From positions 572,314-636,313 of the forward strand of contig CAZGEO010000001.1 of NCBI GenBank assembly GCA_964525295.1: DNA of 64,000 nt, read 5' to 3'. Numbering within the stretch: the first letter of the stretch is position 1; each line of letters starts with the position of its first letter. This stretch comes from an uncultured Candidatus Saccharibacteria bacterium. Lineage in GTDB: Bacteria; Patescibacteriota; Dojkabacteria; GCA-002793355. Shown here one piece after another: positions 1-64,000 of this stretch. Both the position numbers and the translations under genes were made by a program. The notes beneath the pieces were generated by a model. The model searched no databases. It worked only from the letters and a program-made list of their open reading frames with translations, and was not told the origin of the DNA.

Positions 1-310
1 AAAGAGCAGTAAGCATGTTATGGTTGTTGTTCCTGGAGATAAAAAACTCGATATGCGGGCAGTATCTGAAAAGGTCGGTGAAAAAGTTGAATTTGAAAAA
101 CCTGAAGCTATTCTCGATACTTACGGTATTATGGTCGGTGGCGTGCCTCCATTCGGTAACGTTCTCGGAATGCGAGTGTTGCTAGATGAAAATGTTGCCA
201 ATAATCCAAAAGTTTCGTTTAATGCAGGAATGCGAACGTGCTCGATTTCGATGAATGGTGCAGATCTTGCCGAGGCAAATGAGGGAGAAATTGGGAAATT
301 TAGTGCCTAG
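1..310 (+). CDS. YbaK/ProX-like aminoacyl-tRNA deacylase, C-terminal fragment (5' end outside window)
   Basis: ORF runs off the window start. C-terminal motifs (GGVPPFG...VSFNAG) resemble the YbaK/ProX deacylase fold. Annotated from frame continuity, not from the ATG at 20. Confidence 0.45.
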   Translation, partial: KSSKHVMVVVPGDKKLDMRAVSEKVGEKVEFEKPEAILDTYGIMVGGVPPFGNVLGMRVLLDENVANNPKVSFNAGMRTCSISMNGADLAEANEGEIGKFSA

Positions 311-312
311 TA

Positions 313-384
313 AGTAAAGCGATAAAGCATTAAAGTGGTAATGAGATAAAGCAGTAAACTACTAAACTATCAAAGTACTAATGG
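313..384. repeat. Tandem array of about nine degenerate octamers (NNTAAAGY: AGTAAAGC GATAAAGC ATTAAAGT ...)
   Basis: Direct reading: TAAAG/TAAAC recurs with 8-nt period in the intergenic region between convergent genes. Confidence 0.5.
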
Positions 385-467
385 GGAAGAGTGATAAAAA
401 GTTTTCACTTTTGAATAATTGAAAATTGGCAATTGAAAATTAATAATTAATAATTAATGACTGTTGC

Positions 468-1439
468 TTATCGGCAATTCCATTCTCGCGTAGCATCTTG
501 GTAATTGCAGACGATAGAGCCAACACCGTTTCTGATATTCCAACTTTTTTGTTCGCCATTTATGGTTGCTTTTGTGGCGTTTGGTTTTCCTGTAGTGATT
601 TCGTACATTTTGGTCGCGGTATATGTTTGCGAGAAGTCTTCTTTGATACCAACTGCTTTTTGTGTGCTATCTACGACAACTTGAATCCAGGCTTCTCCGC
701 TCACATCGAGCTTTATTGTTGCTTCTTTGCCTTGTGGAGCAGTTGGAACCGTAGATTGTTGAACGCCATTTTGCGTAGATTGTGTTACTTGAACTCCTCC
801 TTGTGGTGCGTACGTCGCAGTTATTAATTTTTCTGTTTTACGACTTTCGATATTCTTCTTCCAAACAACAAATTTGAATGTGTTAGCACCTTCTTTGAGG
901 TCTAAAAGAATGCTGAAAGTATTGTCATCTTTGAGTTGTACTTGTTTATCATTGACAGTCACAATGGTATTGGCCTCAGTAAATCCTTTAATTTCTAGGG
1001 TAGGTTTGTCAACTGTTACTGCCGATTCTTGCGGAGAGGAGATTGTAAAAGAAGGAGCTTGTTGTAATTTATAGAATTGAAAGAACAAATAGCCGAAGAG
1101 ACCGATGAAGAAAACGATAAGCGCGCCTGACATGATCATTGCAGGAGAAATTATGGTACTTTCGGTTTTGATGGGAGAATTTTTTGCTTTGAGGGGAACA
1201 TCTTCTTCTCCTATTTGTCGACGAAAAAGAGCTACGATATTTTCAGCATCTAATCCAAGGTATGATGCGTAACTGCGAATGAATCCTTTAACAAAAGCAG
1301 AGGAATTAAAGCCTGAAAAATCATTACGTTCGATCTTTTCGAGATAATCGGGTTTAATCTTAGTGATCTGTGCTGCTTCCTCGATCTTTTTACCTGCGTG
1401 TTCTCGGGCTTTTTTTAGTAAATTCCCAACTGTTAACAT
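468..1439 (-). CDS. rodZ: RodZ-like cytoskeleton/membrane protein
   Basis: N-terminal XRE-type HTH (LTVGNLLKKAREHAGKKIEEAAQITKIKPDYLEKIE), a single TM segment, and a Q/T-rich C-terminal domain typical of RodZ (HTH_25 + DUF4115). Confidence 0.55.
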   Translation of the reverse strand: MLTVGNLLKKAREHAGKKIEEAAQITKIKPDYLEKIERNDFSGFNSSAFVKGFIRSYASYLGLDAENIVALFRRQIGEEDVPLKAKNSPIKTESTIISPAMIMSGALIVFFIGLFGYLFFQFYKLQQAPSFTISSPQESAVTVDKPTLEIKGFTEANTIVTVNDKQVQLKDDNTFSILLDLKEGANTFKFVVWKKNIESRKTEKLITATYAPQGGVQVTQSTQNGVQQSTVPTAPQGKEATIKLDVSGEAWIQVVVDSTQKAVGIKEDFSQTYTATKMYEITTGKPNATKATINGEQKSWNIRNGVGSIVCNYQDATREWNCR

Positions 1440-1553
1440 GAGTAATTCTCAATTTTTAATTATCAATCTCTATTGACAATTATATATCAAGTACCTACTG
1501 ACTACTAAATGTAGCTCAGTAACGAAATCACAAAATATCTAGTATGATAGCGG

Positions 1554-2726
1554 ATGTCCTCTTTTAAACTTTCACCAGACCAAAAGAAAGTGCTTGATGC
1601 GTTAATGGCCTGGAATACTGAATCAATGCGTGCACCGTATATTACTGTTGGTGGTTATGCAGGTACAGGAAAGACTACGGTAATTGCGGAGTTTAGGAAT
1701 GAATTGACAAAATTGTCAGAAGCAACAAAGATTGCATTTTGTAGCTACACGGGTAAAGCTGCAAGAGTATTGCAAAACAGATTGAAAAAGCATGACGCAT
1801 TACGAATTGTTGATACCGTAGGCACAATTCACTCTTTAATGTATTCTCCGGTTGAAAATGATAAAGAAGAGATTGTCGGCTGGGAGAAGAGAAAAGAAAT
1901 AAAAGCTGATCTTATCGTTGTTGACGAAGCGTCAATGGTTGATGAGTTCATCTGGAATGATTTGTTGTCATACGGAATTCCGATTGTTGCGGTCGGTGAT
2001 CACGGTCAACTGCCTCCCGTGCGAGGTTCATTCAATTTGATGCAAGAACCTCACGTAAAACTTGAGAAGATTCACCGTCAAAGTGAAGGAAATCCAATTA
2101 TTATGGTATCGCTTTTGGCTAGAACTGATGGCGTAATTCCTATGGGAAAATTTGGAGACAAGGTTAGAAAAGTAAATCGCTATGATCCAGAATCTCGTGA
2201 ACAAATAGGAACACTACTCGAAAGTTACAACCAAGAAACAATGTTTTTATGTGGATATAATAAAACGCGAGTAGATTTGAATAAATATATACGAAAGATG
2301 CGCGGTTTTGAAACCGAGTTTCCAAAACCGCGCGACAGAGTTATCTGTTTGCGAAATAATCATACAGCGCAAATATTTAACGGTATGTTGGGAACAATAG
2401 AAACGATTGAAATGAGGGGTGACGGCAATTATTTTGCAGAAATCGCATTAGATGGAGAAGACTATCCATTTAGAGGAGATATTCTTGCCGACCAATTTAA
2501 TGCACCTGCAGGGTTAAATTTCACCTCGAATCGAGCAATAACTAGGCAATTTGATTTGTTTGATTTTGGGTATGCACTAACGGTGCATAAAGCGCAAGGA
2601 AGTCAGTCACGACGAGTTATTCTTTTTGAAGAACGTTTTGCAAAAATGAATGATGATGAATGGCGAAGATGGTTGTATACTGGGGTGACTCGCGCAGAAG
2701 ATGAACTGATAATTGTAGGAACCTAG
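1554..2726 (+). CDS. RecD/PIF1/Dda-like ATP-dependent DNA helicase (superfamily 1)
   Basis: Walker A GYAGTGKTT, DEASMV (Walker B), VGDHGQLPPV, and C-terminal ALTVHKAQGSQ motif of RecD-like helicases. Confidence 0.7.
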   Translation: MSSFKLSPDQKKVLDALMAWNTESMRAPYITVGGYAGTGKTTVIAEFRNELTKLSEATKIAFCSYTGKAARVLQNRLKKHDALRIVDTVGTIHSLMYSPVENDKEEIVGWEKRKEIKADLIVVDEASMVDEFIWNDLLSYGIPIVAVGDHGQLPPVRGSFNLMQEPHVKLEKIHRQSEGNPIIMVSLLARTDGVIPMGKFGDKVRKVNRYDPESREQIGTLLESYNQETMFLCGYNKTRVDLNKYIRKMRGFETEFPKPRDRVICLRNNHTAQIFNGMLGTIETIEMRGDGNYFAEIALDGEDYPFRGDILADQFNAPAGLNFTSNRAITRQFDLFDFGYALTVHKAQGSQSRRVILFEERFAKMNDDEWRRWLYTGVTRAEDELIIVGT

Positions 2727-2774
2727 CTTTTGTTCGTTTGCAGAATTTCTGCTATACATGAAGTGACTTAGTTA

Positions 2775-3371
2775 ATGAAAATTTTCATGACATTGTTGTA
2801 CTCTTTTTTCTGGCTTCTTTTTTGGGAAACAATTCAAAATATCCCTTCTGTTGTAGGTGTGGTCTTCACAATAAAGTCGTGGAAAAGTGAAAACAAATGG
2901 TTAAAATTCATAATCCCGCTACTTGGGGGAATTGGCACCGTGATAATGCTCGGCGTTTTTGAAAATATTAAACTGCAGGTGACTACGTTGCCTGCAGAAA
3001 GTGTCAACAATATGGGAAGTATCGCAATTGGCGTGGTAACTTTTACGATATTTATTTTACTTGCTGGCTGGTATTACAGCTCAACATGGAGTAGTACCAA
3101 AAGTGATGTTATTTTTGGTGTATCTGTAGCGTTGCTATTAACTGCACTTGAGGTATGGGCGAATGTTGTTAAAGGTGATCATGCTGTAAACAGTTATGCT
3201 CGCGTTTTTGCTCATACAATATCATTTTTACTCGCTTTTCCTGCTACTGTAGTTGTAATTCGTAAAGCTTCACAGGTTTCTGGCGGTATGCTTGCAATTT
3301 GGACTTTGGCTGCATTACTGTTGATGAGTGGAATTATTGTTGCAATCGATTATCTTCCCTTTGTTCGTTAA
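2775..3371 (+). CDS. Hypothetical polytopic membrane protein
   Basis: Five to six hydrophobic segments; no recognisable catalytic motif. Confidence 0.4.
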   Translation: MKIFMTLLYSFFWLLFWETIQNIPSVVGVVFTIKSWKSENKWLKFIIPLLGGIGTVIMLGVFENIKLQVTTLPAESVNNMGSIAIGVVTFTIFILLAGWYYSSTWSSTKSDVIFGVSVALLLTALEVWANVVKGDHAVNSYARVFAHTISFLLAFPATVVVIRKASQVSGGMLAIWTLAALLLMSGIIVAIDYLPFVR

Positions 3372-3372
3372 C

Positions 3373-3401
3373 CTGCAAAGAACTGGAATTCTTGGTATAA
3401 T
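3373..3401 (+). promoter_or_regulatory. uvrB promoter (extended -10 TGGTATAAT) with GAAC-N4-ATTC dyad in the spacer (possible Cheo-like SOS box)
   Basis: TGGTATAAT at 3393-3401; GAACTGGAATTC at 3380-3391 resembles GAAC-N4-GTTC with one mismatch. Confidence 0.3.
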
Positions 3402-3406
3402 CGAAG

Positions 3407-5464
3407 ATGCGTTTTCAACTATCTTCCCAGTACAAACCAATGGGCGATCAGCCCCAAGCTATCGATAAATTGGTATCAGGTATACAGAATGGTCATAAAG
3501 ATCAAGTTCTGTTAGGGGTTACCGGTAGTGGAAAAACGTTTACGGTTGCGAATGTTATTGAAAGAATCCAAAAGCCGACGTTGATTATTTCACACAACAA
3601 AACACTTGCTGCCCAACTGTATCAGGAATTCAAAGAATTTTTTCCGAAAAACGCGGTGCAATATTTCGTTAGTTACTACGATTATTATCAGCCTGAAGCG
3701 TATATTCCACAGCGAGATCTATATATCGAAAAAGATGCCGATATTAACGAAGAAATTGATAAACTCCGTTTAGCGACTTCAACTGCACTTATGACACGTA
3801 AAGATGTTATCGTAATTGCGTCAGTATCAGCGATTTACAACATCGGTTCACCACAAACTTATAAAAATGCGATGGTTTTGGTCGAAAAAGGCAAAGGTGA
3901 AGGCATGCAGAAGTTACAGGTGGGACTGCTTGGTCTTTATTATGAAAGAAACGAAATTGATTTCAAGCGTGGTACTTTCAGAGTTCGTGGGAATGCTATA
4001 GATATTCATGTTTCTTATGCCGATCTAGGCGTTCGAGTCATATTTAATGGTGATATTGTCGCTAGCATGGAACTTTTCAATCCGGTGGATGGATCACCAA
4101 TTACCGATTACGATTATTACATTGACATACTTGTTGAGACCGAAGGTCAGACAATTGAAAAGGTCGTTCTTTACCCATCTAAGCATTATGTTATGGATCC
4201 GGCAGCTCAAGATGAAGCCGTTAAAAGAATTGAAGAAGATACGGTAAAGCGAGTTAAAGAGCTCGAAGCGCAAGGTAAAATGATTGAAGCACATAGATTA
4301 ACGCAGAAAGTTAAATACGACATGGAAATGATCCGAGAGATCGGTTACTGTAAAGGAATCGAAAACTACTCGTATTACTTTGACGGTCGTAAACTTGGCG
4401 AGCCACCTTATTCTTTAATGGATTACTTTCCAAAAGATGATTATTTGCTTATTATCGATGAATCACACATTACGATTCCGCAAGTGCGCGGAATGTTTAA
4501 CGGAGATCAAGCCCGAAAAGAAACATTAGTTGAGTATGGTTTCAGACTGCCAACGGCAAAAGAGAATAGACCTCTCCGATTCTCTGAGTTTGAAGAGAGA
4601 ATGGGAAACACTTTGTATCTTTCGGCAACTCCAGAAGAATATGAACTTAAAAAGGCAGGTAAAGAGAATATTGCAGAGCAATTGATTAGGCCAACTGGTT
4701 TGGTTGATCCAATCGTTGAAGTTCGACCAGTTGAAAATCAGATTCAAGATCTCGTTGGCGAAATTAAGAAAACAGTTGAAAAAGGAGAACGCGTGTTAGT
4801 TACCACCTTAACAAAGCGAATGGCCGAAGATTTGTCGCAGTATTTGAAAGATGGTGGCGTGCGAGTTACATACCTACACTCGGATATCGATACGATGGAT
4901 AGAACCGATATTTTGGCCGATTTGCGCGCTGGGAATTATGACGTTTTAGTTGGTATTAATCTGCTTCGTGAAGGGCTCGATTTGCCAGAAGTGTCGTTAG
5001 TTGCGATTCTTGATGCAGATAAAGAAGGATTTCTTCGCTCGCGAACTAGTTTAATTCAAACAATGGGTCGTGCTGCTCGTCATGTAAATGGTCATGTGAT
5101 TTTGTATGCAGACAAAAAAACTCACAGCATGCAAGAAGCCTTGTTCGAGGTAGAGCGCCGTCGAAAAATTCAGTTGGAATATAACGAAGCTCATGGAATT
5201 ACCCCGGCTTCTATTCAAAAGGCAATTCGACAGCGAATTTTGCCAAAGCAAGTCGAAGATACTGATGAAGCCCGTGAGAAGAGAATTCATACAGTATTGG
5301 GTAAAGACGTTGAAATCATGATCGCCTCGTACAGAACTATGCCTAGAAAAGAGCAAAAAGAGACTATCGATTGGCTCAATAAAGAGATGAAAAAAGAAGC
5401 GTTAGCGCTCAACTTTGAGAAAGCAATAGAATTGAGAGAGTTGATAAAGACGCTGAAGGAATAG
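3407..5464 (+). CDS. uvrB: Excinuclease ABC subunit B
   Basis: GVTGSGKT Walker A, YYDYYQPEAY beta-hairpin region, helicase motifs, C-terminal UVR domain (ALNFEKAIELRELI). Confidence 0.95.
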   Translation: MRFQLSSQYKPMGDQPQAIDKLVSGIQNGHKDQVLLGVTGSGKTFTVANVIERIQKPTLIISHNKTLAAQLYQEFKEFFPKNAVQYFVSYYDYYQPEAYIPQRDLYIEKDADINEEIDKLRLATSTALMTRKDVIVIASVSAIYNIGSPQTYKNAMVLVEKGKGEGMQKLQVGLLGLYYERNEIDFKRGTFRVRGNAIDIHVSYADLGVRVIFNGDIVASMELFNPVDGSPITDYDYYIDILVETEGQTIEKVVLYPSKHYVMDPAAQDEAVKRIEEDTVKRVKELEAQGKMIEAHRLTQKVKYDMEMIREIGYCKGIENYSYYFDGRKLGEPPYSLMDYFPKDDYLLIIDESHITIPQVRGMFNGDQARKETLVEYGFRLPTAKENRPLRFSEFEERMGNTLYLSATPEEYELKKAGKENIAEQLIRPTGLVDPIVEVRPVENQIQDLVGEIKKTVEKGERVLVTTLTKRMAEDLSQYLKDGGVRVTYLHSDIDTMDRTDILADLRAGNYDVLVGINLLREGLDLPEVSLVAILDADKEGFLRSRTSLIQTMGRAARHVNGHVILYADKKTHSMQEALFEVERRRKIQLEYNEAHGITPASIQKAIRQRILPKQVEDTDEAREKRIHTVLGKDVEIMIASYRTMPRKEQKETIDWLNKEMKKEALALNFEKAIELRELIKTLKE

Positions 5465-5551
5465 AGTAAGGCGCAAAAGTGTTTATTCGAGAAATCAATC
5501 AAAGAACTAGGTCGTTTGGCAGTAGTCGTATTTGCTTTATTTTTCGGTAAT

Positions 5552-5768
5552 TGTATAATTATGTAATGCGTTGACGACGAATTACACGTCTGAGCAGAGG
5601 GAAGAAATCGCTAAAACATGAAAATGCAGGCGAAAGTAGAACCCTCCGGGTAAGCCCGAAAAAGCTGTAAAAAGCGCTTGCGCACTCTATTTTCAGAGTG
5701 ATGCAGGCGGAAGCAAGGTGGTACCGCGTAACCATCGCCCTTGCCAGCATAATTTTTATGTTCTGGCG
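5552..5768 (+). promoter_or_regulatory. T-box riboswitch leader (putative Tyr specifier UAC) with intrinsic terminator, upstream of tyrS
   Basis: TGTATAAT -10 at 5552-5559. UAC at 5583-5585 in a GAAUUACACG context. Conserved T-box 14-mer AAGGUGGUACCGCG at 5715-5728. Terminator hairpin GCAAGGUGGU...ACCAUCGCCCUUGC followed by an AUAAUUUUUAU U-run (5751-5758). Confidence 0.6.
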
Positions 5769-7103
5769 ATGACAACTCAAGAAAAAGTTGAACTTATCAA
5801 ATCAATTGCTGAAGGTGGTGGTGATTTAGTCGGTGTAGATGAATTACCCGCCCTTCTCGAGTCAGGTGAAAAACTGTACACCTACGATGGATTTGAGCCT
5901 TCTGGGCAAATGCACATCTCGCAGGGCATAATGCGCGCGATCAATGTTAACAAGATGATTCAGGCCGGTTTTACCTTCAGGATGTGGGTTGCAGACTGGT
6001 TTGGTTATTTGAATAACAAAATGGGTGGTGATTTAGAAAAGATTAAGACCGTGGGTCGCTATTTTATCGAAATTTGGCGTGCAAGCGGTATGGATTTAGA
6101 GCATACTGAATTTTTGTGGACTTCGGATGCGGTGAAAGATCCCTCGTACTGGGAAACTGTTATGCGTGTTGCGAAGTCGATTACGTTGAAACGTGCTATT
6201 CGAACGACTCAGATTATGGGAAGAAATGAGAGTGATGATTTATCCGCAGGTATGATTTTTTACCCTTGTATGCAGGTTACTGATATTTTCCACGTTATGA
6301 AAGCGCAAGTAACGCAACTTGGGTTAGATCAGCAGAAAGCGAATATACTGGCCCGCGAAGTCGGCGAAGAATTGGGATATTGGAAGCCAGTCATCGTAAG
6401 TCATGGAATGTTACAGGGGTTACAGAAACCAGTGGAGAAAAAAGTTAGTTCATTAGCCTTAGGAAATCTAAGTAATGGTGATTTACTCTACGATGGAGAA
6501 AAGGCACAGGTTTATGTAACCTGGAAAGAACCGTTTACTGTAGCATTTGTAGTGAATGGTCAAACGCCTCGTTCCGTTGAACTTGAAGTGGGTAAAGCTG
6601 AGAAGTATTTTGATATCGAGTTAACACTTCGCATTGACGATACCCTAGAAGTCGCTGAAAACACCGAGGCACGCAAACTCTCTATGAAAATGAGCAAGTC
6701 AATGCCTGAATCCTCGATCTTTATGACTGATACTCCTGACCAAGTCGTACAAAAAATTCGCAAGGCGTATTGCCCTGAAGGAATCGTCGAAGATAACCCA
6801 ATTTTGGCGTATTGTAAGTATATTATCTTCAACGCACACTTTTTGAAGCGAAAAACACCGCTACTAACTGATGGAAAATTCGTAGTGAAGCGACCTGAAA
6901 AATTCGGTGGTGATGTCGTTTACTCGAATTATGAGGAGCTGGAAAGGTCATATGTCGCAAAGGAATTGTTCCCGTTAGACCTCAAAAATGCAGTGGTTGA
7001 GTATTTGAATGAGCTCATTCGCCCTGTTCGTGAACATTTCGAGAATAATGTCGAAGCTAAGGCAATTCTTGAGAAGGTACAGAGCTATCAGGTGACAAGA
7101 TAG
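5769..7103 (+). CDS. tyrS: Tyrosyl-tRNA synthetase, archaeal/eukaryal type with an internal insertion
   Basis: GFEPSGQMHISQG (HIGH-region variant), VADWFGYLNNK, KMSKS. The C-terminal half (KAYCPEGIVEDNPI...KRPEKFGGDVVYSNYEELE...LDLKNAV) matches Methanocaldococcus-type TyrRS closely. Start placed at the ATG after the T-box terminator rather than the ORF-track start at 5718. Confidence 0.8.
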   Translation: MTTQEKVELIKSIAEGGGDLVGVDELPALLESGEKLYTYDGFEPSGQMHISQGIMRAINVNKMIQAGFTFRMWVADWFGYLNNKMGGDLEKIKTVGRYFIEIWRASGMDLEHTEFLWTSDAVKDPSYWETVMRVAKSITLKRAIRTTQIMGRNESDDLSAGMIFYPCMQVTDIFHVMKAQVTQLGLDQQKANILAREVGEELGYWKPVIVSHGMLQGLQKPVEKKVSSLALGNLSNGDLLYDGEKAQVYVTWKEPFTVAFVVNGQTPRSVELEVGKAEKYFDIELTLRIDDTLEVAENTEARKLSMKMSKSMPESSIFMTDTPDQVVQKIRKAYCPEGIVEDNPILAYCKYIIFNAHFLKRKTPLLTDGKFVVKRPEKFGGDVVYSNYEELERSYVAKELFPLDLKNAVVEYLNELIRPVREHFENNVEAKAILEKVQSYQVTR

Positions 7104-7180
7104 TTTCACGAACTAAGAGACGATTCTGTTCCACAATGTAGGCTTAGTTGTGGATAACTAAATTGAATCGGGAAGATATA

Positions 7181-7927
7181 ATGCAAACTTTCGGCGTTTT
7201 TGGTCACGGACGATTTGGCTCGTTATGGGCAGAACTTCTTACGCGCTTCGGTGAAGTATATGTGTATGAACCATTACCTAAAAAGCGAGTTGATCATAAT
7301 GAACGGCTTCATTTTTGTGAATCACCTCAAGAAATATTTGCTTCTGCGAATATAATTTTTTACGCCGTTCCAATTTCACTTTTTGAAGAAATTGTTCGTG
7401 AACATGCGTCATTAATGAACAATCTGCACGTCATTTATGATTTGCTGTCAGTTAAACTACATGCAAAAAAAGTCTTTGATTCATTTTTACCAGAAGGCGT
7501 TGAAGCAGGGTTACTGCATCCAATGTTTGGGCCAGATAGTGCAAAAGCGCACGGCGTACCTGGGCTCCCAATTGTTGTGGATAAGTATCGGCTTACGTCG
7601 GCAAATTATGAAAAAATGATTGGTATATTTTCACAATTGCAGTTAAAAGTGATTGAACTCACTGCTGATGAGCATGATCGTTTGGCAGCACGATCTCAAG
7701 GAGTTGCCCACTTTATCGGAAGAGTTCTTGCTGAATTCGGTTTCGAATCTACGGAAATCGATACCATGGGAGCGAAGAAGCTAAATGAGATTACGGAACA
7801 GACCTGTAACGATACCTGGCAGCTTTTTACTGATTTGCAGACAAAAAATCCGTATACCGAAAAAATGCGAAAAGACCTGCAAAAAGCATTTGAAAAAGTT
7901 ACAGAAAAGATTACAACGGCCCCATAA
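7181..7927 (+). CDS. tyrA: Prephenate/arogenate dehydrogenase
   Basis: N-terminal NAD-binding GVFGHGRFGS, then a TyrA-like catalytic region (HPMFGP). Start chosen at MQTFGVFG with GGGAAG RBS; the ORF track starts 33 nt earlier. Confidence 0.7.
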   Translation: MQTFGVFGHGRFGSLWAELLTRFGEVYVYEPLPKKRVDHNERLHFCESPQEIFASANIIFYAVPISLFEEIVREHASLMNNLHVIYDLLSVKLHAKKVFDSFLPEGVEAGLLHPMFGPDSAKAHGVPGLPIVVDKYRLTSANYEKMIGIFSQLQLKVIELTADEHDRLAARSQGVAHFIGRVLAEFGFESTEIDTMGAKKLNEITEQTCNDTWQLFTDLQTKNPYTEKMRKDLQKAFEKVTEKITTAP

Positions 7928-8306
7928 ATTGCAAGCAATTCTTGTCAGGATCAAGAATTGTTAGCGCATAACGTGTTTCGCCTGGAACAAATTCGTTCAT
8001 TGCAAAAATGTCAGCCACAATTTCTGTTCGGGGATCATTTTTTACTTTGACCGCGACATCTTGAACCGAATCTACGTAGATATTCAGCATCGTTCGCAGG
8101 GATTCCTTATTTTGCCCGTGAATTTCAGAGTGATTCGCCAGCCAAATTTCATACCCTGGTGCGACTTCTACGGTATAGCCGTAATCTTTGGGAAGTTCGA
8201 GCTTTTTAAGTATTTTGAAGCCTAGTGTTTCAGTATAGAAAGTGATTAGTTTCTCTACATCTTCTGTAAAAATGAAAGCCTTAAACTTTTGATAGGTCAT
8301 AATCAT
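7911..8306 (-). CDS. VOC/glyoxalase-bleomycin resistance family protein
   Basis: About 130 aa with the paired beta-alpha-beta-beta-beta signature (FYTETLGF..., EVAPGYEIWL). Confidence 0.6.
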   Translation of the reverse strand: MIMTYQKFKAFIFTEDVEKLITFYTETLGFKILKKLELPKDYGYTVEVAPGYEIWLANHSEIHGQNKESLRTMLNIYVDSVQDVAVKVKNDPRTEIVADIFAMNEFVPGETRYALTILDPDKNCLQFMGPL

Positions 8307-8368
8307 AATTGTAGCTTAGGTAGTCTCTCTTTCCTAGATTTTAACAGAAAAGGCGGTATCATCAACGT

Positions 8369-9085
8369 ATGAATCTAGAAAATCAAACTCAGAAAGACAT
8401 TTTGCGTCACATGATGTGGGTAAGTGAAATCAAATATAGTGATCTGCATAAACATTTCGAAAAACACGAGCTCTTTAATTATCACCTGCGTGAATTAGTT
8501 GCACAAGGGTATCTTGAAAAAACGGGCAGTATGTATAAATTAACGCAAACAGGGCGTCAAAAAGTATCATTTATGGATGAAGACGGTTCGGTTCAGCAAC
8601 AATTCAAGGTAAGCATGGCTGCGTGGGTCGTTCGTGAACATGAGGGGCATTGGGAAACCATTATGTTTACACGAAAAAAACATCCACAATTGGGGTGGAA
8701 ATCGATTATAACAGGGAAAATGAAATATGGTGAACCAATTGAAGATTGCTTGAAACGAGAACTTCAAGAGGAAGTTAACATTATTCCAACGAAATATTCA
8801 CTTATCGATGTTTCGCGTGTGTTTGTAAAAGATGAAAAGGGCGAGCTTCGTAACGATCTTATACTCTTCAGTTACGTTGTTACCGAGTGGCAAAATGAGC
8901 CGGTATTAACCGGAATTGAAGGGGAATACTTCTGGCAAAAGATTGATACCTTTGAAAAAGAGGTATCTCCAACCTTTGAATTCGGCTACAGCTTTTGGTT
9001 GCAAGGGATTCGAAAGTATTTGAAATCTCCGACTACGTATACGCCTGTTGTTTGGCATATTAACCCCGATAGAATGGCGTATTGA
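8369..9085 (+). CDS. Winged-HTH / NUDIX hydrolase fusion protein (paralog of 36628..37338)
   Basis: N-terminal wHTH (LFNYHLRELVAQGYLEK). Nudix box GKMKYGEPIEDCLKRELQEEVNI. Confidence 0.7.
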   Translation: MNLENQTQKDILRHMMWVSEIKYSDLHKHFEKHELFNYHLRELVAQGYLEKTGSMYKLTQTGRQKVSFMDEDGSVQQQFKVSMAAWVVREHEGHWETIMFTRKKHPQLGWKSIITGKMKYGEPIEDCLKRELQEEVNIIPTKYSLIDVSRVFVKDEKGELRNDLILFSYVVTEWQNEPVLTGIEGEYFWQKIDTFEKEVSPTFEFGYSFWLQGIRKYLKSPTTYTPVVWHINPDRMAY

Positions 9086-9089
9086 GCAT

Positions 9090-9494
9090 TTAGTTGATTA
9101 ATACCGAATTGGCCTTCATCTCACCGCGATAGTTCATTTCGATGAGTAATGCGCAGAATTTGTTAGAAATCACTTTGTATTCAATTACTGTTTCGATCGA
9201 ATCACCACCCATGAGACCGTTACTCAAATCATTACTCTTTCTAGCGGTTTCTTCGATACAGGTCGATTCGACGAGGCGTGCTTCGACAAATGACAGGCCA
9301 ATAGAAGGCTTTTCGTAAATTTTTACGGTAAGTGTATCATTGACGCGCGCATCAATTCGCGTACTTCCTGTTGATAGTTTTGACCAGTCTACAATATGAT
9401 TTTGCGCAGGTTTATTGTAATGAAATGTAAACAATGCGCCGATTGCTAATAATATGATCGCAATGATGACAAGTGGCAATTTTGTGAATTTCAT
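9090..9494 (-). CDS. Hypothetical small exported/membrane-anchored protein (Cys-containing)
   Basis: N-terminal hydrophobic anchor (LPLVIIAIILLAIGALF). Last gene in the ABC-2 operon. Confidence 0.4.
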   Translation of the reverse strand: MKFTKLPLVIIAIILLAIGALFTFHYNKPAQNHIVDWSKLSTGSTRIDARVNDTLTVKIYEKPSIGLSFVEARLVESTCIEETARKSNDLSNGLMGGDSIETVIEYKVISNKFCALLIEMNYRGEMKANSVLIN

Positions 9495-9513
9495 TATTAA
9501 TTTTATAGCAAAT

Positions 9514-10488
9514 TTACAAATTTTTGTCTTTGAAAATTCCTTCTATAATTTTGCTAAGTGGAACTCCTTCAATATCAATATCTTGCACAGCGTCGTTTTT
9601 CATAATCTCAGCAATTATGACTGCTTGATTATTTTTACCAATTTCAAGAGTTAAACTGTCACTCGTTCTTTGCATGCAAATACCGAGTTTCTCTAAATCA
9701 CTCATGTCTGCATCTTTGTTCCCGAAAATGATTTTGATATATTTTTTGCTTGAAAATGATCGTCGTAATTTTTCAAGAGAGTCGTCGTAAACGAGCTTTC
9801 CTTTGTTTATGATTATGACTCGTTCACAAACTTGCTCAATGTCTTCCATATTGTGACTGGTTAAAAGGATTGTTATGTTGCGTTCTTTATGAATTCTTGC
9901 GAGAAAATTGCGAATGTTATTCTGTGATGAAATATCAAGACCAACGGTAGGTTCATCCAGATACAGAATTTGAGGTTTATGCAAAATTGAGCCGATAACT
10001 TCAACCTTCATTCGTTGACCAAGTGAAAGTTTGCGAATAGGGCGATCAAGGTGTTCAGATACTTCAAGTAGTTCTGATAATTCGTCAATTGTGTTATAGA
10101 ATTCGACTGGTTCTATGTCATAAATGACTTTGTTCAATTCATAATTTTGGCGTGCAGATAAGTCAGTCACTAGTGTAGACTTGTTCCCCATGACGAAGCC
10201 GATATTTTTTAGCATTGCGGTTGCTCTCGAGCTGGGAGTGTAGCCCATAACAGAAATATCGCCTGCTGTTGGATATAAAATGCCTGTGAGCATTTTCATT
10301 GTGGTAGTTTTTCCTGCACCGTTAGGGCCTAAAAATGCGACAGATTCTCCTTCGCCGATAGTAAACGAAATATCGTTTACAGCCGTGAAAGTTTCTTCTT
10401 TTGGAGTAAGCATTCTTTGCCAGAAGGATTGTTTAACTGGTATGGTGAACTTCTTGACGAGATTGTTGACGGTAATAATTGGTTTCAT
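9514..10488 (-). CDS. ABC transporter ATP-binding protein (ABC-2 type, with C-terminal DUF4162-like extension)
   Basis: GPNGAGKTT Walker A, LSLGQRMKV signature, ILYLDEPTVGLD Walker B, H-loop TSHNMED. Confidence 0.9.
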   Translation of the reverse strand: MKPIITVNNLVKKFTIPVKQSFWQRMLTPKEETFTAVNDISFTIGEGESVAFLGPNGAGKTTTMKMLTGILYPTAGDISVMGYTPSSRATAMLKNIGFVMGNKSTLVTDLSARQNYELNKVIYDIEPVEFYNTIDELSELLEVSEHLDRPIRKLSLGQRMKVEVIGSILHKPQILYLDEPTVGLDISSQNNIRNFLARIHKERNITILLTSHNMEDIEQVCERVIIINKGKLVYDDSLEKLRRSFSSKKYIKIIFGNKDADMSDLEKLGICMQRTSDSLTLEIGKNNQAVIIAEIMKNDAVQDIDIEGVPLSKIIEGIFKDKNL

Positions 10489-10503
10489 AGTTATGCAATA
10501 AAA

Positions 10504-11322
10504 TTATGATGAAAATGATTCATATTTTGGTAATCCTTTTTTCCAAAGAAATACGAAGAGTGCAAAGAATAGTGTTGCAAAGAATGCTTGAAGTAGTAAT
10601 AATGACAAATCTGTCGTTTTTTCGAGAAGATATGAAACGGTAACACCAACGGTTATGGGGGTTGTTGCAAGAAAAATGACTATGGTGCGAATAGGCTCGG
10701 TGTATGCTTCGATAGGATAATTACCAATGTTACCACTTAAGTAGACGATTTTTAGCAAATTTCTCGTTTTTTGCGTCCAAAGTACAGACATTGCAATTGC
10801 GAAATAGAAAAAGTGTTGAATGAAAAAACCGATAATCCAGGCGATGATGGCATAAAAGATTGCAATTCCTGAAGTTTTGAATCCACCTTGACTAATGATA
10901 AGAGAAAAATACATGACCATTGGTATAAAAGCAGACATTACTGTGTGAAAAGTCTTGATTCTACAGGTAAAAATCTGCAAAAGAATTGAGACAGGTTTTA
11001 CCAAAAATGCATCGAATCTGCCATCTTTGACTATATCGACAAATCTTTCTACGCCAGTACCTGAAAGGCTGGTGGTTATATAAAATGTTAACTGCATGAC
11101 AGTTAAGAAAACTACCCAATCTTCGTAGGAATAGCCTGCAATGTAATTAACTTTTAGTGTTACGACTCTTGCGAAGAGAATAAACATTATATTCCAGCAT
11201 AAGGTTGTGAGTAATTCGCCTAAAACGCTCCTTGGAAATGCTGTTTCGATCTGCCAGTTGAATCGTAATATCGCGCCAACATACGAAAAGATAAATTTTA
11301 TTCTATGCGCCAACGCCTTCAT
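10504..11322 (-). CDS. ABC-2 family transporter permease (first of two)
   Basis: Six TM helices; overlaps the upstream permease by 20 nt (operon). Confidence 0.65.
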   Translation of the reverse strand: MKALAHRIKFIFSYVGAILRFNWQIETAFPRSVLGELLTTLCWNIMFILFARVVTLKVNYIAGYSYEDWVVFLTVMQLTFYITTSLSGTGVERFVDIVKDGRFDAFLVKPVSILLQIFTCRIKTFHTVMSAFIPMVMYFSLIISQGGFKTSGIAIFYAIIAWIIGFFIQHFFYFAIAMSVLWTQKTRNLLKIVYLSGNIGNYPIEAYTEPIRTIVIFLATTPITVGVTVSYLLEKTTDLSLLLLQAFFATLFFALFVFLWKKGLPKYESFSS

Positions 11323-12139
11323 AGCGTGTAATTCCTCTTCTCCAAATTATTACCGCAAAAATTGGCAAAAGTATTGCCCAGATAATCGCCGAAGCAATAA
11401 ACAACCATTGTTCGCTACCTAAGGAACTCACAGTTAAAATGTGTGCTGGTGTAAATGCCATTCCAGCGAAGGGAAGTACAATTATGGCAGAACCCGCGAG
11501 TGAGCCTAACGTTGCTCGAAAGAGCGTTAATGGAATACTTGTGCCGTTTAGCATTCTGCTTATTTGCAATGTGCCGTACATTATTCCATCTGCATCTTCT
11601 AGCCAGAGCGAAATTGAACCAAGAATGATATTGTAAGAAGTCGCAATTATGATTGCTGCAACGAGTAGAATCGCAAAGTATGCGATGCGTATTGGTTCGA
11701 GAATTTGAGCAGTAAACAAACCTATTATTATCGCAAGAAAGCCAATTATTAATTCATTTGCACGCGCTCCAAGGTGAACAGCGAGAATTTGAAAAAGTGG
11801 TGAAAGTGGTCGCAGTAAATATCGCGAAAGTGAACCATCTTTAATTTTGTTCGCTAGATCTTTGCCGAGGCGAAGTCGAGTACTTCCTGAAAGCATGGCG
11901 ATACCGTTTGCGATGAATAGATATGAGATCTTCTGTCCGAAAGTTTGCGCGTCAACTGAAGGCAATATATATAGCCAAATAAAGATGGGCGTGCCCACCA
12001 TTGCAATAGATTGAAGGCTACTCAACAGGAAGTCGAGAGAATAGAGTGAGATTTCAGAGAACCCCTGCTTGAGTAACTGCAGGTAAGGTGATTTCATAGG
12101 AGATAGACGGATTATAGGACGAATGAAAAAATCTGTCAA
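11303..12139 (-). CDS. ABC-2 family transporter permease (second of two)
   Basis: Six TM helices; gives an ATPase plus two-permease architecture (LanFEG/EcsABC-like). Confidence 0.65.
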   Translation of the reverse strand: MTDFFIRPIIRLSPMKSPYLQLLKQGFSEISLYSLDFLLSSLQSIAMVGTPIFIWLYILPSVDAQTFGQKISYLFIANGIAMLSGSTRLRLGKDLANKIKDGSLSRYLLRPLSPLFQILAVHLGARANELIIGFLAIIIGLFTAQILEPIRIAYFAILLVAAIIIATSYNIILGSISLWLEDADGIMYGTLQISRMLNGTSIPLTLFRATLGSLAGSAIIVLPFAGMAFTPAHILTVSSLGSEQWLFIASAIIWAILLPIFAVIIWRRGITRYEGVGA

Positions 12140-12159
12140 AATATATGTTACGGACTGAT

Positions 12160-12221
12160 TTTAATAGTTAATATTTAATACTCATTTGTGAATGCGATCT
12201 TATTACCTATTAACTATTAAA
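12160..12221. promoter_or_regulatory. Perfect 14-bp inverted repeat (TTTAATAGTTAATA ... TATTAACTATTAAA) with 34-nt spacer in the divergent ABC-permease/uvrA promoter region
   Basis: Direct reading: arms at 12160-12173 and 12208-12221 are exact reverse complements. Confidence 0.45.
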
Positions 12222-12266
12222 TCCTATTGCTAGAAAATTTAGCGTAGAAATGGTAGAATACACGTT

Positions 12267-15257
12267 ATGGAAAAGCTCACAATTCGCGGTGCTCGCGAGA
12301 ACAATCTCCAAAATATCGATCTTGATTTACCAAAGAACAAGCTAATTGTTTTTACAGGGCTATCGGGGTCTGGAAAGAGTTCTCTTGCAATGGATACGAT
12401 CTATGCAGAAGGTCAACGCAAATATGTCGAGAGTTTGTCTGCGTATGCACGCCAGTTCTTAGGTGAATTACGTAAACCAGATGTCGATAAAATCGAAGGT
12501 TTGTCACCATCAATAGCTATTGATCAAAAGACCGTTTCGCATAATCCTCGTTCAACCGTTGGAACAATTACAGAGATTTATGACTATTTACGCTTGTTGT
12601 ATGCTCGCGTCGGAATCGCACATTGTCCGCAATGTGGGGCGGTATTAACGTCTCAGACAATTGACCAAGTTGTTGAAGGTTTGTTGAACAAAATTAAAAA
12701 AGCGTACGAAAATGATGACGTTGTACAGAAATTCTCCTTCAGATTTATGGTCGCTGCTGTGCCAATTTCAGGGAGAAAAGGTGAATATGAACAGGTGTTT
12801 TTGAACTTGAGAAAGCAAGGCTGGAACGTTGTTCGTGTTGATGGCGAATATATTGACCTGAAATTAATGCTTCCCCAGCTAGATAAGTATAAACAGCACG
12901 ATATTGAGGTGATAGTCGACACTTTGTCGGTTTCTCGTACCATTTTCGAATCAGATGAAGCGGTAAAAGAGATACGATCACGAATCTTTCAGTCAATTGA
13001 AGCAGCACTCAAAATACAGCCAACTTTCGTAAGAATTCTTGAAATTCGCGATCCTCACCTTGGAATACCTGCAAAGGCTGACGCAATCCTTTCACACGAT
13101 TACAGCGTTTCGAAGAGTTGTAAACAATGTGGCATTTCTGTTCCTGATTTTGAGCCACGAGACTTTTCCTTTAACTCACCACACGGGGCATGCCCTGAAT
13201 GTGATGGGTTAGGGGTGATTAAGCAAATAAGTACCGAAGGAATTGTCGATGGAAAACGATCGGTTTTAGCCGGTGGAATCATTCCTTATGCGAAGATGTT
13301 AGAACGTGATACGTATTTTCGTAGGCTTTTAGAAATTGTTTGTGATGAACATACGATTTCATTGCATACTCCCGTGAGTATGTTGACCGAAGGCAAATTA
13401 AATGTTCTTTTGTACGGTACCGGTGAGCAAAAATATAAAGTAACCTACTTTTCGAGCCAAGATGGTTCGGAACGTTCTCTGCATGCGAAATTCGAAGGTA
13501 TTATTCCAAACCTTGAGCGACGCTACAAAGAAACAAATTCTGACTTTATTCGCACCGAAATTGAAAAATTTATGTCAACAGTAACCTGTCCGACGTGTAA
13601 AGGTACTCGATTGAAAGATATTACATTGGCAGTTACCATCAAAGACTACAACATTGCGCAACTGTGTGACTTGACCATCAATGATTTTGCTACTGTTATG
13701 ACTGACTTACCGAAAACGCTTGATAATAAGTCTCTTGCGATAGCGCAGCCGGTCGTAAAGGAAATTCTTTTGAGATCGCAATTCCTATTAGATGTTGGGC
13801 TTGAATATTTAACGGTAAGCCGTACAGCAACAACTCTCTCGGGTGGTGAAGCTCAGCGTATTCGTTTGGCAAGCCAAATTGGTACTGGTTTATCTGGGGT
13901 CATTTACGTATTAGATGAACCATCAATTGGGTTACATGCGCGAGATCAACATCGTTTGATAGCGACATTAAAGCATCTTCGAGATTTAGGAAATACGGTC
14001 ATCGTTGTCGAACATGATCGAGATACTATGTTGAATGCGGATCTTATCGTAGATTTTGGTCCAGGTGCGGGAAGTAATGGAGGAAAAATTATTGCTATGG
14101 GAACTCCTGCGCAATTAATGAAAGCGGAAGATTCAGTAACAGGTCCATACCTTGCAGGAAAGAAGACCATTGCGAAAGAAGTGCAGAAAATTATTACAGC
14201 ACAAGAAAAGAAAAGCTCAAGAATTACCGTACAGCGTGATGCTGCATATGGAAAACGTCCAGATAGATATATTGAATTATCTGGTGCTAAAACTCATAAT
14301 CTAAAAGATGTTACCGTTAAATTCCCTCTCGGAAAATTCGTCTGTGTCACGGGAGTCTCGGGTTCAGGGAAAAGTTCATTGGTTGTTGAAACGTTATTGC
14401 CCGCATTGAAACGTAATTTAGGGCTTCGAACAGATAGTCCTGATACTGTTTTTAAGAATCTGTATATCTCAGATGTTGTCGATAAAGTGCTATATATTGA
14501 TCAGTCTCCAATCGGTCGTACTCCACGTAGCAATGCTGCAACCTACACGAAGTTGTTTGATGATATTCGTGAACTTTTTGCTCAAACAAAAGACTCAAAA
14601 GTTCGCGGTTATACAGCTAGTCGCTTTAGCTTTAACCTGAAGGGTGGTCGCTGTGAAGCGTGTAAAGGAGAAGGAAAAATTCGTATCGAAATGCAGTTTA
14701 TGCCTGATGTTTATATTGACTGTGATGTTTGCCACGGAAAACGATACGTATCCGAAGTGCTTGAAGTGAATTATAAAGGTAAGAATATCGCTGAAGTTCT
14801 TGAAATGTCTATCGATGAAGCGCAAGCTTTCTTTTCAGAACTTTCAGTTTTACGCGAAAAATTAGAAATGTTGCAACAAGTTGGGCTTGGTTATCTGAAG
14901 TTAGGTGAACCAGCACCGATGCTTTCTGGCGGAGAAGCTCAGCGTATTAAATTATCTTCTGAATTAGGAAGACGAGCAACAGGTAAAACAGTGTATATTC
15001 TAGATGAACCTACAACTGGCTTGCACTTTGCAGATATTGAAAAGCTTGTTGCAGTTTTGAAAACTCTTGTAAAAAACGGTAGTAGTGTATTCGTGATTGA
15101 GCATAATATCGATTTTATTGCTGAAGCTGATTACCTTATCGACATGGGGCCTGAAGGTGGTAGCGGTGGTGGTGAAGTTGTCGGGTTAGGGAGTGTTGGT
15201 GATATTCGTCGCAATGAACGAAGCTGGACGGGGAGAATGTTGAAAGAACTTGTTTAG
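12267..15257 (+). CDS. uvrA: Excinuclease ABC subunit A
   Basis: Two ABC ATPase modules (GLSGSGKSSL, GVSGSGKSSL), zinc-finger CxxC pairs, LSGGEAQR signatures, 996 aa. Confidence 0.95.
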   Translation: MEKLTIRGARENNLQNIDLDLPKNKLIVFTGLSGSGKSSLAMDTIYAEGQRKYVESLSAYARQFLGELRKPDVDKIEGLSPSIAIDQKTVSHNPRSTVGTITEIYDYLRLLYARVGIAHCPQCGAVLTSQTIDQVVEGLLNKIKKAYENDDVVQKFSFRFMVAAVPISGRKGEYEQVFLNLRKQGWNVVRVDGEYIDLKLMLPQLDKYKQHDIEVIVDTLSVSRTIFESDEAVKEIRSRIFQSIEAALKIQPTFVRILEIRDPHLGIPAKADAILSHDYSVSKSCKQCGISVPDFEPRDFSFNSPHGACPECDGLGVIKQISTEGIVDGKRSVLAGGIIPYAKMLERDTYFRRLLEIVCDEHTISLHTPVSMLTEGKLNVLLYGTGEQKYKVTYFSSQDGSERSLHAKFEGIIPNLERRYKETNSDFIRTEIEKFMSTVTCPTCKGTRLKDITLAVTIKDYNIAQLCDLTINDFATVMTDLPKTLDNKSLAIAQPVVKEILLRSQFLLDVGLEYLTVSRTATTLSGGEAQRIRLASQIGTGLSGVIYVLDEPSIGLHARDQHRLIATLKHLRDLGNTVIVVEHDRDTMLNADLIVDFGPGAGSNGGKIIAMGTPAQLMKAEDSVTGPYLAGKKTIAKEVQKIITAQEKKSSRITVQRDAAYGKRPDRYIELSGAKTHNLKDVTVKFPLGKFVCVTGVSGSGKSSLVVETLLPALKRNLGLRTDSPDTVFKNLYISDVVDKVLYIDQSPIGRTPRSNAATYTKLFDDIRELFAQTKDSKVRGYTASRFSFNLKGGRCEACKGEGKIRIEMQFMPDVYIDCDVCHGKRYVSEVLEVNYKGKNIAEVLEMSIDEAQAFFSELSVLREKLEMLQQVGLGYLKLGEPAPMLSGGEAQRIKLSSELGRRATGKTVYILDEPTTGLHFADIEKLVAVLKTLVKNGSSVFVIEHNIDFIAEADYLIDMGPEGGSGGGEVVGLGSVGDIRRNERSWTGRMLKELV

Positions 15258-15373
15258 CAATTACTAATTCTCAATTTTCAATTATTAATGCAAATTTAAT
15301 AAGTGCATATTGACAAACGATAAATCTATGCTGTATTATATCGATAGTCAATAAAATTATATTAATAAATAAT

Positions 15374-16036
15374 ATGCAAAAGACTCAAGTAAAAGACTTG
15401 GGAAGAATAGAACATTGGATAATTTCATTTCTTCAGCTTGCACTTGTTATAGATTATGCATTCTCTGTAACTTTGCAGTTTTTGGCCTCTGCGCCTGAAA
15501 CAGTTATGAAGATTTCTTATTCTGTAATGTCATTTTTCAGAATGATTTCTTCATTACCGTTAATTTTGTTTAGAGATGTCACATCACCGACAATACACTT
15601 GGATTTACTCGACGTTGAAACTGCAGAATCGGTGTTAAGAGGGAATGCTTTAATTTCTGAGTGGAGTTACGCAATTTTTGGAGCAATCGTTCTAGCTGCA
15701 ATTATCTATTTCCTTGAAGTGTTGAAACAAGTGCTAACAAAAATCAGAGAAGAAGGCGTTTATTCACAGAGTGTTGAGAAAAAATTCTCGGCACTTTTTA
15801 GTCTGTATGTGGTCATACAAGGGGCTGGATATCTAGCCAAGCTAATTTTTTATTCATTTATATTTTCACAGTTATTGAGAGAATCGCCTCAATCTGATGC
15901 TTTGCAAATTCTTCAAGCACATATGTTATCGTCAATTCCTTGGGTGGGAATGATAACAATCGGTATCGCTGCTGTTGCTTTGCTGTTATACAAGCGAACA
16001 GTAACCTTAAAAGAAGATAATTTATTAACTATTTAA
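15374..16036 (+). CDS. Hypothetical membrane protein (DUF2975-like position)
   Basis: Multiple TM segments; sits upstream of a small XRE regulator, as in DUF2975/YozG pairs. Confidence 0.4.
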   Translation: MQKTQVKDLGRIEHWIISFLQLALVIDYAFSVTLQFLASAPETVMKISYSVMSFFRMISSLPLILFRDVTSPTIHLDLLDVETAESVLRGNALISEWSYAIFGAIVLAAIIYFLEVLKQVLTKIREEGVYSQSVEKKFSALFSLYVVIQGAGYLAKLIFYSFIFSQLLRESPQSDALQILQAHMLSSIPWVGMITIGIAAVALLLYKRTVTLKEDNLLTI

Positions 16037-16038
16037 TT

Positions 16039-16635
16039 ATGAACATGAAAACAACTTTGTTAAAAGTACTTGAAATCTACACTAGATACAATCAGTTTGT
16101 AATACTTCTGATTGTTATTAGCAGTTTAGTTACTATGTTTTTCGTAAGTGATCCCTCAACGTTTAGTCCGGTAATCACGACTACGATGGAGATACTAACT
16201 TTTGTAGGATTTCCGATTTTAGCGCTGTTTAATTCGTTAGTTGTAGGATATTTTCCGCTCACCTCGGGTATTCCAGTTGTGGAAGTTATTTATCTTCTTG
16301 GTGCAGGAGTGGGAAGCTATCTGATCTTCGATTATGTTTCAAAAATAGTTCAGACTATTGCGAAGCAGGGAGTGTATACTGTTTCGGTGGTAAATTTACT
16401 ATCAAAAATTCAATTGGTATTAGTCGTGTTTGCGGTAGTGAACTCAATAGTAGGGCTTATAGCGGGTTTGTATTATTGGTTGGCGTTGGGTGATGCTGCA
16501 TATTCTTCTGTAAGTACCTTAATCATGAATGTCTTTCCGACTGCAATCTTAATTCTGCTTGCAATTATCTGGGTGATAAGGAGTATCTTGCAAACAGCGA
16601 TTAATGAAAAAGCAGGCCAAGAATTAGTTGTTTAG
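16039..16635 (+). CDS. Hypothetical membrane protein (DUF2975-like)
   Basis: Four to five TM segments; translationally close to the previous and next gene. Confidence 0.4.
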   Translation: MNMKTTLLKVLEIYTRYNQFVILLIVISSLVTMFFVSDPSTFSPVITTTMEILTFVGFPILALFNSLVVGYFPLTSGIPVVEVIYLLGAGVGSYLIFDYVSKIVQTIAKQGVYTVSVVNLLSKIQLVLVVFAVVNSIVGLIAGLYYWLALGDAAYSSVSTLIMNVFPTAILILLAIIWVIRSILQTAINEKAGQELVV

Positions 16636-16647
16636 TAAAAAAAGAGT

Positions 16648-16854
16648 ATGAAAGAAATTATTGTAAATCTTGATGTCATGATGGCGAAACGAAAGATGTC
16701 GCTAACGGAGCTATCTGAAAAAGTAGGCATTACTATGGCAAACCTTTCTATCTTGAAGACAGGCAAAGCTCGTGCCATTCGCTTTGAAACCTTATTGCGA
16801 ATTTGCGAAGTGCTAGATTGCCAACCCGGTGACATTCTGGAATACAGAAGATAG
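16648..16854 (+). CDS. XRE-family (YozG-like) small HTH transcriptional regulator
   Basis: 68 aa; LSLTELSEKVGITMANLSILKTGKARAIRFETLLRICEVLDCQPGDIL is a canonical Cro/C1 HTH. Confidence 0.8.
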   Translation: MKEIIVNLDVMMAKRKMSLTELSEKVGITMANLSILKTGKARAIRFETLLRICEVLDCQPGDILEYRR

Positions 16855-16971
16855 GTAGCAATTTTTAATTATCTATTATTGATTGCTGAGAAATTGACTA
16901 TTACTATTAAACACGCATTAGTGCATTATCGCTTTACATCTTTATTGTGTGCAAATAGGTTATAATATACG

Positions 16972-18306
16972 GTGATCGAAGTGACGCCAAAAGTTCAAAA
17001 GAAGCTGGAAAATTTGCCAACGACACCTGGGTGCTATCTATACTACAACGATAAGCATAGAATCATCTATGTCGGAAAAGCAAAAAACTTGAAAAACCGA
17101 GTGTCAAGCTATTTTGTGAATACATATAAGGGGCCAAAGACAGAAGCTCTCGTTTCGCATATTGCAGACCTAGATTTTATTCAAGTTCGCTCAGAAGTAG
17201 AGGCTTTTCTACTCGAGGCGGAACTGATAAAACGGTATAAACCTCACTATAATTTTGCACTGGTTGATGATAAATCGTATAAGTACATTGCTGTTCAAGA
17301 TTTTGATGTAATTGTTGATGGAAAGAAATACACATTTTCTAAAATCTTTGGCGTTTTTGGAAAAAAGTTGAAGCGAACGCGATATTATGGCCCGTATCCA
17401 GATGGCTCACTCGTTGCGATCGTTTTGAGAGCATTGAGGCGAATTTTTCCTCACTGTGATTATTCTGCAGCAAAATTGAGTCAGTCATTAAAGCAGAAAC
17501 GTCCGTGTATGTATGCACATATTGGATTGTGTCCTGGGGCTTGCGGAAATTTAGAAAAATTGGCTGAAAATCAGAAGAATATCCATGCATTAGAACAATT
17601 TATTAAAAAGGGATATTCTGTGGCTATTGAAGAACTCGAAAAAAGAATGCATCAACATGCTGTGAAGCTAGAATTTGAAGCGGCGAAAGAATTGCGAGAT
17701 GTACTTGAAAAATTGAATAATCTTGAGACTGCGAGTATTCTTCCTGATCAATATACCGATAATCCGAATCTTTTAGTAGATATTCAAGACAAACGTATGA
17801 AAGATGTTGCCGAATTATTCGGCATCGGTGAAGTGAATCGGGTTGAGTGTTACGACATCTCAAACATTATGGAAAAATGGACTGTTGGTTCGATGGTTGT
17901 GAGCGAAAATGGTAAATTGGCAAAAGATCAATATCGGAAATTCCGCATTAAATACACGACTGGAATTTCCGACTTCTGGATGATGAAAGAGATTCTTGGG
18001 CGACGCGTCAAGAAAGAGTGGCGTCGCCCAGATATTTTGCTTATTGACGGAGGTAAAGGGCAAGTAGGTGCAGTAATCGATGCATTGAAAGACACCGCTT
18101 TTAGCGATATACCCGTGATTGGTATCTTCAAGCCGAATGACTATTTCATTCGCAGAATTGAAGGCAAATGGAAAGTTACCAAAGCACTTAAAAACAACAT
18201 TGGTTATTTACATTTGCGAGAACTCCGCGATGAAGCCCATCGATTTGCAAATAGATATCGTAAAGTGTTAATAAAAAAAGATAATAATTATTTTATAAAT
18301 AAATGA
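16972..18306 (+). CDS. uvrC: Excinuclease ABC subunit C, short form lacking the C-terminal (HhH)2 domain
   Basis: GTG start. GIY-YIG (GCYLYYND...IIYVGKAKNLKNRVSSYF), UVR-like helix (FEAAKELRDVLEKL), RNase H-like endonuclease domain ending DEAHRFANRYRK. Only 444 aa. Confidence 0.85.
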   Translation: MIEVTPKVQKKLENLPTTPGCYLYYNDKHRIIYVGKAKNLKNRVSSYFVNTYKGPKTEALVSHIADLDFIQVRSEVEAFLLEAELIKRYKPHYNFALVDDKSYKYIAVQDFDVIVDGKKYTFSKIFGVFGKKLKRTRYYGPYPDGSLVAIVLRALRRIFPHCDYSAAKLSQSLKQKRPCMYAHIGLCPGACGNLEKLAENQKNIHALEQFIKKGYSVAIEELEKRMHQHAVKLEFEAAKELRDVLEKLNNLETASILPDQYTDNPNLLVDIQDKRMKDVAELFGIGEVNRVECYDISNIMEKWTVGSMVVSENGKLAKDQYRKFRIKYTTGISDFWMMKEILGRRVKKEWRRPDILLIDGGKGQVGAVIDALKDTAFSDIPVIGIFKPNDYFIRRIEGKWKVTKALKNNIGYLHLRELRDEAHRFANRYRKVLIKKDNNYFINK

Positions 18307-18806
18307 AATCTTTAAACGATTCTAGAGAGGCGAATAGATTGTATGATGCCGTTGTTATTCCTCAGCAAGAAATGCTCGATAGAATCGAAGTTATCAATAG
18401 AAGTTCTGACATAAGATGGAGTGTTCTATTAGCACCAGTCAATAATGAATTCGCCAATGCAGTAGAATTTGCAGATGTAGGTTCTCCTCAGACACGGGCT
18501 CAATTGAGCACTTTGGTAGCAGAAGATGCTGATACCGAAATCGCTGCAAGAAAGTTTCCAGAAAGGCGTTTTTCAAGACTTTTGTTTTACGATCCAAAAG
18601 AAGGAAACTTTGCACAGGAACGTCTTCTACTGAATCAACGGTCAGATGGTTCTTATCAATTTGTAACCTTTAGTGAATCTGGATTACAAGATATGCAAAT
18701 TCAGGGGTTCAACAACTTTATGGTTTTGCTTTCAATTGCTCTAAATGAACATAATTCTTCAAAAGGTTCTCCCGCAACTTTTACTCCACTTCGAATTGAT
18801 GATTGA
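18303..18806 (+). CDS. Hypothetical protein, translationally coupled to uvrC (4-nt overlap)
   Basis: 167-aa ORF; no recognisable motif; no HhH. Confidence 0.4.
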   Translation: MKSLNDSREANRLYDAVVIPQQEMLDRIEVINRSSDIRWSVLLAPVNNEFANAVEFADVGSPQTRAQLSTLVAEDADTEIAARKFPERRFSRLLFYDPKEGNFAQERLLLNQRSDGSYQFVTFSESGLQDMQIQGFNNFMVLLSIALNEHNSSKGSPATFTPLRIDD

Positions 18807-18823
18807 GAATTATAAATTAATAA

Positions 18824-20314
18824 TTATTCCTTCCATCCTCCAGCTCTCAAATTCGAGTAGGCGGGTAACGTTCCTCCGAGCATGATTTTCTTCCCAATAG
18901 GTTTGAATGGATCGCTTGAATCGATAACTAATACAGTTTTCATCTCATCGAGAATTACAACTCCTTGCGAAAAATCTTTATTCCAAGCAATTTTCCCAAA
19001 GGCTTTTCCTTCGAGTAATGGCAGAAGAGTTGGATCTGGCGTAATTTCTTTTGCCTGCTCATCTGGAAGTGAAAAAAGGTAGTATTTTGATGATTTTTCT
19101 ACTGGTGATTTCTCTTTATTCGTGTAAGTGAGCGTAATATACGCGAGTTTGTAATCATTAAAGAAAATTGCTGTGTAGGTAGGCACGTGATTAGCATTTA
19201 CTTCTGCTCGTTTTAGTAGTGTTGGAACTTCGGTCAGTACGTCCTCTTTTGTTTGTTGTAAGTTGAATGTTGTAATTTCTGCAGTTTCGGTAAAACCCTC
19301 AGACATATAGAAAAGTCGACCGTTTTTGCCATCAACTTCTGGTCCCCAAAGAATTTTTTCATATCGCGCTGAAGGAATGACAATTTTCGTTTTGTTGTAA
19401 GTGGTTCGATTTATTAAAAAATAGGTGTCGGTTTTTTGTTGTTGTGTACCTGTGAGAAGATGGTGAGTAGTGGTAGTTCCCACATAGTTTGCAATAACAA
19501 CATCTTTTTCGTTTTGAATCGCGCGAATCGGCTGCTTTGTGTCTGCGCTATTGTAAATGAATGCAGATTTGGGAACTTTTTGACAAACGCCTTCCCAGCC
19601 ACAGGCACTTTGATAGAAATAGTAGAAATACTCTGTAGCGGAAACAAATTTTCCCTCGATGAATTGATTATCGGGAGCTGTTGCAATTTTTTTCATTGTA
19701 CTATTTGCAACGGCATTTCCAATTTCTAGTGTCTTTGAAGTGCGCTTTATGCGTAGTTTACTATCTGATGAAAGTTCGCCAATTTCAGTAGTTTTACCCT
19801 GCGCATCGAGATTTCTGTATACAAAAGGAGAGCTTGCCATATTATCTGCGAGTGCAATAAGTGTTCCTTCTGGTGAGAATTCTGCAACCTTTGTGACTAA
19901 TCCCTGGGAATCAAGAAGTTCAATGAGGAAGTTCTTTTTTACTGTGACTGTTGGAAACGGAGTTTGTGAAGGTGCGTTACTGGCAGTTGGTGTAGGCGTT
20001 GGGGTTGGCGTAACTGGTGGTTTGGGGGTCTCGCTGAGTTGGGTGAAAATAATAAAAATGACAGCGATTGCAAGAATTGCAAAAGCAGTAATACCTATAA
20101 CAATGGTTGTGAGTCGCTTTTGTGTTGTAGGCTCTTTGTTTAGTTCAGTGTTTGGCGATACAGTTTCTGGCAATGAAGGTTCAGAAGGTGACGGAGCAGT
20201 TGATGAAATTGGGGGAGTGGGTGGGAGTGGTGGGGGCGTAGGAATAGTATCAATTGTTGGAGGAATTGGAGGTTCAGGCGGTTGACCTGGATTAATTAGT
20301 GTTGGATTTTCCAT
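18824..20314 (-). CDS. Hypothetical Pro/Thr-rich membrane-anchored surface protein
   Basis: N-terminal PT-rich low-complexity region, one TM (IVIGITAFAILAIAVIFIIF), a second PT linker, then a globular about 380-aa domain. Confidence 0.5.
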   Translation of the reverse strand: MENPTLINPGQPPEPPIPPTIDTIPTPPPLPPTPPISSTAPSPSEPSLPETVSPNTELNKEPTTQKRLTTIVIGITAFAILAIAVIFIIFTQLSETPKPPVTPTPTPTPTASNAPSQTPFPTVTVKKNFLIELLDSQGLVTKVAEFSPEGTLIALADNMASSPFVYRNLDAQGKTTEIGELSSDSKLRIKRTSKTLEIGNAVANSTMKKIATAPDNQFIEGKFVSATEYFYYFYQSACGWEGVCQKVPKSAFIYNSADTKQPIRAIQNEKDVVIANYVGTTTTHHLLTGTQQQKTDTYFLINRTTYNKTKIVIPSARYEKILWGPEVDGKNGRLFYMSEGFTETAEITTFNLQQTKEDVLTEVPTLLKRAEVNANHVPTYTAIFFNDYKLAYITLTYTNKEKSPVEKSSKYYLFSLPDEQAKEITPDPTLLPLLEGKAFGKIAWNKDFSQGVVILDEMKTVLVIDSSDPFKPIGKKIMLGGTLPAYSNLRAGGWKE

Positions 20315-20375
20315 AATACATTATATGGATATATTTATAGATTGCCAATTCACAGCCGAATTGTTATACTGATTC

Positions 20376-21149
20376 ATGCCACTGCCTCGTTTGTTTGGTT
20401 CAAAAAAAGAAGAGAAATCAATTCGTGTTACTACTGTTCAATCACAACGTGAAAAAAAGGTCAGCGATACGATTGAAGCAGGCTTATATCCAGCAAAAGT
20501 TGCCTCACGTAAAGGTATTCGTGTTACTCGTCTCTTGCTTCAGGTTGTGGTAGGTGTTCTCTTTTTAGTGACGATATTGAGTTATTTTGGAGTTATTGAA
20601 CTTGGAAGAAAAGTTTGGGCTCCAGTACAAGGAAAGGTCGGTGGGCTCGTTGTGTCTTCAGAGGTGGTTAAGGTTCAGGTTAAAATGAACGGAAAGTTAT
20701 TAGGGCAGGCACCATATACAGGGCAGGGGCTTCCAGCAGGTAATCACGTATTACTGCTAGAGGCAGTCGAAAATCCCAATAACTATTTTGTTCCAGTCGA
20801 ATTGCCAATTACCATATCTCCAGATAATACAACTGTTGTGCGTGTTAATTTGGCACCAGATAATTCACTATCAAACTATGTGGTAATCTCTTCACAAACG
20901 AGAATTCATGTCGCCGATCCTAAATTAGTGGTGCGTACGGTACCTGCTGATGTATCAGTGACAATTGATGGTGCTGATTTTGGTAAAACGCCTTTACTAA
21001 ACGATTCTCTTGGCGCTGGCGCTCATCAAGTGACTTTACAAAAAGAAGGCTATCGAGCAACAACGATTGATGTAACTGTTGCTGATGATAAGACAATTAC
21101 GATTGATGCCAAATTGTATCCATATCAGGTAAAACTTGAACTAGAATGA
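20376..21149 (+). CDS. PEGA domain-containing membrane protein
   Basis: TM anchor, then two PEGA-like repeats (VKVQVKMNGKLLGQAPYTG... and VSVTIDGADFGKTPLLNDSLGAGAHQVTLQKEGY). Confidence 0.6.
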   Translation: MPLPRLFGSKKEEKSIRVTTVQSQREKKVSDTIEAGLYPAKVASRKGIRVTRLLLQVVVGVLFLVTILSYFGVIELGRKVWAPVQGKVGGLVVSSEVVKVQVKMNGKLLGQAPYTGQGLPAGNHVLLLEAVENPNNYFVPVELPITISPDNTTVVRVNLAPDNSLSNYVVISSQTRIHVADPKLVVRTVPADVSVTIDGADFGKTPLLNDSLGAGAHQVTLQKEGYRATTIDVTVADDKTITIDAKLYPYQVKLELE

Positions 21150-24100
21150 CAATAGACCAATTTACAAAAGTAAATAAGCCGATAACGGTCATCGTCAACG
21201 TGAGTAATCCGTTGGCTATTAGAATGGCTCGGATTCTTGCCGATCAAGGAAGTCGTTTACTCATCGTAGATCGGTTGACCTCGGCAAAACGTAAACTTCT
21301 CGGTGATCTTTTGGAACGAGACGATTGTCTCTTTATGGACGCCGAAAGTACCTTCAGGAATATCGACAAATTCAAGAAAATCGATTATGTCTATTACTTT
21401 ATAAATCATTTAGTCGCAGGAAGCACATTCCCTCAGCATCAAGCTGAAAGTATGGAAATTCTTGCACTGCAGCACAAAGATTTTCTCCGAGAAACGAATA
21501 GAATTGATGCATATCTTAAGCTCGCAGCAGAATTTGATGCATCGGCCACCTTAGTAACATCTGGGTATGTTGCTCAATATCTTGAACATCTTCCTGAAGC
21601 GAACTTGCAATTACAGAAGTATGCAGAATCTTTACTTCTTGATTATGTCGAGAAAAATCGATTGAATGGTCGTATTGTGCGAGTTGGTGAATTGGTTGGA
21701 ACCGATTACGATGTTACTGCTCCAACAAATTTGGCTCGCTTAATTCGTGAAGTTCTCTTACGAAAGAAAATAAACATTTTTGGTGGTGGATTGCAGCAAA
21801 ACTATATTGTTGATACTGAAGATGCGGTTTATGCGATTTTGAAGGCTGCGTTCGCTATTGAAGCGAAGGGGCGAACCTATTTAGCTGCGTATCCGCACCC
21901 GTTAACATCATTGAGTCTTGCATATCAATTGCTTGAACTCACTGTTGACGAAAAAGAAGTCGTTTTCAATGAAATTTTACCTCGTCAAGATGATATCGCT
22001 AAACTGAAAGATATGTGTATTTCGCCTTCGGCTACGGCACTTGGGTGGGAACCTCAGATTGATCTTGATCAGGCCTTAAGTGAAACCATGAAAGGTATAG
22101 CTAAAGAGCTTAATCAACCTTGGCAACAATTGAACAAAACTCCAGTTATTCCAGTGCAAACGGTTGTTGGTATGAAAGAAGAAGCCCCAGTTCCTGGAGA
22201 GAAACCAGTAAGCGAAAAACCACAAAAAGGGAAAGTTAAAGAAGCCTTTACAAGCCAGGTTATGAAAATTGACCAGGCAATAGCAACGGGGTACAAGAAA
22301 TTAATAGCTGAGCCAATACTTGGGTTATTATCCTTTCCGCAGAAAATGGCGACCACAGTCAAAAAAACCGGTCCAGCAGCGAAAGAGAGAATACTCTCTG
22401 TTGTTTTAGCCTTGGTTGTAGCGGTATTTGTTTGGGTGGTAAGTCTTCCTTACATCCATTTCGTGGTTTCTGGAGTGAAATTGTATCAACTCGCACAATC
22501 AGCAAAAACCGAATTGAGTGGTCTTGAAGGTGCAAAATTGAAAAAACTGAGTGAATCTGCTGCATCGTTAACTGGTGGAATGCTTGCCGATGTTGAAAGT
22601 GTTTCGTATTTGACAGTTATTCCGTCATTTGTTGCTCCATATAATGAATTGGTAACCTTGTTGAATGCAATTGATTTGTATGCACAAAGCAGTACAACCG
22701 CGGTAGATGCAGCTATTCCAATGCTTGAAATAGTTAAAGGAATTGCTGCTGCAAGGCCCAATGTGACATCAGGTGGGCAAACTCGCGAATACTTTACTGA
22801 AATTACTGAAATAATGAGACAAAAGAATGCGGTAGTTCAGGCTTCGCAAGAAGCACAAATTGCGCAACAACGTCTTGAAAAGGTGAACTTTTCAGTATTT
22901 CCTGCGTTTATGCAAGGCAAATTGTATGAAGCAAAAAGTTTATTATCAGGTTATTCTGGTGCCGTGAAAGAATTAGGAAAATATTACGATTTAATGCCGT
23001 ATTTTCTAGGGTACAAAGACAGAACCAATTATCTCTTAATGGTTCAGAATGAAACAGAATTACGTTCAACAGGAGGCTGGTTCACCAATTATGTTCTTGT
23101 AGGTGTTGAAAACGGTGCTGTTCGAGAATTAACCGTTAATGATGTGTACGAACTTGATGGGCGAATTCAGGGAGTGACTTCCCCAGCAGATATGCAAAAG
23201 GCTTTAAATATAAAAGATTTCAAGCTTTCGTTAACCAACTGGAATCCAGAGCTTGCGGTAACTGCAACTGAAGCGGGTAATGCGTTAGATCGAGCAGGGA
23301 AGTTCCAAGCAAATGACGTTACCGTCACAATGACTTTTCAGGTTGTTCAAGATATTTTGCGAGTTATTGGGCCTATTAATATCGAAGGCCTAGGTTCAGT
23401 TTCAGCAGAAAATATGTATGAAAAGGTGGGAATCCTTCACGAACAATTTACTCCAGGAACTGACAACAAGATTAAAACAGTATCCCAGTTCTTGCCAATT
23501 CTGCTCGATCAAATCGCGTCGGCAGATGTAGGGAAAAAACAAGAAATTATGTCGGTTCTTCTTTCTGCGATTGTAGAGAAGAATGTGATGATTTACTCAA
23601 CTAATGCAACAGTAAGAACTCGTTTACTAGATACGTTTGAGACATATCGAGAGTTGAAGCAAACGTCAAATCCGCTCTTTGTTGTTGATTGGAATTGGGG
23701 TGGAAATAAGGCAAATATGTATCTTCGTCGCACAACAGATATCGAGATTAATGAACAAACGAAAAAGGCAAAAGTGACAATGGTCTACACTAATGATAGT
23801 AAGAAAGATGCCTATCCAGAGGGGAAATATGTGAATGTTCAAAGAGTATATTTTCCAGAACAGTTTACTTTCAGTAAGGCAGTTGGCTACTCTAAGCCTG
23901 TTACGTTGTACAAAACAACACAAGAAGTACTGTATGTACTAACTCAAATGGAAGTAAACATTCAAGAAACGAAGAACGTCTGGCTGGAATATGATTTCAA
24001 ATCATTGCCAAAGTTTATGACATTAATGAAACAATCAGGCATTGATACCGAGGTCGTGCGAGTGATAATTACCCCAGCAACTGACAAATCTGAAATAAAC

Positions 24101-24199
24101 ACAGAAGTTCTCAAAAATCAGGAATTCACGTTGGCAGACGAAAAATGGACGAAGACTTTCATTCGCAAAACCGATGTCGAGGTAATGTTTAAGAATTAA
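21146..24199 (+). CDS. Large DUF4012-type envelope protein with degenerate N-terminal Rossmann (epimerase-like) domain
   Basis: N-terminal SDR/epimerase-like fold lacking GxxGxxG. TM segment (VLALVVAVFVWVV). C-terminal region with RSTGGWFTNYVLVGVENG typical of DUF4012. Overlaps the PEGA gene by 4 nt. Confidence 0.55.
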   Translation: MTIDQFTKVNKPITVIVNVSNPLAIRMARILADQGSRLLIVDRLTSAKRKLLGDLLERDDCLFMDAESTFRNIDKFKKIDYVYYFINHLVAGSTFPQHQAESMEILALQHKDFLRETNRIDAYLKLAAEFDASATLVTSGYVAQYLEHLPEANLQLQKYAESLLLDYVEKNRLNGRIVRVGELVGTDYDVTAPTNLARLIREVLLRKKINIFGGGLQQNYIVDTEDAVYAILKAAFAIEAKGRTYLAAYPHPLTSLSLAYQLLELTVDEKEVVFNEILPRQDDIAKLKDMCISPSATALGWEPQIDLDQALSETMKGIAKELNQPWQQLNKTPVIPVQTVVGMKEEAPVPGEKPVSEKPQKGKVKEAFTSQVMKIDQAIATGYKKLIAEPILGLLSFPQKMATTVKKTGPAAKERILSVVLALVVAVFVWVVSLPYIHFVVSGVKLYQLAQSAKTELSGLEGAKLKKLSESAASLTGGMLADVESVSYLTVIPSFVAPYNELVTLLNAIDLYAQSSTTAVDAAIPMLEIVKGIAAARPNVTSGGQTREYFTEITEIMRQKNAVVQASQEAQIAQQRLEKVNFSVFPAFMQGKLYEAKSLLSGYSGAVKELGKYYDLMPYFLGYKDRTNYLLMVQNETELRSTGGWFTNYVLVGVENGAVRELTVNDVYELDGRIQGVTSPADMQKALNIKDFKLSLTNWNPELAVTATEAGNALDRAGKFQANDVTVTMTFQVVQDILRVIGPINIEGLGSVSAENMYEKVGILHEQFTPGTDNKIKTVSQFLPILLDQIASADVGKKQEIMSVLLSAIVEKNVMIYSTNATVRTRLLDTFETYRELKQTSNPLFVVDWNWGGNKANMYLRRTTDIEINEQTKKAKVTMVYTNDSKKDAYPEGKYVNVQRVYFPEQFTFSKAVGYSKPVTLYKTTQEVLYVLTQMEVNIQETKNVWLEYDFKSLPKFMTLMKQSGIDTEVVRVIITPATDKSEINTEVLKNQEFTLADEKWTKTFIRKTDVEVMFKN

Positions 24200-25671
24200 C
24201 GCTGGATACACATGAAATGATCGGCGGTGGAGCAAGTGACTCCTTGTTGTTGCGAAATATAATCAATTTCGGTTTGCCAATCAGAAATTTTATAAGGGAA
24301 GAGAAATACGAATTTTTTCTCTTTCATTCTTTCTTGCAGCTCAATTTGCCAACTTTGGTTAGTGGCATCAAATGAATAACTTGAGAATTGTTGCAGTTTT
24401 GGATATCGGCGACGGTAGTACTCCATGGTTGGATTACCGTCAACAAAATATATTGCATAGTCAGTTGGCGAAAGCTCGGTAACGGTCTCAATATTCCTCT
24501 GAAATCCGTAGGTTTCGCCAACTACAACATACCTAACAGGAAAATAGCGCAATGTAGCAATAAGTAATACAGTTAAGCCGGCGATGGCGCTACTAACCGT
24601 AATTCTTACGAAAAAATGACTCTCTTCGCGTAAAAGTAAGCCGAACAAGAGTAGTGTCGAAGGAATCAGAAAAATTGTTAGGCGACCCTGCAAAGGATAC
24701 AGCCCTAAAGCTGAAGCGATGGCAGATATTACAAAAGTAAGCGTAATGAGAATTAGTAGAATTCTAACTTTTGTGTAAAAAGACTTCATCGAAATAAAGT
24801 TAAAAACATATCCGCCAATCAATACCAATAAAAGTAAAAATGGCGCGATTTTCCCAAATGAATAGCTGAACGAAAAGATACTGAGATACAATTGTTTGAA
24901 AGTTTCGAGGTCACCAAGGCTGAGAAAGGCTTTGCTGTTTTGCCAATATTGATGTAGATGTTCATTTCCCGAAGTGAATTTATACTGTATAAGATACAAA
25001 ATTGAAAAAGTAGTAAGCCAAAGAATTCCTGGCATGAAGAGTTCTCTTATAGTATCGAAGATTTTCAATTTTTGTGTTGTAATTGCGTCAATAAATAGAG
25101 TTATGCCACACGCAGCAAGGATAAAAAGACTGGTTTGTGAAAATAATAACGCGATTGTGCCTGAAATCGTCAATTGCAGGAGGCTCGTTGAGGTAGGGTG
25201 CTTTAGGTGTTTTTGAGTAAGTAAAAGAAGTAGCGAAGATATCGCAAGTTCGATCATGTATTGTTTATGTTGAACCGAGTATGTGATAGCGACAGGAAGA
25301 ACCGCATAAAAAGCTAGCAATAGCTTGTTTTTTATTTCGAACGTTTCGAAAAGTCTGTACAGCAAATACAACGAAAGAAGTCCCGCAAAAAAGGCGGGTA
25401 ATCTCAGTATGTATTCTTGGATACCTATAAAAGAAGTCAAAAATTTTTCAATAAGCAGGTACGCAAAAGGCGCAGATTGGCTGAAGCGATCTGTTCTTAA
25501 CAACTCAAAAAAGTTGAAATCTAGGATATTTAACGTAAGTGCAGCTTCATCTAGCCAAAGGGTAGGATTCGCAACGTAAAGTGCGATTCTTGCGATTGCT
25601 CCGATTGTGACGGAAAGTGCCGTAAAAAGAGTGATTGTGACAGGAGCGTATTTTTTGATAAATTCAAGCAT
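24196..25671 (-). CDS. GT-C family glycosyltransferase (ArnT/PMT_2-like)
   Basis: Polytopic membrane protein with an N-terminal loop WLDEA (DE motif of GT-C transferases). Start moved to the internal Met (MLEFIKKYAP) to avoid a 109-nt overlap with the upstream ORF; the ORF-track long form ends at 25818. Confidence 0.55.
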   Translation of the reverse strand: MLEFIKKYAPVTITLFTALSVTIGAIARIALYVANPTLWLDEAALTLNILDFNFFELLRTDRFSQSAPFAYLLIEKFLTSFIGIQEYILRLPAFFAGLLSLYLLYRLFETFEIKNKLLLAFYAVLPVAITYSVQHKQYMIELAISSLLLLLTQKHLKHPTSTSLLQLTISGTIALLFSQTSLFILAACGITLFIDAITTQKLKIFDTIRELFMPGILWLTTFSILYLIQYKFTSGNEHLHQYWQNSKAFLSLGDLETFKQLYLSIFSFSYSFGKIAPFLLLLVLIGGYVFNFISMKSFYTKVRILLILITLTFVISAIASALGLYPLQGRLTIFLIPSTLLLFGLLLREESHFFVRITVSSAIAGLTVLLIATLRYFPVRYVVVGETYGFQRNIETVTELSPTDYAIYFVDGNPTMEYYRRRYPKLQQFSSYSFDATNQSWQIELQERMKEKKFVFLFPYKISDWQTEIDYISQQQGVTCSTADHFMCIQR

Positions 25672-25709
25672 GCTCAATACTACTGAATCTGTCGAAAAGA
25701 AACAATAAT

Positions 25710-26054
25710 CTAGAAATTCTGTACCGGAATCTGCCAGAAGGCGTATCTGTGGTTGAACAAATACAAGGAAAGGAACAAAAGCAGGTACGTTAGTAACCAA
25801 ACGCCGATTCTTGCCCAATTATTTTGTTGTTTGTTGAGTAACCACCACCCTACATAGGCAAGTGCAATGTCGAAAATTGGCACGAAAGGTAACCAAATTT
25901 CTTCATGACAAAACAAAAGAGCTTCTGTACCGCCTGAGCCTGTGCCGGTGCAGTAATCAGCAAGATTGATCCATTTGAAGATGAAAAGTATTGCGATGAA
26001 CACAAGTGAAATGCCCCAATAAAGAATTCCAAAGAGTAGTTTTGATTTATTCAT
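25710..26054 (-). CDS. Hypothetical small membrane protein
   Basis: Three TM segments. The ORF-track long form (to 26192) would overlap the tmRNA gene on the opposite strand, so the internal Met start is preferred. Confidence 0.4.
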   Translation of the reverse strand: MNKSKLLFGILYWGISLVFIAILFIFKWINLADYCTGTGSGGTEALLFCHEEIWLPFVPIFDIALAYVGWWLLNKQQNNWARIGVWLLTYLLLFLSLYLFNHRYAFWQIPVQNF

Positions 26055-26147
26055 ATTGAATTGTAACGTTTCTGCGTCAAAATGATAACAATTGTCGCCT
26101 TGACGTGACTTTCTACCCTCAAAAATGCTATAATTCACATACCCAAT

Positions 26148-26569
26148 GGGGGTGACCGGCTTAGACGGTTGTTCATTGAAAGAAGTAGCCAAGCGGGCTG
26201 ATATCCCGTAAATCTATCAAAGCACCATAAAGTGCCAAGTCAAACCTTTCTGAGAAAGTCGCAGCTTTTTTGAACTCAGCAGTTAAGGCTTTTGCCTCAG
26301 TTGTTGCAGCTCCAAAGCTTGCAGTCTCACTCGTCTCTTAATGACGTAACTGGTTTCTCCTCCTTTGCATAACAAGCGGGAAACCAGGAGTAATAAGGTT
26401 TATGCCGACACGCTATCAAGCTCCGCTGGGGTAGAGTGTTGTACATGTGCGGGCGAGTATTCCTTTTTTGCTCGATTTTCAGGGGATACTTAGTACTCAA
26501 CTCGAGCTGTCTTGGGAGAGACTTCTTTTTAAGAAGAGCTGCACAGGGGTTCGATTCCCCTCACCTCCA
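26148..26569 (+). ncRNA. ssrA: tmRNA (transfer-messenger RNA)
   Basis: 5' GGGGGUGA pairs with 3' UCACCUCC to give a 7-bp acceptor stem with a G3:U wobble (tRNA-Ala identity), followed by a discriminator A. T-arm AGGGGUUCGAUUCCCCU. 5' GGCUUAGACGG resembles the GGAUUCGACGG box. Internal frame ...AAAGUC GCA GCU... is followed by UAAUGA stops and a CUGGUUUC/GAAACCAG helix. Confidence 0.65.
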
Positions 26570-27325
26570 TTTTTTCAACACTCTCGTTCGCTACAAAAAA
26601 GAAACCAGTTCTTTTTTGTTACGCTCACGATCCGTGTAGAAGAAAATGGAGCGAACGGGAGGGGTGAAAAATAGGAAAATGTTGGGGAAGCGAAACGCAA
26701 GCGAGAATGTACTGACGTACATTCGAACGAAGCGGGGGTCGAGGAGCGGAAAATTTTCTAGCGAAGCGACGGAAATGACCGCGAGGTGACCGATTCCCCT
26801 GACTTTTGAAAACGCTTCGAAAGAGTTTTTTATGACGTCGGCGACCATTACCCATTCGGGCAAAAAGAGGCTTTTCAAAACGATAATGTTCGATGCTATC
26901 GCCTGAAAGTATAACCTTATCGTTTACTGTGAATGGTAAAGAATCTTCTTGTGTTGCACTACTATCAAGCGAAGTAGTGCAGTCAGAAGCGCGAGCGCGT
27001 AGGGGCTCGCGCTCTTCTTCCTGCAAGCCATGAGAAACAATCGACTGTCTCTTTCCTTTTATTCTTGAGGAATTTGAGTCACTCGAAATTTTGCCCATAA
27101 GTAGTGTGCCTACACGAGTAGATCCAATGGATCATTTCTAATGTAGGGTGCCTAACCTTGAAGGCGGCTACTTACGGTCTGACAGTTCTTTTGAACAGCG
27201 TGATCTTTTTGTTAACTTGTTTTCTCTGGCATCATCACTCCTACCAGCAGAAGGCGCATTCGGCCTTGGGCCTTTATATATTACCCTGTTAAATTGTAAG
27301 CGATAAAATAATTTAGAATAGAGTA

Positions 27326-28399
27326 CTACACCCCAGTCATAACCTTGAATTTATAACGTGGTCTTAGCGGAGTAATGAAACTCCATTGAACGTGGTCTTC
27401 TTTTGCCAATCTTCCTGCAACTATTGAATGTGCTATTTGAATTTTATTCGCGAATTCTTTGATCGAAGCCAATGAGAAGATTCCTGATTGAATAAACTGT
27501 TCGTACATATCAGAGGGTATTAGTGTGTTTTTCGCAAATTCGTTGGCTTCTAATTCATGGGTTTGAGTATCATCCTGACTGATTTCATCAATAAAGTTTT
27601 TATTTTTGTCATGAATTATCAAGTGGCCCAACTCGTGAAAGAGTGTGAACCAGAATATATCTTCAGTGCAGTTACGCAATGATAAAATAATTACTGGTGT
27701 CTCATTTTGTATCCAAATCAATGCACCGTTAACAGGGGATCTCGGAATATTCGGCAACCCAATTAAAACTACACCCGCCTTTTTTAGAATTTCTTTTACT
27801 TGTTTATAGACTACTGTGATAGGCTGCTGTGATAGTTTTTTTATCTCATCGAGAGAGCGAGTTAACAAGGTTTTGTTGTATCTGTATTCTGGTAATGATT
27901 TGAGTGCAGCAATTTCTCCCTGTCTTAACCAAGCTTGCGTTTCAGGGATTGAAGCCTTAAGTTTATCTGCAATTCTGAATTCGATTGCTACATCCCTATC
28001 TATTACTGTTTTAAGTGAATTAACTGCGAAGAAATTCAGTAGGTTCCTAACTTTGGTTACTTGATTAATAGTTTTCTCTACCCAACCAAAGTTTGCCATA
28101 TCTTTATAAAAGGAAAAATGAGGAAGATATTTCTTTTCATCTAAAACATGGTTAAGGTCTTCTTCAATAGCAAGCGCGTGCTGATAATTGCTCTCAAGAT
28201 TAATCCAAAAGTCGGATGAGATTTCGAATATTCTAGATAGACGTATTGCAGTCTCGGGAGTAATAGATGCTTTCTCATTAATAATCATGTTCAGTTGCTT
28301 TCTGCTCAGACCAATACGTGCAGCGAGTTCAACCTGTGATAATCCATAAGCTATCATCGTTTCTTCAAGGATTGTCCCTGGATGTGTGATGTTGTTCAT
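27326..28399 (-). CDS. HigA-type HTH antitoxin fused to ImmA/IrrE (COG2856, DUF955) Zn-metallopeptidase domain
   Basis: N-terminal HPGTILEE...GLSQVELAARIGLSRKQLNMIINEKASITPETAIRLSRIFEISSDFWINLESNY matches the HigA/VapI HTH. C-terminal HEXXH (FHELGHLIIHD) in a DUF955 context. Confidence 0.7.
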   Translation of the reverse strand: MNNITHPGTILEETMIAYGLSQVELAARIGLSRKQLNMIINEKASITPETAIRLSRIFEISSDFWINLESNYQHALAIEEDLNHVLDEKKYLPHFSFYKDMANFGWVEKTINQVTKVRNLLNFFAVNSLKTVIDRDVAIEFRIADKLKASIPETQAWLRQGEIAALKSLPEYRYNKTLLTRSLDEIKKLSQQPITVVYKQVKEILKKAGVVLIGLPNIPRSPVNGALIWIQNETPVIILSLRNCTEDIFWFTLFHELGHLIIHDKNKNFIDEISQDDTQTHELEANEFAKNTLIPSDMYEQFIQSGIFSLASIKEFANKIQIAHSIVAGRLAKEDHVQWSFITPLRPRYKFKVMTGV

Positions 28400-28752
28400 C
28401 AGTGGTAGTTTATGTCTAAGTTAGTAATCATTACAGAGGTAATTTCTTCTGGCTGATCAGAAATCGGAGTGCCATCATCATTGTAAGGAGTGATGATCAT
28501 TCGAAACGGCTCAATCGTTGTAAGCGCGTATGATCCCTGATCTTTCCCGATTAGCGGATGAAAGTTTAATTGTTTTAATCCGTAAAGGTCTTTTAAATTT
28601 TTTGCTGCGCAGAGTTCTGCGTGCCTTATCAAAAGAACCTTTCCCTTACGGTCGCCAAACTCCGCTTTAGCTTTGCCTAGTTTTTTCTCCATTTTGTTAT
28701 TGGAAAAGAAGACTTTCATTAATATTCTATACTGTATCTTATCCGTTGTCAA
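28399..28752 (-). CDS. HigB-like (RelE/ParE superfamily) toxin
   Basis: C-terminal FHPLIGKDQGSYALTT...ITNLDINYH parallels HigB LHPLKGDREGYWSI...ILNYEDYH. Toxin-first order with 1-nt overlap onto the antitoxin. Confidence 0.6.
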   Translation of the reverse strand: MTTDKIQYRILMKVFFSNNKMEKKLGKAKAEFGDRKGKVLLIRHAELCAAKNLKDLYGLKQLNFHPLIGKDQGSYALTTIEPFRMIITPYNDDGTPISDQPEEITSVMITNLDINYH

Positions 28753-28832
28753 TAAAATTGTAACCTGTTAGGTTACAGTATTCTACGCTTTTGCACAAAA
28801 CATTACAAGTACAAAAGAAATGAGTTACAATA

Positions 28833-30392
28833 TTGAATATGAAATTTGGATTTAGAACACCTTCACTCAAGAAGAGTATATCTGCAAGACTATCCCCAAA
28901 GCGTGCGATAAAAAATGCCTTGGGCTTGCGAATGCCCCGTGGTACAGGTTGGATAACTAATCCTAAAAAAGCACTTTATAACAAAGTCTACAATAAAACG
29001 ACATTCGGAGTAAAAGATATCATGAAATCGTCATCAAGAAAGAGCGTTCCTACAAAAAGCAGTACGGCAGGAACGAGTAACCCACTTGCCATTTGGTTAC
29101 TTATTGCAGGTGCATTACTGCTTTGCGGTCAACCTTGGTTTTCTGTTTTAATTGTTATTGGCTTAGTTATATATAACATGATGCCATCACAGAAAGCATT
29201 AAGTTACGCAAAAATAGCAGTTCAATCATTTGATAATGGAAATAAAGAGGGCGCAGTTTTAAATGCTAAAAATGCATTTGAATTACAACCGAAAAATCCA
29301 GAATATAAGCGATTGTATGCATTCGCATTAAATAATGTTGGAAAGTATCAAGAAGCACAGGATCTACTTGAAGAATACGTAACTGCAAACCCAACAAGAG
29401 AGGATGTCTTGTTTGTATTGGGCTACTGTTATTATAAAAACGAAAAACTTGAACATGCGAGAAAATGTTTACAACAAATCTCACCTGAATCGTCTGATTA
29501 TGTTAGGTCAATCGTAGTCATTGCTGATACATATACAAAAGAAAATAAACTTGATTTAGCATTAGCAGTTCTCAAAGAAGGTCCACTTAGAAAAAGAATT
29601 TCAGATGACTCCTTAGTTATGTTGCATTATCAATTGGCTTGCTTGTACGAATTGCGAGGAGAGAAAAAGAAAGCAATAAACGAATTTGCAAAAGTGATGG
29701 CAGTCGACCCAGAACATGCAGACACAGAACAGCGAATAAATGCATTAATGGGAACGGAGTCACCAAATATTCAATTATCTGAGCCTAAAATTATCGAGCC
29801 AACAGATGAAGGTAATGTTCCAACGATAAATCTAAAGGAATGGTTTAGTTCAGCTTTTACCTTGGAAGAACAGCAATATATGAATACCGTCTTTCAACCT
29901 TTAGGAAGTAATTCTACGCTAACTCAAGACATAAACAGTTTGTCTGAAAATGAAGCATTAAGCTTTCTTACAGCTTTGGTAGGTTGGTTTGATAATCCAC
30001 GAGATAGAAAATTCGCATTTGTCATAATTAAAAAAGCAGAAGAATATGTAAGTCAAGCAGATATTCTTGACCAGCATTTCTTTTGGTCAACCAAAATGAA
30101 ACTTTTTTATAAAGAGCGAGAATCAAATCCAGAGAATCTTGAAATTGCTATAAAATCAGCACAAAAACAAATCTCACTTGCTCCGAGAGCATCAATTGCT
30201 TTTAAAAAAGAAATGCCAGGCCCGCTACCGTTTCATGAAGGATATGTTCAACTGTGCATTATTCTTGATAAGCAAGGTAAATATGAAGAGGCAATTGCTT
30301 TAGCGCAAAAGGCTAAAAGCGAAGGGTGGAACGAAGATTGGGATAAGCGAATAGAAAGACTTAAATCAAAAATTGCTAAAAAGTCGGCTTGA
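28833..30392 (+). CDS. Tetratricopeptide-repeat membrane protein
   Basis: Basic N-terminal region, one TM (AIWLLIAGALLLCG), then several TPR-like helical repeats (AFALNNVGKYQEAQDLLEEY..., LACLYELRGEKKKAINEFAKVMAVDP). Confidence 0.55.
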   Translation: MNMKFGFRTPSLKKSISARLSPKRAIKNALGLRMPRGTGWITNPKKALYNKVYNKTTFGVKDIMKSSSRKSVPTKSSTAGTSNPLAIWLLIAGALLLCGQPWFSVLIVIGLVIYNMMPSQKALSYAKIAVQSFDNGNKEGAVLNAKNAFELQPKNPEYKRLYAFALNNVGKYQEAQDLLEEYVTANPTREDVLFVLGYCYYKNEKLEHARKCLQQISPESSDYVRSIVVIADTYTKENKLDLALAVLKEGPLRKRISDDSLVMLHYQLACLYELRGEKKKAINEFAKVMAVDPEHADTEQRINALMGTESPNIQLSEPKIIEPTDEGNVPTINLKEWFSSAFTLEEQQYMNTVFQPLGSNSTLTQDINSLSENEALSFLTALVGWFDNPRDRKFAFVIIKKAEEYVSQADILDQHFFWSTKMKLFYKERESNPENLEIAIKSAQKQISLAPRASIAFKKEMPGPLPFHEGYVQLCIILDKQGKYEEAIALAQKAKSEGWNEDWDKRIERLKSKIAKKSA

Positions 30393-30771
30393 TAGCGAAA
30401 TTATCGAATCAATATTTATTAAAAGTTGGTTCGACATCCATCCCCTCAGGTCCATTTTTCAAATTTCTCTTGCTCACTACCGCTGAAACATTCGTTTCAT
30501 CGGGATACGCTCGCAATCCGAAATTTGAGAAAATGCAGGAGACAGCAAGAGGAATTTGAAAAAGTGAAGAATGCTGGGGAATCGAAACTTGAGAAAAACG
30601 TGAACGATTTCACGTTTGACGAGAGCGAGGCTACGCCTAACAACCTTTGAAAATACAATGTGCAATTTTAGTGGCGGGCCAGCAAGGTGATGTTTGAGAA
30701 AAATTCCCGAAAGTAAGTTGGCAAGGCCAAAAATTGGTGGGTGTTCGATTTTCTTTACCCCACTCCCAGTA

Positions 30772-31404
30772 CTATTTTACTCCAACATACTTTATAGATA
30801 GGAGTATTGTTGTAAGTTCTTGTCGTTGTTGAGCATCGAGTGTGTTATTATCACCCCAGCTACCTGACGTTACGAGTATAGTTGTTGTTAAATTTTTGTT
30901 TTTAATAAAGCCAACAATTTCTTTTGTTTTACCTTTAACAATATATTCAGTGTATTGGAAATCTGCTGTTTCAAGAAAGGTTTGTGAATAACAATCAGCA
31001 CTAGGTGTCGTTTCGGCGTCAAACCCACATATATCACCTCTACCAAATTCGTCTGCAAATAATATTGTCATGTTATCTTTTGACATTAAATTCTTGTCTT
31101 CTGAATATTTCCAATCGGTTGGTAAATTCGCTGTAATACTTAGATCTGCTTTGAGTCTATTTTGGGCCTGAATATTTGAAATGTATTTTGATGGATTACT
31201 TGTAATGGTGGGTGTATTACTGATATCTGATGGAGTTGTTGCGGTTGGGGTAATCTGCACAGTATTGTTTTCTGCCTGCTTAAGCTTCGATTTATTGCTA
31301 ATAATTATATAAGTAGTTTGAGCTGTAAGTAATGCAATTAGGATTATAATAATTGCAACAAGGTGTTTTCTTTGTATTTTGCTAATAATTTCGTTAAATG
31401 TCAT
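30772..31404 (-). CDS. Hypothetical secreted Thr-rich protein
   Basis: N-terminal signal/TM anchor, T/S/P-rich linker, Cys-containing C-terminal domain. Confidence 0.4.
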   Translation of the reverse strand: MTFNEIISKIQRKHLVAIIIILIALLTAQTTYIIISNKSKLKQAENNTVQITPTATTPSDISNTPTITSNPSKYISNIQAQNRLKADLSITANLPTDWKYSEDKNLMSKDNMTILFADEFGRGDICGFDAETTPSADCYSQTFLETADFQYTEYIVKGKTKEIVGFIKNKNLTTTILVTSGSWGDNNTLDAQQRQELTTILLSIKYVGVK

Positions 31405-31612
31405 TGTCTATTATACGTAATATTGTGTAAAAAGTAACTATAGTGATCTATCGTCTTAAATACATCGAAGAATCTGCATTTACTTCTGCCGACAAAAGGA
31501 CTTCTTGTCTGTATCGCCCCATACGCTTTTATAGAGATGTCGAGTAGGCGGTTATAATTTTAGACCTGGGCCATTTTCTCACCGAAAACACAAAATCCTA
31601 GTATAATCTCTT

Positions 31613-32212
31613 ATGCACGCCGAAGGAGCAAGGCAATTAGAATTGTTCGCAACAAAATCAAGATTTTTACGACCAGGTAGCATGTTTCCTCGGAAAACTC
31701 TGAATCATATTGGGGAAATTAGTGCTTTGAACGGTGATAGTGCTGAGAAACATGGTATCCGATATGAATGGCCCAAATATAATGATTATGGTGGTGGCTT
31801 TCTTGAGTTTGATTTTAGAGGCCCAAACGACGTATGTCCCGCGGTAGGTGCTGGAAAGTTGGTGATATTGTCGAATCTACAAATAAATAAGCGGTCGAAT
31901 CGCTTAGAAGATGGCACAAAAGAAGGCTTGCTTGCATTCATTACAATGATTGCAACAATTGAACAAATAGCCAGTTTATTACCAGCCAATTCATTAGGAT
32001 TATTCCATGTGGAAAGGGCAACTAAGTACTCACTGCGATTATTTCTTGAACAGGTTCAACTGGGTAATTATCAAGAAATTTCCAAAGAGGATTCGGGCTT
32101 TGAGCTATATTATCAGGGCTACTTTATGGCAGAATATCCATTCAAAGATGCAAGTTTGAAAGAATTTGCATTAAAAGAGGTCGTGGAATGGGGTAGACAA
32201 TACGTGAAATAA
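31613..32212 (+). CDS. Hypothetical protein
   Basis: 199-aa ORF with a TAGTATAAT-like promoter upstream; no motif recognised. Confidence 0.35.
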   Translation: MHAEGARQLELFATKSRFLRPGSMFPRKTLNHIGEISALNGDSAEKHGIRYEWPKYNDYGGGFLEFDFRGPNDVCPAVGAGKLVILSNLQINKRSNRLEDGTKEGLLAFITMIATIEQIASLLPANSLGLFHVERATKYSLRLFLEQVQLGNYQEISKEDSGFELYYQGYFMAEYPFKDASLKEFALKEVVEWGRQYVK

Positions 32213-32271
32213 CGGATGGTTTCCTTGTGAATCCGCTTCATCAGAAACAGCCAAGATATTAATAATTGAGC

Positions 32272-32296
32272 ATTGATAATTAACAATTAATTTCAC
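32272..32296. repeat. 25-nt element ATTGATAATTAACAATTAATTTCAC abutting a stop codon (identical copy at 53051..53075)
   Basis: Exact 25/25 identity between two unrelated gene 3' ends; member of a wider AT-rich AATTGAAAATT / TTAATAATTAA motif family. Confidence 0.6.
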
Positions 32297-32871
32297 CTCC
32301 TCTTCTCCGTTGCCAAATTCTTGGCCCAGTCATTAACCTTGGTGTGGTAAACGGTAAGGGCGAGTTTTTTACCATATTCCGTCAAATACGTTTGGTTAAT
32401 CCAATCCTCATTATTTTCGAGCCATTCTTTCGCTTGTTGGTTGTTGTAAGTGAAAACTTGCTCTTGCAACAATATCATCTGAGCCATTCTATCGGCATCT
32501 TTAACACATTTTGCCTCTAACGATTCACGTTTCCCATACTCTTCAAGTAGCGTCTTGATATTTAGGTGATCTAATTCTTCTGGGAACATTTCAGCAATTG
32601 CCTCCTCTTCGTATGCTTTGACGTATCTTTTGTTAATCCAGGCAATATCACCTGTCCTGGTTTCTGCCGTGTCGTGCGACATTGCCATTAAAAGAACCTT
32701 TTCGATATTTGCGCCCTCGTGCTTTGCAATAATGTAAGCAATCCAGGTTACTAAGTAAGAATGAGTCGCAAGATTGTCGCTTAGGTCGTCGAGTAATAAA
32801 ACAGGGCGGTGGTTTCGAACTATCTTTCGCATTGTTGAAAGTTCAAACAAGAGGTTTGCTTCTTTTTTCAT
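32293..32871 (-). CDS. HD-domain 5'-deoxynucleotidase (YfbR-like)
   Basis: HSYLV...H...MSHDTAETRTGDI...DADR pattern of YfbR-type HD phosphohydrolases. Confidence 0.65.
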   Translation of the reverse strand: MKKEANLLFELSTMRKIVRNHRPVLLLDDLSDNLATHSYLVTWIAYIIAKHEGANIEKVLLMAMSHDTAETRTGDIAWINKRYVKAYEEEAIAEMFPEELDHLNIKTLLEEYGKRESLEAKCVKDADRMAQMILLQEQVFTYNNQQAKEWLENNEDWINQTYLTEYGKKLALTVYHTKVNDWAKNLATEKRR

Positions 32872-32908
32872 AGTTGCTGATTATATAACGTTACTCAATT
32901 GGTGCCCA

Positions 32909-33466
32909 TTATACTTCTAGCAATTTCTTTACCGGTGGGTATACATTCGAGGTGAAAAGTTTTAATGCCTGCTTTTTTGTCACCCATCTTACTTCGACAT
33001 TCTCTTCGTCATCGGCAAGATATGGTTCACCGTGAAGATAATCACATAACCAATATGAAATAATTGCCTTAGTGTCTGGATGAATACGCTTTCCAATGGA
33101 TTTAACGGCCTTGCAATGAACACCAGTTTCTTCTAAACATTCAATTTCTGCACGAGTAGAGGAGCGTTCTTTGTATTTGATCCTTCCTGCGGGGAATTGC
33201 CAAGATAGTGAACCTTCTCGGACTCTTCGATGGAGAACGAGAACTTTATCGTTGTGCATAATAATTGCTACGGCAATTTTTAGTGGCTGCGTGCTTTCGG
33301 TTGATTTGTTAAGGTATTCGGTTAAGGCAGCGTGAGTGACAAGAAAATTCTTGCCTATTCTTATGGTCTTCAGTTCCCCTTTCGATATCTTTGAGAGTAT
33401 GGTGCGGTAGTTGAGATTTAACGCCGATGCTACTTGTTTTGGGGTATAAATTTCCGCTTTCTGCAT
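32909..33466 (-). CDS. Excisionase/MerR-type HTH / NUDIX hydrolase fusion protein
   Basis: N-terminal HTH_17-like (YTPKQVASALNLNYRTILSKISKGELKTIRIGKNFLVTHAALTEYL). Nudix box GRIKYKERSSTRAEIECLEETGV, with REx2EE degenerated to IEx2EE. Confidence 0.65.
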   Translation of the reverse strand: MQKAEIYTPKQVASALNLNYRTILSKISKGELKTIRIGKNFLVTHAALTEYLNKSTESTQPLKIAVAIIMHNDKVLVLHRRVREGSLSWQFPAGRIKYKERSSTRAEIECLEETGVHCKAVKSIGKRIHPDTKAIISYWLCDYLHGEPYLADDEENVEVRWVTKKQALKLFTSNVYPPVKKLLEV

Positions 33467-33544
33467 ATACCATTATATCACGGAGTGTATTTTAGTGTAT
33501 ATAGGTGATGTGTTATTTGTGGTCAGACATTGCTATAATCCTTC

Positions 33545-34096
33545 ATGAACAAATACTGGTATTTCGATATAATTCATAAATATATAAAACCCGGCACACA
33601 GGTGTATCCTTTTTATATAATTCACGTGAATTTAGTAACTGCAAAGGCATTGGCGATAGCGCAGAAATTGAATTTATCTGCAGAAAGTCTACAGTTTATT
33701 GAAGAGGCCTCAATGCTGCACGACATCGGTATTTGTGGAGTAGAAGATGAAGATTTTGGCACAACTGGCGGTCCATACATAACGCACGGAATTCTAGGCT
33801 CTGAAATTCTTCGGAAAGAAGGGTATCCTAAACATGCAAAAGTCGCAGAAAATCATACCGGGGTAGGTCTGTATAAAGATCAAATAGTAGAGAGAAATTT
33901 ACCTCTTCCACATAAAGATTTTGTACCCGAAAATTTGGAAGAAAGAATAATAAGCTATGCAGATCTTTTTTATTCGAAAGTGACTGAAATCCTTTGGCAA
34001 GAGCAATCTTTTGAAAAGATTCGTGCTGGAGTTGGCAAGTACGGACAGAAATATAGCGACATCCTAGAAGCGTGGATTAAAGAGTTCGAGTCATAA
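33545..34096 (+). CDS. HD-domain phosphohydrolase
   Basis: H...HD (ASMLHDIG) ...H...D spacing of the HD superfamily. Confidence 0.6.
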   Translation: MNKYWYFDIIHKYIKPGTQVYPFYIIHVNLVTAKALAIAQKLNLSAESLQFIEEASMLHDIGICGVEDEDFGTTGGPYITHGILGSEILRKEGYPKHAKVAENHTGVGLYKDQIVERNLPLPHKDFVPENLEERIISYADLFYSKVTEILWQEQSFEKIRAGVGKYGQKYSDILEAWIKEFES

Positions 34097-34119
34097 TTCT
34101 CTTAGTATTACAATCTTTT

Positions 34120-34596
34120 ATGATCACCATGCGAATAGCAAATATATCGGATATTCCGGCGGTGCAGAAATTGCATGCCGAACTCTTTACGTATGAAGAT
34201 GCGTTTTTGAAATTGTATAACAATAACTATGACGAATCGGCAGCGAGCACAAAATATTTCAAAAGCAGAATAAATCCAGAAAATGGGCGGATATTTCTTG
34301 CTGAAGAAGGCGGTAAAGTCGTTGGTTATTTGTGTGCAGGCAAAGGCGTAGAAGAGTACCGAGAGGTGCCGAGATATGCAGAAATCGAAAGTTTGTTCGT
34401 TGTGGAAAATTGTAGAGGCCAAAACGTCGGTAAATTGCTAATAAATGCCTTTAAGGAGTGGGCAAGAGCAGAAGGAATAAATCGCCTAAAAGTTGAAGTC
34501 GTGCACTCGAATGTTCGTTCATTGGCTTTTTACCAAAGGGAAGGTTTTTTACCAACATATTTGGAGCTCGAATCAATTGAAATTACGAGCCAGTAA
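34120..34596 (+). CDS. GNAT family N-acetyltransferase
   Basis: Acetyl-CoA motif A NCRGQNVGKLLINAF. Confidence 0.75.
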   Translation: MITMRIANISDIPAVQKLHAELFTYEDAFLKLYNNNYDESAASTKYFKSRINPENGRIFLAEEGGKVVGYLCAGKGVEEYREVPRYAEIESLFVVENCRGQNVGKLLINAFKEWARAEGINRLKVEVVHSNVRSLAFYQREGFLPTYLELESIEITSQ

Positions 34597-34620
34597 TTAA
34601 AAATCAATGCAAGTATCTTG

Positions 34621-35427
34621 TTACCAAACATCACCCTGTTTGTATATTTTCTGATGAACCTTTTTTGCAGGATCATATATCCAATAACCCTCACGGTTAT
34701 CTTTGTTGAATAGGTCCATTTGAATTCCCATTTCTTTGCAGTATTCCTCGTTGTCGGTACATCCAAATGGTCTGTGGTTGATGTTGTAAAGCAAAATTTC
34801 ATTTTGTGACGATGATCCGGGGAGTATCGCTGAAAGTGATATTTCGGTAATTGTTGATTTCCCCGATGAGATTGTTTCTAAATTATCAATGTTGGGGAAG
34901 TTGGCCTTATAGACATTGCCTAGTTCTTTGTCGAAAAGAACTATCTCGTGTTGAGTTTTCCCCTGCTTCTGATAAGTTAAGATTGCATAAGCAATATCGT
35001 CGATTTTCACATCGATCTTTTCGATTACTCTAATGACGCGCTCCTTAAAATTGATTGTGCAGGGTTTATCATTGTTATTGTAATTAGTAATTGAAATTTC
35101 GAATTTTTGTTCGGAATTGTTGCTTAGGAGATAATTCTGCTCTGAAGTTGAAAATGTATAGCGAGAAGTATCCATATTAGATTGATTGTAAAATTCCGAA
35201 ACAATTGCTTCTGAGCATCGTGGATTTTCTTGTGACGCCGAAGTAGTTATACTTGGAATTAAGGTGGGATTTGTTGAAGTCTTTTGCGAATAGTCGAATG
35301 CGGTGCGACCCGCAATATTGTTATTTACAAACACTGCGGCCATTACTATGAAAATAATGATTAAAACAAATTCAACGAGCGCAATGCTTGTTGCATTGCT
35401 TGAGAGAAATTTCTTAATTTGATTCAT
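34621..35427 (-). CDS. Hypothetical membrane-anchored protein
   Basis: N-terminal TM (IALVEFVLIIIFIVMAAVFV), then a soluble Cys-containing domain. The N-terminus is only weakly pilin-like. Confidence 0.4.
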   Translation of the reverse strand: MNQIKKFLSSNATSIALVEFVLIIIFIVMAAVFVNNNIAGRTAFDYSQKTSTNPTLIPSITTSASQENPRCSEAIVSEFYNQSNMDTSRYTFSTSEQNYLLSNNSEQKFEISITNYNNNDKPCTINFKERVIRVIEKIDVKIDDIAYAILTYQKQGKTQHEIVLFDKELGNVYKANFPNIDNLETISSGKSTITEISLSAILPGSSSQNEILLYNINHRPFGCTDNEEYCKEMGIQMDLFNKDNREGYWIYDPAKKVHQKIYKQGDVW

Positions 35428-35466
35428 TGGTCATTATACGTTTTTTCAAGAAGAAAGTAACGTATT

Positions 35467-35976
35467 ATGGAGAAATTTTGGTATTACTATTATAATTGCT
35501 TCATGACACTAACAATTCGCCGCGCATCGGCCTCAGATATTCCGTCGCTTAGGCAGCTTGGTTATGAGCTTCAAGAAAATGAGCGATTATTGTGTCCTGA
35601 CCGTGCTCCGGCAGCGGAAATTGTCGATCAATACAATGCAATCACGCAGAGAGTGGTAGCGTCGGGAGAATGGGTAATTTTTGTCGCGCTTGATGGCGAC
35701 CAATTCGTTGGATATACCGCAGGTGCAATGAATGACCCCGAAGATGATTTGATTAATTTGGCACCAGGATTCCATGTTGACGATATAGTCGTTGCCAAAT
35801 CGCATCGTGGGCAGGGAATTGGTCGTCAGTTGCTTGATGCAATAGGTGAATATGCGAAAGAGCAAGGTGCGAAAAGTATCGAACTAAATGTGTTATCGGC
35901 GAATGTTGAGGCTCAAGCCTTTTACCGAAAGGTGGGCTTTCAAGATTATGAGTTGGTACTGAAGAAGAAGCTGTAG
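35467..35976 (+). CDS. GNAT family N-acetyltransferase
   Basis: VAKSHRGQGIGRQLL motif A. Alternative start at 35503 (MTLTIRR) is possible. Confidence 0.7.
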   Translation: MEKFWYYYYNCFMTLTIRRASASDIPSLRQLGYELQENERLLCPDRAPAAEIVDQYNAITQRVVASGEWVIFVALDGDQFVGYTAGAMNDPEDDLINLAPGFHVDDIVVAKSHRGQGIGRQLLDAIGEYAKEQGAKSIELNVLSANVEAQAFYRKVGFQDYELVLKKKL

Positions 35977-36015
35977 AAGAGTATAAAATTTGTAGTAAAT
36001 CTTCCAATTTTTCGA

Positions 36016-36615
36016 TTATTTGCCAGGCATTCTCTGATATTTTGAGCCAGCAAAGGTTATTCCTTTGCCTGTTACTTTAAAAAGCTCCCGGTCATTATCT
36101 CCATCGCCAATACAGTAGATATCAGTAATTTGTGTGTTGTTTTTCTCGCAATAATCTGTTAGTTGCATTACCTTTGCATTGTAATCATTTGCTACGGTTT
36201 TTATGTCACTAAGGTAATCATTTTCATCAAAAACAAAGTGGTTGTTGGCATACCAGTTTGAGATGCCAAGATCCTTAGCAACGTGTTCAACTAACAAATC
36301 CATAGAGCCACTAATCAAAAGTAGTTTGTGACCACGTGACAGCAATTGACTAATCACTTTTTGAGCCCCTTCAAGGTAGGTGTAGTTAAATAAGGTTTGT
36401 AGGATTGTTTGCTTTGTGTGTCTTCCGGAACTTTTATAAATTCTCAATATAATTTGTTGACCAGCTGCATCACTGATAATACCGCGCTTTCCCCAATCCA
36501 TTAGTATATTATCTTCCTGTTCTGTGACGCCAAGAGCAAGATTAAGATTAAGCCAGGCATTTTCTTTGATAAGTGTTTTGTTGAGGTCAAAGCAGATTGT
36601 CTTTGGAGCGTTCAT
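36016..36615 (-). CDS. HAD-superfamily hydrolase (subfamily IB-like phosphatase)
   Basis: Motif I variant CFDLNKTL near the N-terminus, motif IV GDGDND near the C-terminus. Confidence 0.6.
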   Translation of the reverse strand: MNAPKTICFDLNKTLIKENAWLNLNLALGVTEQEDNILMDWGKRGIISDAAGQQIILRIYKSSGRHTKQTILQTLFNYTYLEGAQKVISQLLSRGHKLLLISGSMDLLVEHVAKDLGISNWYANNHFVFDENDYLSDIKTVANDYNAKVMQLTDYCEKNNTQITDIYCIGDGDNDRELFKVTGKGITFAGSKYQRMPGK

Positions 36616-36627
36616 GAGTATATTATA

Positions 36628-37338
36628 CTAGTACTCCAGTTTCTCTTCATCAGGCTCAGTAATGTATGGCGTAAAAGCTGTAGGATTCGCAAGAAATTCT
36701 TTGATATGTGGCAAGCCTGTTTCAAATCCTTTTCTAAAAATTTTATCGAGTTCAAAGATTTTGTCGATATCGTGCCAAAAGTATTCACCTTCAATATTTT
36801 GTGAATTTGGCGAACCTTCCCATTTTGTTACAAATATGACAAAAAATACTCCATCACCGACTATTTCGCCGGTTTCATTTCTGATGATCTCACGATGAAT
36901 TCCTGCTACTTTGAATTCTGTTGGCACAATAGCTAGTTCTTCTTGTAATTCTCTTCGCATGTTATGTTCTAGTGATTCGCCCCATTTAAGCTTGCCAGTA
37001 ACGGCGCCAATGTAATCATAATGTGGATGCTTTTTTCTTCTGAACAGTAACATTTGCCAATTGCCCTCGTGATATCGCAATAAATCGATAAACATGCTGA
37101 CTTTGAACTGTTTTTGATACTGTCCATCTTCTTCCATCAGCGACACTTGTTGCCTACCTTCTGAAGAAAGTGAGTAGGAGCTGCCATTTTTTAAGATGAG
37201 CCCTTTCGCCACTAATTCTCTTAAATGATAATTGAATAAATCATGATTTCCGCTAGCTTTGTGTAATTCGCCATAGGTTAAACTCGGTGAAAACATAAGT
37301 TTGTTGAGTATTATTTTCCTTGTTTCTGCTTCTGTCAT
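36628..37338 (-). CDS. Winged-HTH / NUDIX hydrolase fusion protein (paralog of 8369..9085)
   Basis: LFNYHLRELVAKGLILK wHTH and Nudix box GKLKWGESLEHNMRRELQEELAI. Same architecture and length as the other copy, though the sequence has diverged. Confidence 0.7.
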   Translation of the reverse strand: MTEAETRKIILNKLMFSPSLTYGELHKASGNHDLFNYHLRELVAKGLILKNGSSYSLSSEGRQQVSLMEEDGQYQKQFKVSMFIDLLRYHEGNWQMLLFRRKKHPHYDYIGAVTGKLKWGESLEHNMRRELQEELAIVPTEFKVAGIHREIIRNETGEIVGDGVFFVIFVTKWEGSPNSQNIEGEYFWHDIDKIFELDKIFRKGFETGLPHIKEFLANPTAFTPYITEPDEEKLEY

Positions 37339-37474
37339 AATTACTTGTAATCGATTTGGATTTTTATCTCAAGTGAGGGTGTACTAACTAGTTTCTGTGC
37401 AAAGAGTAATGCCATATGCGTAAGTTCGGAGCGAATTATGTTGCGACTTTTGCGTACTGTGAGTATAATTTCGC

Positions 37475-38263
37475 ATGCATTTATTTCGCAAAATTTACTA
37501 TCTTTTTTTGACAGCGAAGCCAGGACATCATTTTGCGACAGAACTTTCATTTATTGTTGGATTTTTTTATGCCAGTGCCGGTCGATTGCCAACTAACCAA
37601 GAATTATTATTGCTGATCACTTTTGTCATTTTTTATGGAGCAATTTATCAAATGAATGAGGTGCTCGATTATGAGCGTGATAGGAAAGATCCGTATCGTA
37701 ATCGTCGGCCACTTGCCTCAGGAAAAGTCAGTAGGGGCGAAGTACTCGCGACAGCAATTGTTCTCGGAGGATCGGCATTTTCGTTTATGGTTGTGAATCG
37801 ACCAACGCTACTTCTTTTGTTGTGTGGGCTTATTCTGTTGAATATTTTGTATACGCGAATTCTTAAAAATTACAGATACATTGATTTACTCATCATAAAC
37901 ATGTCGCATATGGTGAAATTCTGGTGTGGAATCATAATTGCAAACCAAACTTTGTCATTTAACTTCGAGATATTACTGTTGAGTTTCTGTATTTATTTCA
38001 TTGTTTTAACGCTACAACCAAATAGACGAATTTTTGCGTTACTTGATAAGCCAGATAGAAGACCAGAGTTGAACGCTTATTTGATTATTCGCAGAAGTTC
38101 ACTGCTATTTCTTACGCTTATCTTATTCTCAGCAAAATTGTATTCATTCACTTTTCTCGTTATTGCTTACGTATTTCTTGTCATTTTTATTGCGCTATTG
38201 GAATTTTCAAAACCATTCAAGTTGTGGTTTCGCTCGCAGCAAACGTGGTATAGCAAATACTAG
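37475..38263 (+). CDS. UbiA-family prenyltransferase
   Basis: NEVLDYERDRKD (NDxxDxxxD-like) and RPLASG motifs in a polytopic membrane protein. Confidence 0.65.
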   Translation: MHLFRKIYYLFLTAKPGHHFATELSFIVGFFYASAGRLPTNQELLLLITFVIFYGAIYQMNEVLDYERDRKDPYRNRRPLASGKVSRGEVLATAIVLGGSAFSFMVVNRPTLLLLLCGLILLNILYTRILKNYRYIDLLIINMSHMVKFWCGIIIANQTLSFNFEILLLSFCIYFIVLTLQPNRRIFALLDKPDRRPELNAYLIIRRSSLLFLTLILFSAKLYSFTFLVIAYVFLVIFIALLEFSKPFKLWFRSQQTWYSKY

Positions 38264-38264
38264 A

Positions 38265-38301
38265 CTGTACTATTGACAGTAGTACGCGTGTCGTGTACTA
38301 T
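38265..38301 (+). promoter_or_regulatory. lexA promoter (TTGACA-N17-TACTAT) with candidate LexA operator dyad GTACTA-N7-TAGTAC overlapping -35
   Basis: Direct reading: TTGACA at 38273-38278, TACTAT at 38296-38301; inverted repeat arms at 38267-38272 and 38280-38285 (also parsable as CTGT-N7-ACAG). Confidence 0.45.
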
Positions 38302-38329
38302 CGAAGGAATAAGATTGAATTAGTTAGCT

Positions 38330-38935
38330 ATGGAACCACTACACAAGGCGCAGCAGCTACTTTTAGAATTACTTGCAAAAAATGCTCAAGACCCGTTGAC
38401 AATTCGTGAATTGCAAAACAGAATAGGTGCTTCATCACCAAGTGTTGTTACTCACCATTTAAAGCAATTGCAGAAAAAAGGGTATTTAACTAGAGATCCG
38501 CACGATCCTCGCACGTATATTGTGCATGAAAAAACTGAATTACTTGGTGATATTGTCAGTTTGCCACTTTATGGTATGGCTCAATGTGGTCCTAACGGTA
38601 GTTTGCTTGATGGTGCACCAGTTGAATATGTACCAATTTCTAGGCAATTGTTAGGAACGTATTACGATAATTCATTTATGGTTAAAGCACGTGGTGATTC
38701 AATGGAACCACAAATTAAAGAAGGCGATCTTGTTATTGCAGTCAAGCGAAATCTGGCTCAATCGGGAGACATTGTTGTATGTGTTAATCATGAAAAAGTA
38801 CTTATTAAAAAATATGTCGAAAGTGAGAATATGGTACTGCTTCTTTCACTTAATCAGAATTATGATCCAATAATTCCTGCTGAAGACTTTCGCATCGAAG
38901 GGGTAGTGAAATCGGTATATTCGTATCAGCGTTAG
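38330..38935 (+). CDS. lexA: LexA repressor (S24 peptidase family)
   Basis: N-terminal wHTH (LTIRELQNRIGASSPSVVTHHLKQLQKKGYL). C-terminal S24 catalytic motifs GDSMEP and the Lys region (VLIKKYV). Confidence 0.85.
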   Translation: MEPLHKAQQLLLELLAKNAQDPLTIRELQNRIGASSPSVVTHHLKQLQKKGYLTRDPHDPRTYIVHEKTELLGDIVSLPLYGMAQCGPNGSLLDGAPVEYVPISRQLLGTYYDNSFMVKARGDSMEPQIKEGDLVIAVKRNLAQSGDIVVCVNHEKVLIKKYVESENMVLLLSLNQNYDPIIPAEDFRIEGVVKSVYSYQR

Positions 38936-38978
38936 TTATTGGTTGTGAAAACTTGAAAGTTTCTGCTAGTATGTAGGT

Positions 38979-40157
38979 ATGAAACTATTCTTTTCAATAA
39001 TTCGCTGGTTAATTGCAATTTTTGCCTCGATTGTGTGGTATGCAATCGTTGTTACGATAATACCAATACAATTGTTTCTTGGTAATTTTGCAACTCGAGA
39101 AGGAGCAACGCAGTTTGTTACCGCATTGACTGTTTCAGAAGAAACAACGGTGGCTCTTCGAGAAGGCATAATTTCTGGTTTGGCAAATAGTCAGGTGACT
39201 GACCCAAGTTTAGCGCAGCTATTTGCTGATGTAGCACAGCCGACCTCGGTGCTTGGCGATACTGTTAGGAAGGTCTTTACGGCGTCGATGTTACGAAATA
39301 ATCTACGTAATAACGTCACGATCTTTTACGATTGGTTAGAAGGAAAGAATGCAAACTTAGTATTGAATGTAAAACTGGAAGGAACAAAAGCGCAGCATGA
39401 GGCGATTCTGAATGCTGTTATCAAATCGGAATATGATGCATTACCAGAATGTACCGAAGCTGAATTGCGACAAATAATGGCCTCTCCATCGGGTAGTGAA
39501 ACTCCAACATGTCGCTTTGTTCCTTATGAACAGCTTGATAATTCTTTAACGACTGAAGGCTTTTTTTCTGCTCCTGAATACACGCAAGCAACGACAACAG
39601 GGCTTCCTTTTGATACTAAGGCAACGGCAAGTGATAGAGAAGCAATTAAAGCATTTTTTGGATTAGCTCAGGTAGGTCGTCAGATATTCTGGGTATTGTT
39701 GGCAATTGTAGCAGTCATAATCTGGTTACTCTTTACCCCACGCGCAATTAGCTCGATAATGACGGGAATCTTGCTGGTGTTTACTGCTTTAACGCTTTAT
39801 TCAGAGGCAGCAATTATTGCGGGAATCGCAGGTGTAAGTACGTTGTCAGTTTATGTTGGAAAATTACAACAAACCGCAAATATTCTTCTTGCGATAGGCG
39901 TACTACTCGCAGTATTCGGTGTATATCTGCTAGCTCGTAAAAAGAAAAAATCACCTGCAGAAAATGTAGTTGACAGACGAGTAGAGGAAGAGCCGGTAGT
40001 TTCAGAGATATCAGGAGTTGCAAAGAAAAATTCAGTTGAATCAGAAGAGCGGAAAGGGGTTGCAAAAAACGAAGCGACTGAAAAAGAAGACATTAACACA
40101 CCTGAAGTTGCAGAATCTAGTGAAGTGAGTGGCGATTCAAGCTCGGATGATTCGTAA
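38979..40157 (+). CDS. Hypothetical membrane protein with acidic/Ser-rich C-terminal tail
   Basis: Several TM segments at both ends of a central soluble region; C-terminal EEPVVSEISGV...SSDDS tail. Confidence 0.4.
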   Translation: MKLFFSIIRWLIAIFASIVWYAIVVTIIPIQLFLGNFATREGATQFVTALTVSEETTVALREGIISGLANSQVTDPSLAQLFADVAQPTSVLGDTVRKVFTASMLRNNLRNNVTIFYDWLEGKNANLVLNVKLEGTKAQHEAILNAVIKSEYDALPECTEAELRQIMASPSGSETPTCRFVPYEQLDNSLTTEGFFSAPEYTQATTTGLPFDTKATASDREAIKAFFGLAQVGRQIFWVLLAIVAVIIWLLFTPRAISSIMTGILLVFTALTLYSEAAIIAGIAGVSTLSVYVGKLQQTANILLAIGVLLAVFGVYLLARKKKKSPAENVVDRRVEEEPVVSEISGVAKKNSVESEERKGVAKNEATEKEDINTPEVAESSEVSGDSSSDDS

Positions 40158-40170
40158 ATCGTGCGTCGTT

Positions 40171-40917
40171 TTAGCGTAGCATCGCGACCATAGCTAGACG
40201 TCCGGTATCTGGCTTTGTACCGTTGTCGTAATCGAACTTGTGAGAAAAGAAGTTTTTGTTTGTATAGGTATCAATGCCAGAATTGAATATATTTTCTGTT
40301 AAAACTCCAGAATCCTTTATCTGTTTAAGTGTTAGGCCAACGTTGTCGATAAGGAATTTATTATTGTTATTAAGTTCGAAAAATCCTTGCCAATGTGCTG
40401 AATTTCTGTGTTCAAACGTTTCGTAAATGTATGATTCTTTTTGAATCGCAGGGCCAATAAGTGCGATTAATTCTTCCGGTTTGATGTGATACTTCTCAAT
40501 CATTTTGTTGATTACTTTTTGCACAAAGGAGTTGTCGGTATTTTTTATACCGTGGTGCACGATGGCAAGGCATGTTTGCGCTTTATCAAATAATACGATT
40601 GGCGCGCAATCTGCAACAAGGAGATAAAGCGCAACATTCTTTTGATTAGTAATCATGGCGTCGCATACAACTACTTCGTCTTGGTTGTAAACCGATTTTC
40701 CACGCTCGGCGACGCCAACTTCGCGGATGACATCGCCGTGATTAACGAGCATTGCAACGGTATGTTCTGGTGCGATGCCCGCTAAATTTAGGAATTTCTG
40801 TCGATTATTCTTTACTTCAGAGAATTCACCATAGACAAATGATTGATTTCCTTCACTTTTGTCAGAAATCGCATATACAAAGCCTTGAGGTGGCGTAAAG
40901 TGAGTTATTTGGTACAT
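40171..40917 (-). CDS. pgeF: YfiH/PgeF family protein (purine nucleoside phosphorylase / peptidoglycan editing factor, DUF152)
   Basis: LLVADCAPIVLFD and CLAIVHHG motifs. Start placed at the Met giving a TAATG stop-start overlap with murE; the ORF-track long form (to 40989) would overlap murE by 73 nt. Confidence 0.7.
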   Translation of the reverse strand: MYQITHFTPPQGFVYAISDKSEGNQSFVYGEFSEVKNNRQKFLNLAGIAPEHTVAMLVNHGDVIREVGVAERGKSVYNQDEVVVCDAMITNQKNVALYLLVADCAPIVLFDKAQTCLAIVHHGIKNTDNSFVQKVINKMIEKYHIKPEELIALIGPAIQKESYIYETFEHRNSAHWQGFFELNNNNKFLIDNVGLTLKQIKDSGVLTENIFNSGIDTYTNKNFFSHKFDYDNGTKPDTGRLAMVAMLR

Positions 40918-42518
40918 TAATTCCTCTTCCCAAGTAATTTTCTTACGGCCTGAATATCGTTCCAGGGGTACTCCGTCACTCCAAAACAAAGGGATTCCTC
41001 ATGAGCTTTTCCACAGATTATGACGACGTCACCTGGTTTTGCAAGCTTTAATGCTAGTTCAATGGCCTGTTTACGAACTTCAGCAAGAATCGTATCATCA
41101 TCGAATCGTATTAGCTGTTTTTTGTGAGACGCAAATGAACTCCAACCTTTTTGAATTGAGTCGTTAATCTCTTCCAATTTTTCGGTTCTTGGGTCTTCTG
41201 CTGTAAGTATAGTGATATCAGCAAATTTTGCTGCTGCTTCACCCATGGGGACTCGTTTCCCAGCATCGCGTTTACCCGCACAACCGAATACGGTAATGAT
41301 CCTGTTGTCGGGTGAAGCTTTTTGCGTTGCAGCTGTTTTGAGCGCATTTTCAAGTGCATTTGCTGTGTGAGCAAAATCAACAATAACGGTGAATGGATCT
41401 GTTTGTTCGACCTGCATTCGTCCAGTAATTGTTATGAAGTTACTTAATTTTGGCGCAACTTGAGAAATTGGCAATTTTTCCAACTCGCTAACAAGGAGTA
41501 TTGCTGCAGAAGCGTTCCAGACGTTAAATCTCCCCAGAATCGGAATTGTTATGTTCTCTCCTGCAAATCTGAATGATAATTTCCCTCGTTCTGCGATGTT
41601 GTCGATGACTCTATCCGCTGAGGGTTGTTCACCGTAGCTAATGACACTTCGTTCTTTTGATTGGGCTACTTCAAGCAATTTTTTGAAGGATTTTTCGTCA
41701 TCAGCGTTTATTACGGCAAATCCAGTCTGTTTGAGATGCTCTGAAAGTAAACGCGCTTTTGCAGTAAAGTAATTTTCCCAAGTTTTGTGATAATCTAGAT
41801 GTTCGCTGGTAATATTGGTGTAGGCAACTGCGTCGAAATGTAAACCTGCGAGTCTACCCATTGCGAGCGCATGTGAAGTTGTTTCAACTACGGCATGAGT
41901 GCAGCCTTTTTCTTCCATGAGCTTGAGGAATTTAAACAATTCTTGTGGAGCTGGAGTAGTTGTGTGAAACCCTGTGTCTATTGTTTCGTCGCCAATTTTT
42001 GCTGAAACGGTTGATATTAAGCCTGGTTTGAAGCCTAGCTCCTGTAGCATATGGTAAATCATTGTGGAGGTTGTAGTCTTTCCATCAGTTCCTGTTACTG
42101 CGATATATTTCATCTTGGAAGTATCGAGTGTGTAAAGGGGGCCAATTTCTGCGCTAATAAAGGCTTTTTTCTCATTGACAGATAACTCATCTTTTTCAAA
42201 TTTTTGTGCGAGTTCATCAGTAAAAGCTCCTACGTCCTGTGAGGGAATTTTTATGTTTTGTGTAAGCAGCTCAGAAAGTAGTTGATCAGGCAGTCCTGGT
42301 GCATAAACAAATAACGTTGTGCCTGCTTCTAGCGCTTCTTTCGGATTTTCGTAGAAAATTCGCGCACCTTGTTGTTCAAGTTCTTTTGTTCTGTCACTTT
42401 CTTTTATATCAAAACCGTAAACTTCGCATCCAAGGTTGAGAAAGAATCTTGCTACATAATAAACGCCAGCACCACCAATACCAATACAGGCTACCTTTTT
42501 TAGATTATCGTAGGTCAT
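40917..42518 (-). CDS. murE: UDP-N-acetylmuramoyl-tripeptide ligase MurE-like (meso-DAP type), with MurC/D-like N-terminal Rossmann domain
   Basis: Mur ligase P-loop VTGTDGKTTT, ETTSHAL...GR, TNITSEHLDYH, and the MurE hallmark TAEDPRTEKLEEINDSI (compare DNPRTEEPRAIINDI). N-terminus IGIGGAG is unusual for MurE. Confidence 0.7.
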   Translation of the reverse strand: MTYDNLKKVACIGIGGAGVYYVARFFLNLGCEVYGFDIKESDRTKELEQQGARIFYENPKEALEAGTTLFVYAPGLPDQLLSELLTQNIKIPSQDVGAFTDELAQKFEKDELSVNEKKAFISAEIGPLYTLDTSKMKYIAVTGTDGKTTTSTMIYHMLQELGFKPGLISTVSAKIGDETIDTGFHTTTPAPQELFKFLKLMEEKGCTHAVVETTSHALAMGRLAGLHFDAVAYTNITSEHLDYHKTWENYFTAKARLLSEHLKQTGFAVINADDEKSFKKLLEVAQSKERSVISYGEQPSADRVIDNIAERGKLSFRFAGENITIPILGRFNVWNASAAILLVSELEKLPISQVAPKLSNFITITGRMQVEQTDPFTVIVDFAHTANALENALKTAATQKASPDNRIITVFGCAGKRDAGKRVPMGEAAAKFADITILTAEDPRTEKLEEINDSIQKGWSSFASHKKQLIRFDDDTILAEVRKQAIELALKLAKPGDVVIICGKAHEESLCFGVTEYPWNDIQAVRKLLGKRN

Positions 42519-43882
42519 ACAATTAGTTGTGGAATAATTTTATCGATATCTCCAGCACTCATGATAACAAGCAAGGAGTTTTCTTTATCTAGTTCAATGA
42601 ATTTACCCAGCGTTTTTTCATATGGAGGAGTATCGTTGGTGAAATGAATTTCTTTGTTGGGGAATCTTTTGCGAATTCCATCTACAAATTGTTCTGCGGT
42701 AATTAGGTTCCGTTCTGCTTCACTTTCGCGAATTGAATAGATGTTAGGAATAATCAAAACGTCGGCATCTTTAAGCGCTTCGGTTATCTCTGTTTGAAAA
42801 GTGAACGTTCGTTCATAATTGTGTGGTTGATACAATGCAATGAGCCTCTTAGTTGGAAATGCTTCACGTGCTCCCTGCAAGCAGGCAGCAACCTTCTGCG
42901 GATTATGGGCAAAATCCTTATAAATCGCTGTCCCTTTGCGGGTTTTGCCCTTATACTCAAATCTTGATGAAATGCCAATAAATGATGCTAATGCCTCACG
43001 AATTTGAGATTCTGAAAGCCCTAATGCTACGCCAACCCCCGCTGCGCGTAGAAGATTTTCTTGATTGTGATTGCCAACCAAGATTGAGTCAAGGTGACCA
43101 AATTTTTCTTTTAGTTCTGTTACGCTGAGTATTCTAGTTTCTACATCAGGAAGTGCCTGTATTACCGACTTTTCGTTCTTATGTGCTGAGTCGATAATGA
43201 TACGATTCTTCGTTGGCGCTAAGAATTCAGAAAAGGCGCTATTATAATCTTCTTGTGAATGGTAATAATCGGTATGATCGAGATCAATATGAGTAACGAC
43301 ACTTATGTAGGGGTGGGGAGCTCTATCGAGAAATTGACGTTTGTATTCGCAAGCCTCGAGAACCAAATATTCGCTTTGTTTATTAACTTGCCAATTGGCG
43401 TCAATTCCTGCGATTCTATCTTTTGCATCACCAACGATGAAATTCGGCGTCCCAAGTGTTTTGTGAAGTAGCCAAACAACAAGTGCTGTTGTTGTTGTCT
43501 TGCCATGAGTGCCCGCAATTGCAATGGTCTTGTAGTTTTGTGAAATCTGCCCAAGCAACTGAGGTACGGTGACGTACGGCATATCGGTTTGTTGAATTTT
43601 CTCTATTTCAGGATTCCCTGGTATTGGCCCGTTGGGGATCACGATAAGGTCGAGATCGTCAGTAATAAACTCCGCATTATGTGGGCCGGGATAAAGTACG
43701 CCTTTAGCAATCCATTCCTTAGCGCTATCAGAATCTTGGTTCGCTTCTGATGCAGTTACGCGAATTCCTTGATTAAGTAGTGTCGTCGCACTGAAACTGC
43801 AGAAAGGTGATGTTATGCCAATAAAGTGAACTTTTTTGATAGTTGGCCATTTTTCAGCCAATTGTTCTTTAGAATAGTGCAT
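42515..43882 (-). CDS. Mur ligase, MurC/Mpl family (Mpl-like)
   Basis: HFIGI N-terminus, IAIAGTHGKTTTT P-loop, EACEYKRQFLDRA (compare Mpl EADEYDCAFFDKR), KDFAHNPQK (compare DDFAHHPT). Confidence 0.65.
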   Translation of the reverse strand: MHYSKEQLAEKWPTIKKVHFIGITSPFCSFSATTLLNQGIRVTASEANQDSDSAKEWIAKGVLYPGPHNAEFITDDLDLIVIPNGPIPGNPEIEKIQQTDMPYVTVPQLLGQISQNYKTIAIAGTHGKTTTTALVVWLLHKTLGTPNFIVGDAKDRIAGIDANWQVNKQSEYLVLEACEYKRQFLDRAPHPYISVVTHIDLDHTDYYHSQEDYNSAFSEFLAPTKNRIIIDSAHKNEKSVIQALPDVETRILSVTELKEKFGHLDSILVGNHNQENLLRAAGVGVALGLSESQIREALASFIGISSRFEYKGKTRKGTAIYKDFAHNPQKVAACLQGAREAFPTKRLIALYQPHNYERTFTFQTEITEALKDADVLIIPNIYSIRESEAERNLITAEQFVDGIRKRFPNKEIHFTNDTPPYEKTLGKFIELDKENSLLVIMSAGDIDKIIPQLIV

Positions 43883-43958
43883 GTAACAATTGTAACATGC
43901 CAGTCATGCGTCTTCTTTCGTTAAAGTGTGTCCTTTGAGATCGGTGGTAAAATAGAAT

Positions 43959-45035
43959 ATGAAGATAATTGAAAACTACTCATTAAAAGAATTAAATACT
44001 TACGGGGTTGCAGCTTCAGCGAGGTATTATGCAAATATTGAAGATACTACGGAACTCGTAGAGTTGTTGAATGATAAAAAATATACGGGTTTGCCGTTGA
44101 AGATCCTTGGTGGTGGAAGTAATGTTTTGTTTGTACACGACTTTCCGGGAATTGTAGCTCACCTGAATTTGCGTGGAAGAGCAGTTGTTTACGAAGATGC
44201 CGAAAAGGTGCATATCGAATGCGCAGCTGGTGAATCATGGCATGATTTTGTAACTTACGCAGTTGAGAACGAGTTTGAAGGCGTTGAAAATATGGCATTA
44301 ATTCCTGGAACTATTGGTGGCGCGGTTGTCGGAAATATTGCAGCCTATGGGCAAAATTTGAGTGATGTTATTCTTTCAGTTAAGGTGCTTAATACGAAAA
44401 CAAACGAAGTTCTAGAAATGAGTAAAGAAGAATTGCGATTGCGCTACCGAGATAGTATTTTCAAAGAAAGGCGTGAACTTATCATATTATCGGCAACATT
44501 TGAACTCAAGAAACAATATGAACAATTAGAAACTTCATATCATGAGCGAAAGGGGCGATACGGCTCATTAGAAGAAGAGTTGCAAAGTTTTTCATCACCA
44601 CCGTACACAATAAAAGATGTATATAATGCGGTAATTAGGCAGAGAACGAAGCGTTTGCCAAGCGTTGAGGAAGTCGGCAATGCGGGAAGTTTCTTTGTAA
44701 ATCCAATAATTACAAAAGAGAAGTTTGAGGAGTTATACAAAAAAATTCCTGAATTACAATCATACCCAGCTGAAGATTTGAAATATACACGTAAAGATTG
44801 GGAAGATGTGAAAGATCAGTATGTAAAAATTCCAGCGGGTAGGGTAATTGAATTTCTTGGCTGGCGCGGTAAATGGGAAGGTAATGTTGGTATTTCAGAA
44901 AAGCATGCATTATGTGTTGTTACTAACAAGCAAGCAACTGGCGAGGAAGTCTTAGCTTTCACAGAAAAGGTTAAAAAAGACGTTCTCGAAAAATACGGAA
45001 TAGAGCTGAAGTCAGAGATTGATATTATTCAGTAA
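43959..45035 (+). CDS. murB: UDP-N-acetylenolpyruvoylglucosamine reductase
   Basis: FAD-binding PCMH-type N-terminus (LKILGGGSNVLF) and MurB C-terminal domain (GSFFVNP, R...E catalytic region). Confidence 0.85.
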   Translation: MKIIENYSLKELNTYGVAASARYYANIEDTTELVELLNDKKYTGLPLKILGGGSNVLFVHDFPGIVAHLNLRGRAVVYEDAEKVHIECAAGESWHDFVTYAVENEFEGVENMALIPGTIGGAVVGNIAAYGQNLSDVILSVKVLNTKTNEVLEMSKEELRLRYRDSIFKERRELIILSATFELKKQYEQLETSYHERKGRYGSLEEELQSFSSPPYTIKDVYNAVIRQRTKRLPSVEEVGNAGSFFVNPIITKEKFEELYKKIPELQSYPAEDLKYTRKDWEDVKDQYVKIPAGRVIEFLGWRGKWEGNVGISEKHALCVVTNKQATGEEVLAFTEKVKKDVLEKYGIELKSEIDIIQ

Positions 45036-45052
45036 TTTTCAATTGTTAATAA

Positions 45053-45337
45053 TTAATGCCCAATTGCAACTGTTTTCTGCTTTTGTAGCCAATATCTCTT
45101 AAGTGCATTTAACGACAATGTGGACAAAAGGAATCCGAGTGTTGGAATTATTGAGTTTACGTAGGGAATGTCGTTACCAAGCGACCACATAAAAGCTGTC
45201 ATAACAAGGTAAGTCAATAAAGCAATTGAAACTTTGCGAAAAGTACTTGTTTCCCAAGCTTTATCAAGTTCAACACGCGCGTTACGATTTTGAATTTCTA
45301 TTATTTGTTTTGTAATTTCTTCTATAGAAGTATTCAT
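45053..45337 (-). CDS. Hypothetical small 2-TM membrane protein
   Basis: 94 aa with two hydrophobic segments. Confidence 0.35.
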   Translation of the reverse strand: MNTSIEEITKQIIEIQNRNARVELDKAWETSTFRKVSIALLTYLVMTAFMWSLGNDIPYVNSIIPTLGFLLSTLSLNALKRYWLQKQKTVAIGH

Positions 45338-45397
45338 ATTTTTATCGAAGATTAATAATTATTAATTAACGGTTTATATAAATTTAAAAAGTGCCGT

Positions 45398-46687
45398 TTA
45401 TACCCATTGAATATCTGCCCCTAAATTCTGCAATGTTTGCTCAAAATGTGGATGTGCTCGACGAATTGAATCGGCATTGCGAATGGTGCTTTCACCTTCA
45501 ATAGAAAGCCCAATCATTGTTAAGGCTATCGCAGCGCGAATGATATTTGGTGCGTCAATTGTTGCTGGGGTAAGTTTCTGACCTCCAAATATTATGACTC
45601 TGTGTGGATCAAGCATAGAAATTTTTGAACCATATTTCATAACTTCTGGCATCCAGAATAGGCCACCTTCGTATACTTTGTTCCAGAACATAATTTCGCC
45701 TTTTGCTTTTACTGCAAGCGCAATGAGTAGTGGCATGAGGTCAACAGGGAAATATGGCCATGGGGCTGCTTCGATTTTTTGAATCATATTTGCGGTAAAT
45801 GGTTGCTCTACGAGAAGTTTTTGATTTTCTCTGACTATTGCGGTTGTTCCTTCATATTCGATATTGACGCCAAGTTTCTTGAATGAATTAACTATTAGTG
45901 GAAAGTGATGAGGGAGTGCATTGGTAACGTGAACTTCACCGCCGGTCATTGCCCCTAATGCGAGAATCGTCGTTATTTCGTGATGGTCGCTGCTAATGGT
46001 AAATTCTGTACCAGTAAGTTCGTTGACACCTTCTATGGTTAAGGTACTAGTGCCGATGCCGTTAATTTTTGCACCCATTGACACCAAAAAATTACAAAGA
46101 TCTTGTACATGCGGTTCGCTTGCAGCATTGACCATTGTTGAAGTGCCTTCGGCAAGTACTGCTGCATTAATGAAGTTTTCTGTAGTGGTAACACTCATGT
46201 AATCTGGCCAGAGTTTTGCGCCTTTGAATCGACCTTCAATCGTGAATTCAATTGTTGACCCGCGTACGACTTTGGTTCCGAGTGCTTCTAATACATCGAG
46301 ATGTGGGTCAATTTCGCGAATACCTAGAGCGCACCCACCAATATCATTTTGCATTTTCAAATGCTTCATACGATGCAAAAGTGGCGAGAAAAGGAGAATT
46401 GAACCTCGCATACCTACAGGAAAATCTGCTTTGAAAAGTTCATTGTTTACTGTGCTGTTGTCAACGGTAATAGTTGCGGTTTCTTTATTCCATACAATGG
46501 TAGAGCCAATACTCTGGAGCTGTTCAACGAGTTTTGTAACATCTGTTAATTCTGGAACGTTGTGAAGGGTAATTTTCTCATTTGTGAGTAATGTTGCACA
46601 AAGTATGGGAAGAACGCTGTTTTTGTTACCTGAAGGAGTTACGGTACCTGAAAGTTTTTTACCACCACGTAGAATTATATTGCTCAT
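45398..46687 (-). CDS. murA: UDP-N-acetylglucosamine 1-carboxyvinyltransferase
   Basis: EPSP-synthase-fold enzyme with N-terminal LSGTVTPSGNKNSVLPILCATLL and about 429 aa typical of MurA. Confidence 0.9.
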   Translation of the reverse strand: MSNIILRGGKKLSGTVTPSGNKNSVLPILCATLLTNEKITLHNVPELTDVTKLVEQLQSIGSTIVWNKETATITVDNSTVNNELFKADFPVGMRGSILLFSPLLHRMKHLKMQNDIGGCALGIREIDPHLDVLEALGTKVVRGSTIEFTIEGRFKGAKLWPDYMSVTTTENFINAAVLAEGTSTMVNAASEPHVQDLCNFLVSMGAKINGIGTSTLTIEGVNELTGTEFTISSDHHEITTILALGAMTGGEVHVTNALPHHFPLIVNSFKKLGVNIEYEGTTAIVRENQKLLVEQPFTANMIQKIEAAPWPYFPVDLMPLLIALAVKAKGEIMFWNKVYEGGLFWMPEVMKYGSKISMLDPHRVIIFGGQKLTPATIDAPNIIRAAIALTMIGLSIEGESTIRNADSIRRAHPHFEQTLQNLGADIQWV

Positions 46688-46757
46688 TTTTTCAATGCTA
46701 AGTTAAGTGTTAGTACAATTATAACCTATGTTTCAAGCTCGATTTGCAAAAATTTTG

Positions 46758-47603
46758 CTAAATTCTGGAGAGAATCCCAACTTTAGGGGATTTTGTTAAG
46801 CCTTCTTGGGTCAAATCTGATGCAACTTTGTTAATAATCTCACTGGAATAACCTACTAAGTTGATGTTTTTTAGCTTTATTGAACCTTTTGTAAGAACTT
46901 CTCGAAGAAGAAAACCTCGAACATATCGCTCTGAACCTTTGAAAGGTTTCTGTTTCGTGTATCCTTTTTGCTTATGAAAATAATCGTGACCTTCAGATTT
47001 CAGGAAGTTTCCGTAATCCATTAGGGCATAATACCATTCTCTTGGGCCTTTTTCGGCTGATGTCGGTGAAAGTTGTATCGCTAATCGCGATAGTATTTGC
47101 TTTATTTCTTTATCAGAAACTTGGGCGTTGTCGGCGAAAAAATGATGAATAATAACGGTTCGAATGTTAGTCTCGACAACGATCGTTGGTTGATTGTAGG
47201 CGAACGCCAGAATGGCGTTCGCCGTATATTCTCCAACACCAGGTAATTTCCGCAATTCTTTTTCATTAAGTGAAAACTCTTTCTTGTTTGGAATTGAAAA
47301 TTGAGAATCAAGAATTACTAACTGTTTTGCAGCTTGCTGCAAAAACTTTGCTCGACGGTTATATCCAAGGCCACTCCACGCTAAAAGTACTTCGCTTAAT
47401 GGGGCATTCGCGAGTGTCTCTGGAGAGGGAAATTGTTGCATCCAACTTTGGTATTTTGGTAAAACTCTATGAGTTTGAGTTTGTTGCAACATAATTTCAG
47501 ATACAAGAATTTCATACAAATTGTGAGTTTCTCTCCAAGGAAATGAACGCCGATTTTTCTGGTGAAAATCCCAAATGAGCGTAATGAAATCGGCATCTGA
47601 CAT
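46758..47603 (-). CDS. HhH-GPD base-excision glycosylase (MutY/Nth-like, no Fe-S cluster cysteines seen)
   Basis: EILVSEIMLQQTQ, HhH (LRKLPGVGEYTANAILAFAYN), catalytic Asp region. No C-x6-C-x2-C-x5-C motif. Confidence 0.65.
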   Translation of the reverse strand: MSDADFITLIWDFHQKNRRSFPWRETHNLYEILVSEIMLQQTQTHRVLPKYQSWMQQFPSPETLANAPLSEVLLAWSGLGYNRRAKFLQQAAKQLVILDSQFSIPNKKEFSLNEKELRKLPGVGEYTANAILAFAYNQPTIVVETNIRTVIIHHFFADNAQVSDKEIKQILSRLAIQLSPTSAEKGPREWYYALMDYGNFLKSEGHDYFHKQKGYTKQKPFKGSERYVRGFLLREVLTKGSIKLKNINLVGYSSEIINKVASDLTQEGLTKSPKVGILSRI

Positions 47604-47636
47604 GACAGATTATAGCAAACTAGGGTATAATTCTTT

Positions 47637-47903
47637 ATGAAAAAGAAAACTGCCACAAAAAGCTCAAACGCAACATACGAAGAATCATTCAGCGGTAAAG
47701 CCTCTGAATTGATTGAACGATTGAAAGAAATTATTGCCGAAGGGAATGCCCGACAAATTGTAGTTGAAGATAAGTCAGGTAAGGTACTTTTTACCATTCC
47801 TGTAACTTTTGGTATCTTTGGCGCACTAATTGCTCCTGGGCTTGCAGCCTTAGGTGCAGTCGCAGCAGTAGTTGCGGAATGCACTATTAGAGTAGAAAAA
47901 TAA
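47637..47903 (+). CDS. DUF4342 domain protein
   Basis: EESFSGKASELIERLKEIIAEGNARQIVVEDKSGKVLFTIPVTFGIFGALIAPGLAALGAVAAVVAECTIRVEK matches the DUF4342 pattern. Confidence 0.55.
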   Translation: MKKKTATKSSNATYEESFSGKASELIERLKEIIAEGNARQIVVEDKSGKVLFTIPVTFGIFGALIAPGLAALGAVAAVVAECTIRVEK

Positions 47904-48733
47904 TGATTCTTTCAGACAATAAAGAAGCTCAGAGGAAATCATCGACAGCCAATATCACTGATTCTTTACCATACGCTGAGCGTCAGGGAGTTTTGTTTGC
48001 ACTGTCGCCAATTTCTCGAGAAATTCCACATTTTGAGCTAGATTTCACAAAATTAGAAACTAGTGTTCGTAGTGCCTTTAATTCAGCTATTCCCGAAACT
48101 TTAAAGAGAACTAAAGAATTCGCTGGTCAAGGAGGCGTGAATTCCTTGATGAAAACGATACTTTTGTTCGAATCGGAGAATGTTCTTGGAAGTCAGTTAA
48201 TTCATGAAGATGTAATAAAAGCGAAACTCTCAAGCCTAATAGCTGGCAAAAAGAATTGTCGAGGCGAATTTTTAATACAAGAGTCATCAAATGAGAGTTT
48301 GACTCGAGTCGTTAATTATTTAACGAATATATATCTTCAAATACATCCAATTTCTGCAGAAAATCTGAAAATTTTACCTCTTTCAGAAAGTAGAGACAGT
48401 TCTCAAAGAATTATCGAACATAGAAAAAATATCGAATCAGTGATTATTTTGTACTTACGCACAAAGTCAAACGAATTTAAAGTCATGAAAAATACGGGTT
48501 TGCCTTATACTGTAGGTGAAATAGAACAAATGCTCGAAGAAATTAAAGAAAATGATCCAATCGAATTGCTGAATCCACCACAAGATTTCTCACTTGCCGA
48601 ATATTTACAGAAACAATATCAGAACAAAATTGAAAATTTCTACACAATGCGTAACCGTGCAACTCGCAGAGTTCGGCAGATGCTTCAAAAAGCACCAGAT
48701 GACGAAGATTTATTGCACGATGATCTGTATTGA
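47903..48733 (+). CDS. Hypothetical protein, translationally coupled (TAATG) to the DUF4342 gene
   Basis: 276-aa ORF; no motif recognised. Confidence 0.4.
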   Translation: MILSDNKEAQRKSSTANITDSLPYAERQGVLFALSPISREIPHFELDFTKLETSVRSAFNSAIPETLKRTKEFAGQGGVNSLMKTILLFESENVLGSQLIHEDVIKAKLSSLIAGKKNCRGEFLIQESSNESLTRVVNYLTNIYLQIHPISAENLKILPLSESRDSSQRIIEHRKNIESVIILYLRTKSNEFKVMKNTGLPYTVGEIEQMLEEIKENDPIELLNPPQDFSLAEYLQKQYQNKIENFYTMRNRATRRVRQMLQKAPDDEDLLHDDLY

Positions 48734-48740
48734 TTTTACA

Positions 48741-49074
48741 GCGCTGAATCTGAGCATCTGAAAGAGGTTGCCGTTGTCTCATGAGTAGGGCTAAAACGTT
48801 GCAGATTCAAGAGAAACAGAGGGCCTTATGAGCTAAATCAATACGCGGGAAATTCTAGGCAAAGGTGAATCTCGCAACGAGTTGTACGACTATATTGCGA
48901 GTGCGGAACACAACCACTAACGCTGAATCTGAAAGTTTTTGCCGTTATTTCGTGAGTAGGGTTAAAACGCGGCGGATTCAAAGAGTCAGCGAGTATCGGA
49001 ATGAGTTGTACATCTGTACTACGAATGAGTAACACAGCTGACGACGAAGAATCCACCCGTTATAGCCCACGAAC

Positions 49075-49075
<1 letters not shown>
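48741..49075. repeat. Two imperfect tandem copies of an about 180-bp unit between convergent genes (downstream of groEL)
   Basis: CGCTGAATCTGA...GCCGTTGTCTCATGAGTAGGGCTAAAACGTTGCAGATTCAAGAG (48742..) vs CGCTGAATCTGA...GCCGTTATTTCGTGAGTAGGGTTAAAACGCGGCGGATTCAAAGAG (48921..); downstream GAGTTGTAC shared. Confidence 0.5.
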
Positions 49076-50736
<1,661 letters not shown>

Positions 50737-50747
50737 CTAGAGTTTTA

Positions 50748-50774
50748 TTAGCAGTCACCAAGTTAGTTTGCTAA
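50748..50774. promoter_or_regulatory. CIRCE-like inverted repeat (TTAGCAGTC-N9-GTTTGCTAA) upstream of groEL
   Basis: Resembles the HrcA operator TTAGCACTC-N9-GAGTGCTAA with three mismatches; lies 45-70 nt upstream of the groEL start. Confidence 0.4.
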
Positions 50775-50843
50775 AAGATTATAGGGAGGGGAGGGATGGA
50801 TGTCAAGAGACGGGGCTTTGCGTTCAAAAATTGTTAAACTCCA

Positions 50844-51803
50844 TTATAAATCGCCTATTGCTTTCATTATCTCAACCGCAACATCTCTTTTTGCAGCTTT
50901 TTCTTCTTTGTAATGAATTCTCATGCCAGGGTCAACGTTGGTTTCGATAATATATGCTTCTGCTCCGGGTTTATCAATGTATGGGGAGATAATGTCGATT
51001 CCTGCAAGTCTAAAGCCAGCTATTTTTGTTGCTGTAACAGCCAAATCTTTGTAACTTTGGTCACATTCGTCGGTCACATCTGCAACTGTACCACCAAGTG
51101 ATAAATTCGCGGTTAATCGTAAATAAACTTCAACTTCTTTTGGTAAAACATCATTTGGTTTGTAACCTTGCGCTTCGACAATACTCCAAGTGTACGTATT
51201 CATTGGTACTTGAGGCAATCCTTTAGCATGATTCTCCATATTGTAATCGTCGATTAGTGTTCTCACTTTGGTTTGTCCATCGCCTTTGATTAGTGGTGGA
51301 TTGCGCAGCGAAACTGCAAGAACTTTGCCATCGAGAACGAGAAAACGATAATTTTTTCCTACAACGAATTTTTCTGCGATAACCTTTTTTGATATTTTGT
51401 GTGCGCGGTTAAGTGACTCGGGTAATTCATTTTCTTTCGGCAAAACGGTGATTCCTTTTCCGCCATGACCATCAATCGGTTTAACTACGATTTGCTTGTA
51501 GGTTCTGTGAAAGAGTTCTAAACTTTGCAGATCTTTGATTTTTGTTTGTGGAGGAGTCGGCAGGCCTGCCTTGCTTAATGTTAACGTCGTATCACGTTTG
51601 TTTTTTGATAATAAAGCCTGTGGAACTAAATTAAGCGGTGTTGCTGCTTTGTAGCAGAGTACTTCTTTTCCAGATTTTGTGCGAATCCAGAGTGCGTGGT
51701 TGTTGAGTGACAATCTGTACGGAAGCTTTAGCTTTTCGCAGGCTGAAACATAAATTCGTGTGTGAACATTCGGGATTCTAGCGGGAGTTTCTGTGCTTTC
51801 CAT
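50844..51803 (-). CDS. ATP-grasp domain protein (RimK/GshB-like ligase)
   Basis: VVKPIDGHGGKGITV, a FLVLDGKVLAV strand and YIIETNVDPGM C-terminal region in ATP-grasp order. Confidence 0.55.
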   Translation of the reverse strand: MESTETPARIPNVHTRIYVSACEKLKLPYRLSLNNHALWIRTKSGKEVLCYKAATPLNLVPQALLSKNKRDTTLTLSKAGLPTPPQTKIKDLQSLELFHRTYKQIVVKPIDGHGGKGITVLPKENELPESLNRAHKISKKVIAEKFVVGKNYRFLVLDGKVLAVSLRNPPLIKGDGQTKVRTLIDDYNMENHAKGLPQVPMNTYTWSIVEAQGYKPNDVLPKEVEVYLRLTANLSLGGTVADVTDECDQSYKDLAVTATKIAGFRLAGIDIISPYIDKPGAEAYIIETNVDPGMRIHYKEEKAAKRDVAVEIMKAIGDL

Positions 51804-51883
51804 ATTGAATTATACCAATTAAAGCAATAAAGCGCTAAAGTAGTGAAACATTAAAGTATTGTGGCTTTAGGGGCTTTATCTCT

Positions 51884-52999
51884 TTATTGCTTTAAATTCT
51901 CTAAGAATTTCAAGTACCACCAAACATTGTGTAGCGAGGCGAGTGTATAACCAACAGGATTTTTCTTTTTCATGAGAAATCGAAGGTAGGCGCGGGTGTA
52001 ATTCTTGCAGACGGGACAATCGCAATTCTTGTCGATTGGTCCAAGATCGGTTTCATACTTTTGTGAAGTTATTCTTACTAAATCAAAGGTTCTACCGGCT
52101 TTTTCAGCGGTTCCAGGGGTAACGAAAAGTGAGCCATGTCGCGCGTTTCGCGTTGGGATAACGCAGTCAAAAATGGTCATTCCGATTTTGTAACAAGTTT
52201 CGATATCGTCAGGAGTGCCAACGCCCATACCGTAGGTTATTGCAGTTTCGGGCACTGATTTGACAAATGCTTCGGCAATTTTTGTGTTGAATACGCCATT
52301 TTCATCCATTGGCCAACCACCAAAACCGTATAAATCGAAGCCAATTGCTGCCAATTGTCTGCCTGATTCTGCGCGGAGTTCCGGGTCGTTTCCTCCCTGT
52401 ACAACAGCTCCAAGAAGTGGCCGCTCAATTTTCAATTCATAATTTTCACTAGTTGTTGGCAGTTGAGAATTGGCAATTGATAATTGCGTTAGCTTTTCAA
52501 ACTCTCTCTTTGCGCGCTCAGCCCATCTTGTTGTCTGTTCCATTGCTGCAAGGGTAGTTTTGCGGTCCTCTGTGCCCATGAGTGGAACGTCTAGAACCAT
52601 TCGAATGTCGCTGCCGATTGTATGCTGAATTTGCTGTGACAATTCTGGTGTTAAGGTTGTTTTCTGTTTTCCGTTTTTGGTTAAGCGGAAAACGGCTCCT
52701 TCTTCAGTAACTTTTCCAAGTTTATGTTTGTGAATCAGTGAAAGAACTTGGAATCCGCCGCTGTCGCTAAGAATTACTGTTTCATCTGGCAAATTTGCCA
52801 TTTCGCGGTAAGTCGTTGTTTCGGCAAATTTGCCGAGTTCTTCAATCATCCCAATTAACTTCATGTGAAGTGTTGTCACAACGATTCCGGGAAGCTTTTC
52901 GCGAATTTCATGAAAGGGCAGGCTGTGAATAGCTGCATAAGTTGCGTCAGGAAAAAAAGTGGGAAGTTTTAGTATTTTTGGAATAAATTCTGAAGACAC
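51884..52999 (-). CDS. tgt: Queuine tRNA-ribosyltransferase (tRNA-guanine transglycosylase)
   Basis: DSGGFQ, LGVGTPDD/GMTIFDCVIPTRNARHG, zinc site CDCPVCKNYTRAYLRHL-like. Confidence 0.9.
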   Translation of the reverse strand: MSSEFIPKILKLPTFFPDATYAAIHSLPFHEIREKLPGIVVTTLHMKLIGMIEELGKFAETTTYREMANLPDETVILSDSGGFQVLSLIHKHKLGKVTEEGAVFRLTKNGKQKTTLTPELSQQIQHTIGSDIRMVLDVPLMGTEDRKTTLAAMEQTTRWAERAKREFEKLTQLSIANSQLPTTSENYELKIERPLLGAVVQGGNDPELRAESGRQLAAIGFDLYGFGGWPMDENGVFNTKIAEAFVKSVPETAITYGMGVGTPDDIETCYKIGMTIFDCVIPTRNARHGSLFVTPGTAEKAGRTFDLVRITSQKYETDLGPIDKNCDCPVCKNYTRAYLRFLMKKKNPVGYTLASLHNVWWYLKFLENLKQ

Positions 53000-53050
53000 G
53001 TCGTTAGTTATTAATATTTAGTAAATAGCGGCAATAATTGAAAATTAAGA

Positions 53051-53075
53051 ATTGATAATTAACAATTAATTTCAC
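53051..53075. repeat. 25-nt element ATTGATAATTAACAATTAATTTCAC abutting a stop codon (identical copy at 32272..32296)
   Basis: Exact identity with the copy at 32272..32296; preceded by AATTGAAAATT, which also recurs elsewhere. Confidence 0.6.
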
Positions 53076-53437
53076 TTTCCCTCAATTGCCTCAACTATCT
53101 CTGCGAAATTCTTCGCTTTAAGAATTTTTTTTCTTGCTGCAAGTAACTCATCGGAAGTAAGTGGCCCTAAGGTATAGTAAGTTTTAAGCAATTCTGGGGC
53201 AATATCTAAACGCATTGGAATCTTTTTTGTCATTTGTAGGGGCTTTATAACATGTGCCATATAGATACCCTTGCAATTATCGCACTGCGCCTGTATAATG
53301 ACCGAGGCGTTTGATTCGCTAACGATATCTATATTATCGGTCTTATAAGCAGTGCCACATTTATCACAAAACTTCGAAACATTCTCAATGAAAAAGAATC
53401 GTAACGATTCAAGGTTGTTGCCAATAGTATTCTCCAT
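53072..53437 (-). CDS. Hypothetical zinc-ribbon protein
   Basis: CDKCG...CDNCKG Cys pairs. Divergent from rpoD with only a 21-nt spacer. Confidence 0.4.
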
Positions 53438-53458
53438 AAATTCAATTATAACACGCTA

Positions 53459-54970
53459 ATGAAAGATTTACTTTCACGAAAGAAGGTTCAAGCGCTCTTA
53501 ACGAAGGGCCAAACGCAAGGTTTTTTGACTGAAAGTGATGTTTTGTTAGTGTTTCCTAACCCTGAAGTTGACTTAGAATCACTAGAGCAATTTCTTGCCA
53601 TTCTTGAAAAAGAAAATGTTGAAGTTCTTTATGCTGATGATATGCCTGCAAAACCGGTAAAAATGTCATTAGAAGAGAAGATCAAAATTTTAGAAAGTAT
53701 TCAGGCCTCGGTTACTGGTAACCCACTTCGTTCTTACTTGCAGGAAATTGGAAAAATCCCACTTCTTACACAAGATGAAGAACAGGTTCTTGCCGAAAGA
53801 AAGGACGTTGGCGTAGTAATTGAATACTATCAAATTCTTTTGTTCTTTCAGTCATTTTTTAAGGAACTCATAGAACTGCCAGAAGAGCAGCAAAAAGCAT
53901 GGGTTGAAGTACTCTTAAAACAATTGAAAACCAAGCAACCATTGACGAAACCGTCTGGTGGATTGAGTTTCAAGCCTCTTTATACAACAGAATACATGCA
54001 AAATTACGTCGATACCTTCATGGATGAGTTAAAAGAGAAGGGATTGTCAGGCTTTCAAAAGGCAGTTGAATCTGGCTTGCAAAATGAAGAAATTGGAACG
54101 ACTCATGAATCACTTTTGAAACTCGAAAGTGAATGGAATGTTGCAGTTGGGCGATTTAAAGCTGATGTCTTTGCAAAGATACCCAAAATTACGCAGAAAG
54201 CTGAACGTGAAATGAATAAATTCCTGATTGAAGGCAATAAAGCAAAAGATTTATTGACGTTAGCAAACCTTCGTTTGGTCGTTAGTGTCGCAAAAAGATA
54301 TGCTCGAAAAGGGCTCGATTTTCTCGATTTGATTCAGGAAGGCAATATTGGCTTAATGAAGGCAGTTAACAAATTCGATCGTAGAAAAGGTTTCAAATTT
54401 TCAACGTATGCTACTTGGTGGATTCGTCAATCTATTACTCGTGCGATCGCCGACCAAGGTCGAACAATCCGTATTCCGGTACACATGCACGAAACAATTA
54501 ACAAGCTTCGTAAAGTTAAGACTCAGCTTGCCTCAAAGCTTGGGCGAACACCAACAGTCCCAGAGCTCGCCCGCGCCATGGAAATGGATCGCGAAAAGCT
54601 CGAATATATTGACCAAATTTCGCAGTATCCAACCTCATTAACAGGTGAACGATCCTCGTCAAGTAACGATGAAGAAGATGTACAGTTAGCTGAAATTGTC
54701 GCAGATACCAAGATTGAAGGTCCTGAAGAAGAAGCTGCTCGTGAAATTTTACACAAGGAACTAATTGATTTGCTTAAAGAACTTCCTGAACGAGAACGTA
54801 GAGTATTAGAACTACGTTTTGGTTTAGCCGATGGCGTTGTTAGAACGCTTGAAGAAGTGGGTAAAGAATTCAAAGTAACTCGCGAAAGAATTCGACAAAT
54901 AGAGGCAAAGGCGTTGTATAGACTCCGTGAAATTGCAGAAGAGAAGAGGCTTTCGACGTACATTCATTAA
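53459..54970 (+). CDS. rpoD: RNA polymerase primary sigma factor (sigma-70)
   Basis: Region 2 ([62 protein letters not shown]), region 3 and region 4 ([15 protein letters not shown]) present. Confidence 0.9.
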
Positions 54971-55062
54971 TAATTACTAATTATTAATTTTCAATTGTGA
55001 AGTATATTGTTGTTGCGTCAAAGTTTCGTACATAATGATAATTGTTAATTGAAAATTATCAA

Positions 55063-55335
55063 TTATTGTGGTGTTGGTGTGGGAATTGTGATCTCGATGC
55101 TCTCTGTTTGTCCGTTGGCGAATTGTTCTCTAGTGATAATCAGGTATTTTTCTGCTCTTTCTTGAATCTTTGCAAGAAGCTCTTCGTCAAGGCTTGCTGG
55201 TAGTAAATTGATAGAAGTTGCACTAACTCCAGAAGAATCTTGTGCCGGTGAAATAAAAGCAAACAAAATTTGCCCAGCTACAACAACAACTGCGAGAAGT
55301 AACGCAAAGACTATAAAAAATCTTGAACCGTTCAT
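55063..55335 (-). CDS. Hypothetical small membrane-anchored protein (PilP position in pilNO operon)
   Basis: N-terminal TM; overlaps pilO by 4 nt. Confidence 0.35.
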   Translation of the reverse strand: MNGSRFFIVFALLLAVVVVAGQILFAFISPAQDSSGVSATSINLLPASLDEELLAKIQERAEKYLIITREQFANGQTESIEITIPTPTPQ

Positions 55336-55946
55336 GGTGAGGCTGCGGAATTCAGTTTATAAACTAAGATCGTTACAGAAATTGTTGTCTTCGTTGGATC
55401 ATTGGCGTTTGGCGAATATGAGAGACTCAGTATTTCAGGCAAAAATGGTAAATTTTCAAGGTATGTCAAAAATTGATGAATGTTAACGTAGTTTCCTACA
55501 AGTGAAAGTTGGAATGTCGTTGGGTTGAGCCCCTCATATTGCAGATTTTTGTCGGATTCAACCTGTCGGTAATAATTACTAGAAAAAGATACTGCGGTTA
55601 ACCAGAAACCGTGTTTTCGTGCAAGTTCATTGACATTTGTAACAAACAGTGAGTAATCACCATCGTTTGGATAATAAGCGTCGAGCGCTTGCATTTCGTC
55701 TGCTAGTTCATTTTGTTGAGAAACAAGTGTCGTTATTCTGGTATTTTGAGTTTCCATTCGATCGAGTAGAGCTTTCTTTTCAGTATACTTTTTGTTGGTT
55801 TCGATAATGGTGAGTATGGTAGGACGAAAAGAGCCCCACAAGAGGGCAGTTACTAAAACAAGAGTGAGTAAACCTGTTGAGAAAGCTTTTTGTTGGCTTG
55901 TTTGCAAAAGGTCTGCGATATTTCTCGATTTTGCTAGGGTTGCCAT
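55332..55946 (-). CDS. pilO: Type IV pilus assembly protein PilO-like
   Basis: N-terminal TM, coiled-coil (LLDRMETQNTRITTLVSQQNELADEMQAL), and C-terminal domain of PilO size. Immediately follows pilN. Confidence 0.5.
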   Translation of the reverse strand: MATLAKSRNIADLLQTSQQKAFSTGLLTLVLVTALLWGSFRPTILTIIETNKKYTEKKALLDRMETQNTRITTLVSQQNELADEMQALDAYYPNDGDYSLFVTNVNELARKHGFWLTAVSFSSNYYRQVESDKNLQYEGLNPTTFQLSLVGNYVNIHQFLTYLENLPFLPEILSLSYSPNANDPTKTTISVTILVYKLNSAASP

Positions 55947-55947
55947 A

Positions 55948-56490
55948 CTAATTGACCTTTATTTTGAAGTTAACCGAGAAATTGATACCACTACCTGCTG
56001 TCTGGTTTGCAGAAACAGTGACGTTACTAAAGGTTTCTGTAGCGCTTTTTAAGTTGTTTTCTAGCTGTAGAAGGGTGTCGTATGAAGTTACCTGCCCAGA
56101 CATTGCAGAAGAACTAATATCAAGGGTTACTGTGCGAACGTTTACTCCAGGAGGGATAAGTGACTGCAACTGAGTATAGTAATAAGCAAGTGAAAATGAA
56201 TCATTTTCTAATTCATTGAGCGATTTCATACCTACAATTAGTTCGCGTACGCGAGCCTCTTCAGGCGCTCTTTGGTCGAGTAATTCTTTTTGGGCTTCAA
56301 TTTCACTATCTAATGCCGAAATTTGGCTGTCAAGAACGAATCTGTAGGCAATGGCGCCGAGAACAATAAGTTCAGTTATGATAATGATGTATTTGGCTGT
56401 ATTTGCAGTCCACGCGTAGATACGATCCCACTGACTTTGTGGGCGTATTTCTGCAGTTAACAAATTGATAGACTTTTTCGGGGCAGCCAT
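55948..56490 (-). CDS. pilN: Type IV pilus assembly protein PilN-like
   Basis: Conserved N-terminal INLL motif (KSINLLTAEI), one TM, coiled-coil periplasmic domain. Confidence 0.55.
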   Translation of the reverse strand: MAAPKKSINLLTAEIRPQSQWDRIYAWTANTAKYIIIITELIVLGAIAYRFVLDSQISALDSEIEAQKELLDQRAPEEARVRELIVGMKSLNELENDSFSLAYYYTQLQSLIPPGVNVRTVTLDISSSAMSGQVTSYDTLLQLENNLKSATETFSNVTVSANQTAGSGINFSVNFKIKVN

Positions 56491-56557
56491 ATTTACGCAA
56501 GTATAGCATGCAATTTAGGTAATTGTTAATGCTAGGTAAAGAAGGTATAATAAATGT

Positions 56558-56884
56558 ATGACAGATTGCATCTTTTGTAAATTTGCCAAAGGAGAAGTAC
56601 CAGTTTCTTTCGTCTGGGAAAATGATGAATTTTACTGCATAAATGATAAGTATCCTTCTGCGCCGATTCATCTTTTAGTCATTCCTAAAAATCATGTTGA
56701 TAAAATGACTGATACATTGGTTACTCGAGATAGTGAATTCTGGAAACGATATATGGATGCCGTTTTCATGGTAATTTCAAGTCAAGGTTTAGATAAAAAA
56801 GGGTATCAAATAGTAAATTTTGGTGCCGGTGAACAAGCAATTGATCACGAACATATTCATATAAAAAGTGGAGCAAAACAATGA
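56558..56884 (+). CDS. HIT family (histidine triad) hydrolase
   Basis: HLLVIPKNHV and histidine triad DHEHIHI. Confidence 0.85.
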   Translation: MTDCIFCKFAKGEVPVSFVWENDEFYCINDKYPSAPIHLLVIPKNHVDKMTDTLVTRDSEFWKRYMDAVFMVISSQGLDKKGYQIVNFGAGEQAIDHEHIHIKSGAKQ

Positions 56885-57960
56885 AAAAATTATTAGAAAA
56901 AAATCCGCCAAAAGTAGAAAATAAATTCTATTTTTATGCATTTCTGTTTGTAACTTTTGTGCTTGGCGCATTAGTTTTATGGCCGGTAAAAGACTTAGTC
57001 ATGATCGCTTGGGTAGTTGTGACACTTTTTCGCCCAATTTATGTCTTTTTTGAAAAGAAACTGCCAAAAGCTCGTTGGCTCGCAACATTAATTGCGGTTA
57101 TTTCGGTGCTTTTTACAGTCTTGGTGCCACTTTCAATTTTCGTAAATATGACCGTATCTCAATTTAGTATCTTCTACCAAGATATTAATAAGTTTTTGGC
57201 TGGTGGTACTTCCGTTTATGATGTTACCGTTTCGTTATTCGAGCAAATTAATGCGATTTTTGCGAAGATTCCATATTTTGAATATCGACTAACTATCGAT
57301 AGCGTAAAAATCGCAGTTCAAGAAAATATTGCACCAGTCGCAAATACGGCACTCGATCTCTCAGTAAATATTGGTGTTGGGCTTGCGCAAGGCTTTCCTC
57401 TCGTCATTGTTCTTCTGTATGTGCTTTGGTATGGATTCCCTGATTATGATCGAATGCTTCACTTTGTTAAGCGATTAAGCCCTTTGCCAGCACGTCTTGA
57501 TGCTTTGTATATGGCAAGAATTGTTGCAATGCTTAAGGGTATCGTATCGGGAACTTTTACCATTGCTGCTATTCAAGCTATTGTTGCTGCAATCTCTCTT
57601 TGGATAATTGGGGTACCTTACGTACTTTTCTGGGCAGCACTTATGTTCTTTTTCTCAATTGTACCTTTGGGTACTTCATTTGTGACTGTTCCAATGGCAA
57701 TTGTGAACTTACTAATAGGTAATGTTTGGCAGGCAATATTCATATTCGCGGTGCAGTTTGGTGTTACATCAAATATTGATAATATTTTGAGACCAATGTT
57801 GGTTCCTAAAGAGGCAGATATTCACCCAGTTCTTCTCTTATTGAGTTTTATTGGTGGTATTCAAGTATTCGGCGCAATGGGGCTTTTATATGGACCTTTA
57901 ATTATGGTCATTATGATCACCTCATTTGAAGTTTTTCAACAGTATTTTAAGACTGAATAA
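56881..57960 (+). CDS. AI-2E family transporter (UPF0118/PerM-like)
   Basis: Eight TM helices with the conserved AI-2E topology and motifs (LVIVLLYVLWYGF). Confidence 0.65.
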   Translation: MKKLLEKNPPKVENKFYFYAFLFVTFVLGALVLWPVKDLVMIAWVVVTLFRPIYVFFEKKLPKARWLATLIAVISVLFTVLVPLSIFVNMTVSQFSIFYQDINKFLAGGTSVYDVTVSLFEQINAIFAKIPYFEYRLTIDSVKIAVQENIAPVANTALDLSVNIGVGLAQGFPLVIVLLYVLWYGFPDYDRMLHFVKRLSPLPARLDALYMARIVAMLKGIVSGTFTIAAIQAIVAAISLWIIGVPYVLFWAALMFFFSIVPLGTSFVTVPMAIVNLLIGNVWQAIFIFAVQFGVTSNIDNILRPMLVPKEADIHPVLLLLSFIGGIQVFGAMGLLYGPLIMVIMITSFEVFQQYFKTE

Positions 57961-57961
57961 A

Positions 57962-58204
57962 ATGCCAAAGAATGGTCATTTGCCCAAAGTTAAACAGTTG
58001 ATGTCATACATCACAAAACGTAAGAAATCATGGACCGTTGCGGTATACGATAGAAAAACGAAAAAGAGAGCTGTTGGTAATTCTTTAGCAGAAATATTGC
58101 AAAATTTCGGCGAACATAGTGATGATATTGTCGTGGTCGATTATCAAGAGTGGCGAAATTTTGCAAAAAATGAGGGCCTAAGCGACGATGAAGCCGATTT
58201 ATGA
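57962..58204 (+). CDS. Hypothetical small basic protein
   Basis: Start moved to the ATG just after the AI-2E stop. 4-nt overlap with the downstream aspartic protease gene. Confidence 0.35.
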   Translation: MPKNGHLPKVKQLMSYITKRKKSWTVAVYDRKTKKRAVGNSLAEILQNFGEHSDDIVVVDYQEWRNFAKNEGLSDDEADL

Positions 58205-58599
58205 ACCGTCTGATACTTTCATCGCCAAACTTTTATTTAGGTGATCAAGGCCATCCTTTTTGTGAAACAGGCATTCAAGGAATAACGGCAAAAACAACAT
58301 GTCTCGTAGATACGGGATTTTCCTTGGGTTTTGCCTTCTCTCAAAAATCGATTTCACGCTTCAAGTTTTCTGAGGGCTACGTAATTACGATGCTTCTTGG
58401 TAATGGTGCGCCAACCAAGGGAATAGTTTTTCCTGTTGAAGTACTAATTCAAAATGAAGCAGTTCAAGAAGTATTGGGCATGACATCTGTTGTGTTTATG
58501 GAGAAAAAGGGTGATCCTTTATTAGGAATCGAAACGATTAGGTTATTTTCCCCTGTGCATTTAGATTGGAATACTAACCAAATTATTGTTCGCTCTTAG
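58201..58599 (+). CDS. Retropepsin-like (clan AA) aspartic protease
   Basis: CLVDTGFS (D-T-G active-site triad) in a 132-aa protein; second-half hydrophobic flap region. Confidence 0.6.
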   Translation: MNRLILSSPNFYLGDQGHPFCETGIQGITAKTTCLVDTGFSLGFAFSQKSISRFKFSEGYVITMLLGNGAPTKGIVFPVEVLIQNEAVQEVLGMTSVVFMEKKGDPLLGIETIRLFSPVHLDWNTNQIIVRS

Positions 58600-58686
58600 C
58601 TTGCTATCGTCGAAAATTCAAAATTCATTAAGCAATTTATGACTACTCAACGTTGCAATCAGATTAAACTGTGAGAATATAAGTAT

Positions 58687-59313
58687 ATGAAAGAAAAGAA
58701 AGTATTATTACTCTTGCTGCTAGTTTTACTTTTTAGTGCCGGTATATTGGGTGTCATTTATTTAGTGACGACACGTAGTCAACCACAACTTCCTGTTGCA
58801 GGTATTACCCAATCTGGCGTACTTTTAGAATTATCTGCAGTTGAAATGCCAACTACGGTTGAAACAATCTGTCAACCGCTAGAATTCAGAATTACTATGA
58901 AAAATATTGGCTCTGAAAAGTTGACACTGAAAGATATAACAGATTCACGTTATAAATTCGTTATTCTCGAAAAATCAACATACCTCAGTTTCTTGTATAC
59001 AAACACGCTAGAATGGGGTAAGCCTACACTTGAGATTTCTGAATTTGATGAATTGCTCCCAGGTAAATCCACTGCAATTACCTTGAAAACTCACGAAGTC
59101 GTTGGAAACACCGAAGATGCAACTGTTCGTAATGGATTCTCAGCACTTTTTCAAAAGGGTAGTGGCCAAGCAGAATTCGAACTTTCATTCCAACGAATTG
59201 ATGATGATAACACCGTAAGTATTCGTAGCAATAAGTTGCCTTTTACGCTAAATATTAACGCATTTGAATCTAATAGAACCGAAATCGGCTATCTTAATAA
59301 AGTGTGTGACTAA
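58687..59313 (+). CDS. Hypothetical secreted/membrane-anchored protein
   Basis: N-terminal TM (VLLLLLLVLLFSAGILGVIYLV), then a soluble about 170-aa domain. Confidence 0.4.
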   Translation: MKEKKVLLLLLLVLLFSAGILGVIYLVTTRSQPQLPVAGITQSGVLLELSAVEMPTTVETICQPLEFRITMKNIGSEKLTLKDITDSRYKFVILEKSTYLSFLYTNTLEWGKPTLEISEFDELLPGKSTAITLKTHEVVGNTEDATVRNGFSALFQKGSGQAEFELSFQRIDDDNTVSIRSNKLPFTLNINAFESNRTEIGYLNKVCD

Positions 59314-61502
59314 CGTACTACAACAGCAGTGTAGTTGAAGTAAGACCACTTATTCTTGAATGCGCTTGCAGTATACAATTCCTGGTTAAATGTTGGCCAT
59401 GGGTCACGAACATAAAAGTGGGTTGGTGCATTTTCACTTCCTTTGAAACCATAAACGACGACCGAATGCATGTTTGGCTTTGCTCCATGCTGATTGTACC
59501 AACTGTACGAACCAGAATAACTAAAGCCATTCCACCACCAGACAATTACTGGGTTCCCTTTTGCAATTTCTTTTGCAATTCCGGCAGTATTCCAGCCTCG
59601 ATACACATCAGCGCCTCTTCCTCGATAGCGAATATATTGAGCAATTGGGTCCCAATGAACGCCATATTGATCAATCCAATCTGCATTCGGATTTCCTCCG
59701 GTTTGGGCAGCTTTATTGTAAGGCTGTCCTGACCCAATATACGATATTAACGATCCTACATCGGAACCACCCGGAACTGAGACACCTTTCGCTGCAAGTG
59801 CCATCTTCGCAGCTACTAAATTACAATGGAATGAACCATAAGATTGTTTCATTAAAGGAACGCTAATGGTTATGGTTTGCGGACGGGTAGTGAAGGTGAA
59901 GGTAAAATTTTCTTTACTGTCCCATCCATCGATACTTTTGATGCCTGCTTTAACGGTAACGGTATATTTTGTTTGATAATAGAGTTCAGAACTTGGGCTG
60001 AAGCTTAAACTGTTATTGCTCCATGAATATTTAAGCCCTGCACTTGGTGAAATTGAGATATGTTGTTCTGCACTTCCGTGATCTACCCCTTGGTCAAAAG
60101 TGATTTGCATTTGTTGAGTTACCGATACATTGCCTGCACCATTTTTTGGATTTGTGCCAATTACCTTGACGAAGCCGAGTGTTTCGAATTGATGAACATA
60201 TTCTGTCATTAAAACGCCACCTTTAGCTGTCATAATGTCGGTAGTAAAGGTCATTTTGTAACCTGTCCCTTTATTCATAGGTTGCTTTAATTTAAGAGTT
60301 AATTCACTCTTATCTTCATTCCAAATTTTTTCTGCATCGACAGCAGGCTCAATGTTTAGGCCTTTTTCGACACTATCTGTGTTCATAGGTTCGGTAAAAG
60401 TCACTACAATTGGTGCCATTGGAGGAACACTGCTCCCCTGAGTAGTAATGTTTTTTATGCCTGGTGGGGTGACTGTCTTAAAGGATATAAACATCCCTTT
60501 GTCTGGCTCATCTGTACTTTCAGCTTGTCCTGTTTTGTAATTGTAGACTTGTTTTGCTCGTTGCAATTCAAGTTTGTATTCTTTTCCTTGTTCAAGCGGT
60601 TTATTGAATTTGAGTTGAATTACCGTTGGAATGTCTTGTACGATGGTGTAATCTACGGCTGGTTCAAAGGTTGGAATGAGCTTAAACGAGCCGGTTGCTG
60701 CAGAATCAAGCGTAAGTTGAATGGGCGAAGTTACTGAAACATCAACGGCCTTGTCTTTAATTGAAACGTCACTAATAGTAGGGAATTTTGGCGTTGAAAG
60801 AACATAACCTTGTTCGTGACTCCCTGCAGTTTGCATGACATTGGTAATACCAGAAAGGTAAAAAATGACGCCAGTATCATAAGGAACTGAATGAACAGGT
60901 TTAATTTTAACGCCAGTATAGATCTGCAAATCAACGCCGATACCCGTATATTGACGAAGTAATTCTGTATATTGAGTAAACGGTGAAATAAATTCAAGTG
61001 TTGCCTCAAGTTCTTTTGGCGCAGTTTCAATCTTCATAGTATTAGGATGAAAAGGTTTATCAAACATAACGATTGCTGGTTTGTTATCAACATAAAGTTG
61101 TTGATCTGCAGGGTCGGTATAGGTTACATAGGGGCGAGAATAGAAATAAAGCACTGTGTAAGCAATGCTTGCTCCCATTAGTGCTATGAAATACAAACCA
61201 ATCAATAATCGTTTGGGAGTGAGTTTACCAAAGCGAATAGTTGGTATATGTGGTAATTTTTCGAAAATTCTAGCAAGTTTTCCCTTTGCCTTTATTTCGG
61301 GTTCGCGATCTAGTCCGGTAATGACGCGCTTTCGCATAAACGGCAGAGTAAAGGTAATTTTACTTCCAATCTTCTTTACTAATTTGATTACAAGTGAGCC
61401 GATAAATCCTAGAATTTTGAATATTATCCACAGCAACAAGACTACCAAAGGCAGTGCCCAGAATAGCGCGAGTAGCAGAGTGTCTCTGGTAAATGCATCC
61501 AT
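59310..61502 (-). CDS. Membrane-anchored surface protein with Ig-like repeats and C-terminal peptidase C39-like domain
   Basis: N-terminal TMs. Repeated beta-rich modules. C-terminal candidate Cys nucleophile (GSFHCNLVAAKMALAA) and His (NMHSVVVYGF) in C39_2-like order. Confidence 0.5.
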   Translation of the reverse strand: MDAFTRDTLLLALFWALPLVVLLLWIIFKILGFIGSLVIKLVKKIGSKITFTLPFMRKRVITGLDREPEIKAKGKLARIFEKLPHIPTIRFGKLTPKRLLIGLYFIALMGASIAYTVLYFYSRPYVTYTDPADQQLYVDNKPAIVMFDKPFHPNTMKIETAPKELEATLEFISPFTQYTELLRQYTGIGVDLQIYTGVKIKPVHSVPYDTGVIFYLSGITNVMQTAGSHEQGYVLSTPKFPTISDVSIKDKAVDVSVTSPIQLTLDSAATGSFKLIPTFEPAVDYTIVQDIPTVIQLKFNKPLEQGKEYKLELQRAKQVYNYKTGQAESTDEPDKGMFISFKTVTPPGIKNITTQGSSVPPMAPIVVTFTEPMNTDSVEKGLNIEPAVDAEKIWNEDKSELTLKLKQPMNKGTGYKMTFTTDIMTAKGGVLMTEYVHQFETLGFVKVIGTNPKNGAGNVSVTQQMQITFDQGVDHGSAEQHISISPSAGLKYSWSNNSLSFSPSSELYYQTKYTVTVKAGIKSIDGWDSKENFTFTFTTRPQTITISVPLMKQSYGSFHCNLVAAKMALAAKGVSVPGGSDVGSLISYIGSGQPYNKAAQTGGNPNADWIDQYGVHWDPIAQYIRYRGRGADVYRGWNTAGIAKEIAKGNPVIVWWWNGFSYSGSYSWYNQHGAKPNMHSVVVYGFKGSENAPTHFYVRDPWPTFNQELYTASAFKNKWSYFNYTAVVVR

Positions 61503-61504
61503 AG

Positions 61505-64000
61505 TTATTTCGCGTATAAATTATAATATCCTTGTAAGGTAATATAGACGTAAGGCCCGCTATCACTGTTTGCCATATACATTCTTGAAAGATTTAATAC
61601 TTGTTCAATTTTTGGACCTTCTTTATTAAAATAATCGGGGTGACTTATATAAGTAATCATTCTTGGTCCACTGAATGTTTCGCCATTTGCGTTGTCTGCC
61701 ATTCGCTTTACCATTGCATCGACGGTAAATGCCCAAGAGTCCCCACCGTTATTAGGCATTTCGTAAATACCGATGCTGTTTGCCTTTGACGTGGATTTAT
61801 TAATATCAGTTTTTGAAACCCAGTAAGGTTGAGTTGTTGTTGAAAGTGACCAAGGTCCATTATATAGCGTACCTCTTCCAAATGATCGTGTTGAATAAGC
61901 TGTTCGTCCTGAGGTGTCGATTTTAATCCCAGCTTCTGAAGCAGCTTTGAGAACATTGGTACTTGAGAACCACCCTCCAGAGCGGAATGTTGTTGGTTTT
62001 GGTAGTCCTTTTTTGGGGAATTCTGCGACAGCCCAATTAAACATTTTTACGTGATCTTCGTAGGCATACTCAGAAATTGGAATATCGTATCCATCGGTTA
62101 GATTATTCCAGCCGGGAATTTCGAGTGGTGTAACGCCAATAGAGGTAAGCATATCTCGATACATATGCAAGTGAAGGGCTATTTCATCGCCGAATTTTTT
62201 GTATCCATCGTTAACGTAATTGACCATATTTTGGGCAACTGACTTACTTACAACGCTTGTATTCCATAATCGAGGGTTAAACATGTGGGTAATAACTAAC
62301 CCTGGATTGTTCGTTCTGATTCGTGCAATTGAGTCAAGAACGCCCTGATTCACGGCATATCCTTCCCAGTCTAGTGTCCAGGCAATATACACTGGATAAC
62401 TAACCCAATAATTTTTCTGATCACTGTAGACGATCGGATCAGTTCCTTCTTTTTTTAATGTCACGCCGTAGGTAACTGAGCGTTTTCCTGTTCCTTCATT
62501 GGCGAAATCGATGCTTACTGGCATCGTTATTGTTGACATTGCGGGAATGAACCCAGCAGGGAAGAGCTCTGAATGATCTAGGTTTACGCATTCAGGATTC
62601 TCGATTGCTAATTCTTTGTCATTTTCAGTTAATTTGATGACTCTTTGCGCATCTTCAAGGTAAAGTGATAAATCTTCACAGGTAACAGGCATCGTAAATA
62701 GAAATGCTTGAACGCTATTGTTCGGTGTATTTTTTACAAACCATTTCTTTCCTATGGTTTCAAATGGTTTAAATGCCCATTCTGTAATATCTTTGTTGAT
62801 AATGCCAAGTTTTGTACCGCTAGGTTCGGTTGTTTGAGTAATGTATGGAAGGTGCGTTTGTGGCGCAATTGATACAGTTTCGGTAAATGAAACTGCTATT
62901 CCTTCGAAACTTTCTTCTGTTGTAAAGTTCACAATAATATTGTTGTAGCCAAAATTTGCAAACTTCGTTTCAAGTTTCTTGACTCCGCCATTTTTAAGAA
63001 GTCCATATACAGAAATGTCTGATCCATTGGCATTCGTTTGAATATCGAGTGGATGAATGTCAACGTGTGCAGCACCTGCTTTGTAATCATCGTTAAATTT
63101 GATGAAAGCTGCTTTATATCCTAAGAATGGCCATTCATCTTTTCGCTCATATGAACTGCTGAGCATTCGAGAAACGCGTTCTTCATGTGAAATTGGGGTA
63201 GGGGTAATAAGTGGTTCAGTTGGTTTAACAGTACCAATTACTTTACCGATAGTAACGCTTTGCACAGTATAAATGAAAACTAGATGAAAAATGAAGAAAA
63301 GTATTGCTTGTTTTCCAACCCATTGTAAGCTTGTTGAAAGAATATTCTGTTTTTCACGTTCTAAAAGGGTAGCTAAATAAACGATTAGTGCAGAAACTGT
63401 AATACCCGACGCAATAAAGAAGAGTGTTGGGGGCCAACGAATTATATCAAGATCGTTTATGGTGAGCGAAATTTTCTCTAATGGAATTGCGATGAAGCTA
63501 ATCACTAACGTTGCAAGAATTACGCTGAGTGCCTCAATACCATAATCCTTTGGACTTTCGAGTTTCTTTGACCATCCGAGCCAAATACCAACGCCATAAA
63601 CAACGCCATAAGAGATTAATGGGAAGGTATGAAATGAGGAAGATCCGACAATTAATGACAACCAATAATTTGTGTTAATAGTTGCAGTATATTTTCCTAA
63701 AATAACGAAGAGTAGGCCAATAAGAAGAACCAGTAGTCCTCCAACAGAATGAGTCAGAATTTTCTTTGTAATGGTAATTCTTCTGAAAACGGCAATCAAT
63801 AAATAAGCAAAAATTGGAAGAATTGCGAGTGTCAAGAGGTATTCTTCGAGATAAATTGGTCCAGTGAATAGAGACAAAATATCCTTTTGTTGCATGAGTG
63901 TGTAAAACACCCCTAATCCTAAGTAAACAACGAAAAGACCGGCAGATCGCTTTAGTGTCTTTTTGAAATCAAGATGATCGTATCCGTAGCCAATGAGAAA
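61505..64000 (-). CDS. Large polytopic membrane protein with extracytoplasmic C-terminal domain (5' end outside window)
   Basis: ORF stays open upstream of the GTG at 63908-63910, through to the window edge. About 11 TM helices then an about 500-aa soluble domain (DWEG, LHLHMY motifs) of unclear family. Confidence 0.45.
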   Translation of the reverse strand, partial: FLIGYGYDHLDFKKTLKRSAGLFVVYLGLGVFYTLMQQKDILSLFTGPIYLEEYLLTLAILPIFAYLLIAVFRRITITKKILTHSVGGLLVLLIGLLFVILGKYTATINTNYWLSLIVGSSSFHTFPLISYGVVYGVGIWLGWSKKLESPKDYGIEALSVILATLVISFIAIPLEKISLTINDLDIIRWPPTLFFIASGITVSALIVYLATLLEREKQNILSTSLQWVGKQAILFFIFHLVFIYTVQSVTIGKVIGTVKPTEPLITPTPISHEERVSRMLSSSYERKDEWPFLGYKAAFIKFNDDYKAGAAHVDIHPLDIQTNANGSDISVYGLLKNGGVKKLETKFANFGYNNIIVNFTTEESFEGIAVSFTETVSIAPQTHLPYITQTTEPSGTKLGIINKDITEWAFKPFETIGKKWFVKNTPNNSVQAFLFTMPVTCEDLSLYLEDAQRVIKLTENDKELAIENPECVNLDHSELFPAGFIPAMSTITMPVSIDFANEGTGKRSVTYGVTLKKEGTDPIVYSDQKNYWVSYPVYIAWTLDWEGYAVNQGVLDSIARIRTNNPGLVITHMFNPRLWNTSVVSKSVAQNMVNYVNDGYKKFGDEIALHLHMYRDMLTSIGVTPLEIPGWNNLTDGYDIPISEYAYEDHVKMFNWAVAEFPKKGLPKPTTFRSGGWFSSTNVLKAASEAGIKIDTSGRTAYSTRSFGRGTLYNGPWSLSTTTQPYWVSKTDINKSTSKANSIGIYEMPNNGGDSWAFTVDAMVKRMADNANGETFSGPRMITYISHPDYFNKEGPKIEQVLNLSRMYMANSDSGPYVYITLQGYYNLYAK

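What the first reader, a model, noticed from the sequence alone, without database searches (positions are those of the whole stretch)
5552..7927. T-box leader controlling an archaeal-type tyrS-tyrA operon
A bacterial T-box leader sits directly upstream of an archaeal/eukaryal-type TyrRS. The leader has the conserved AAGGUGGUACCGCG box, an overlapping terminator hairpin plus U-run, and UAC in the putative specifier region. The TyrRS C-terminal half is near-identical in pattern to Methanocaldococcus TyrRS (KAYCPxGxVExNPI, KRPEKFGGD, LDLKNAV). A prephenate dehydrogenase gene follows immediately. T-box control is normally seen with bacterial-type tyrS, and co-regulating Tyr synthesis (tyrA) with Tyr charging under one Tyr-sensing leader is a tidy regulon.
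Basis: partly seen in the sequence, partly recalled or inferred. Interest (0 to 1): 0.6.

Follow-up and report, generated by a model that had tools for sequence, protein, structure and literature searches.

The report
Minimal tyrosine T-box hiding a start codon
A real tRNA-sensing T-box leader with a drastically shortened first stem sits before an archaeal-type tyrosyl-tRNA synthetase gene in a Dojkabacteria (CPR) genome and most likely controls translation by hiding the start codon rather than by terminating transcription; it is a new example of a known kind of switch.

Summary
Window 5568-5771 is a genuine T-box leader. It has the exact box AAGGUGGUACCGCG (5715-5728), a K-turn, Stem II with an S-turn-like loop, Stem IIA/B, Stem III and an antiterminator-type helix with a UGGU bulge. 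Stem I is "ultrashort": a 4-bp helix capped by a 7-nt loop, AAUUACA, which presents UAC (Tyr) plus A. Rfam therefore scores it at only 40 bits against a gathering score of 93. Nine further distinct orthologous leaders from Dojkabacteria support the fold (97% of cells paired, 16 of 34 pairs with compensatory changes). The competing hairpin has no U-tract. It co-varies with the antiterminator 3' strand. The leader is therefore best read as a translational sequestrator, like actinobacterial ileS T-boxes, in a genome that is SD-poor and rich in leaderless genes. The enzyme is an archaeal/eukaryal-type TyrRS, already published for CPR (Mukai 2017), with an extra all-beta insertion. A TyrA-family dehydrogenase gene follows after 77 nt. 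It is probably co-transcribed, but a translational switch would not control it directly. This is a new member of a known kind, of moderate interest.

The parts
5532..5559 (+). Probable promoter: TATAAT at 5554-5559 preceded by TG (5552-5553), and a weak -35-like TTGCTT at 5532-5537. The inferred transcription start is about 5565-5566, 2-3 nt before Stem I.
   Evidence: Read from the sequence. All nine distinct relatives carry TGnTAnAAT 8-11 nt before the first G-C pair of Stem I. The promoter scan did not list this exact pair, so this is inference from conservation.
5568..5595 (+). Ultrashort Stem I. It consists of a base helix (G5568-C5595, C5569-G5594), a K-turn-like 3-nt bulge plus tandem G.A (5573-5574 with 5592-5593), a 4-bp helix (5576-5579 with 5587-5590) and a 7-nt terminal loop AAUUACA (5580-5586).
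   Evidence: In the Rfam alignment 74 Stem I model positions are replaced by 5 nt. The helix covaries (GC/AU and CG/UA at two pairs), and the GA...GA positions are invariant in 10 sequences.
5583..5586 (+). Specifier UAC (Tyr) plus the conserved 3' purine A, presented in the terminal loop.
   Evidence: UUACA is invariant in 10 leaders. The same register (codon + A directly before the helix) gives AUC before IleRS genes and GUC before ValRS genes in other ultrashort leaders. tRNA-Tyr in related genomes has anticodon GUA.
5597..5646 (+). Stem II. It has a lower helix (5597-5601 with 5642-5646), an S-turn-like internal loop (AAGAAA / AAGUAGAA), an upper helix (5608-5611 with 5630-5633) and an 18-nt apical loop that is specific to this strain.
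   Evidence: All 9 pairs show changes on both sides across the 10 leaders. AAGAA and A-UAGA are invariant.
5647..5666 (+). Stem IIA hairpin (CGG-GUAAGC-CCG, 5647-5658) and the linker segment (5664-5666) that would form the IIB pseudoknot with the IIA loop.
   Evidence: The IIA pairs are invariant. IIB has 2 invariant pairs plus 1 variable pair, and L205 compensates (GUGC/GCAC). The pseudoknot is only weakly tested.
5674..5709 (+). Stem III (extended in this strain).
   Evidence: Base pairs 5675-5678 with 5706-5709 are 100% paired, two of them with compensatory changes.
5713..5744 (+). Antisequestrator (antiterminator-type) helix: GCAAGG-[UGGUACC bulge]-GCG-UAACCAU-CGC-CCUUGC. It contains the T-box sequence AAGGUGGUACCGCG (5715-5728). 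The bulge UGGU is complementary to the 3' ACCA of tRNA-Tyr (A73).
   Evidence: Nine pairs are 100% paired, two with compensatory changes. Discriminator A73 is seen in tRNA-Tyr of L017 and L055.
5733..5771 (+). Sequestrator hairpin (OFF state). CAUCGCC (5733-5739) pairs with GGCGAUG (5765-5771), or alternatively GCCAG (5743-5747) pairs with CUGGC (5763-5767). The AU-rich run lies in the loop. The hairpin is mutually exclusive with the antisequestrator and includes the start codon.
   Evidence: ViennaRNA folds. The equivalent helix is found in all 10 leaders, ending between -6 and +6 of the AUG. Three-way covariation with the antiterminator strands. No U-tract follows it.
5769..7103 (+). tyrS: archaeal/eukaryal-type tyrosyl-tRNA synthetase, 444 aa. 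HIGH is replaced by HISQ and KMSKS is present. There is no SD-like sequence upstream.
   Evidence: The same start was used by independent gene callers.
6432..6668 (+). Lineage-specific insertion of about 75-80 aa in TyrRS, just before KMSKS. It is predicted to be an 8-stranded all-beta domain.
7104..7180 (+). tyrS-tyrA spacer, with no terminator-like site and no significant structure. GGGAAG lies 6 nt before the tyrA ATG.
   Evidence: (z = -0.69).
7181..7927 (+). TyrA-family (prephenate/arogenate) dehydrogenase, 248 aa, probably co-transcribed with tyrS.
   Evidence: The same adjacency is seen in L204 and L208, and the reverse gene order in six other loci.

Best explanation
Window 5568-5771 is a tyrosine-specific T-box riboswitch of the 'ultrashort Stem I' architecture, and it most likely acts on translation initiation of tyrS. 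Transcription starts just upstream (about 5565) from a conserved extended -10 promoter. Uncharged tRNA-Tyr(GUA) pairs its anticodon with UAC in the 7-nt terminal loop of Stem I. Stem II and the IIA/B pseudoknot are inferred to buttress this contact, as in the Mycobacterium ileS T-box, since there is no distal platform for the tRNA elbow. The free 3' ACCA of the tRNA pairs with UGGU in the T-box bulge and stabilises the antisequestrator helix (5713-5744). That leaves the AU-rich segment and the AUG (5745-5771) single-stranded, so ribosomes can start tyrS. When tRNA-Tyr is charged, the antisequestrator is not stabilised. The more stable alternative hairpin then forms: the 3' strand of the antisequestrator (CAUCGCC.. 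/ GCCAG) pairs with CUGGCGAUG and buries the start codon. Shown here: the T-box fold with covariation, the Tyr codon register, the mutually exclusive hairpin that contains the AUG, the absence of a terminator U-tract, and matching tRNA-Tyr features in relatives. Inferred: tRNA binding, the role of Stem II/IIA-B, and the translational read-out. tyrA (7181-7927) is probably on the same transcript. It would be affected only indirectly, through polarity or mRNA stability, if at all.
For: T-box identity: RF00230 matches end to end, E = 1.2e-7, and the T-box sequence is exact. My covariance model R1, built from 10 orthologous leaders, finds a single site in the window at 168 bits, with the next-best hit at 6 bits. 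Fold: on the 10 distinct leaders 97.0% of cells are paired, 16 of 34 pairs change on both sides and the covariation score is 0.318 against 0.152 for shuffles (0/500 shuffles reach it). Slid controls pair only 28-43%. Class: R1 aligns full-length to ultrashort ileS/valS leaders, including high-GC actinobacterial-type ileS, at 60-92 bits, but to long-Stem-I T-boxes at only 25-49 bits. Specificity: UUACA is invariant. The downstream gene is TyrRS. The codon+A register is validated by AUC-IleRS and GUC-ValRS pairs. tRNA-Tyr in L017 and L055 has anticodon GUA and A73, matching UGGU. Translational platform: no + strand terminator-like site. In all 10 leaders the most stable fold uses the antiterminator 3' strand plus a strand ending -6 to +6 of the AUG (-16.7 to -21.1 kcal/mol, against -6.9 to -9.8 for the antiterminator). 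The AUG itself is paired in 7 of 10. There is three-way covariation: C177U goes with G-to-A in both alternative partners in L083 and L208, and G176A goes with C-to-U and a U partner in L206. Only 1-4 U occur in the 8 nt after the helix, except in L204. CPR leaders that do terminate show obvious U6-U7 tracts (L055, L203, L114, L118). The ON-constrained fold leaves the AUG unpaired. Context: the genome is SD-poor (6 of 52 ORFs) and rich in leaderless genes (18 of 52 ORFs with a -10 box 5-9 nt before the ATG, against 0 of 104 controls). Occluding the AUG rather than an SD therefore makes sense.
Against: Nothing here is experimental; tRNA binding and the read-out are inferred. The Rfam score is far below the curated threshold (40.1 against 93). 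How a 30S subunit would find an internal AUG with no SD in this organism is unknown. Ultrashort Stem I does not by itself imply translational control, because CPR ileS/valS leaders with the same Stem I type carry real terminators. One ortholog (L204) has a U-rich tail, UAUUUAUG, after its hairpin. No tRNA-Tyr gene lies in the window, so the ligand features come from related genomes. The unconstrained MFE of the whole leader does not reproduce the T-box fold and instead pairs the strain-specific Stem II apical loop with the AU-rich spacer. The IIB pseudoknot has almost no variation to test.
Confidence: 0.72

Rival explanations
1. One reading: a classical transcription-attenuation T-box, in which the hairpin downstream of the T-box sequence is an intrinsic terminator and uncharged tRNA-Tyr allows read-through into a tyrS-tyrA operon.
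For: Most described T-boxes are transcriptional (review PMC7583486). A stable hairpin competes with the antiterminator. A run of five U exists nearby at 5753-5757. Related CPR Tyr, Ile and Val T-boxes do use terminators. L204 has a U-rich tail.
Against: The U-run is in the hairpin loop, not after the stem. The terminator scan finds nothing on the + strand. The 3' arm ends at the AUG and is followed by ACAACUCA. Nine of 10 orthologs lack a U-tract, while genuine terminators in sister lineages are unmistakable. Stems that include the start codon would leave no room for a read-through transcript to present a free RBS unless the same switch also opens it.
Confidence: 0.1
2. A translational T-box whose repression is converted into transcriptional polarity. 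When the AUG is sequestered, the untranslated tyrS RNA is terminated by Rho or degraded, so that tyrA (7181-7927) is co-regulated after all.
For: There is no terminator or promoter signal in the 77-nt spacer. tyrS-tyrA adjacency downstream of the T-box recurs in L204 and L208, and probably in L082, where the downstream ORF is cut at 60 aa and unidentified. Coupling of translational riboswitches to Rho is established in enterobacteria (general knowledge, not tested here).
Against: No evidence for Rho or rut sites was sought or found. tyrA has its own purine-rich element (GGGAAG) and is 77 nt away, so translation is uncoupled. In six loci tyrA lies upstream of tyrS with no T-box, so co-regulation is not a conserved requirement.
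Confidence: 0.12
3. The loop specifies another amino acid (UUA Leu or ACA Thr in the overlapping registers), or the element is a decaying relic with no regulatory function.
For: The 7-nt loop AAUUACA contains three overlapping codons. Stem I is drastically reduced, and the Rfam score is sub-threshold.
Against: The T-box rule (codon followed by a purine directly before the closing helix) selects UAC-A. The same register gives the cognate codon for IleRS and ValRS leaders, and the gene is TyrRS. Relic status is contradicted by strong conservation with compensatory changes across leaders whose TyrRS proteins are only 63-80% identical.
Confidence: 0.03

Closest known systems
Actinobacterial ileS translational T-boxes with ultrashort/intermediate Stem I (Mycobacterium smegmatis / M. 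tuberculosis ileS; Sherwood et al. 2015, as summarised in PMC7583486 and PMC11297988)
   Same: A K-turn, a few base pairs and the specifier in a terminal loop, with no distal elbow-binding platform. Stem II with an S-turn and the IIA/B pseudoknot are retained. The T-box bulge and helix are conserved. A competing hairpin occludes the ribosome start region instead of terminating transcription. My model of the Tyr leaders aligns full-length to ileS leaders of this type at 60-92 bits.
   Different: The specifier is UAC (Tyr), not AUC (Ile). The host is Dojkabacteria (CPR), not Actinobacteria. The regulated enzyme is an archaeal/eukaryal-type aaRS. In this window the sequestered element is the AUG itself with no recognisable SD, in an SD-poor genome rich in leaderless genes. 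The form may have arisen separately, since a long-Stem-I Tyr T-box exists in another Dojkabacteria genome (L012).
Canonical tyrS T-box (Bacillus subtilis tyrS type; Rfam RF00230)
   Same: A Tyr specifier UAC followed by a purine. Stem II, IIA/B, Stem III, the T-box sequence and a UGGU bulge matching A73. An aaRS gene lies downstream.
   Different: The canonical form has a long Stem I with an internal specifier loop, AG bulge and distal loop, plus an intrinsic terminator with a U-tract, and it controls a bacterial-type TyrRS. Here Stem I is cut to 28 nt, there is no terminator, and the Rfam score is 40 against the threshold of 93.
Long-Stem-I Tyr T-boxes on archaeal-type tyrS in other CPR genomes (L012 Dojkabacteria; L055/L056 Pacebacteria)
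   Same: The same specifier, the same IIA hairpin CGGGUAAGCCCG, the same T-box core and the same TyrRS family downstream.
   Different: These have a full Stem I (Rfam 99.5 bits for L012). L055 and L056 have a GC-rich terminator plus U6 and control a tRNA-Tyr - aminotransferase - tyrS cluster.
Archaeal/eukaryal-type TyrRS with C1-G72 tRNA-Tyr in CPR bacteria (Mukai et al. 2017, PMC5370408)
   Same: The same enzyme family and lineage (WS6/Dojkabacteria is named explicitly). C1-G72 tRNA-Tyr that retains a V-arm is seen in L017. N-terminal OB-fold fusions occur in relatives.
   Different: That paper does not mention any T-box, riboswitch or leader, nor the internal all-beta insertion found in this subclade.

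Membership tests
T-box riboswitch (RF00230) | Match to the curated covariance model at or above the gathering score | tested here: not met
   40.1 bits against a gathering score of 93 (E = 1.2e-7 in a local search), and no hit at curated thresholds. The deficit comes from 74 missing Stem I positions, while all other elements align.
T-box riboswitch (RF00230) | Conserved 14-nt T-box sequence (AGGGUGGNACCGCG) forming the 5' side of an antiterminator-type helix with a 7-nt UGGNACC bulge | tested here: met
   AAGGUGGUACCGCG is at 5715-5728 (13 of 14 positions match). The helix at 5713-5744 is 100% paired in 10 leaders, with 2 compensatory pairs.
T-box riboswitch (RF00230) | Stem I with a K-turn (GA motif) at its base and a specifier codon followed by a purine | tested here: met
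   G.A/A.G positions and a 3-nt bulge are present, with GA...GA invariant. UAC-A is invariant. The K-turn geometry is inferred from the sequence pattern only.
T-box riboswitch (RF00230) | Distal Stem I platform (AG bulge plus distal loop) that stacks on the tRNA elbow | tested here: not met
   Absent: Stem I is 28 nt and ends in the specifier loop. The known ultrashort subclass lacks it too (PMC7583486).
T-box riboswitch (RF00230) | Stem II with S-turn, Stem IIA/B pseudoknot and Stem III | tested here: met
   All 9 Stem II pairs are compensatory. The AAGAAA/AGUAGAA loop is conserved. IIA is invariant. IIB has 2 invariant pairs plus 1 that L205 compensates. The Stem III base covaries. The pseudoknot is only weakly tested.
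T-box riboswitch (RF00230) | Specifier and bulge match the cognate tRNA, and the downstream gene matches the amino acid | tested here: met
   UAC pairs with anticodon GUA, UGGU pairs with A73-CCA in tRNA-Tyr of L017 and L055, and the downstream gene is TyrRS. The tRNA of this genome itself was not available.
T-box riboswitch (RF00230) | Binding of uncharged tRNA and tRNA-dependent switching | not testable with these tools
   This needs EMSA/ITC, in-line probing or SHAPE, and toeprinting.
Translational (class II, ultrashort Stem I) T-boxes | Specifier in a terminal loop of a very short Stem I, with Stem II and IIA/B retained | tested here: met
   There is full-length similarity to ultrashort ileS leaders (60-92 bits).
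Translational (class II, ultrashort Stem I) T-boxes | The alternative helix sequesters the ribosome-binding region (the SD in Actinobacteria) and no terminator U-tract is present | tested here: met
   The helix includes the AUG (window, L082, L083, L208, L005, L006, L205) or ends 3-6 nt before it over SD-like AAGG/AGGG/GUAAGUG (L002, L204, L206). No U-tract occurs in 9 of 10, and there is three-way covariation. It differs from the actinobacterial type in that the window has no SD and the codon itself is buried.
Translational (class II, ultrashort Stem I) T-boxes | Actinobacterial ileS context | tested here: not met
   The host is Candidatus Dojkabacteria, by the names on TyrRS homologs and loci, and the gene is tyrS.
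Archaeal/eukaryal-type TyrRS (NF006330 / PRK08560) | Equivalog model above its cutoff, class Ic catalytic motifs, and no bacterial S4-like C-terminal domain | tested here: met
   323.8 bits against a cutoff of 220. Bacterial tyrS scores 81.6 against 113.8 and trpS scores 94.1 against 176.75. KMSKS is present and HIGH reads HISQ (HIAQ in relatives). The best PDB matches are eukaryotic-type and archaeal TyrRS. The model ends in the helical anticodon-binding domain.
TyrA (prephenate/arogenate dehydrogenase) | PDH_N Rossmann domain plus the TyrA C-terminal domain with the HPMFGP motif | tested here: met
   PF02153 scores 35.6 bits (cutoff 26.5), PF26213 is a precomputed hit, and HPMFGP is in the translation. 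Substrate (prephenate or arogenate) is undetermined, and all NCBIfam equivalogs are below their cutoffs.

The most novel reading that the evidence does not exclude
CPR bacteria carry a largely unannotated population of minimal T-boxes that curated models miss. Within Dojkabacteria a canonical long-Stem-I Tyr T-box was independently whittled down to an ultrashort, roughly 180-nt switch. That switch no longer terminates transcription but buries an SD-less start codon. It would be a convergent re-invention of the actinobacterial ileS solution, adapted to a translation system dominated by leaderless mRNAs, and it senses a tRNA-Tyr that carries archaeal identity elements. If true, it would show that the elbow-binding platform is dispensable for several tRNA specificities and phyla. 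Together with the CPR ileS/valS leaders that combine an ultrashort Stem I with real terminators, it would challenge the view that transcriptional T-boxes need a long Stem I.
Probability: 0.4. Interest if true: 0.6.

Novelty: new member of a known kind. Interest (0 to 1): 0.45.

Why it matters
T-boxes are a paradigm for RNA-RNA recognition. The translational, ultrashort-Stem-I form has so far been characterised mainly as an actinobacterial ileS device. The reviews held here describe translational T-boxes as mostly identified in Actinobacteria. TBDB ran its class II model only on Actinobacteria plus truncated class I hits. I found no paper linking T-box riboswitches with CPR/Patescibacteria. This locus shows the same minimal architecture with a different specificity (Tyr) in a different phylum, upstream of a horizontally acquired archaeal-type synthetase. 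Standard annotation at Rfam's gathering score misses it. It gives a compact natural Tyr-sensing switch, with nine further distinct orthologs, for structural and engineering work. It provides a within-clade series from long to ultrashort Stem I for studying how the platform is lost. It is also a test case for riboswitch control of SD-independent initiation. The regulated enzyme and its unusual tRNA identity were already known, and the mechanism is an extension of a known one, so the advance is incremental rather than categorical.

Tried and rejected
1. The whole-window Rfam scan at gathering thresholds found only the tmRNA. This would wrongly have 'refuted' the T-box, and the permissive local scan resolved it.
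2. The strict motif GGNGNNACCNCG across 80 genome loci found only 3 leaders. Looser inspection and protein look-ups were needed to find more.
3. The first regex for ultrashort stems returned nothing because of greedy matching, so I rewrote it.
4. A terminator reading was rejected.
5. Searching the window for further T-boxes with my own model, filters off, found none.
6. There is no tRNA in the window, so tRNA-Tyr features had to come from relatives.
7. The expression platform of the long-Stem-I Dojkabacteria leader L012 could not be resolved: no terminator and no clear sequestrator in its 180-nt AT-rich spacer.
8. The strain-specific complementarity between the Stem II apical loop and the AU-rich spacer dominates the free MFE. 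It is not conserved in relatives by my reading of the sequences, so I did not build it into the mechanism.
9. A 4-codon uORF (AUGUUCUGGCGAUGA, 5757-5771) overlaps the tyrS start and is present only in the window and L082, so I set it aside.
10. Fold search of the TyrRS insertion gave only generic beta-sandwich matches, and Pfam found nothing.
11. Sherwood 2015 and Vitreschak 2008 could not be read. Statements about them rest on reviews that cite them and on my own recollection.


Full report
WHAT IS THERE. The region 5300-8100 holds, on the + strand, the end of uvrB (3407-5464), a 304-nt intergenic region, a 444-aa ORF (5769-7103), a 77-nt spacer and a 248-aa ORF (7181-7927). A scan of the whole window with Rfam at curated thresholds reported only a tmRNA (26148-26572) and no T-box. 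A permissive scan of 5440-5820 gave an end-to-end match of RF00230 at 5562-5745, E = 1.2e-7, at 40.1 bits against a gathering score of 93. The alignment explains the shortfall: 74 consensus positions of Stem I are replaced by 5 nt, while Stem II, IIA, Stem III and the T-box helix all align.

COMPARATIVE EVIDENCE FOR THE LEADER. I collected loci that encode relatives of the TyrRS from species-representative genomes and contigs that encode the closest homologs. Ten distinct leaders share the architecture: window, L082, L083, L002, L005, L006, L204, L205, L206 and L208. Their TyrRS proteins are 63-80% identical to the window's. I wrote the ON-state structure by hand from the window sequence and counted it on the MAFFT alignment. 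It has 97.0% of cells paired, 16 of 34 pairs with changes on both sides, and a covariation score of 0.318 against 0.152 for shuffles (0/500). Sliding the partners drops pairing to 28-43%. Caveat: the structure was derived from one of the sequences, which favours it on 'cells paired'. The compensatory counts are less affected by this.

STEM I ANATOMY. Stem I is a two-pair base helix, a 3-nt bulge, tandem G.A (a K-turn pattern, all four positions invariant), one non-canonical position, a 4-bp helix that covaries (GACG/CGUC, GGUG/CACC, GGCG/CGCC) and a 7-nt loop NNUUACA with UUACA invariant. The codon register (codon + A directly before the helix) gives UAC = Tyr.

MODEL SEARCHES. A covariance model built from these leaders (R1) finds only this site in the 64-kb window with filters off: 168 bits, with the next-best hit at 6 bits.

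RELATION TO KNOWN CLASSES. I scanned metagenomes for the IIA hairpin plus the T-box core, a pattern blind to Stem I and to the downstream gene. Many are high-GC leaders with UGA-(U)CCGG-CUAUCA-CCGG(G)-GAG upstream of IleRS genes, which is the actinobacterial ileS ultrashort type. Low-GC contigs carry the same design with AUC before IleRS (L114, L203) and GUC before ValRS (L111, L118, L199). This validates the codon register used for UAC. R1 aligns full-length to these ultrashort leaders at 60-92 bits, but to long-Stem-I T-boxes at only 25-49 bits. The window's leader therefore belongs, by architecture, with the ultrashort class described for Actinobacteria (reviews PMC7583486 and PMC11297988). 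The IleRS of L203 has named relatives in Patescibacteria, WWE3, Nomurabacteria and Dojkabacteria, so ultrashort T-boxes occur in several CPR lineages. Another Dojkabacteria genome (L012) has a canonical long-Stem-I Tyr T-box upstream of the insert-less TyrRS, at 99.5 Rfam bits, above threshold. Two Pacebacteria loci (L055, L056) have a long-Stem-I Tyr T-box with a textbook terminator. The ultrashort Tyr form therefore looks derived within this group, although no tree was built to test that.

THE EXPRESSION PLATFORM. The consensus scan finds no terminator-like site on the + strand of the leader. Folding the discriminator-to-start segment of each of the 10 leaders gives the same answer every time. 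The most stable structure (-16.7 to -21.1 kcal/mol) pairs the 3' strand of the antiterminator-type helix (CAUCGCCCUUGNC...) with a strand that ends between -6 and +6 of the A of the AUG. The antiterminator-type helix alone is worth only -6.9 to -9.8. In the window CAUCGCC (5733-5739) pairs with GGCGAUG (5765-5771), or alternatively GCCAG pairs with CUGGC. The AUG is itself paired in 7 of 10 leaders, often with the conserved CAU of the antiterminator loop. In the other three the helix covers SD-like AAGG/AGGG/GUAAGUG and ends 3-6 nt before the AUG. Only L204 has a U-rich tail (UAUUUAUG), and that tail contains its start codon.

EVIDENCE FOR A SWITCH. The shared strand and both of its alternative partners change together. 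C177U in L083 and L208 is matched by G-to-A in the antiterminator 5' strand and by G-to-A in the start-proximal strand. G176A in L206 is matched by C-to-U and by a U partner. That is the pattern expected of a bistable switch. As a positive control for what terminators look like in these organisms, L055, L203, L114 and L118 show GC-rich stems followed by U6-U7. With the ON structure enforced, the AUG region of the window is unpaired, and in the free MFE it is paired. I therefore read the platform as a sequestrator that acts on translation initiation.

WHY THE START CODON RATHER THAN AN SD. Only 6 of 52 long ORFs in the window have any SD-like 4-mer upstream. In contrast, 18 of 52 have a -10 hexamer ending 5-9 nt before the ATG (13 of them at exactly 5 nt), against 0 of 104 control windows. 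Many genes here therefore appear to be leaderless. tyrS itself looks leaderless in relatives that lack the T-box (L001, L207, L017, L020, L021, L046). The window's tyrS has no SD (uucuggcgAUG). A switch that must gate an internal, SD-less start site can do so by burying the codon and its surroundings. This is inference. How 30S subunits select such a site in this organism is unknown.

THE LIGAND. The window has no tRNA gene. In related loci, tRNA-Tyr has anticodon GUA, discriminator A73 (complementary to the U of the UGGU bulge) and a C1-G72 pair. It has a long variable arm in Dojkabacteria (L017) and a short one in Pacebacteria (L055). This agrees with Mukai 2017.

tyrA. The spacer 7104-7180 has no terminator-like site and no significant structure (z = -0.69), so co-transcription from the T-box promoter is plausible. 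tyrA lies downstream of T-box-tyrS also in L204 and L208. L082 has a 60-aa downstream ORF cut by the contig end, whose identity was not determined. tyrA is absent downstream in L083, L205 and L206. It lies upstream of tyrS, with no T-box detectable, in L003, L008, L010, L019, L041 and L057. A translational switch would not directly regulate tyrA. Any coupling through Rho polarity or mRNA decay is speculative.

VERDICT. The T-box is real and Tyr-specific (confidence about 0.95). It belongs to the ultrashort-Stem-I architectural class. Its read-out is most likely translational, by start-codon sequestration (about 0.7). The enzyme part of the finding is already in the literature. I found no paper in the searchable library that links T-box riboswitches with CPR/Patescibacteria. 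TBDB's class II search was applied only to Actinobacteria and to truncated class I hits. The leader is thus probably undescribed, but it is a new member of a known kind rather than a new kind. Interest is moderate (0.45).

Noticed in passing
whole window; e.g. 3407 (+), 31613 (+), 33545 (+), 37475 (+), 33466 (-), 36615 (-), 35427 (-), 31404 (-), 51803 (-), 47603 (-): The genome appears SD-poor and rich in leaderless genes. Only 6 of 52 long ORFs have an SD-like 4-mer upstream. In contrast, 18 of 52 have a TATAAT-like hexamer ending 5-9 nt before the ATG (13 at exactly 5 nt), against 0 of 104 control windows.
   Followed up: partly
window 6432-6668 (TyrRS residues ~222-300): TyrRS carries a subclade-specific insertion of about 75-80 aa just before KMSKS. 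It is predicted to be a confident 8-stranded all-beta domain with no Pfam match and only generic beta-sandwich structural neighbours. Relatives have an N-terminal OB-fold domain instead, or both. These add-ons might handle the V-arm that Dojkabacteria tRNA-Tyr retains; that idea is untested.
   Followed up: partly
L055:1973-4577 and L056:921-~3531 (Pacebacteria): A long-Stem-I Tyr T-box with a GC-rich terminator and U6 is followed directly by a tRNA-Tyr(GUA) gene (C1-G72, A73, short variable arm; Rfam tRNA 52.8 bits). Next come a class I/II aminotransferase and the archaeal-type tyrS. A T-box would thus sit upstream of the gene for its own tRNA ligand.
   Followed up: partly
L203:1596-1790, L114:1692-1876 (-), L118:7944-8108 (-): CPR-type ileS and valS leaders combine an ultrashort Stem I (codon + A in a terminal loop) with clear intrinsic terminators (a stem that reuses the antiterminator 3' strand, followed by U6-U7). 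This runs against the review statement that transcriptional T-boxes generally require a long Stem I.
   Followed up: partly
L081 vs L082 (window-equivalent 3407-7200): A second strain's contig is 98-100% identical through uvrB, the whole leader and the first ~200 nt of tyrS. It then drops abruptly to 53-86% for the rest of tyrS and beyond. This suggests a recombination breakpoint inside tyrS, or an assembly chimera. Mukai 2017 reported TyrRS-domain swapping in WS6-like contigs.
   Followed up: partly
window 5729-5735 with 5717-5722, and 5733-5735 with 5769-5771: The antiterminator loop UAACCAU is conserved as AACCAUC in 7 of 10 leaders. In OFF-state folds its ACCAUC pairs with the T-box GGUGGU, acting as an internal mimic of the tRNA 3' ACCA. 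Its CAU pairs with the AUG start codon in several leaders.
   Followed up: partly
window 5612-5629 and 5746-5762: The strain-specific 18-nt apical loop of Stem II (UAAAACAUGAAAAUGCAG) is complementary to the AU-rich spacer before the AUG (GCAUAAUUUUUAUGUU). The unconstrained MFE pairs the two. The feature is present only in the window and L082 and is unexplained.
   Followed up: partly
window 26148-26572 (+): A tmRNA (RF00023, 78.3 bits) has a large insertion of about 70 nt relative to the model and low alignment accuracy. ARAGORN did not report it.
   Followed up: no
window 5757-5771: A 4-codon uORF (AUG UUC UGG CGA UGA) has a stop codon that overlaps the tyrS AUG (AUGA). It is present only in the window and L082, so it is probably fortuitous.
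   Followed up: no
window 7911-8306 (-): A convergent glyoxalase/bleomycin-resistance-family gene overlaps the 3' end of tyrA by 17 nt. The same neighbour follows tyrA in L208.
   Followed up: no
L017:7456-7527 (+): An AdoCbl-II (cobalamin) riboswitch aptamer above the Rfam threshold (43.9 bits against 36.5) lies in a Dojkabacteria locus.
   Followed up: no
window 5913-5924 (TyrRS residues 49-52): The class I HIGH signature reads HISQ here and HIAQ in nearly all relatives (GQMHI[AS]QG is invariant). By recollection this resembles apicomplexan and plant TyrRS more than the archaeal HLGH.
   Followed up: no

What the first reader, a model, noticed from the sequence alone, without database searches (positions are those of the whole stretch)
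26570..27325. GC-rich ORF-less block immediately 3' of ssrA
About 750 bp with visibly higher GC than the flanks. It contains only low-complexity overlapping ORFs. It has several strong hairpins: AAAAAAGAA-ACCAG-TTCTTTTTT, GAATGTACTGACGTACATTC, and a long-range CTCGTTCGCT/AGCGAACGGG pairing. It also has a partial copy (CCGATTCCCCTGAC, 26791-26804) of the tmRNA 3' end (TCGATTCCCCTCAC). This could be an unannotated structured RNA, or the scar of an element integrated into ssrA.
Basis: seen in the sequence. Interest (0 to 1): 0.5.

Follow-up and report, generated by a model that had tools for sequence, protein, structure and literature searches.

The report
Small gene island beside the tmRNA gene
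The flagged block is not one feature: it is a folded, repeat-forming tail of the tmRNA gene joined to the left end of a roughly 3.9-kb inserted gene island that carries a toxin-antitoxin-type module, a familiar kind of event with an unusual boundary structure.

Summary
The block 26570-27325 is real but composite.

- **Trailer (26570-26738).** This is a structured tail that starts 2 nt after the tmRNA gene (26148-26572). It contains a 19-bp long-range helix, an inner hairpin, a 15-nt conserved loop motif, an inverted degenerate copy of the tmRNA T-arm (26683-26696) and an 8-bp hairpin.
- **Second copy of the trailer.** A copy about 63% identical, preceded by a degenerate tmRNA 3' end, lies at 30424-30630. 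It keeps the helices through 11 of 30 two-sided changes in the main fold, plus 6 of 8 in the hairpin.
- **Cargo between the copies.** The copies bracket about 3.9 kb: a small orphan ORF on the minus strand (a conserved coding segment sits inside the "ORF-less" block), a ~190-nt conserved noncoding stretch, a HigA-peptidase gene (best defence-library match PD-lambda-2 component B), a putative toxin gene and a TPR gene. No integrase is present.
- **Sister strain.** A strain 96-98% identical switches from left-copy to right-copy sequence exactly after the inverted T-arm motif, so it lacks the cargo.

The best reading is an integrase-less island inserted next to ssrA, bounded by long structured att-like repeats. 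Whether the fold acts in RNA or in DNA is unresolved. I rate it a new variant of a known kind, of moderate interest.

The parts
26148..26572 (+). tmRNA gene (ssrA). T-arm 26545-26561, acceptor 3' strand 26562-26568, discriminator A 26569. No CCA is encoded. A promoter-like site lies at 26105-26134.
   Evidence: Rfam RF00023, 78.3 bits, E 1e-28. The promoter scan gave a 10 of 12 match with an extended TG. ARAGORN does not detect the gene.
26570..26672 (+). Trailer domain D1. Long-range helix P1 pairs 26571-26577 with 26665-26671 and 26581-26592 with 26650-26661. Inner hairpin P2 pairs 26593-26603 with 26609-26619. The conserved unpaired motif TACGCTCACGATCCG is at 26620-26634.
   Evidence: MFE fold. 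Covariance model R1 and pair counts give 95.6% of cells paired and 11 of 30 pairs changed on both sides. Only 2 of 1000 neutral-drift simulations keep a fold as stable as the second copy. The sister strain L003 is 98% identical here.
26673..26696 (+). Spacer plus the 'core' TGGGGAAGCGAAAC (26683-26696). The core is an inverted, degenerate copy of the tmRNA T-arm. It is the best-conserved stretch between the two trailer copies and the point where the sister strain switches from left-type to right-type sequence.
   Evidence: The core pattern also matches the minus strand of the T-arm at 26548-26561. Model R1 hits the minus strand of its own locus at 38.9 bits. L003 is 98.2% identical to the left copy before the core and 87.5% identical to the right copy after it.
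26705..26724 (+). Hairpin P3 (GAATGTAC-TGAC-GTACATTC), followed by the conserved flank GAACGAAGCGGGGG up to 26738.
   Evidence: Sequence. The homologous hairpin in the right copy and in L003 is AACGTGAA-CGAT-TTCACGTT, so 6 of 8 pairs differ on both sides.
26784..26804 (+). Direct partial copy of the tmRNA T-arm and acceptor (AGGTGACCGATTCCCCTGAC). In the MFE fold it pairs with the core, GGGGAA with UUCCCC.
26625..27098 (-). ORF3, a small orphan ORF of 157 aa. The conserved coding core is residues 31-91 (26826-27008). Its basic C-terminal tail overlaps the trailer.
   Evidence: An exhaustive phmmer search found one real homologue, P0015. BLASTP gives 54% identity over 61 residues. pN 0.31 against pS 0.77. 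The antisense frame has stop codons in the relative. Gene order is the same in L126-L132. There are no Pfam, PHROG, NCBIfam or PADLOC matches. The AlphaFold2 model has pLDDT 42.7 and is uninformative.
27140..27325 (-). Region C: conserved noncoding stretch between the HigA-peptidase stop codon and ORF3. It holds small hairpins, one with a GGAG and an AUG in its loop.
   Evidence: About 80% identical to L126:3485-3680, with indels that are not multiples of 3, although synonymous sites between the two organisms are saturated. A few compensatory changes are seen. No Rfam hit.
27326..28399 (-). HigA-type XRE helix-turn-helix domain fused to an M78 (ImmA/IrrE) peptidase domain, 357 aa.
   Evidence: Pfam HTH_3 and Peptidase_M78. 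TIGR02607 HigA, 71.4 bits against a cut-off of 47.7. PADLOC PD-Lambda-2_B, 3.9e-39.
28399..28752 (-). Small upstream gene, called as 97 aa (28399-28692) by the public gene caller. It is a putative toxin partner.
   Evidence: PHROG 3066 'toxin of TA system', E 3.6e-4 only. pN 0.08 against the L126 orthologue. No Pfam or PADLOC match.
28833..30392 (+). TPR-repeat protein; island cargo.
   Evidence: Pfam TPR families. The N-terminal ~80 aa match PHROGs of unknown function.
30424..30460 (+). Degenerate copy of the tmRNA 3' end (AGTTGGTTCGACATCCATCCCCTCAGGTCCATTTTT), with a 5-nt insertion and a CC-to-GG change in the acceptor strand.
   Evidence: It is 93% identical to two copies in the related island L126, which flank a 249-aa gene there.
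30456..30630 (+). Second copy of the trailer: D1' (30456-30563), core' TGGGGAATCGAAAC (30575-30588), P3' (30597-30616) and the flank up to 30630.
   Evidence: Model R1 hit at 46.2 bits, E 1.2e-8. It folds at -91 kcal/mol, z = -3.43. Identity to the left copy by segment is 58-80%.
30739..30768 (+). Third, more degenerate tmRNA 3'-end-like sequence (GGGTGTTCGATTTTCTTTACCCCACTCCCA).
   Evidence: Similarity is weak, about 70% over 20 nt.

Best explanation
The block is the junction between the tmRNA gene's structured 3' trailer and the left end of a small genomic island inserted next to ssrA.

**Shown**
- The trailer (26570-26738) is a foldback. Its 3' half is an inverted, degenerate copy of the tmRNA 3' end plus the first trailer bases. 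These pair as a 19-20 bp helix around an inner hairpin and a conserved loop, followed by an 8-bp hairpin.
- The same module, preceded by a dead copy of the tmRNA 3' end, recurs at 30424-30630. The two copies are direct repeats.
- The repeats bracket about 3.9 kb of cargo: ORF3, a conserved noncoding leader, a HigA-M78 gene (best defence-library match PD-lambda-2 component B), a putative toxin gene and a TPR gene.
- The sister strain carries one hybrid module and no cargo.

**Inferred**
- The island entered, or in the sister strain left, by recombination between the two modules at or beside the 13-14 nt inverted-T-arm core.
- The modules therefore act as attL and attR.
- Because the island has no recombinase, it is now either fixed or mobilisable only in trans, like a cis-mobilisable element.
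- The toxin/HigA-peptidase/ORF3 operon is a toxin-antitoxin or abortive-infection type module that helps retain the island.
- The ~190-nt conserved stretch is its internal regulatory region or leader for ORF3.
For: **Gene and fold**
- The tmRNA gene is confirmed.
- The left and right modules both fold far better than shuffled sequence, z = -3.25 and -3.43.

**Second copy**
- A model built only from the left copy finds only the right copy in 64 kb, E ~1e-8.
- On the model-fitted alignment, 95.6% of cells are paired against ~55% in slid controls, and 11 of 30 pairs are changed on both sides against 0-2.
- P3 has 6 of 8 pairs changed on both sides.
- Neutral drift keeps such a fold in 2 of 1000 simulations.
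- The degenerate tmRNA 3' end at 30441-30459 matches 17 of 19 bases, and the match extends to GGTTCGA.

**Sister strain L003**
- It is 98.2% identical to the left copy up to the core and 87.5% identical to the right copy after it. Its junction sequence is unique to it, which argues against assembly chimerism.

**Cargo**
- The cargo has mobile-element flavour: HigA TIGR02607, PD-Lambda-2_B at 3.9e-39, and PHROG hits.
- A second organism carries the same toxin / HigA-M78 / noncoding / ORF3 order, with two 93%-identical copies of the degenerate tmRNA end flanking another cargo gene.
- Synonymous sites between the two organisms are saturated (pS 0.77-0.90). The 80% noncoding identity and the ORF3 core (pN 0.31) therefore reflect selection.

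**Precedent**
- Tandem ssrA islands bounded by ssrA 3'-end repeats, some without integration genes, are described in Dehalococcoides (PMC3146451).
Against: - No integrase or other recombinase is present in the island, nor among the ten window ORFs of 183-429 aa that I scanned.
- The repeats are about 200 nt long and only ~63% identical, unlike the short exact repeats that site-specific integration normally leaves.
- If the island had simply integrated at the tmRNA T-loop, the distal repeat should be the host's own tmRNA end. Instead it is a variant shared with a distant relative.
- The sister-strain contig stops 32 nt after the core, so what follows there is unknown. It could carry a different island rather than an empty site.
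- L003 could equally be a deletion derivative formed by recombination at the best-conserved 13 nt. That would say nothing about the original integration point.
- Cargo GC (0.37) is not clearly foreign against 0.39 for the window.
- Only two independent trailer sequences exist, and the pair counts were made on a model-fitted alignment.
Confidence: 0.6

Rival explanations
1. The trailer is primarily a functional RNA: a structured 3' extension of the tmRNA precursor. The long helix that starts 2 nt after the discriminator, and the anti-T-arm motif, would guide 3' processing (for example by a double-strand-specific nuclease) or hold the precursor inactive. The island and the second copy would then be incidental. 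This is not mutually exclusive with the att-site reading.
For: - No terminator separates the tmRNA from the trailer.
- CCA is not encoded, so 3' processing is obligatory.
- Each copy has G-U pairs on the plus strand that would be C-A mismatches on the minus strand.
- The extended fold pairs the core with the T-arm 3' half.
- The structure is under selection.
Against: - The second copy keeps perfect helices although it follows a dead tmRNA end that cannot be a functional tmRNA part.
- No similar trailer was found behind 100 genome loci that share the same 24-nt T-arm and acceptor.
- No expression data are available.
Confidence: 0.2
2. The whole 750-bp block is one previously undescribed noncoding RNA gene.
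For: High predicted stability and GC in the first third. No Pfam domain in any ORF.
Against: - The block is heterogeneous.
- 26826-27008 is under protein-level selection on the minus strand.
- 27140-27325 is conserved together with the HigA operon of another organism, while 26573-26820 is not.
- The sister strain shares only the first ~125 nt.
- No Rfam family reaches its threshold.
Confidence: 0.03
3. The ORF-poor stretch 26739-27325 is the decayed remnant of the island's integrase gene. Such genes usually lie next to the tRNA or tmRNA gene.
For: - The position and orientation match: a minus-strand ORF running into ssrA, as for dsiB in Dehalococcoides (PMC3146451).
- The island lacks an integrase.
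- In L126 the ORF3 homologue ends about 55 nt upstream of a transposase-like ORF, and I infer that an IS3-like insertion truncates it.
Against: - No similarity to any recombinase family, even at E <= 10.
- Only ~525 nt are available.
- The conserved core shows purifying selection between two deeply diverged organisms, which a dead gene would not.
Confidence: 0.07
4. Chance: the repeats and hairpins are compositional coincidences in a purine-rich spacer.
For: The GC excess is modest, in the top 2.8% of windows. The copy at 26784-26804 and the one at 30739-30768 are short and degenerate.
Against: Model hit at E ~1e-8. The shuffle and slide controls argue against chance. The 19-mer repeat matches 17 of 19 bases. 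The sister-strain hybrid junction is a real sequence.
Confidence: 0.02

Closest known systems
Genomic islands integrated at the tmRNA gene, in particular the tandem ssrA-specific islands of Dehalococcoides (PMC3146451)
   Same: - Insertion is directly 3' of the single-copy ssrA.
[quoted passage not shown]
- Several repeat copies occur in series.
- Some islands lack integration genes.
- A minus-strand ORF runs into ssrA or its flank.
- Content differs between strains.
   Different: - The repeat here is a ~200-nt module about 63% identical (tmRNA end plus a folded trailer), not a ~20-bp exact repeat.
- The sister-strain switch point is ~125 nt downstream of the tmRNA, at an inverted T-arm-like motif, not in the T-loop.
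- No serine or tyrosine integrase is present.
- The island is only ~3.9 kb.
Cis-mobilisable elements (islands that keep att sites but have no recombination or transfer genes), as discussed for ssrA islands in PMC3146451
   Same: Bounded by att-like direct repeats, carries no recombinase, and is present or absent between close strains.
   Different: Mobilisation in trans has not been shown, and no cognate integrase-bearing partner element was found in the window.
PD-lambda-2 three-gene toxin-antitoxin-like defence system of E. coli (PMC9519451)
   Same: A small upstream gene, then a HigA-XRE-peptidase fusion (the component B model matches at 3.9e-39), then a third small gene in the same orientation.
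   Different: Components A and C do not match the PADLOC models. The third ORF has no detectable relation to a P4 antitoxin. A ~230-nt conserved noncoding stretch separates genes 2 and 3.
Folded single-strand recombination sites (integron attC; the CTX-phage attP hairpin built from two inverted dif-like sites). Comparison from my own knowledge, not tested here
   Same: An imperfect palindrome whose structure, rather than sequence, is conserved. It is built from two inverted copies of the target-like sequence separated by ~100 nt and sits at cassette boundaries.
   Different: There is no IntI or Xer evidence. The attC R'/R'' consensus is not met by eye. No single-strand intermediate is known here.

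Membership tests
tmRNA (Rfam RF00023) | Score at or above the curated gathering threshold, over the full-length model | tested here: met
   78.3 bits against 47, model positions 1-374
Permuted (two-piece) tmRNA (RF04321) | Score at or above the gathering threshold; an acceptor piece followed by a coding piece | tested here: not met
   25.2 bits against 47. The match is the real T-arm plus a GGGGUGAAA that belongs to helix P1 and is absent from the second copy.
Genomic island in a tRNA/tmRNA gene | Lies directly at the 3' end of the RNA gene | tested here: met
   Cargo begins 125-170 nt after the tmRNA end
Genomic island in a tRNA/tmRNA gene | Direct repeat of the gene's 3' fragment at the distal boundary | tested here: met
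   30424-30460: GGTTCGA and TCCCCTCA..TCCATTTTT are shared, 17 of 19 in the best stretch. The copy is degenerate, not exact.
Genomic island in a tRNA/tmRNA gene | Integrase gene inside the island | tested here: not met
   No recombinase domain in any island ORF
Genomic island in a tRNA/tmRNA gene | Absent from a closely related genome, leaving a single att-like site | tested here: met
   L003 hybrid junction. Limitation: the contig ends 32 nt past the junction.
Genomic island in a tRNA/tmRNA gene | Composition differs from the host | tested here: inconclusive
   Cargo GC 0.37 against 0.39 for the window
PD-lambda-2 defence system | Component B: HigA-XRE domain fused to a peptidase | tested here: met
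   PDLC03982, 3.9e-39, covering residues 14-336
PD-lambda-2 defence system | Component A: HigB-like toxin | tested here: not met
   No PADLOC or Pfam match. Only PHROG 3066 'toxin of TA system' at 3.6e-4.
PD-lambda-2 defence system | Component C: related to a P4 antitoxin | tested here: not met
   ORF3 and P0015 match nothing in PADLOC, Pfam, NCBIfam or PHROGs
HigBA toxin-antitoxin | HigA antidote domain above the curated cut-off | tested here: met
   TIGR02607, 71.4 bits against 47.7
HigBA toxin-antitoxin | Toxicity of one partner neutralised by the other | not testable with these tools
   Needs expression experiments
Integron attC | R''/R' core consensus (RYYYAAC ... GTTRRRY) and a nearby IntI | tested here: not met
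   The module ends read GTTGGTTCGA ... TCGAAAC. The order and consensus do not fit by eye, and no integrase is present.
Intrinsic terminator | G+C-rich stem followed by a U run | tested here: not met
   No terminator-like site in 26573-26740. P2 is an A/U-only stem, and the second copy has no U run.

The most novel reading that the evidence does not exclude
The ~170-nt foldback behind the tmRNA gene, built from an inverted mimic of the tmRNA T-arm and acceptor, could be a new class of structure-specific recombination site, or an RNA that guides recombination. It would let integrase-less cassettes be captured and exchanged next to ssrA in reduced genomes. This would be analogous to integron attC sites or the folded CTX-phage attP, but targeted to the tmRNA 3' flank.

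Supporting hints:
- Public assemblies of the same samples break within 16 nt of the P3' hairpin, which hints at ongoing junction heterogeneity there.
- The degenerate tmRNA end is 93% conserved in a relative whose synonymous sites are otherwise saturated.
Probability: 0.12. Interest if true: 0.7.

Novelty: new variant of a known kind. Interest (0 to 1): 0.4.

Why it matters
Islands at ssrA are common, so the basic event is ordinary. Three things here are not routine:

- **Boundary structure.** The boundaries are long, diverged modules whose secondary structure is kept by many two-sided changes. This means something reads the fold, either in the tmRNA precursor or in DNA during recombination.
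- **No recombinase.** The island carries none, in what appears to be a very small genome (the protein look-up gives a 659-kb contig). That raises the question of how such genomes exchange defence or addiction cassettes.
- **Conserved unknowns.** An orphan small ORF and a ~190-nt noncoding element are conserved beside a HigA-peptidase gene across a divergence where silent sites are saturated. They are candidate new parts of this poorly understood toxin-antitoxin/defence family.

For annotation, the result warns that "ORF-less, GC-rich" DNA next to ssrA can be a mosaic of att region, a small gene and a leader.

Tried and rejected
- **ARAGORN** finds no tmRNA; Rfam does.
- **Rfam at E <= 10 on 26000-27600.** Only the tmRNA and sub-threshold noise. 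The permuted-tmRNA hit is explained by the real T-arm.
- **Phage database, blastn with the block.** No match.
- **GTDB genome scan with the neighbouring 540-aa protein.** No relative.
- **Genome scan with the 24-nt T-arm and acceptor.** The trailer model finds nothing in 100 of them.
- **Metagenome scans.** The trailer pattern gave 0 hits. The degenerate-tmRNA-end pattern found only the already known JGI contig.
- **Viral-contig scans (5).** Four gave 0 hits. The fifth gave three chance 18-mer matches that do not extend.
- **Synteny in 61-64% relatives of the neighbouring gene.** No tmRNA nearby.
- **ORF fragments of the block against Pfam and PHROGs, and ORF3 and its homologue P0015 also against NCBIfam and PADLOC.** Nothing, so no integrase remnant was detectable.
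- **AlphaFold2 of ORF3 with its single homologue.** pLDDT 42.7, unusable, so no fold search was run.
- **The partial gene next to the degenerate tmRNA end in L126.** No family and no phage match.
- **MAFFT plus RNAalifold on the two trailer copies.** The helices were misaligned. I replaced this with a covariance-model alignment.
- **Plus-strand ORFs in the block as real genes.** Rejected because of non-3n indels and stop codons in the relative.

Full report
**Observation**

The window carries a tmRNA gene at 26148-26572 on the plus strand (Rfam RF00023, 78.3 bits against a gathering score of 47). ARAGORN does not report it. A promoter-like site sits at 26105-26134. The gene ends ...CACCTCCA followed by TTTTTT, so CCA is not encoded.

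The stretch 26570-26830 folds at -83.2 kcal/mol, z = -3.25 against dinucleotide shuffles. The 13-nt partial copy of the tmRNA 3' end is at 26791-26803, with 0.05 matches expected by chance.

The GC excess is real but modest. The block is at 0.441; 753-nt windows average 0.390 (sd 0.023), and 2.8% of them reach the block's value. The excess is concentrated in 26573-26810.

**A second copy of the tmRNA end and trailer**

A repeat search showed that the last bases of the tmRNA and what follows recur about 3.9 kb downstream. TCCCCTCACCTCCATTTTT (26556-74) matches TCCCCTCAGGTCCATTTTT (30441-59) at 17 of 19 bases. Reading the sequence extends the match leftwards to GGTTCGA, with a 5-nt insertion.

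The similarity continues well past the tmRNA end, for about 170 nt. Identity by segment:

| Segment | Identity, left vs right copy |
|---|---|
| tmRNA end | 69% |
| Main fold (D1) | 63% |
| Spacer plus 14-nt core | 80% |
| Hairpin P3 region | 58% |
| Beyond P3 flank | about 50% (background) |

**The fold is conserved**

Both copies fold the same way:
- a long-range helix P1 that begins 2 nt after the tmRNA discriminator;
- an inner hairpin P2;
- an unpaired conserved motif, TACGCTCRCRATCCG;
- a spacer and the motif TGGGGAAKCGAAAC;
- an 8-9 bp hairpin P3.

I built a covariance model from the left copy and its near-identical orthologue only (127 positions, 30 pairs). With filters off it finds the right copy at 46.2 bits, E about 1e-8, and nothing else in 64 kb.

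On the model alignment, 95.6% of cells are standard pairs, against about 55% when partners are slid by 1-3 columns. Eleven of 30 pairs differ on both sides, against 0-2 in the slid controls, and no shuffle of 500 reaches these values. The alignment was fitted to the model, which favours the structure, and there are only two independent sequences.

As a check that does not use the alignment, I mutated the left copy at random to 25-40% divergence. This gave a fold as stable as the right copy in 0-6 of 1000 trials.

P3 is GAAUGUAC/GUACAUUC on the left and AACGUGAA/UUCACGUU on the right and in the sister strain. Six of 8 pairs are therefore changed on both sides, at the same position and with the same size.

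**The trailer is a foldback on the tmRNA end**

The motif TGGGGAAKCGAAAC also matches the minus strand of the tmRNA T-arm. The model also scores the minus strand of its own locus at 38.9 bits.

So the 3' half of the trailer is an inverted, degenerate copy of the tmRNA 3' end plus the first trailer bases. The extended fold can pair the core with the 3' half of the T-arm. In the MFE fold of the left copy, the direct partial copy at 26784-26804 pairs with the core.

**What lies between the copies**

On the minus strand:
- A 357-aa HigA-type XRE domain fused to an M78 peptidase, at 27326-28399. It matches Pfam HTH_3 and Peptidase_M78, TIGR02607 above its cut-off and PADLOC PD-Lambda-2_B at 3.9e-39.
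- Upstream of it, a small gene with only a weak phage-toxin match.

On the plus strand, a TPR protein gene. No recombinase is present in the island or among the ten other window ORFs I scanned.

According to PMC9519451, PD-lambda-2 consists of a HigB-like gene, a HigA-peptidase fusion and a third gene that is needed for defence.

**The "ORF-less" part contains a small gene**

The public gene caller called a 157-aa ORF at 26625-27098 on the minus strand. An exhaustive phmmer search of 1.84 billion representatives found one real homologue, P0015 (E 3e-7). It is 54% identical over 61 residues.

Its contigs (L126-L132, three sources) show the same order: small gene, 357-aa HigA-M78 (81% identical), about 230 nt of noncoding sequence, then this ORF.

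Evidence that the segment is coding, all between the window and L126:
- Synonymous sites are saturated (pS 0.77-0.90 in all three genes).
- pN is 0.31 for the ORF core, 0.11 for the HigA-M78 gene and 0.08 for the small upstream gene.
- The antisense frame has stop codons in the relative.

So 26826-27008 is, or recently was, coding on the minus strand. The N- and C-terminal parts are not conserved. In L126 the ORF ends about 55 nt upstream of a transposase-like ORF, and I infer that an IS3-like insertion truncates it there. In the window its basic tail overlaps the trailer.

ORF3 has no family match anywhere, and its AlphaFold2 model is unusable at pLDDT 42.7.

**A conserved noncoding stretch**

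Window 27140-27325 is about 80% identical to L126:3485-3680, with 1- and 2-nt indels. Given saturated silent sites, this conservation must be selected.

It contains small hairpins with a few compensatory changes, one of which carries GGAG and AUG in its loop. No Rfam family matches. I read it as a regulatory region or leader inside the operon. That is an inference.

**Sister strain**

L003 (Logan SRR32934939) is 96-98% identical to the window around the tmRNA. Up to and including the core it is 98.2% identical to the left copy and 64.5% to the right copy. The 32 nt after the core are 87.5% identical to the right copy and 61.8% to the left copy.

Its junction bases are unique to it, so it is not a k-mer chimera of the two window copies. 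It therefore has one hybrid module and lacks the ~3.9 kb in between.

Two caveats apply. The contig ends 32 nt after the core. And the data cannot tell whether this is an empty site or a deletion by recombination between the copies.

**Related island**

In L126 the degenerate tmRNA end AGTTGGTTCGACATCCATCCCCTCAGGTCC occurs twice. One copy is 93% and the other 85% identical to the window's, and they flank a 249-aa zinc-ribbon gene.

The variant, with its insertion and its altered acceptor strand, is thus a conserved element of this island family. It is not a decayed copy of this host's tmRNA. No trailer-like fold follows it in L126.

**Interpretation**

The best-supported reading is an integrase-less island next to ssrA, bounded by long, structured att-like direct repeats. 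The flagged block is the native trailer plus the island's left end.

The closest described case is the tandem ssrA islands of Dehalococcoides. These are bounded by ssrA 3'-end repeats, some lack integration modules and are discussed as cis-mobilisable, and a reverse-strand gene runs into ssrA (PMC3146451).

The differences here are:
- the length and divergence of the repeats;
- their conserved fold;
- the switch point about 125 nt downstream of the tmRNA, at an inverted T-arm mimic;
- the absence of any recombinase.

Whether the fold works in the tmRNA precursor (plus-strand G-U pairs and the lack of a terminator favour this) or in DNA during recombination (its maintenance beside a dead tmRNA end favours this) cannot be decided with the data available.

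**Reach of the searches**

The organism is absent from the JGI metagenome and GTDB collections searched. The trailer model finds nothing in the related island contigs or in 100 loci that share the T-arm 24-mer. The structural evidence therefore rests on two diverged copies plus one close orthologue.

Noticed in passing
window 26148-26572: The tmRNA is 425 nt long and ARAGORN misses it. Taking the resume codon from my reading of the Rfam alignment, the tag reading frame starting at 26234 would be 35 codons (AKSNLSEKVAAFLNSAVKAFASVVAAPKLAVSLVS, then two stop codons). That is long, and it does not end in the usual LAA-type motif. CCA is not encoded.
   Followed up: partly
window 30611-30626; L001, L002, L141, L003: Public Logan contigs of the same strain end at 30626 (two samples), and the downstream contig starts at 30611, giving a 16-nt overlap CACGTTTGACGAGAGC just after the P3' hairpin. 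The sister-strain contig ends at the equivalent of 30620. With k = 31 assembly this pattern suggests an alternative junction or an insertion polymorphism at that point.
   Followed up: partly
L126:268-308 and 1199-1235: Two copies of the degenerate tmRNA 3' end flank a 249-aa zinc-ribbon gene. One copy forms the last codons (..GPEGMDVEPTYQ*) of a partial gene of unknown family on the opposite strand. The window keeps only a remnant of that gene (..GPEGMDVEPTFNKY*, minus strand 30409-30516).
   Followed up: partly
L126:4163-4290: The ORF3 homologue stops about 55 nt upstream of a partial ORF that I read as the start of an IS3-family transposase (MKSARKTYDADFKARVVLES..; my reading, with no family search). 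The four longest contigs of this island (L126-L129) end within about 125 nt of it.
   Followed up: no
L135:5654-9022: A 42%-identical HigA-M78 homologue, with its small upstream gene, sits directly upstream of a Multi_ubiq / ThiF (E1-like) / BubE operon. This suggests that the gene pair can accompany other defence-type operons.
   Followed up: no
window 27226-27250 (minus strand): A conserved hairpin (UCUGCUGGUA...UGCCAGAGA) presents GGAG and AUG in its loop and is followed by a 7-codon mini-ORF. The stop-codon position of that mini-ORF is conserved in L126.
   Followed up: partly
window 25597-25703 versus L003:1026-1989: The sister strain has about 860 extra bases carrying a 235-aa gene with no known domain, between the small membrane-protein gene upstream of ssrA and the 540-aa GT39-like gene. 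This is a second strain-specific indel within 1 kb of ssrA.
   Followed up: partly
window 21146-24199 and the whole window: There is a 1017-aa fusion of an epimerase domain and DUF4012. The protein look-up reports a 659-kb NCBI contig, GC is 39%, and no GTDB species representative encodes a close relative of the neighbouring gene. Together these point to a very small, poorly sampled genome, possibly of the candidate phyla radiation. That placement is an inference.
   Followed up: no

What the first reader, a model, noticed from the sequence alone, without database searches (positions are those of the whole stretch)
27326..28752. HigB-like toxin with a HigA-HTH/ImmA-IrrE metallopeptidase fusion as partner
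HigB and HigA are the toxin and antitoxin of a type II toxin-antitoxin (TA) pair. A HigB-family toxin (C-terminal ...HPLIGKDQGSYALTT...NLDINYH) overlaps by 1 nt a 357-aa protein. That protein's N-terminus is a textbook HigA/VapI HTH. Its C-terminus is a COG2856/DUF955 Zn-peptidase with HEXXH (HELGH). In ImmR/ImmA and IrrE/DdrO systems the peptidase cleaves an HTH repressor on a stress signal. Here the HTH antitoxin and the protease are one polypeptide next to a ribosome-dependent mRNase toxin. This suggests a signal-triggered self-inactivating antitoxin, a possible stress or phage-sensing switch. It lies just downstream of ssrA, a classic island insertion site.
Basis: partly seen in the sequence, partly recalled or inferred. 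Interest (0 to 1): 0.6.

Follow-up and report, generated by a model that had tools for sequence, protein, structure and literature searches.

The report
HigB toxin with HigA–peptidase fusion partner
This is a real, intact two-gene toxin–antitoxin-type cassette: a HigB-like RNase plus a DNA-binding HigA domain fused to an ImmA/IrrE zinc peptidase. The gene pair is already known, widespread across bacteria, and related to the tested E. coli anti-phage system PD-λ-2, so it is a new member of a known kind, not a new system.

Summary
Two minus-strand ORFs overlap by 1 nt.

**Large protein (357 aa).** It passes the curated cut-offs for HigA antitoxin (TIGR02607) and Peptidase_M78. Its HExxH motif and a downstream Glu are invariant in 84/84 relatives.

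**Small protein.** It has no direct Pfam hit. It is still a divergent HigB: 44/60 relatives hit PF05015, and the AlphaFold model (pLDDT 95.6) best matches P. vulgaris HigB. It keeps four of five catalytic residues (Asp90→Asn).

**Pair conservation.** The pair is conserved in 77/80 species genomes across many phyla, and occurs on plasmids and phages. A conserved operator, TAACC-N5-GGTTA, lies upstream in 31/77 genomes and in the window.

**Prior knowledge.** The architecture was described in 2009 (Makarova et al.). A three-gene relative, PD-λ-2, was tested in 2022; there the fusion was the toxic partner. The window's fusion matches PD-Lambda-2_B (E = 4e-39), but no PD-λ-2 C gene is present.

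**Not shown.** The self-cleaving-switch mechanism remains unproven. The tmRNA neighbour is real, but an ssrA island is not demonstrated.

Verdict: new member of a known kind; modest interest.

The parts
28399..28719 (-). HigB-like gene (106 aa from ATG 28719). Alternative starts are TTG 28752 (117 aa) and ATG 28692 (97 aa, as called in the public record).
   Evidence: Relatives align from residue 1 of the 106-aa form. 44/60 relatives hit PF05015. The family profile hits HigB PDB chains at E~1e-7. AF2 pLDDT is 95.6. Foldseek's top hits are P. vulgaris HigB, prob 1.0, TM 0.74-0.79. H54, R73, Y105 and H106 are kept, with N104 in place of Asp90.
27326..28399 (-). HigA-HTH / M78 metallopeptidase fusion gene (357 aa), overlapping the HigB-like stop codon by 1 nt.
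   Evidence: TIGR02607 71.4 bits (cut-off 47.7), Peptidase_M78 53.6 bits (cut-off 22), HTH_3 46.2 bits. PADLOC PD-Lambda-2_B 133 bits, E 3.9e-39, residues 14-336. AF2 pLDDT 87.8.
28181..28399 (-). HigA-type HTH DNA-binding domain (residues 1-73).
   Evidence: TIGR02607 covers residues 1-73. PDB profile hits VapI 3trb (E 4e-19) and HigA 4mcx/6f8s. Foldseek finds P. aeruginosa HigA 6lb3/7csw at TM ~0.8 and 37 % identity.
27479..27709 (-). M78 (ImmA/IrrE) peptidase core (residues 231-307). The HExxH motif (H255-E256-L-G-H259) is at 27623..27637.
   Evidence: Pfam PF06114. H255, E256, H259 and E282 are present in 84/84 family members. Fold matches to PprI 8sln, CapP 7t5t and IrrE 3dti.
28759..28777 (-). 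Candidate operator: perfect 8-3-8 palindrome TGTAACCT-AAC-AGGTTACA, containing the family motif TAACC-N5-GGTTA.
   Evidence: Both arms are identical in relative L088 while the centre and the neighbouring spacer diverged. The exact motif is present within 150 nt upstream in 31/77 genomes, against a background of 2 per 545 kb. The half-site TTAAC is shared with the experimentally defined PaHigA operator (PMC6987408).
28724..28752 (-). Promoter-like site P1: TTGACA-17-TAGAAT (11/12). The -10 ends 4 nt before ATG 28719, which implies a leaderless or very short leader.
   Evidence: Both hexamers are conserved in L088 while the 17-nt spacer differs. This is a consensus match only; no transcript data.
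28780..28808 (-). Promoter-like site P2: TTGTAA-17-TAGAAT (9/12), directly upstream of the palindrome.
   Evidence: L088 has TTGTAT-17-TAGAAT at the equivalent position (read from the output).
27140..27325 (-). Conserved non-coding 3' block of the cassette.
   Evidence: 80-86 % identical to L088, which is higher than the coding regions. No frame is open in both sequences and there is no synonymous excess. RNA folding z = 0.11, with only 2 compensatory pairs. Function unknown.
26625..27098 (-). Lineage-specific third ORF (157 aa; conserved core about 26826..27008). Its membership of the system is uncertain.
   Evidence: 61 aa at 54 % identity to the equivalently placed 145-aa ORF of L088, E 7e-17. 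Coding-type substitution pattern: 14 synonymous changes and 0 stops in this frame. Absent from the other 80 loci. No Pfam, PADLOC or database relatives.

Best explanation
The locus is a compact, self-contained, autoregulated two-gene higB/higA-type cassette of about 1.65 kb, spanning window 28785-27142.

Shown or strongly supported:
- The first gene encodes a divergent HigB-fold protein that keeps the ribosome-dependent RNase active-site residues.
- The second gene is translationally coupled through a 1-nt overlap. It encodes a HigA-type HTH joined by a helical region to a catalytically intact ImmA/IrrE (M78) zinc peptidase.
- The pair is inherited and moved as a unit across bacterial phyla, plasmids and phages.
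- A family-wide palindrome, TAACC-N5-GGTTA, sits at the promoter.

Inferred:
- A dimer of the fusion protein binds that palindrome and represses the operon, and its HigA domain holds HigB inactive.
- The peptidase domain is switched on by an infection or DNA-damage cue, by analogy with ssDNA-activated IrrE/PprI and CapP.
- The active peptidase cuts the fusion protein itself, or a neighbouring copy in the complex, between the HTH and the peptidase.
- That cut derepresses the operon and frees HigB, which cleaves A-site mRNA and stops translation. This would be an abortive-infection or stress switch.

The locus is a two-gene relative of the three-gene E. coli defence system PD-λ-2.
For: Identity of the parts: HigA, M78, PD-Lambda-2_B; HigB family and fold. 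Active sites under selection: HigB H54 in 80/81, R73 in 76/81, C-terminal His in 63/63 aligned; fusion HExxH+E282 in 84/84. Residue roles come from PMC5027501. Purifying selection on both genes. Pair conserved in 77/80 genomes, mostly with overlapping genes. Discrete cassette with different flanks in a relative. Operator. Defence or mobile context for the family: 10 type I methyltransferase and 7 specificity-subunit neighbours among 119 flanking proteins, a ubiquitin-like Bub system next door, a prophage lysis-module position, 57 plasmids and 4 phages. Precedent: PD-λ-2 gives abortive-infection defence; RosmerTA ImmA-protease antitoxins; M78 peptidases cleaving HTH repressors.
Against: No experiment exists for this lineage. 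In PD-λ-2 the fusion protein alone was toxic and the HigB-like protein rescued it, and a third gene was required for defence. Here there is no PD-λ-2C homologue. The window's small protein carries Asn at the Asp90 position; D90A lowers HigB cleavage 77-fold, although 9 relatives also have Asn. None of 60 relatives hits the PADLOC PD-Lambda-2_A model. The fusion has no GAF-like sensor domain, so what would activate the peptidase is unknown. Self-cleavage is pure inference. The window's own neighbours are housekeeping-type genes, not a defence island.
Confidence: 0.55

Rival explanations
1. Reversed roles, as reported for PD-λ-2. The HTH-peptidase fusion is the growth-inhibiting effector, either through proteolysis of a host target or through mis-regulation by its HTH. 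The HigB-like protein is its inhibitor or regulator.
For: This is the direct experimental result for the closest characterised relative (PMC9519451). The window's fusion matches PD-Lambda-2_B over nearly its full length (133 bits). The peptidase active site is invariant in 84/84 relatives. The window's HigB-like protein has Asn at the Asp90 position.
Against: The HigB catalytic His54, Arg73 and C-terminal His are almost invariant in the partner family. That is hard to explain if the protein were only an inhibitor. The N-terminal domain is a bona fide HigA by sequence and fold. The PD-λ-2 toxicity was seen on over-expression. The PD-λ-2 A model does not recognise this partner family, so the two A proteins may not be equivalent.
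Confidence: 0.2
2. An ordinary addiction or stabilisation HigBA module. The peptidase domain is not the trigger. It acts on something else, such as a phage or host protein or another repressor, or it merely serves as a dimerisation or stability domain.
For: NCBI annotates the family simply as 'HigA family addiction module antitoxin'. It occurs on 57 plasmids, many non-mobilisable. Canonical higBA gene order and an operator are present. Makarova et al. also considered cleavage of a separate Xre repressor.
Against: The invariant HExxH+Glu across phyla argues for a required catalytic activity. The domain is strictly co-inherited with HigB. The family recurs inside R-M and other defence operons.
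Confidence: 0.15
3. A fused ImmR/ImmA-type immunity repressor and anti-repressor of an ssrA-integrated mobile element, with the small ORF incidental.
For: A tmRNA lies 754 nt away. A weak tmRNA-3'-like repeat occurs at 30427-30465. ImmA/ImmR is the founding example of this peptidase family.
Against: No integrase or other element genes lie nearby. The repeat is not above chance. The relative L088 carries the same cassette in different flanks with no tmRNA detected. The small ORF is conserved in 77/80 genomes.
Confidence: 0.05
4. An inactive relic: the cassette is decaying in a reduced genome.
For: Asp90→Asn in the HigB-like protein. There is no direct Pfam hit. The adjacent third ORF evolves fast.
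Against: Both ORFs are intact and under purifying selection (47/15 and 163/68 synonymous/non-synonymous). The promoter hexamers and operator arms are conserved. All the other catalytic residues are intact.
Confidence: 0.05

Closest known systems
PD-λ-2 (E. coli ECOR42; Vassallo et al. 2022, PMC9519451)
   Same: A HigB-like gene sits directly upstream of a HigA-like Xre HTH fused to a C-terminal ImmA/IrrE peptidase. The window's fusion matches the PADLOC PD-Lambda-2_B profile over residues 14-336 (133 bits).
   Different: PD-λ-2 has a third gene (C, 'related to a P4 phage antitoxin') that is required for defence. No homologue is present here or conserved in 80 related loci. The PD-Lambda-2_A model does not detect this partner family. 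The profile indicates that PD-λ-2B has about 55 extra N-terminal positions.
Canonical HigBA (P. vulgaris Rts1 HigBA; P. aeruginosa HigBA; P. putida GraTA)
   Same: Toxin-first gene order and overlapping genes. HigB fold with the His54/Arg73/Tyr91/His92 equivalents. HigA HTH fold (TM ~0.8). A palindromic operator with a TTAAC half-site at the promoter.
   Different: The antitoxin carries an extra ~260 aa: a helical region plus an M78 peptidase. The HigB-like protein has a ~15-aa insertion before the last strand and Asn for Asp90. The operator half-sites are spaced differently (TAACC-N5-GGTTA against TTAAC·GTTAA).
Xre-COG2856 fusion + RelE/PIN operons (Makarova, Wolf & Koonin 2009, PMC2701414)
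   Same: This is exactly the predicted class: a COG2856 Zn-peptidase fused to an Xre HTH, in an operon with a RelE-superfamily toxin. The same LexA-like or ImmA-like cleavage hypothesis was proposed.
   Different: It was a computational prediction only. This work adds the HigB-specific assignment, the catalytic-residue conservation, the operator motif and the 77/80 linkage figure.
RosmerTA (RmrT/RmrA; Millman 2022; Ernits 2023, PMC10440598)
   Same: The antitoxin is an ImmA-type peptidase, often with an N-terminal HTH, paired with a toxin, and has validated anti-phage activity. The window's fusion hits many RmrA models (best E 9e-16).
   Different: The hits are partial (peptidase region only) and much weaker than the PD-Lambda-2_B hit. 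RmrT toxins are unrelated (for example, membrane-depolarising), and only 1/60 partner relatives hits an RmrT model marginally (E 0.008).
IrrE/PprI–DdrO, CapP–CapH and ImmA–ImmR
   Same: M78 peptidase fold with HExxH (Foldseek hits 8sln, 7t5t, 3dti). The functional logic is a peptidase that inactivates an Xre-type HTH repressor on a stress signal.
   Different: In those systems the peptidase and repressor are separate proteins, the peptidase has a GAF-like sensor domain, and the output is transcription of other genes. Here they form one polypeptide without that domain, and the controlled partner is an RNase toxin.

Membership tests
HigB toxin (Pfam PF05015, RelE/ParE superfamily) | Direct profile match of the protein itself to PF05015 | tested here: not met
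   No Pfam or NCBIfam hit at E<=1. There is only PHROG 3066 'toxin of TA system' at E 3.6e-4.
HigB toxin (Pfam PF05015, RelE/ParE superfamily) | Family-level (transitive or profile) homology to HigB | tested here: met
   44/60 relatives hit PF05015, best E 9.4e-9. The profile of the family hits HigB chains 6f8s, 4mct, 5ixl and 4px8 at E 6e-8 to 2e-7.
HigB toxin (Pfam PF05015, RelE/ParE superfamily) | HigB/RelE microbial-RNase fold | tested here: met
   AF2 pLDDT 95.6. The top Foldseek PDB hits are all P. vulgaris HigB, prob 1.00, TM 0.74-0.79.
HigB toxin (Pfam PF05015, RelE/ParE superfamily) | Catalytic residues His54, Arg73, Asp90, Tyr91, His92 (PMC5027501) | tested here: inconclusive
   H54, R73, Y105 and H106 are present, and Asp90 is replaced by Asn104. 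In the family, H54 is present in 80/81, R73 in 76/81, D in 52 against N in 9, and the terminal H in 63/63 aligned.
HigB toxin (Pfam PF05015, RelE/ParE superfamily) | Ribosome-dependent A-site mRNA cleavage and growth arrest | not testable with these tools
   Needs expression and cleavage assays.
HigA antitoxin (NCBIfam TIGR02607) | Profile score above the curated cut-off, and the HigA HTH fold | tested here: met
   71.4 bits against a cut-off of 47.7. PDB profile hits to VapI and HigA. Foldseek TM ~0.8 to PaHigA and PvHigA.
HigA antitoxin (NCBIfam TIGR02607) | Palindromic operator in its own promoter (autoregulation) | tested here: met
   The sequence element is present and conserved: TAACC-N5-GGTTA in 31/77 genomes against ~0.05 expected, and in the window. 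Binding itself was not tested.
HigA antitoxin (NCBIfam TIGR02607) | Binds and neutralises the cognate HigB | not testable with these tools
   No complex-prediction tool was available, and PD-λ-2 data suggest the roles may differ.
M78 / ImmA-IrrE metallopeptidase (PF06114, COG2856) | Profile match above the gathering score, HExxH plus a downstream Glu ligand | tested here: met
   53.6 bits against a cut-off of 22. H255, E256, H259 and E282 are present in 84/84 relatives.
M78 / ImmA-IrrE metallopeptidase (PF06114, COG2856) | C-terminal GAF-like sensor domain, as in IrrE/PprI and CapP | tested here: not met
   The model after the HExxH motif is all short helices to residue 345. Fold matches to 8sln, 7t5t and 3dti cover only 163-175 columns with TM ~0.35.
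M78 / ImmA-IrrE metallopeptidase (PF06114, COG2856) | Signal-dependent cleavage of an Xre-type HTH repressor | not testable with these tools
   Requires biochemistry.
PD-λ-2 defence system | Component B (HigA-HTH + peptidase) | tested here: met
   PDLC03982 PD-Lambda-2_B, E 3.9e-39, 133 bits, residues 14-336 against profile positions 67-378 of 402.
PD-λ-2 defence system | Component A recognised by the PD-Lambda-2_A model | tested here: not met
   No PADLOC hit for the window's protein, and 0/60 relatives hit that model. The protein is HigB-like by other evidence.
PD-λ-2 defence system | Component C (P4-antitoxin-like, required for defence) | tested here: not met
   There is no conserved downstream gene in 80 loci. 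The window's downstream ORF and those of relatives have no PADLOC hit.
PD-λ-2 defence system | Protection against phage by abortive infection | not testable with these tools
   Requires phage challenge.
RosmerTA | RmrA antitoxin plus an RmrT toxin | tested here: inconclusive
   RmrA models give partial hits (best E 9.3e-16, residues ~180-300). There is no RmrT hit for the window's protein, and 1/60 relatives hits at E 0.008.

The most novel reading that the evidence does not exclude
The two-gene HigB + HigA-M78 form, without the PD-λ-2 C gene, is the ancestral and autonomous version of this system. It would be a single-polypeptide sensor, repressor, antitoxin and protease that cleaves itself on a phage or DNA-damage cue and so releases an active HigB RNase. 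It would operate even in an ultra-small (~0.66 Mb contig) genome and recognise a universal TAACC-N5-GGTTA operator. That would give a LexA-like self-cleaving antitoxin and would resolve the puzzling reversed toxicity reported for PD-λ-2.
Probability: 0.3. Interest if true: 0.55.

Novelty: new member of a known kind. Interest (0 to 1): 0.3.

Why it matters
The gene pair is not new, but its mechanism is an open question. It was predicted in 2009, shown to defend E. coli against phage in 2022 with unexpectedly reversed toxicity, and has had no follow-up in the literature searched here. This analysis supplies testable handles. The two-gene core is the common form (77/80 genomes). Both catalytic centres are under selection. 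A phylum-spanning operator motif, TAACC-N5-GGTTA, exists. Culturable hosts such as Enterococcus, Clostridium perfringens, Nostoc and Sporomusa carry close equivalents. For annotating this window, the locus should simply be labelled a HigB-like / HigA–ImmA-IrrE peptidase TA-type (PD-λ-2-like) module.

Tried and rejected
- **Single-sequence searches for the small protein.** Pfam, NCBIfam, PADLOC and PDB phmmer gave nothing, and the word-indexed homologue search found only 2 near-identical proteins. The exhaustive search was needed.
- **Single-protein scan of genome contigs.** It found no relative; the alignment-based scan was needed.
- **ARAGORN.** It found no tmRNA, but Rfam did.
- **attR hypothesis.** The tmRNA-3'-like repeats at ~30427-30465(+) and ~30546-30577(-) score 28-29, but 2/20 shuffles reach that score. 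Rejected as evidence for an island.
- **Structured-RNA hypothesis for the conserved 3' block 27140-27325.** No Rfam hit, folding z = 0.11, and only 2 compensatory pairs from 2 sequences. Not supported.
- **Third ORF as a PD-λ-2C analogue.** No PADLOC or Pfam hit, no database relatives, and absent from the other 80 loci. Rejected as a general component.
- **Reaching a genuine PD-λ-2 locus in E. coli through the Pantoea plasmid homologue.** This led instead to a different Xre-peptidase locus, paired with a convergent hypothetical gene and a thymidylate-synthase gene and with no HigB-like gene annotated. A direct A/C comparison was therefore not possible.
- **The listing of cluster members.** The CPR/Patescibacteria guess rests only on the 659-kb contig size and a DUF4012 neighbour, and is not established.
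Full report
**1. What is there**

On the minus strand, ORF 28399..28752 (117 aa from TTG) and ORF 27326..28399 (357 aa) are present as described. The stop TGA of the first and the ATG of the second share one base. An exhaustive HMMER search found 86 remote relatives of the small protein. They are 105-113 aa long and align from residue 1 of the 106-aa form. The real start is therefore most probably ATG 28719 (MKVFFSNNK…).

**2. The large protein**

It passes the curated cut-offs for the HigA antitoxin equivalog TIGR02607 (71.4 bits against 47.7; residues 1-73), for HTH_3, and for Peptidase_M78 (53.6 bits against 22; residues 231-307). A profile of 29 relatives hits the solved VapI and HigA structures.

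The AlphaFold model (pLDDT 87.8) matches P. aeruginosa and P. vulgaris HigA at its N-terminus (TM ~0.8). Its C-terminus matches PprI/IrrE and CapP, but only over the peptidase core. There is no GAF-like sensor domain.

H255, E256, H259 and E282 are present in 84/84 family members. A WLRxGE motif in the middle region is also nearly invariant.

**3. The small protein**

On its own it hits nothing in Pfam, NCBIfam, PADLOC or PDB. At family level the assignment is solid:
- 44 of 60 relatives hit PF05015 HigB-like_toxin.
- The family profile hits the HigB crystal structures at E ~1e-7.
- The AlphaFold model (pLDDT 95.6) has P. vulgaris HigB as all of its best Foldseek matches (probability 1.00, TM 0.74-0.79). 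YoeB, RelE and YafQ rank lower.

The HigB catalytic residues are His54, Arg73, Asp90, Tyr91 and His92 (PMC5027501). They correspond to H54, R73, N104, Y105 and H106 here. Across 81 partner ORFs, H54 occurs in 80, R73 in 76, and the C-terminal His in all 63 that align. The Asp position is D in 52 and N in 9. The fold and most of the active site are thus retained. The Asp→Asn change leaves the activity of this particular copy uncertain.

**4. Is the pair conserved?**

The fusion protein has at least 407 clusters at E<1e-10, all about 355-370 aa. NCBI already names them 'HigA family addiction module antitoxin' or 'ImmA/IrrE family metallo-endopeptidase'.

In 77 of the 80 loci fetched, and in 3 of 3 further lineages looked up individually, an ORF matching the HigB-like profile lies immediately upstream on the same strand. 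It usually overlaps the fusion gene by 1-23 nt.

**5. A discrete, regulated cassette**

The nearest relative (81-86 % amino-acid identity, contig L088) shares only window 28785→27142 at 75 % nucleotide identity, and its flanks differ. Between the two copies, both genes show purifying selection: 47 synonymous to 15 non-synonymous changes, and 163 to 68.

Upstream lie two promoter-like sites: TTGACA-17-TAGAAT (11/12) and TTGTAA-17-TAGAAT. They bracket a perfect palindrome, TGTAACCT-AAC-AGGTTACA. In L088 the hexamers and both palindrome arms are conserved while the spacers have diverged.

Across the family, upstream palindromes with arms of at least 7 nt occur in 49/80 loci, against 9 % of shuffles. 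The exact motif TAACC-N5-GGTTA, always with a 5-nt spacer, occurs within 150 nt upstream in 31/77 genomes. The background is 2 occurrences in 545 kb. The window carries it 56 nt before the ATG. The half-site TTAAC is the one bound by P. aeruginosa HigA (PMC6987408). This is good comparative evidence for autoregulation by the HigA domain, although binding itself was not tested.

**6. Relation to known systems**

The best PADLOC match of the fusion is PD-Lambda-2_B (E 3.9e-39, 133 bits, nearly full length). Matches to RosmerTA RmrA (about 1e-15) and CapP (6e-14) are much weaker.

Vassallo et al. 2022 describe PD-λ-2 as a HigB-like gene, a HigA-like HTH fused to a peptidase, and a third P4-antitoxin-like gene. 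Unexpectedly, B alone was toxic, A rescued it, and C was required for defence against λvir.

Makarova et al. 2009 had already reported Xre-COG2856 fusions in operons with RelE and PIN toxins, and proposed a LexA/ImmA-like proteolytic switch. Ernits et al. 2023 restate this idea for the ImmA-protease antitoxins of RosmerTA. No mechanistic follow-up of PD-λ-2 was found.

The window has no C homologue. No downstream gene is conserved among the 80 loci. The downstream ORFs have no PADLOC hit. The PD-Lambda-2_A model recognises none of 60 partner relatives. The locus is therefore a two-gene relative of PD-λ-2, not a member in the strict three-gene sense.

**7. Context**

Family-wide, the pair recurs inside defence or mobile settings:
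- It sits between type I R-M genes: 10 methyltransferases and 7 specificity subunits among 119 immediate neighbours.
- It sits next to a ubiquitin-like Bub system.
- It sits at the lysis-module end of an Enterococcus prophage.
- It occurs full-length on 57 plasmids and 4 phages.

The window's own neighbours are TPR, HD, NUDIX, GNAT and HAD genes. There is no integrase and no recognisable defence system.

The tmRNA (26148..26572, +) is real by Rfam, but an ssrA-targeted island is not demonstrated. The only tmRNA-3'-like repeats are not above chance, and the relative carries the cassette without a detectable tmRNA.

**8. Mechanism**

Shown or strongly supported: a translationally coupled, autoregulated higB–higA(M78) operon in which both enzymes' active sites are under selection.

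Inferred: the HigA domain represses the operon and neutralises HigB, and a cue activates the M78 domain. By analogy with IrrE/PprI and CapP, that cue may be ssDNA or DNA damage. The active peptidase cleaves the fusion protein, which derepresses the operon and releases HigB to cut ribosome-bound mRNA.

The main rival is the PD-λ-2-type reversal, in which the fusion is the toxic effector and the HigB-like protein restrains it. The near-invariance of the HigB catalytic residues argues against a purely inhibitory role, but only experiments can decide.

**9. Verdict**

The proposed mechanism is a long-standing, still unproven hypothesis, not a new idea. The architecture is widespread, already annotated, and has a tested relative. 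Classification: new member of a known kind, with modest interest (0.3). What this analysis adds is the operator motif, the finding that the two-gene form is the common one, and the catalytic-residue conservation in both partners.

Noticed in passing
window 26148-26572 (+): A tmRNA was detected by Rfam (78.3 bits, full model) but missed by ARAGORN. It carries an insertion of about 72 nt relative to the model, just after the tag-coding region.
   Followed up: partly
window 26625-27098 (-); L088 3728-4165: A third co-directional ORF lies downstream of the pair in this sub-lineage only. It has a 61-aa conserved core (EPLRAR…TTSLDS…TQED…DKVI..GD.IEHYR..KPL; 54 % identity, E 7e-17) with a coding-type substitution pattern. 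Its termini are unconserved and rich in basic residues, Pro and Ser, and it has no relatives in any library. It could be a fast-evolving accessory gene or a decaying remnant.
   Followed up: yes
window 27140-27325 (-): The 190 nt immediately after the fusion gene's stop are 80-86 % identical to the relative, which is more conserved than the coding sequence (75 %). The block is non-coding and has no significant RNA-folding signal. Its function is unknown; it may be a 3' UTR, a terminator or a recombination site.
   Followed up: yes
window 30414-30464 and ~30546-30590; L088 268-308 and 1199-1235: A ~41-nt intergenic element is 93 % and 85 % identical to two copies in the relative's contig, so it is better conserved than the genes. 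In the window it forms a long inverted repeat with a partner about 100 nt away. It weakly resembles the tmRNA 3' end, but not significantly. It may be a short repeated or mobile element, or a recombination site.
   Followed up: partly
window 26988-27013 (+): A GC-rich perfect hairpin (AGCGCGAGC…GCTCGCGCT) lies inside the third ORF's conserved core and is flagged as terminator-like on the + strand. It would sit about 420 nt downstream of the tmRNA.
   Followed up: no
window 28717-28729 (-): The -10 hexamer of the best promoter match ends only 4 nt before ATG 28719, and the same geometry holds in the relative. This implies a leaderless mRNA, or that the upstream promoter P2 is the real one. No Shine-Dalgarno sequence is evident.
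   Followed up: partly
L007, L036, L047, L054, L067, L077 (and others): In several unrelated genomes the HigB/HigA-M78 pair is inserted between hsdM and hsdS/hsdR of type I restriction-modification operons. In L011, L013, L074 and L082 it precedes other methyltransferases, and in L013, L074 and L079 it follows an SNF2-type helicase.
   Followed up: partly
L002 4139-6022: In another small-genome MAG (protein P0012) the pair is followed directly by Multi_ubiq, ThiF/E1-like and BubE genes, which form a ubiquitin-like (Bub-type) conjugation module.
   Followed up: no
L086 (Pantoea plasmid) and L091 (E. coli PCN033 chromosome; 235 E. coli genomes): A different Xre-HTH/M78 fusion clade (360 aa) is paired with a convergent ~315-aa hypothetical gene and a thymidylate-synthase-like gene. 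In E. coli it lies next to a MazG-like gene and IS remnants. No HigB-like gene is annotated. It may be a distinct nucleotide-modification or defence module.
   Followed up: no
window 32293-37338: There is a run of small 'house-cleaning'-type genes: two HD-domain proteins, two NUDIX proteins (one with an N-terminal HTH_17 and one with DUF7347), two GNAT acetyltransferases and a HAD hydrolase. The HTH-NUDIX protein hits the PADLOC candidate PDC-S07 at E 4e-12.
   Followed up: no
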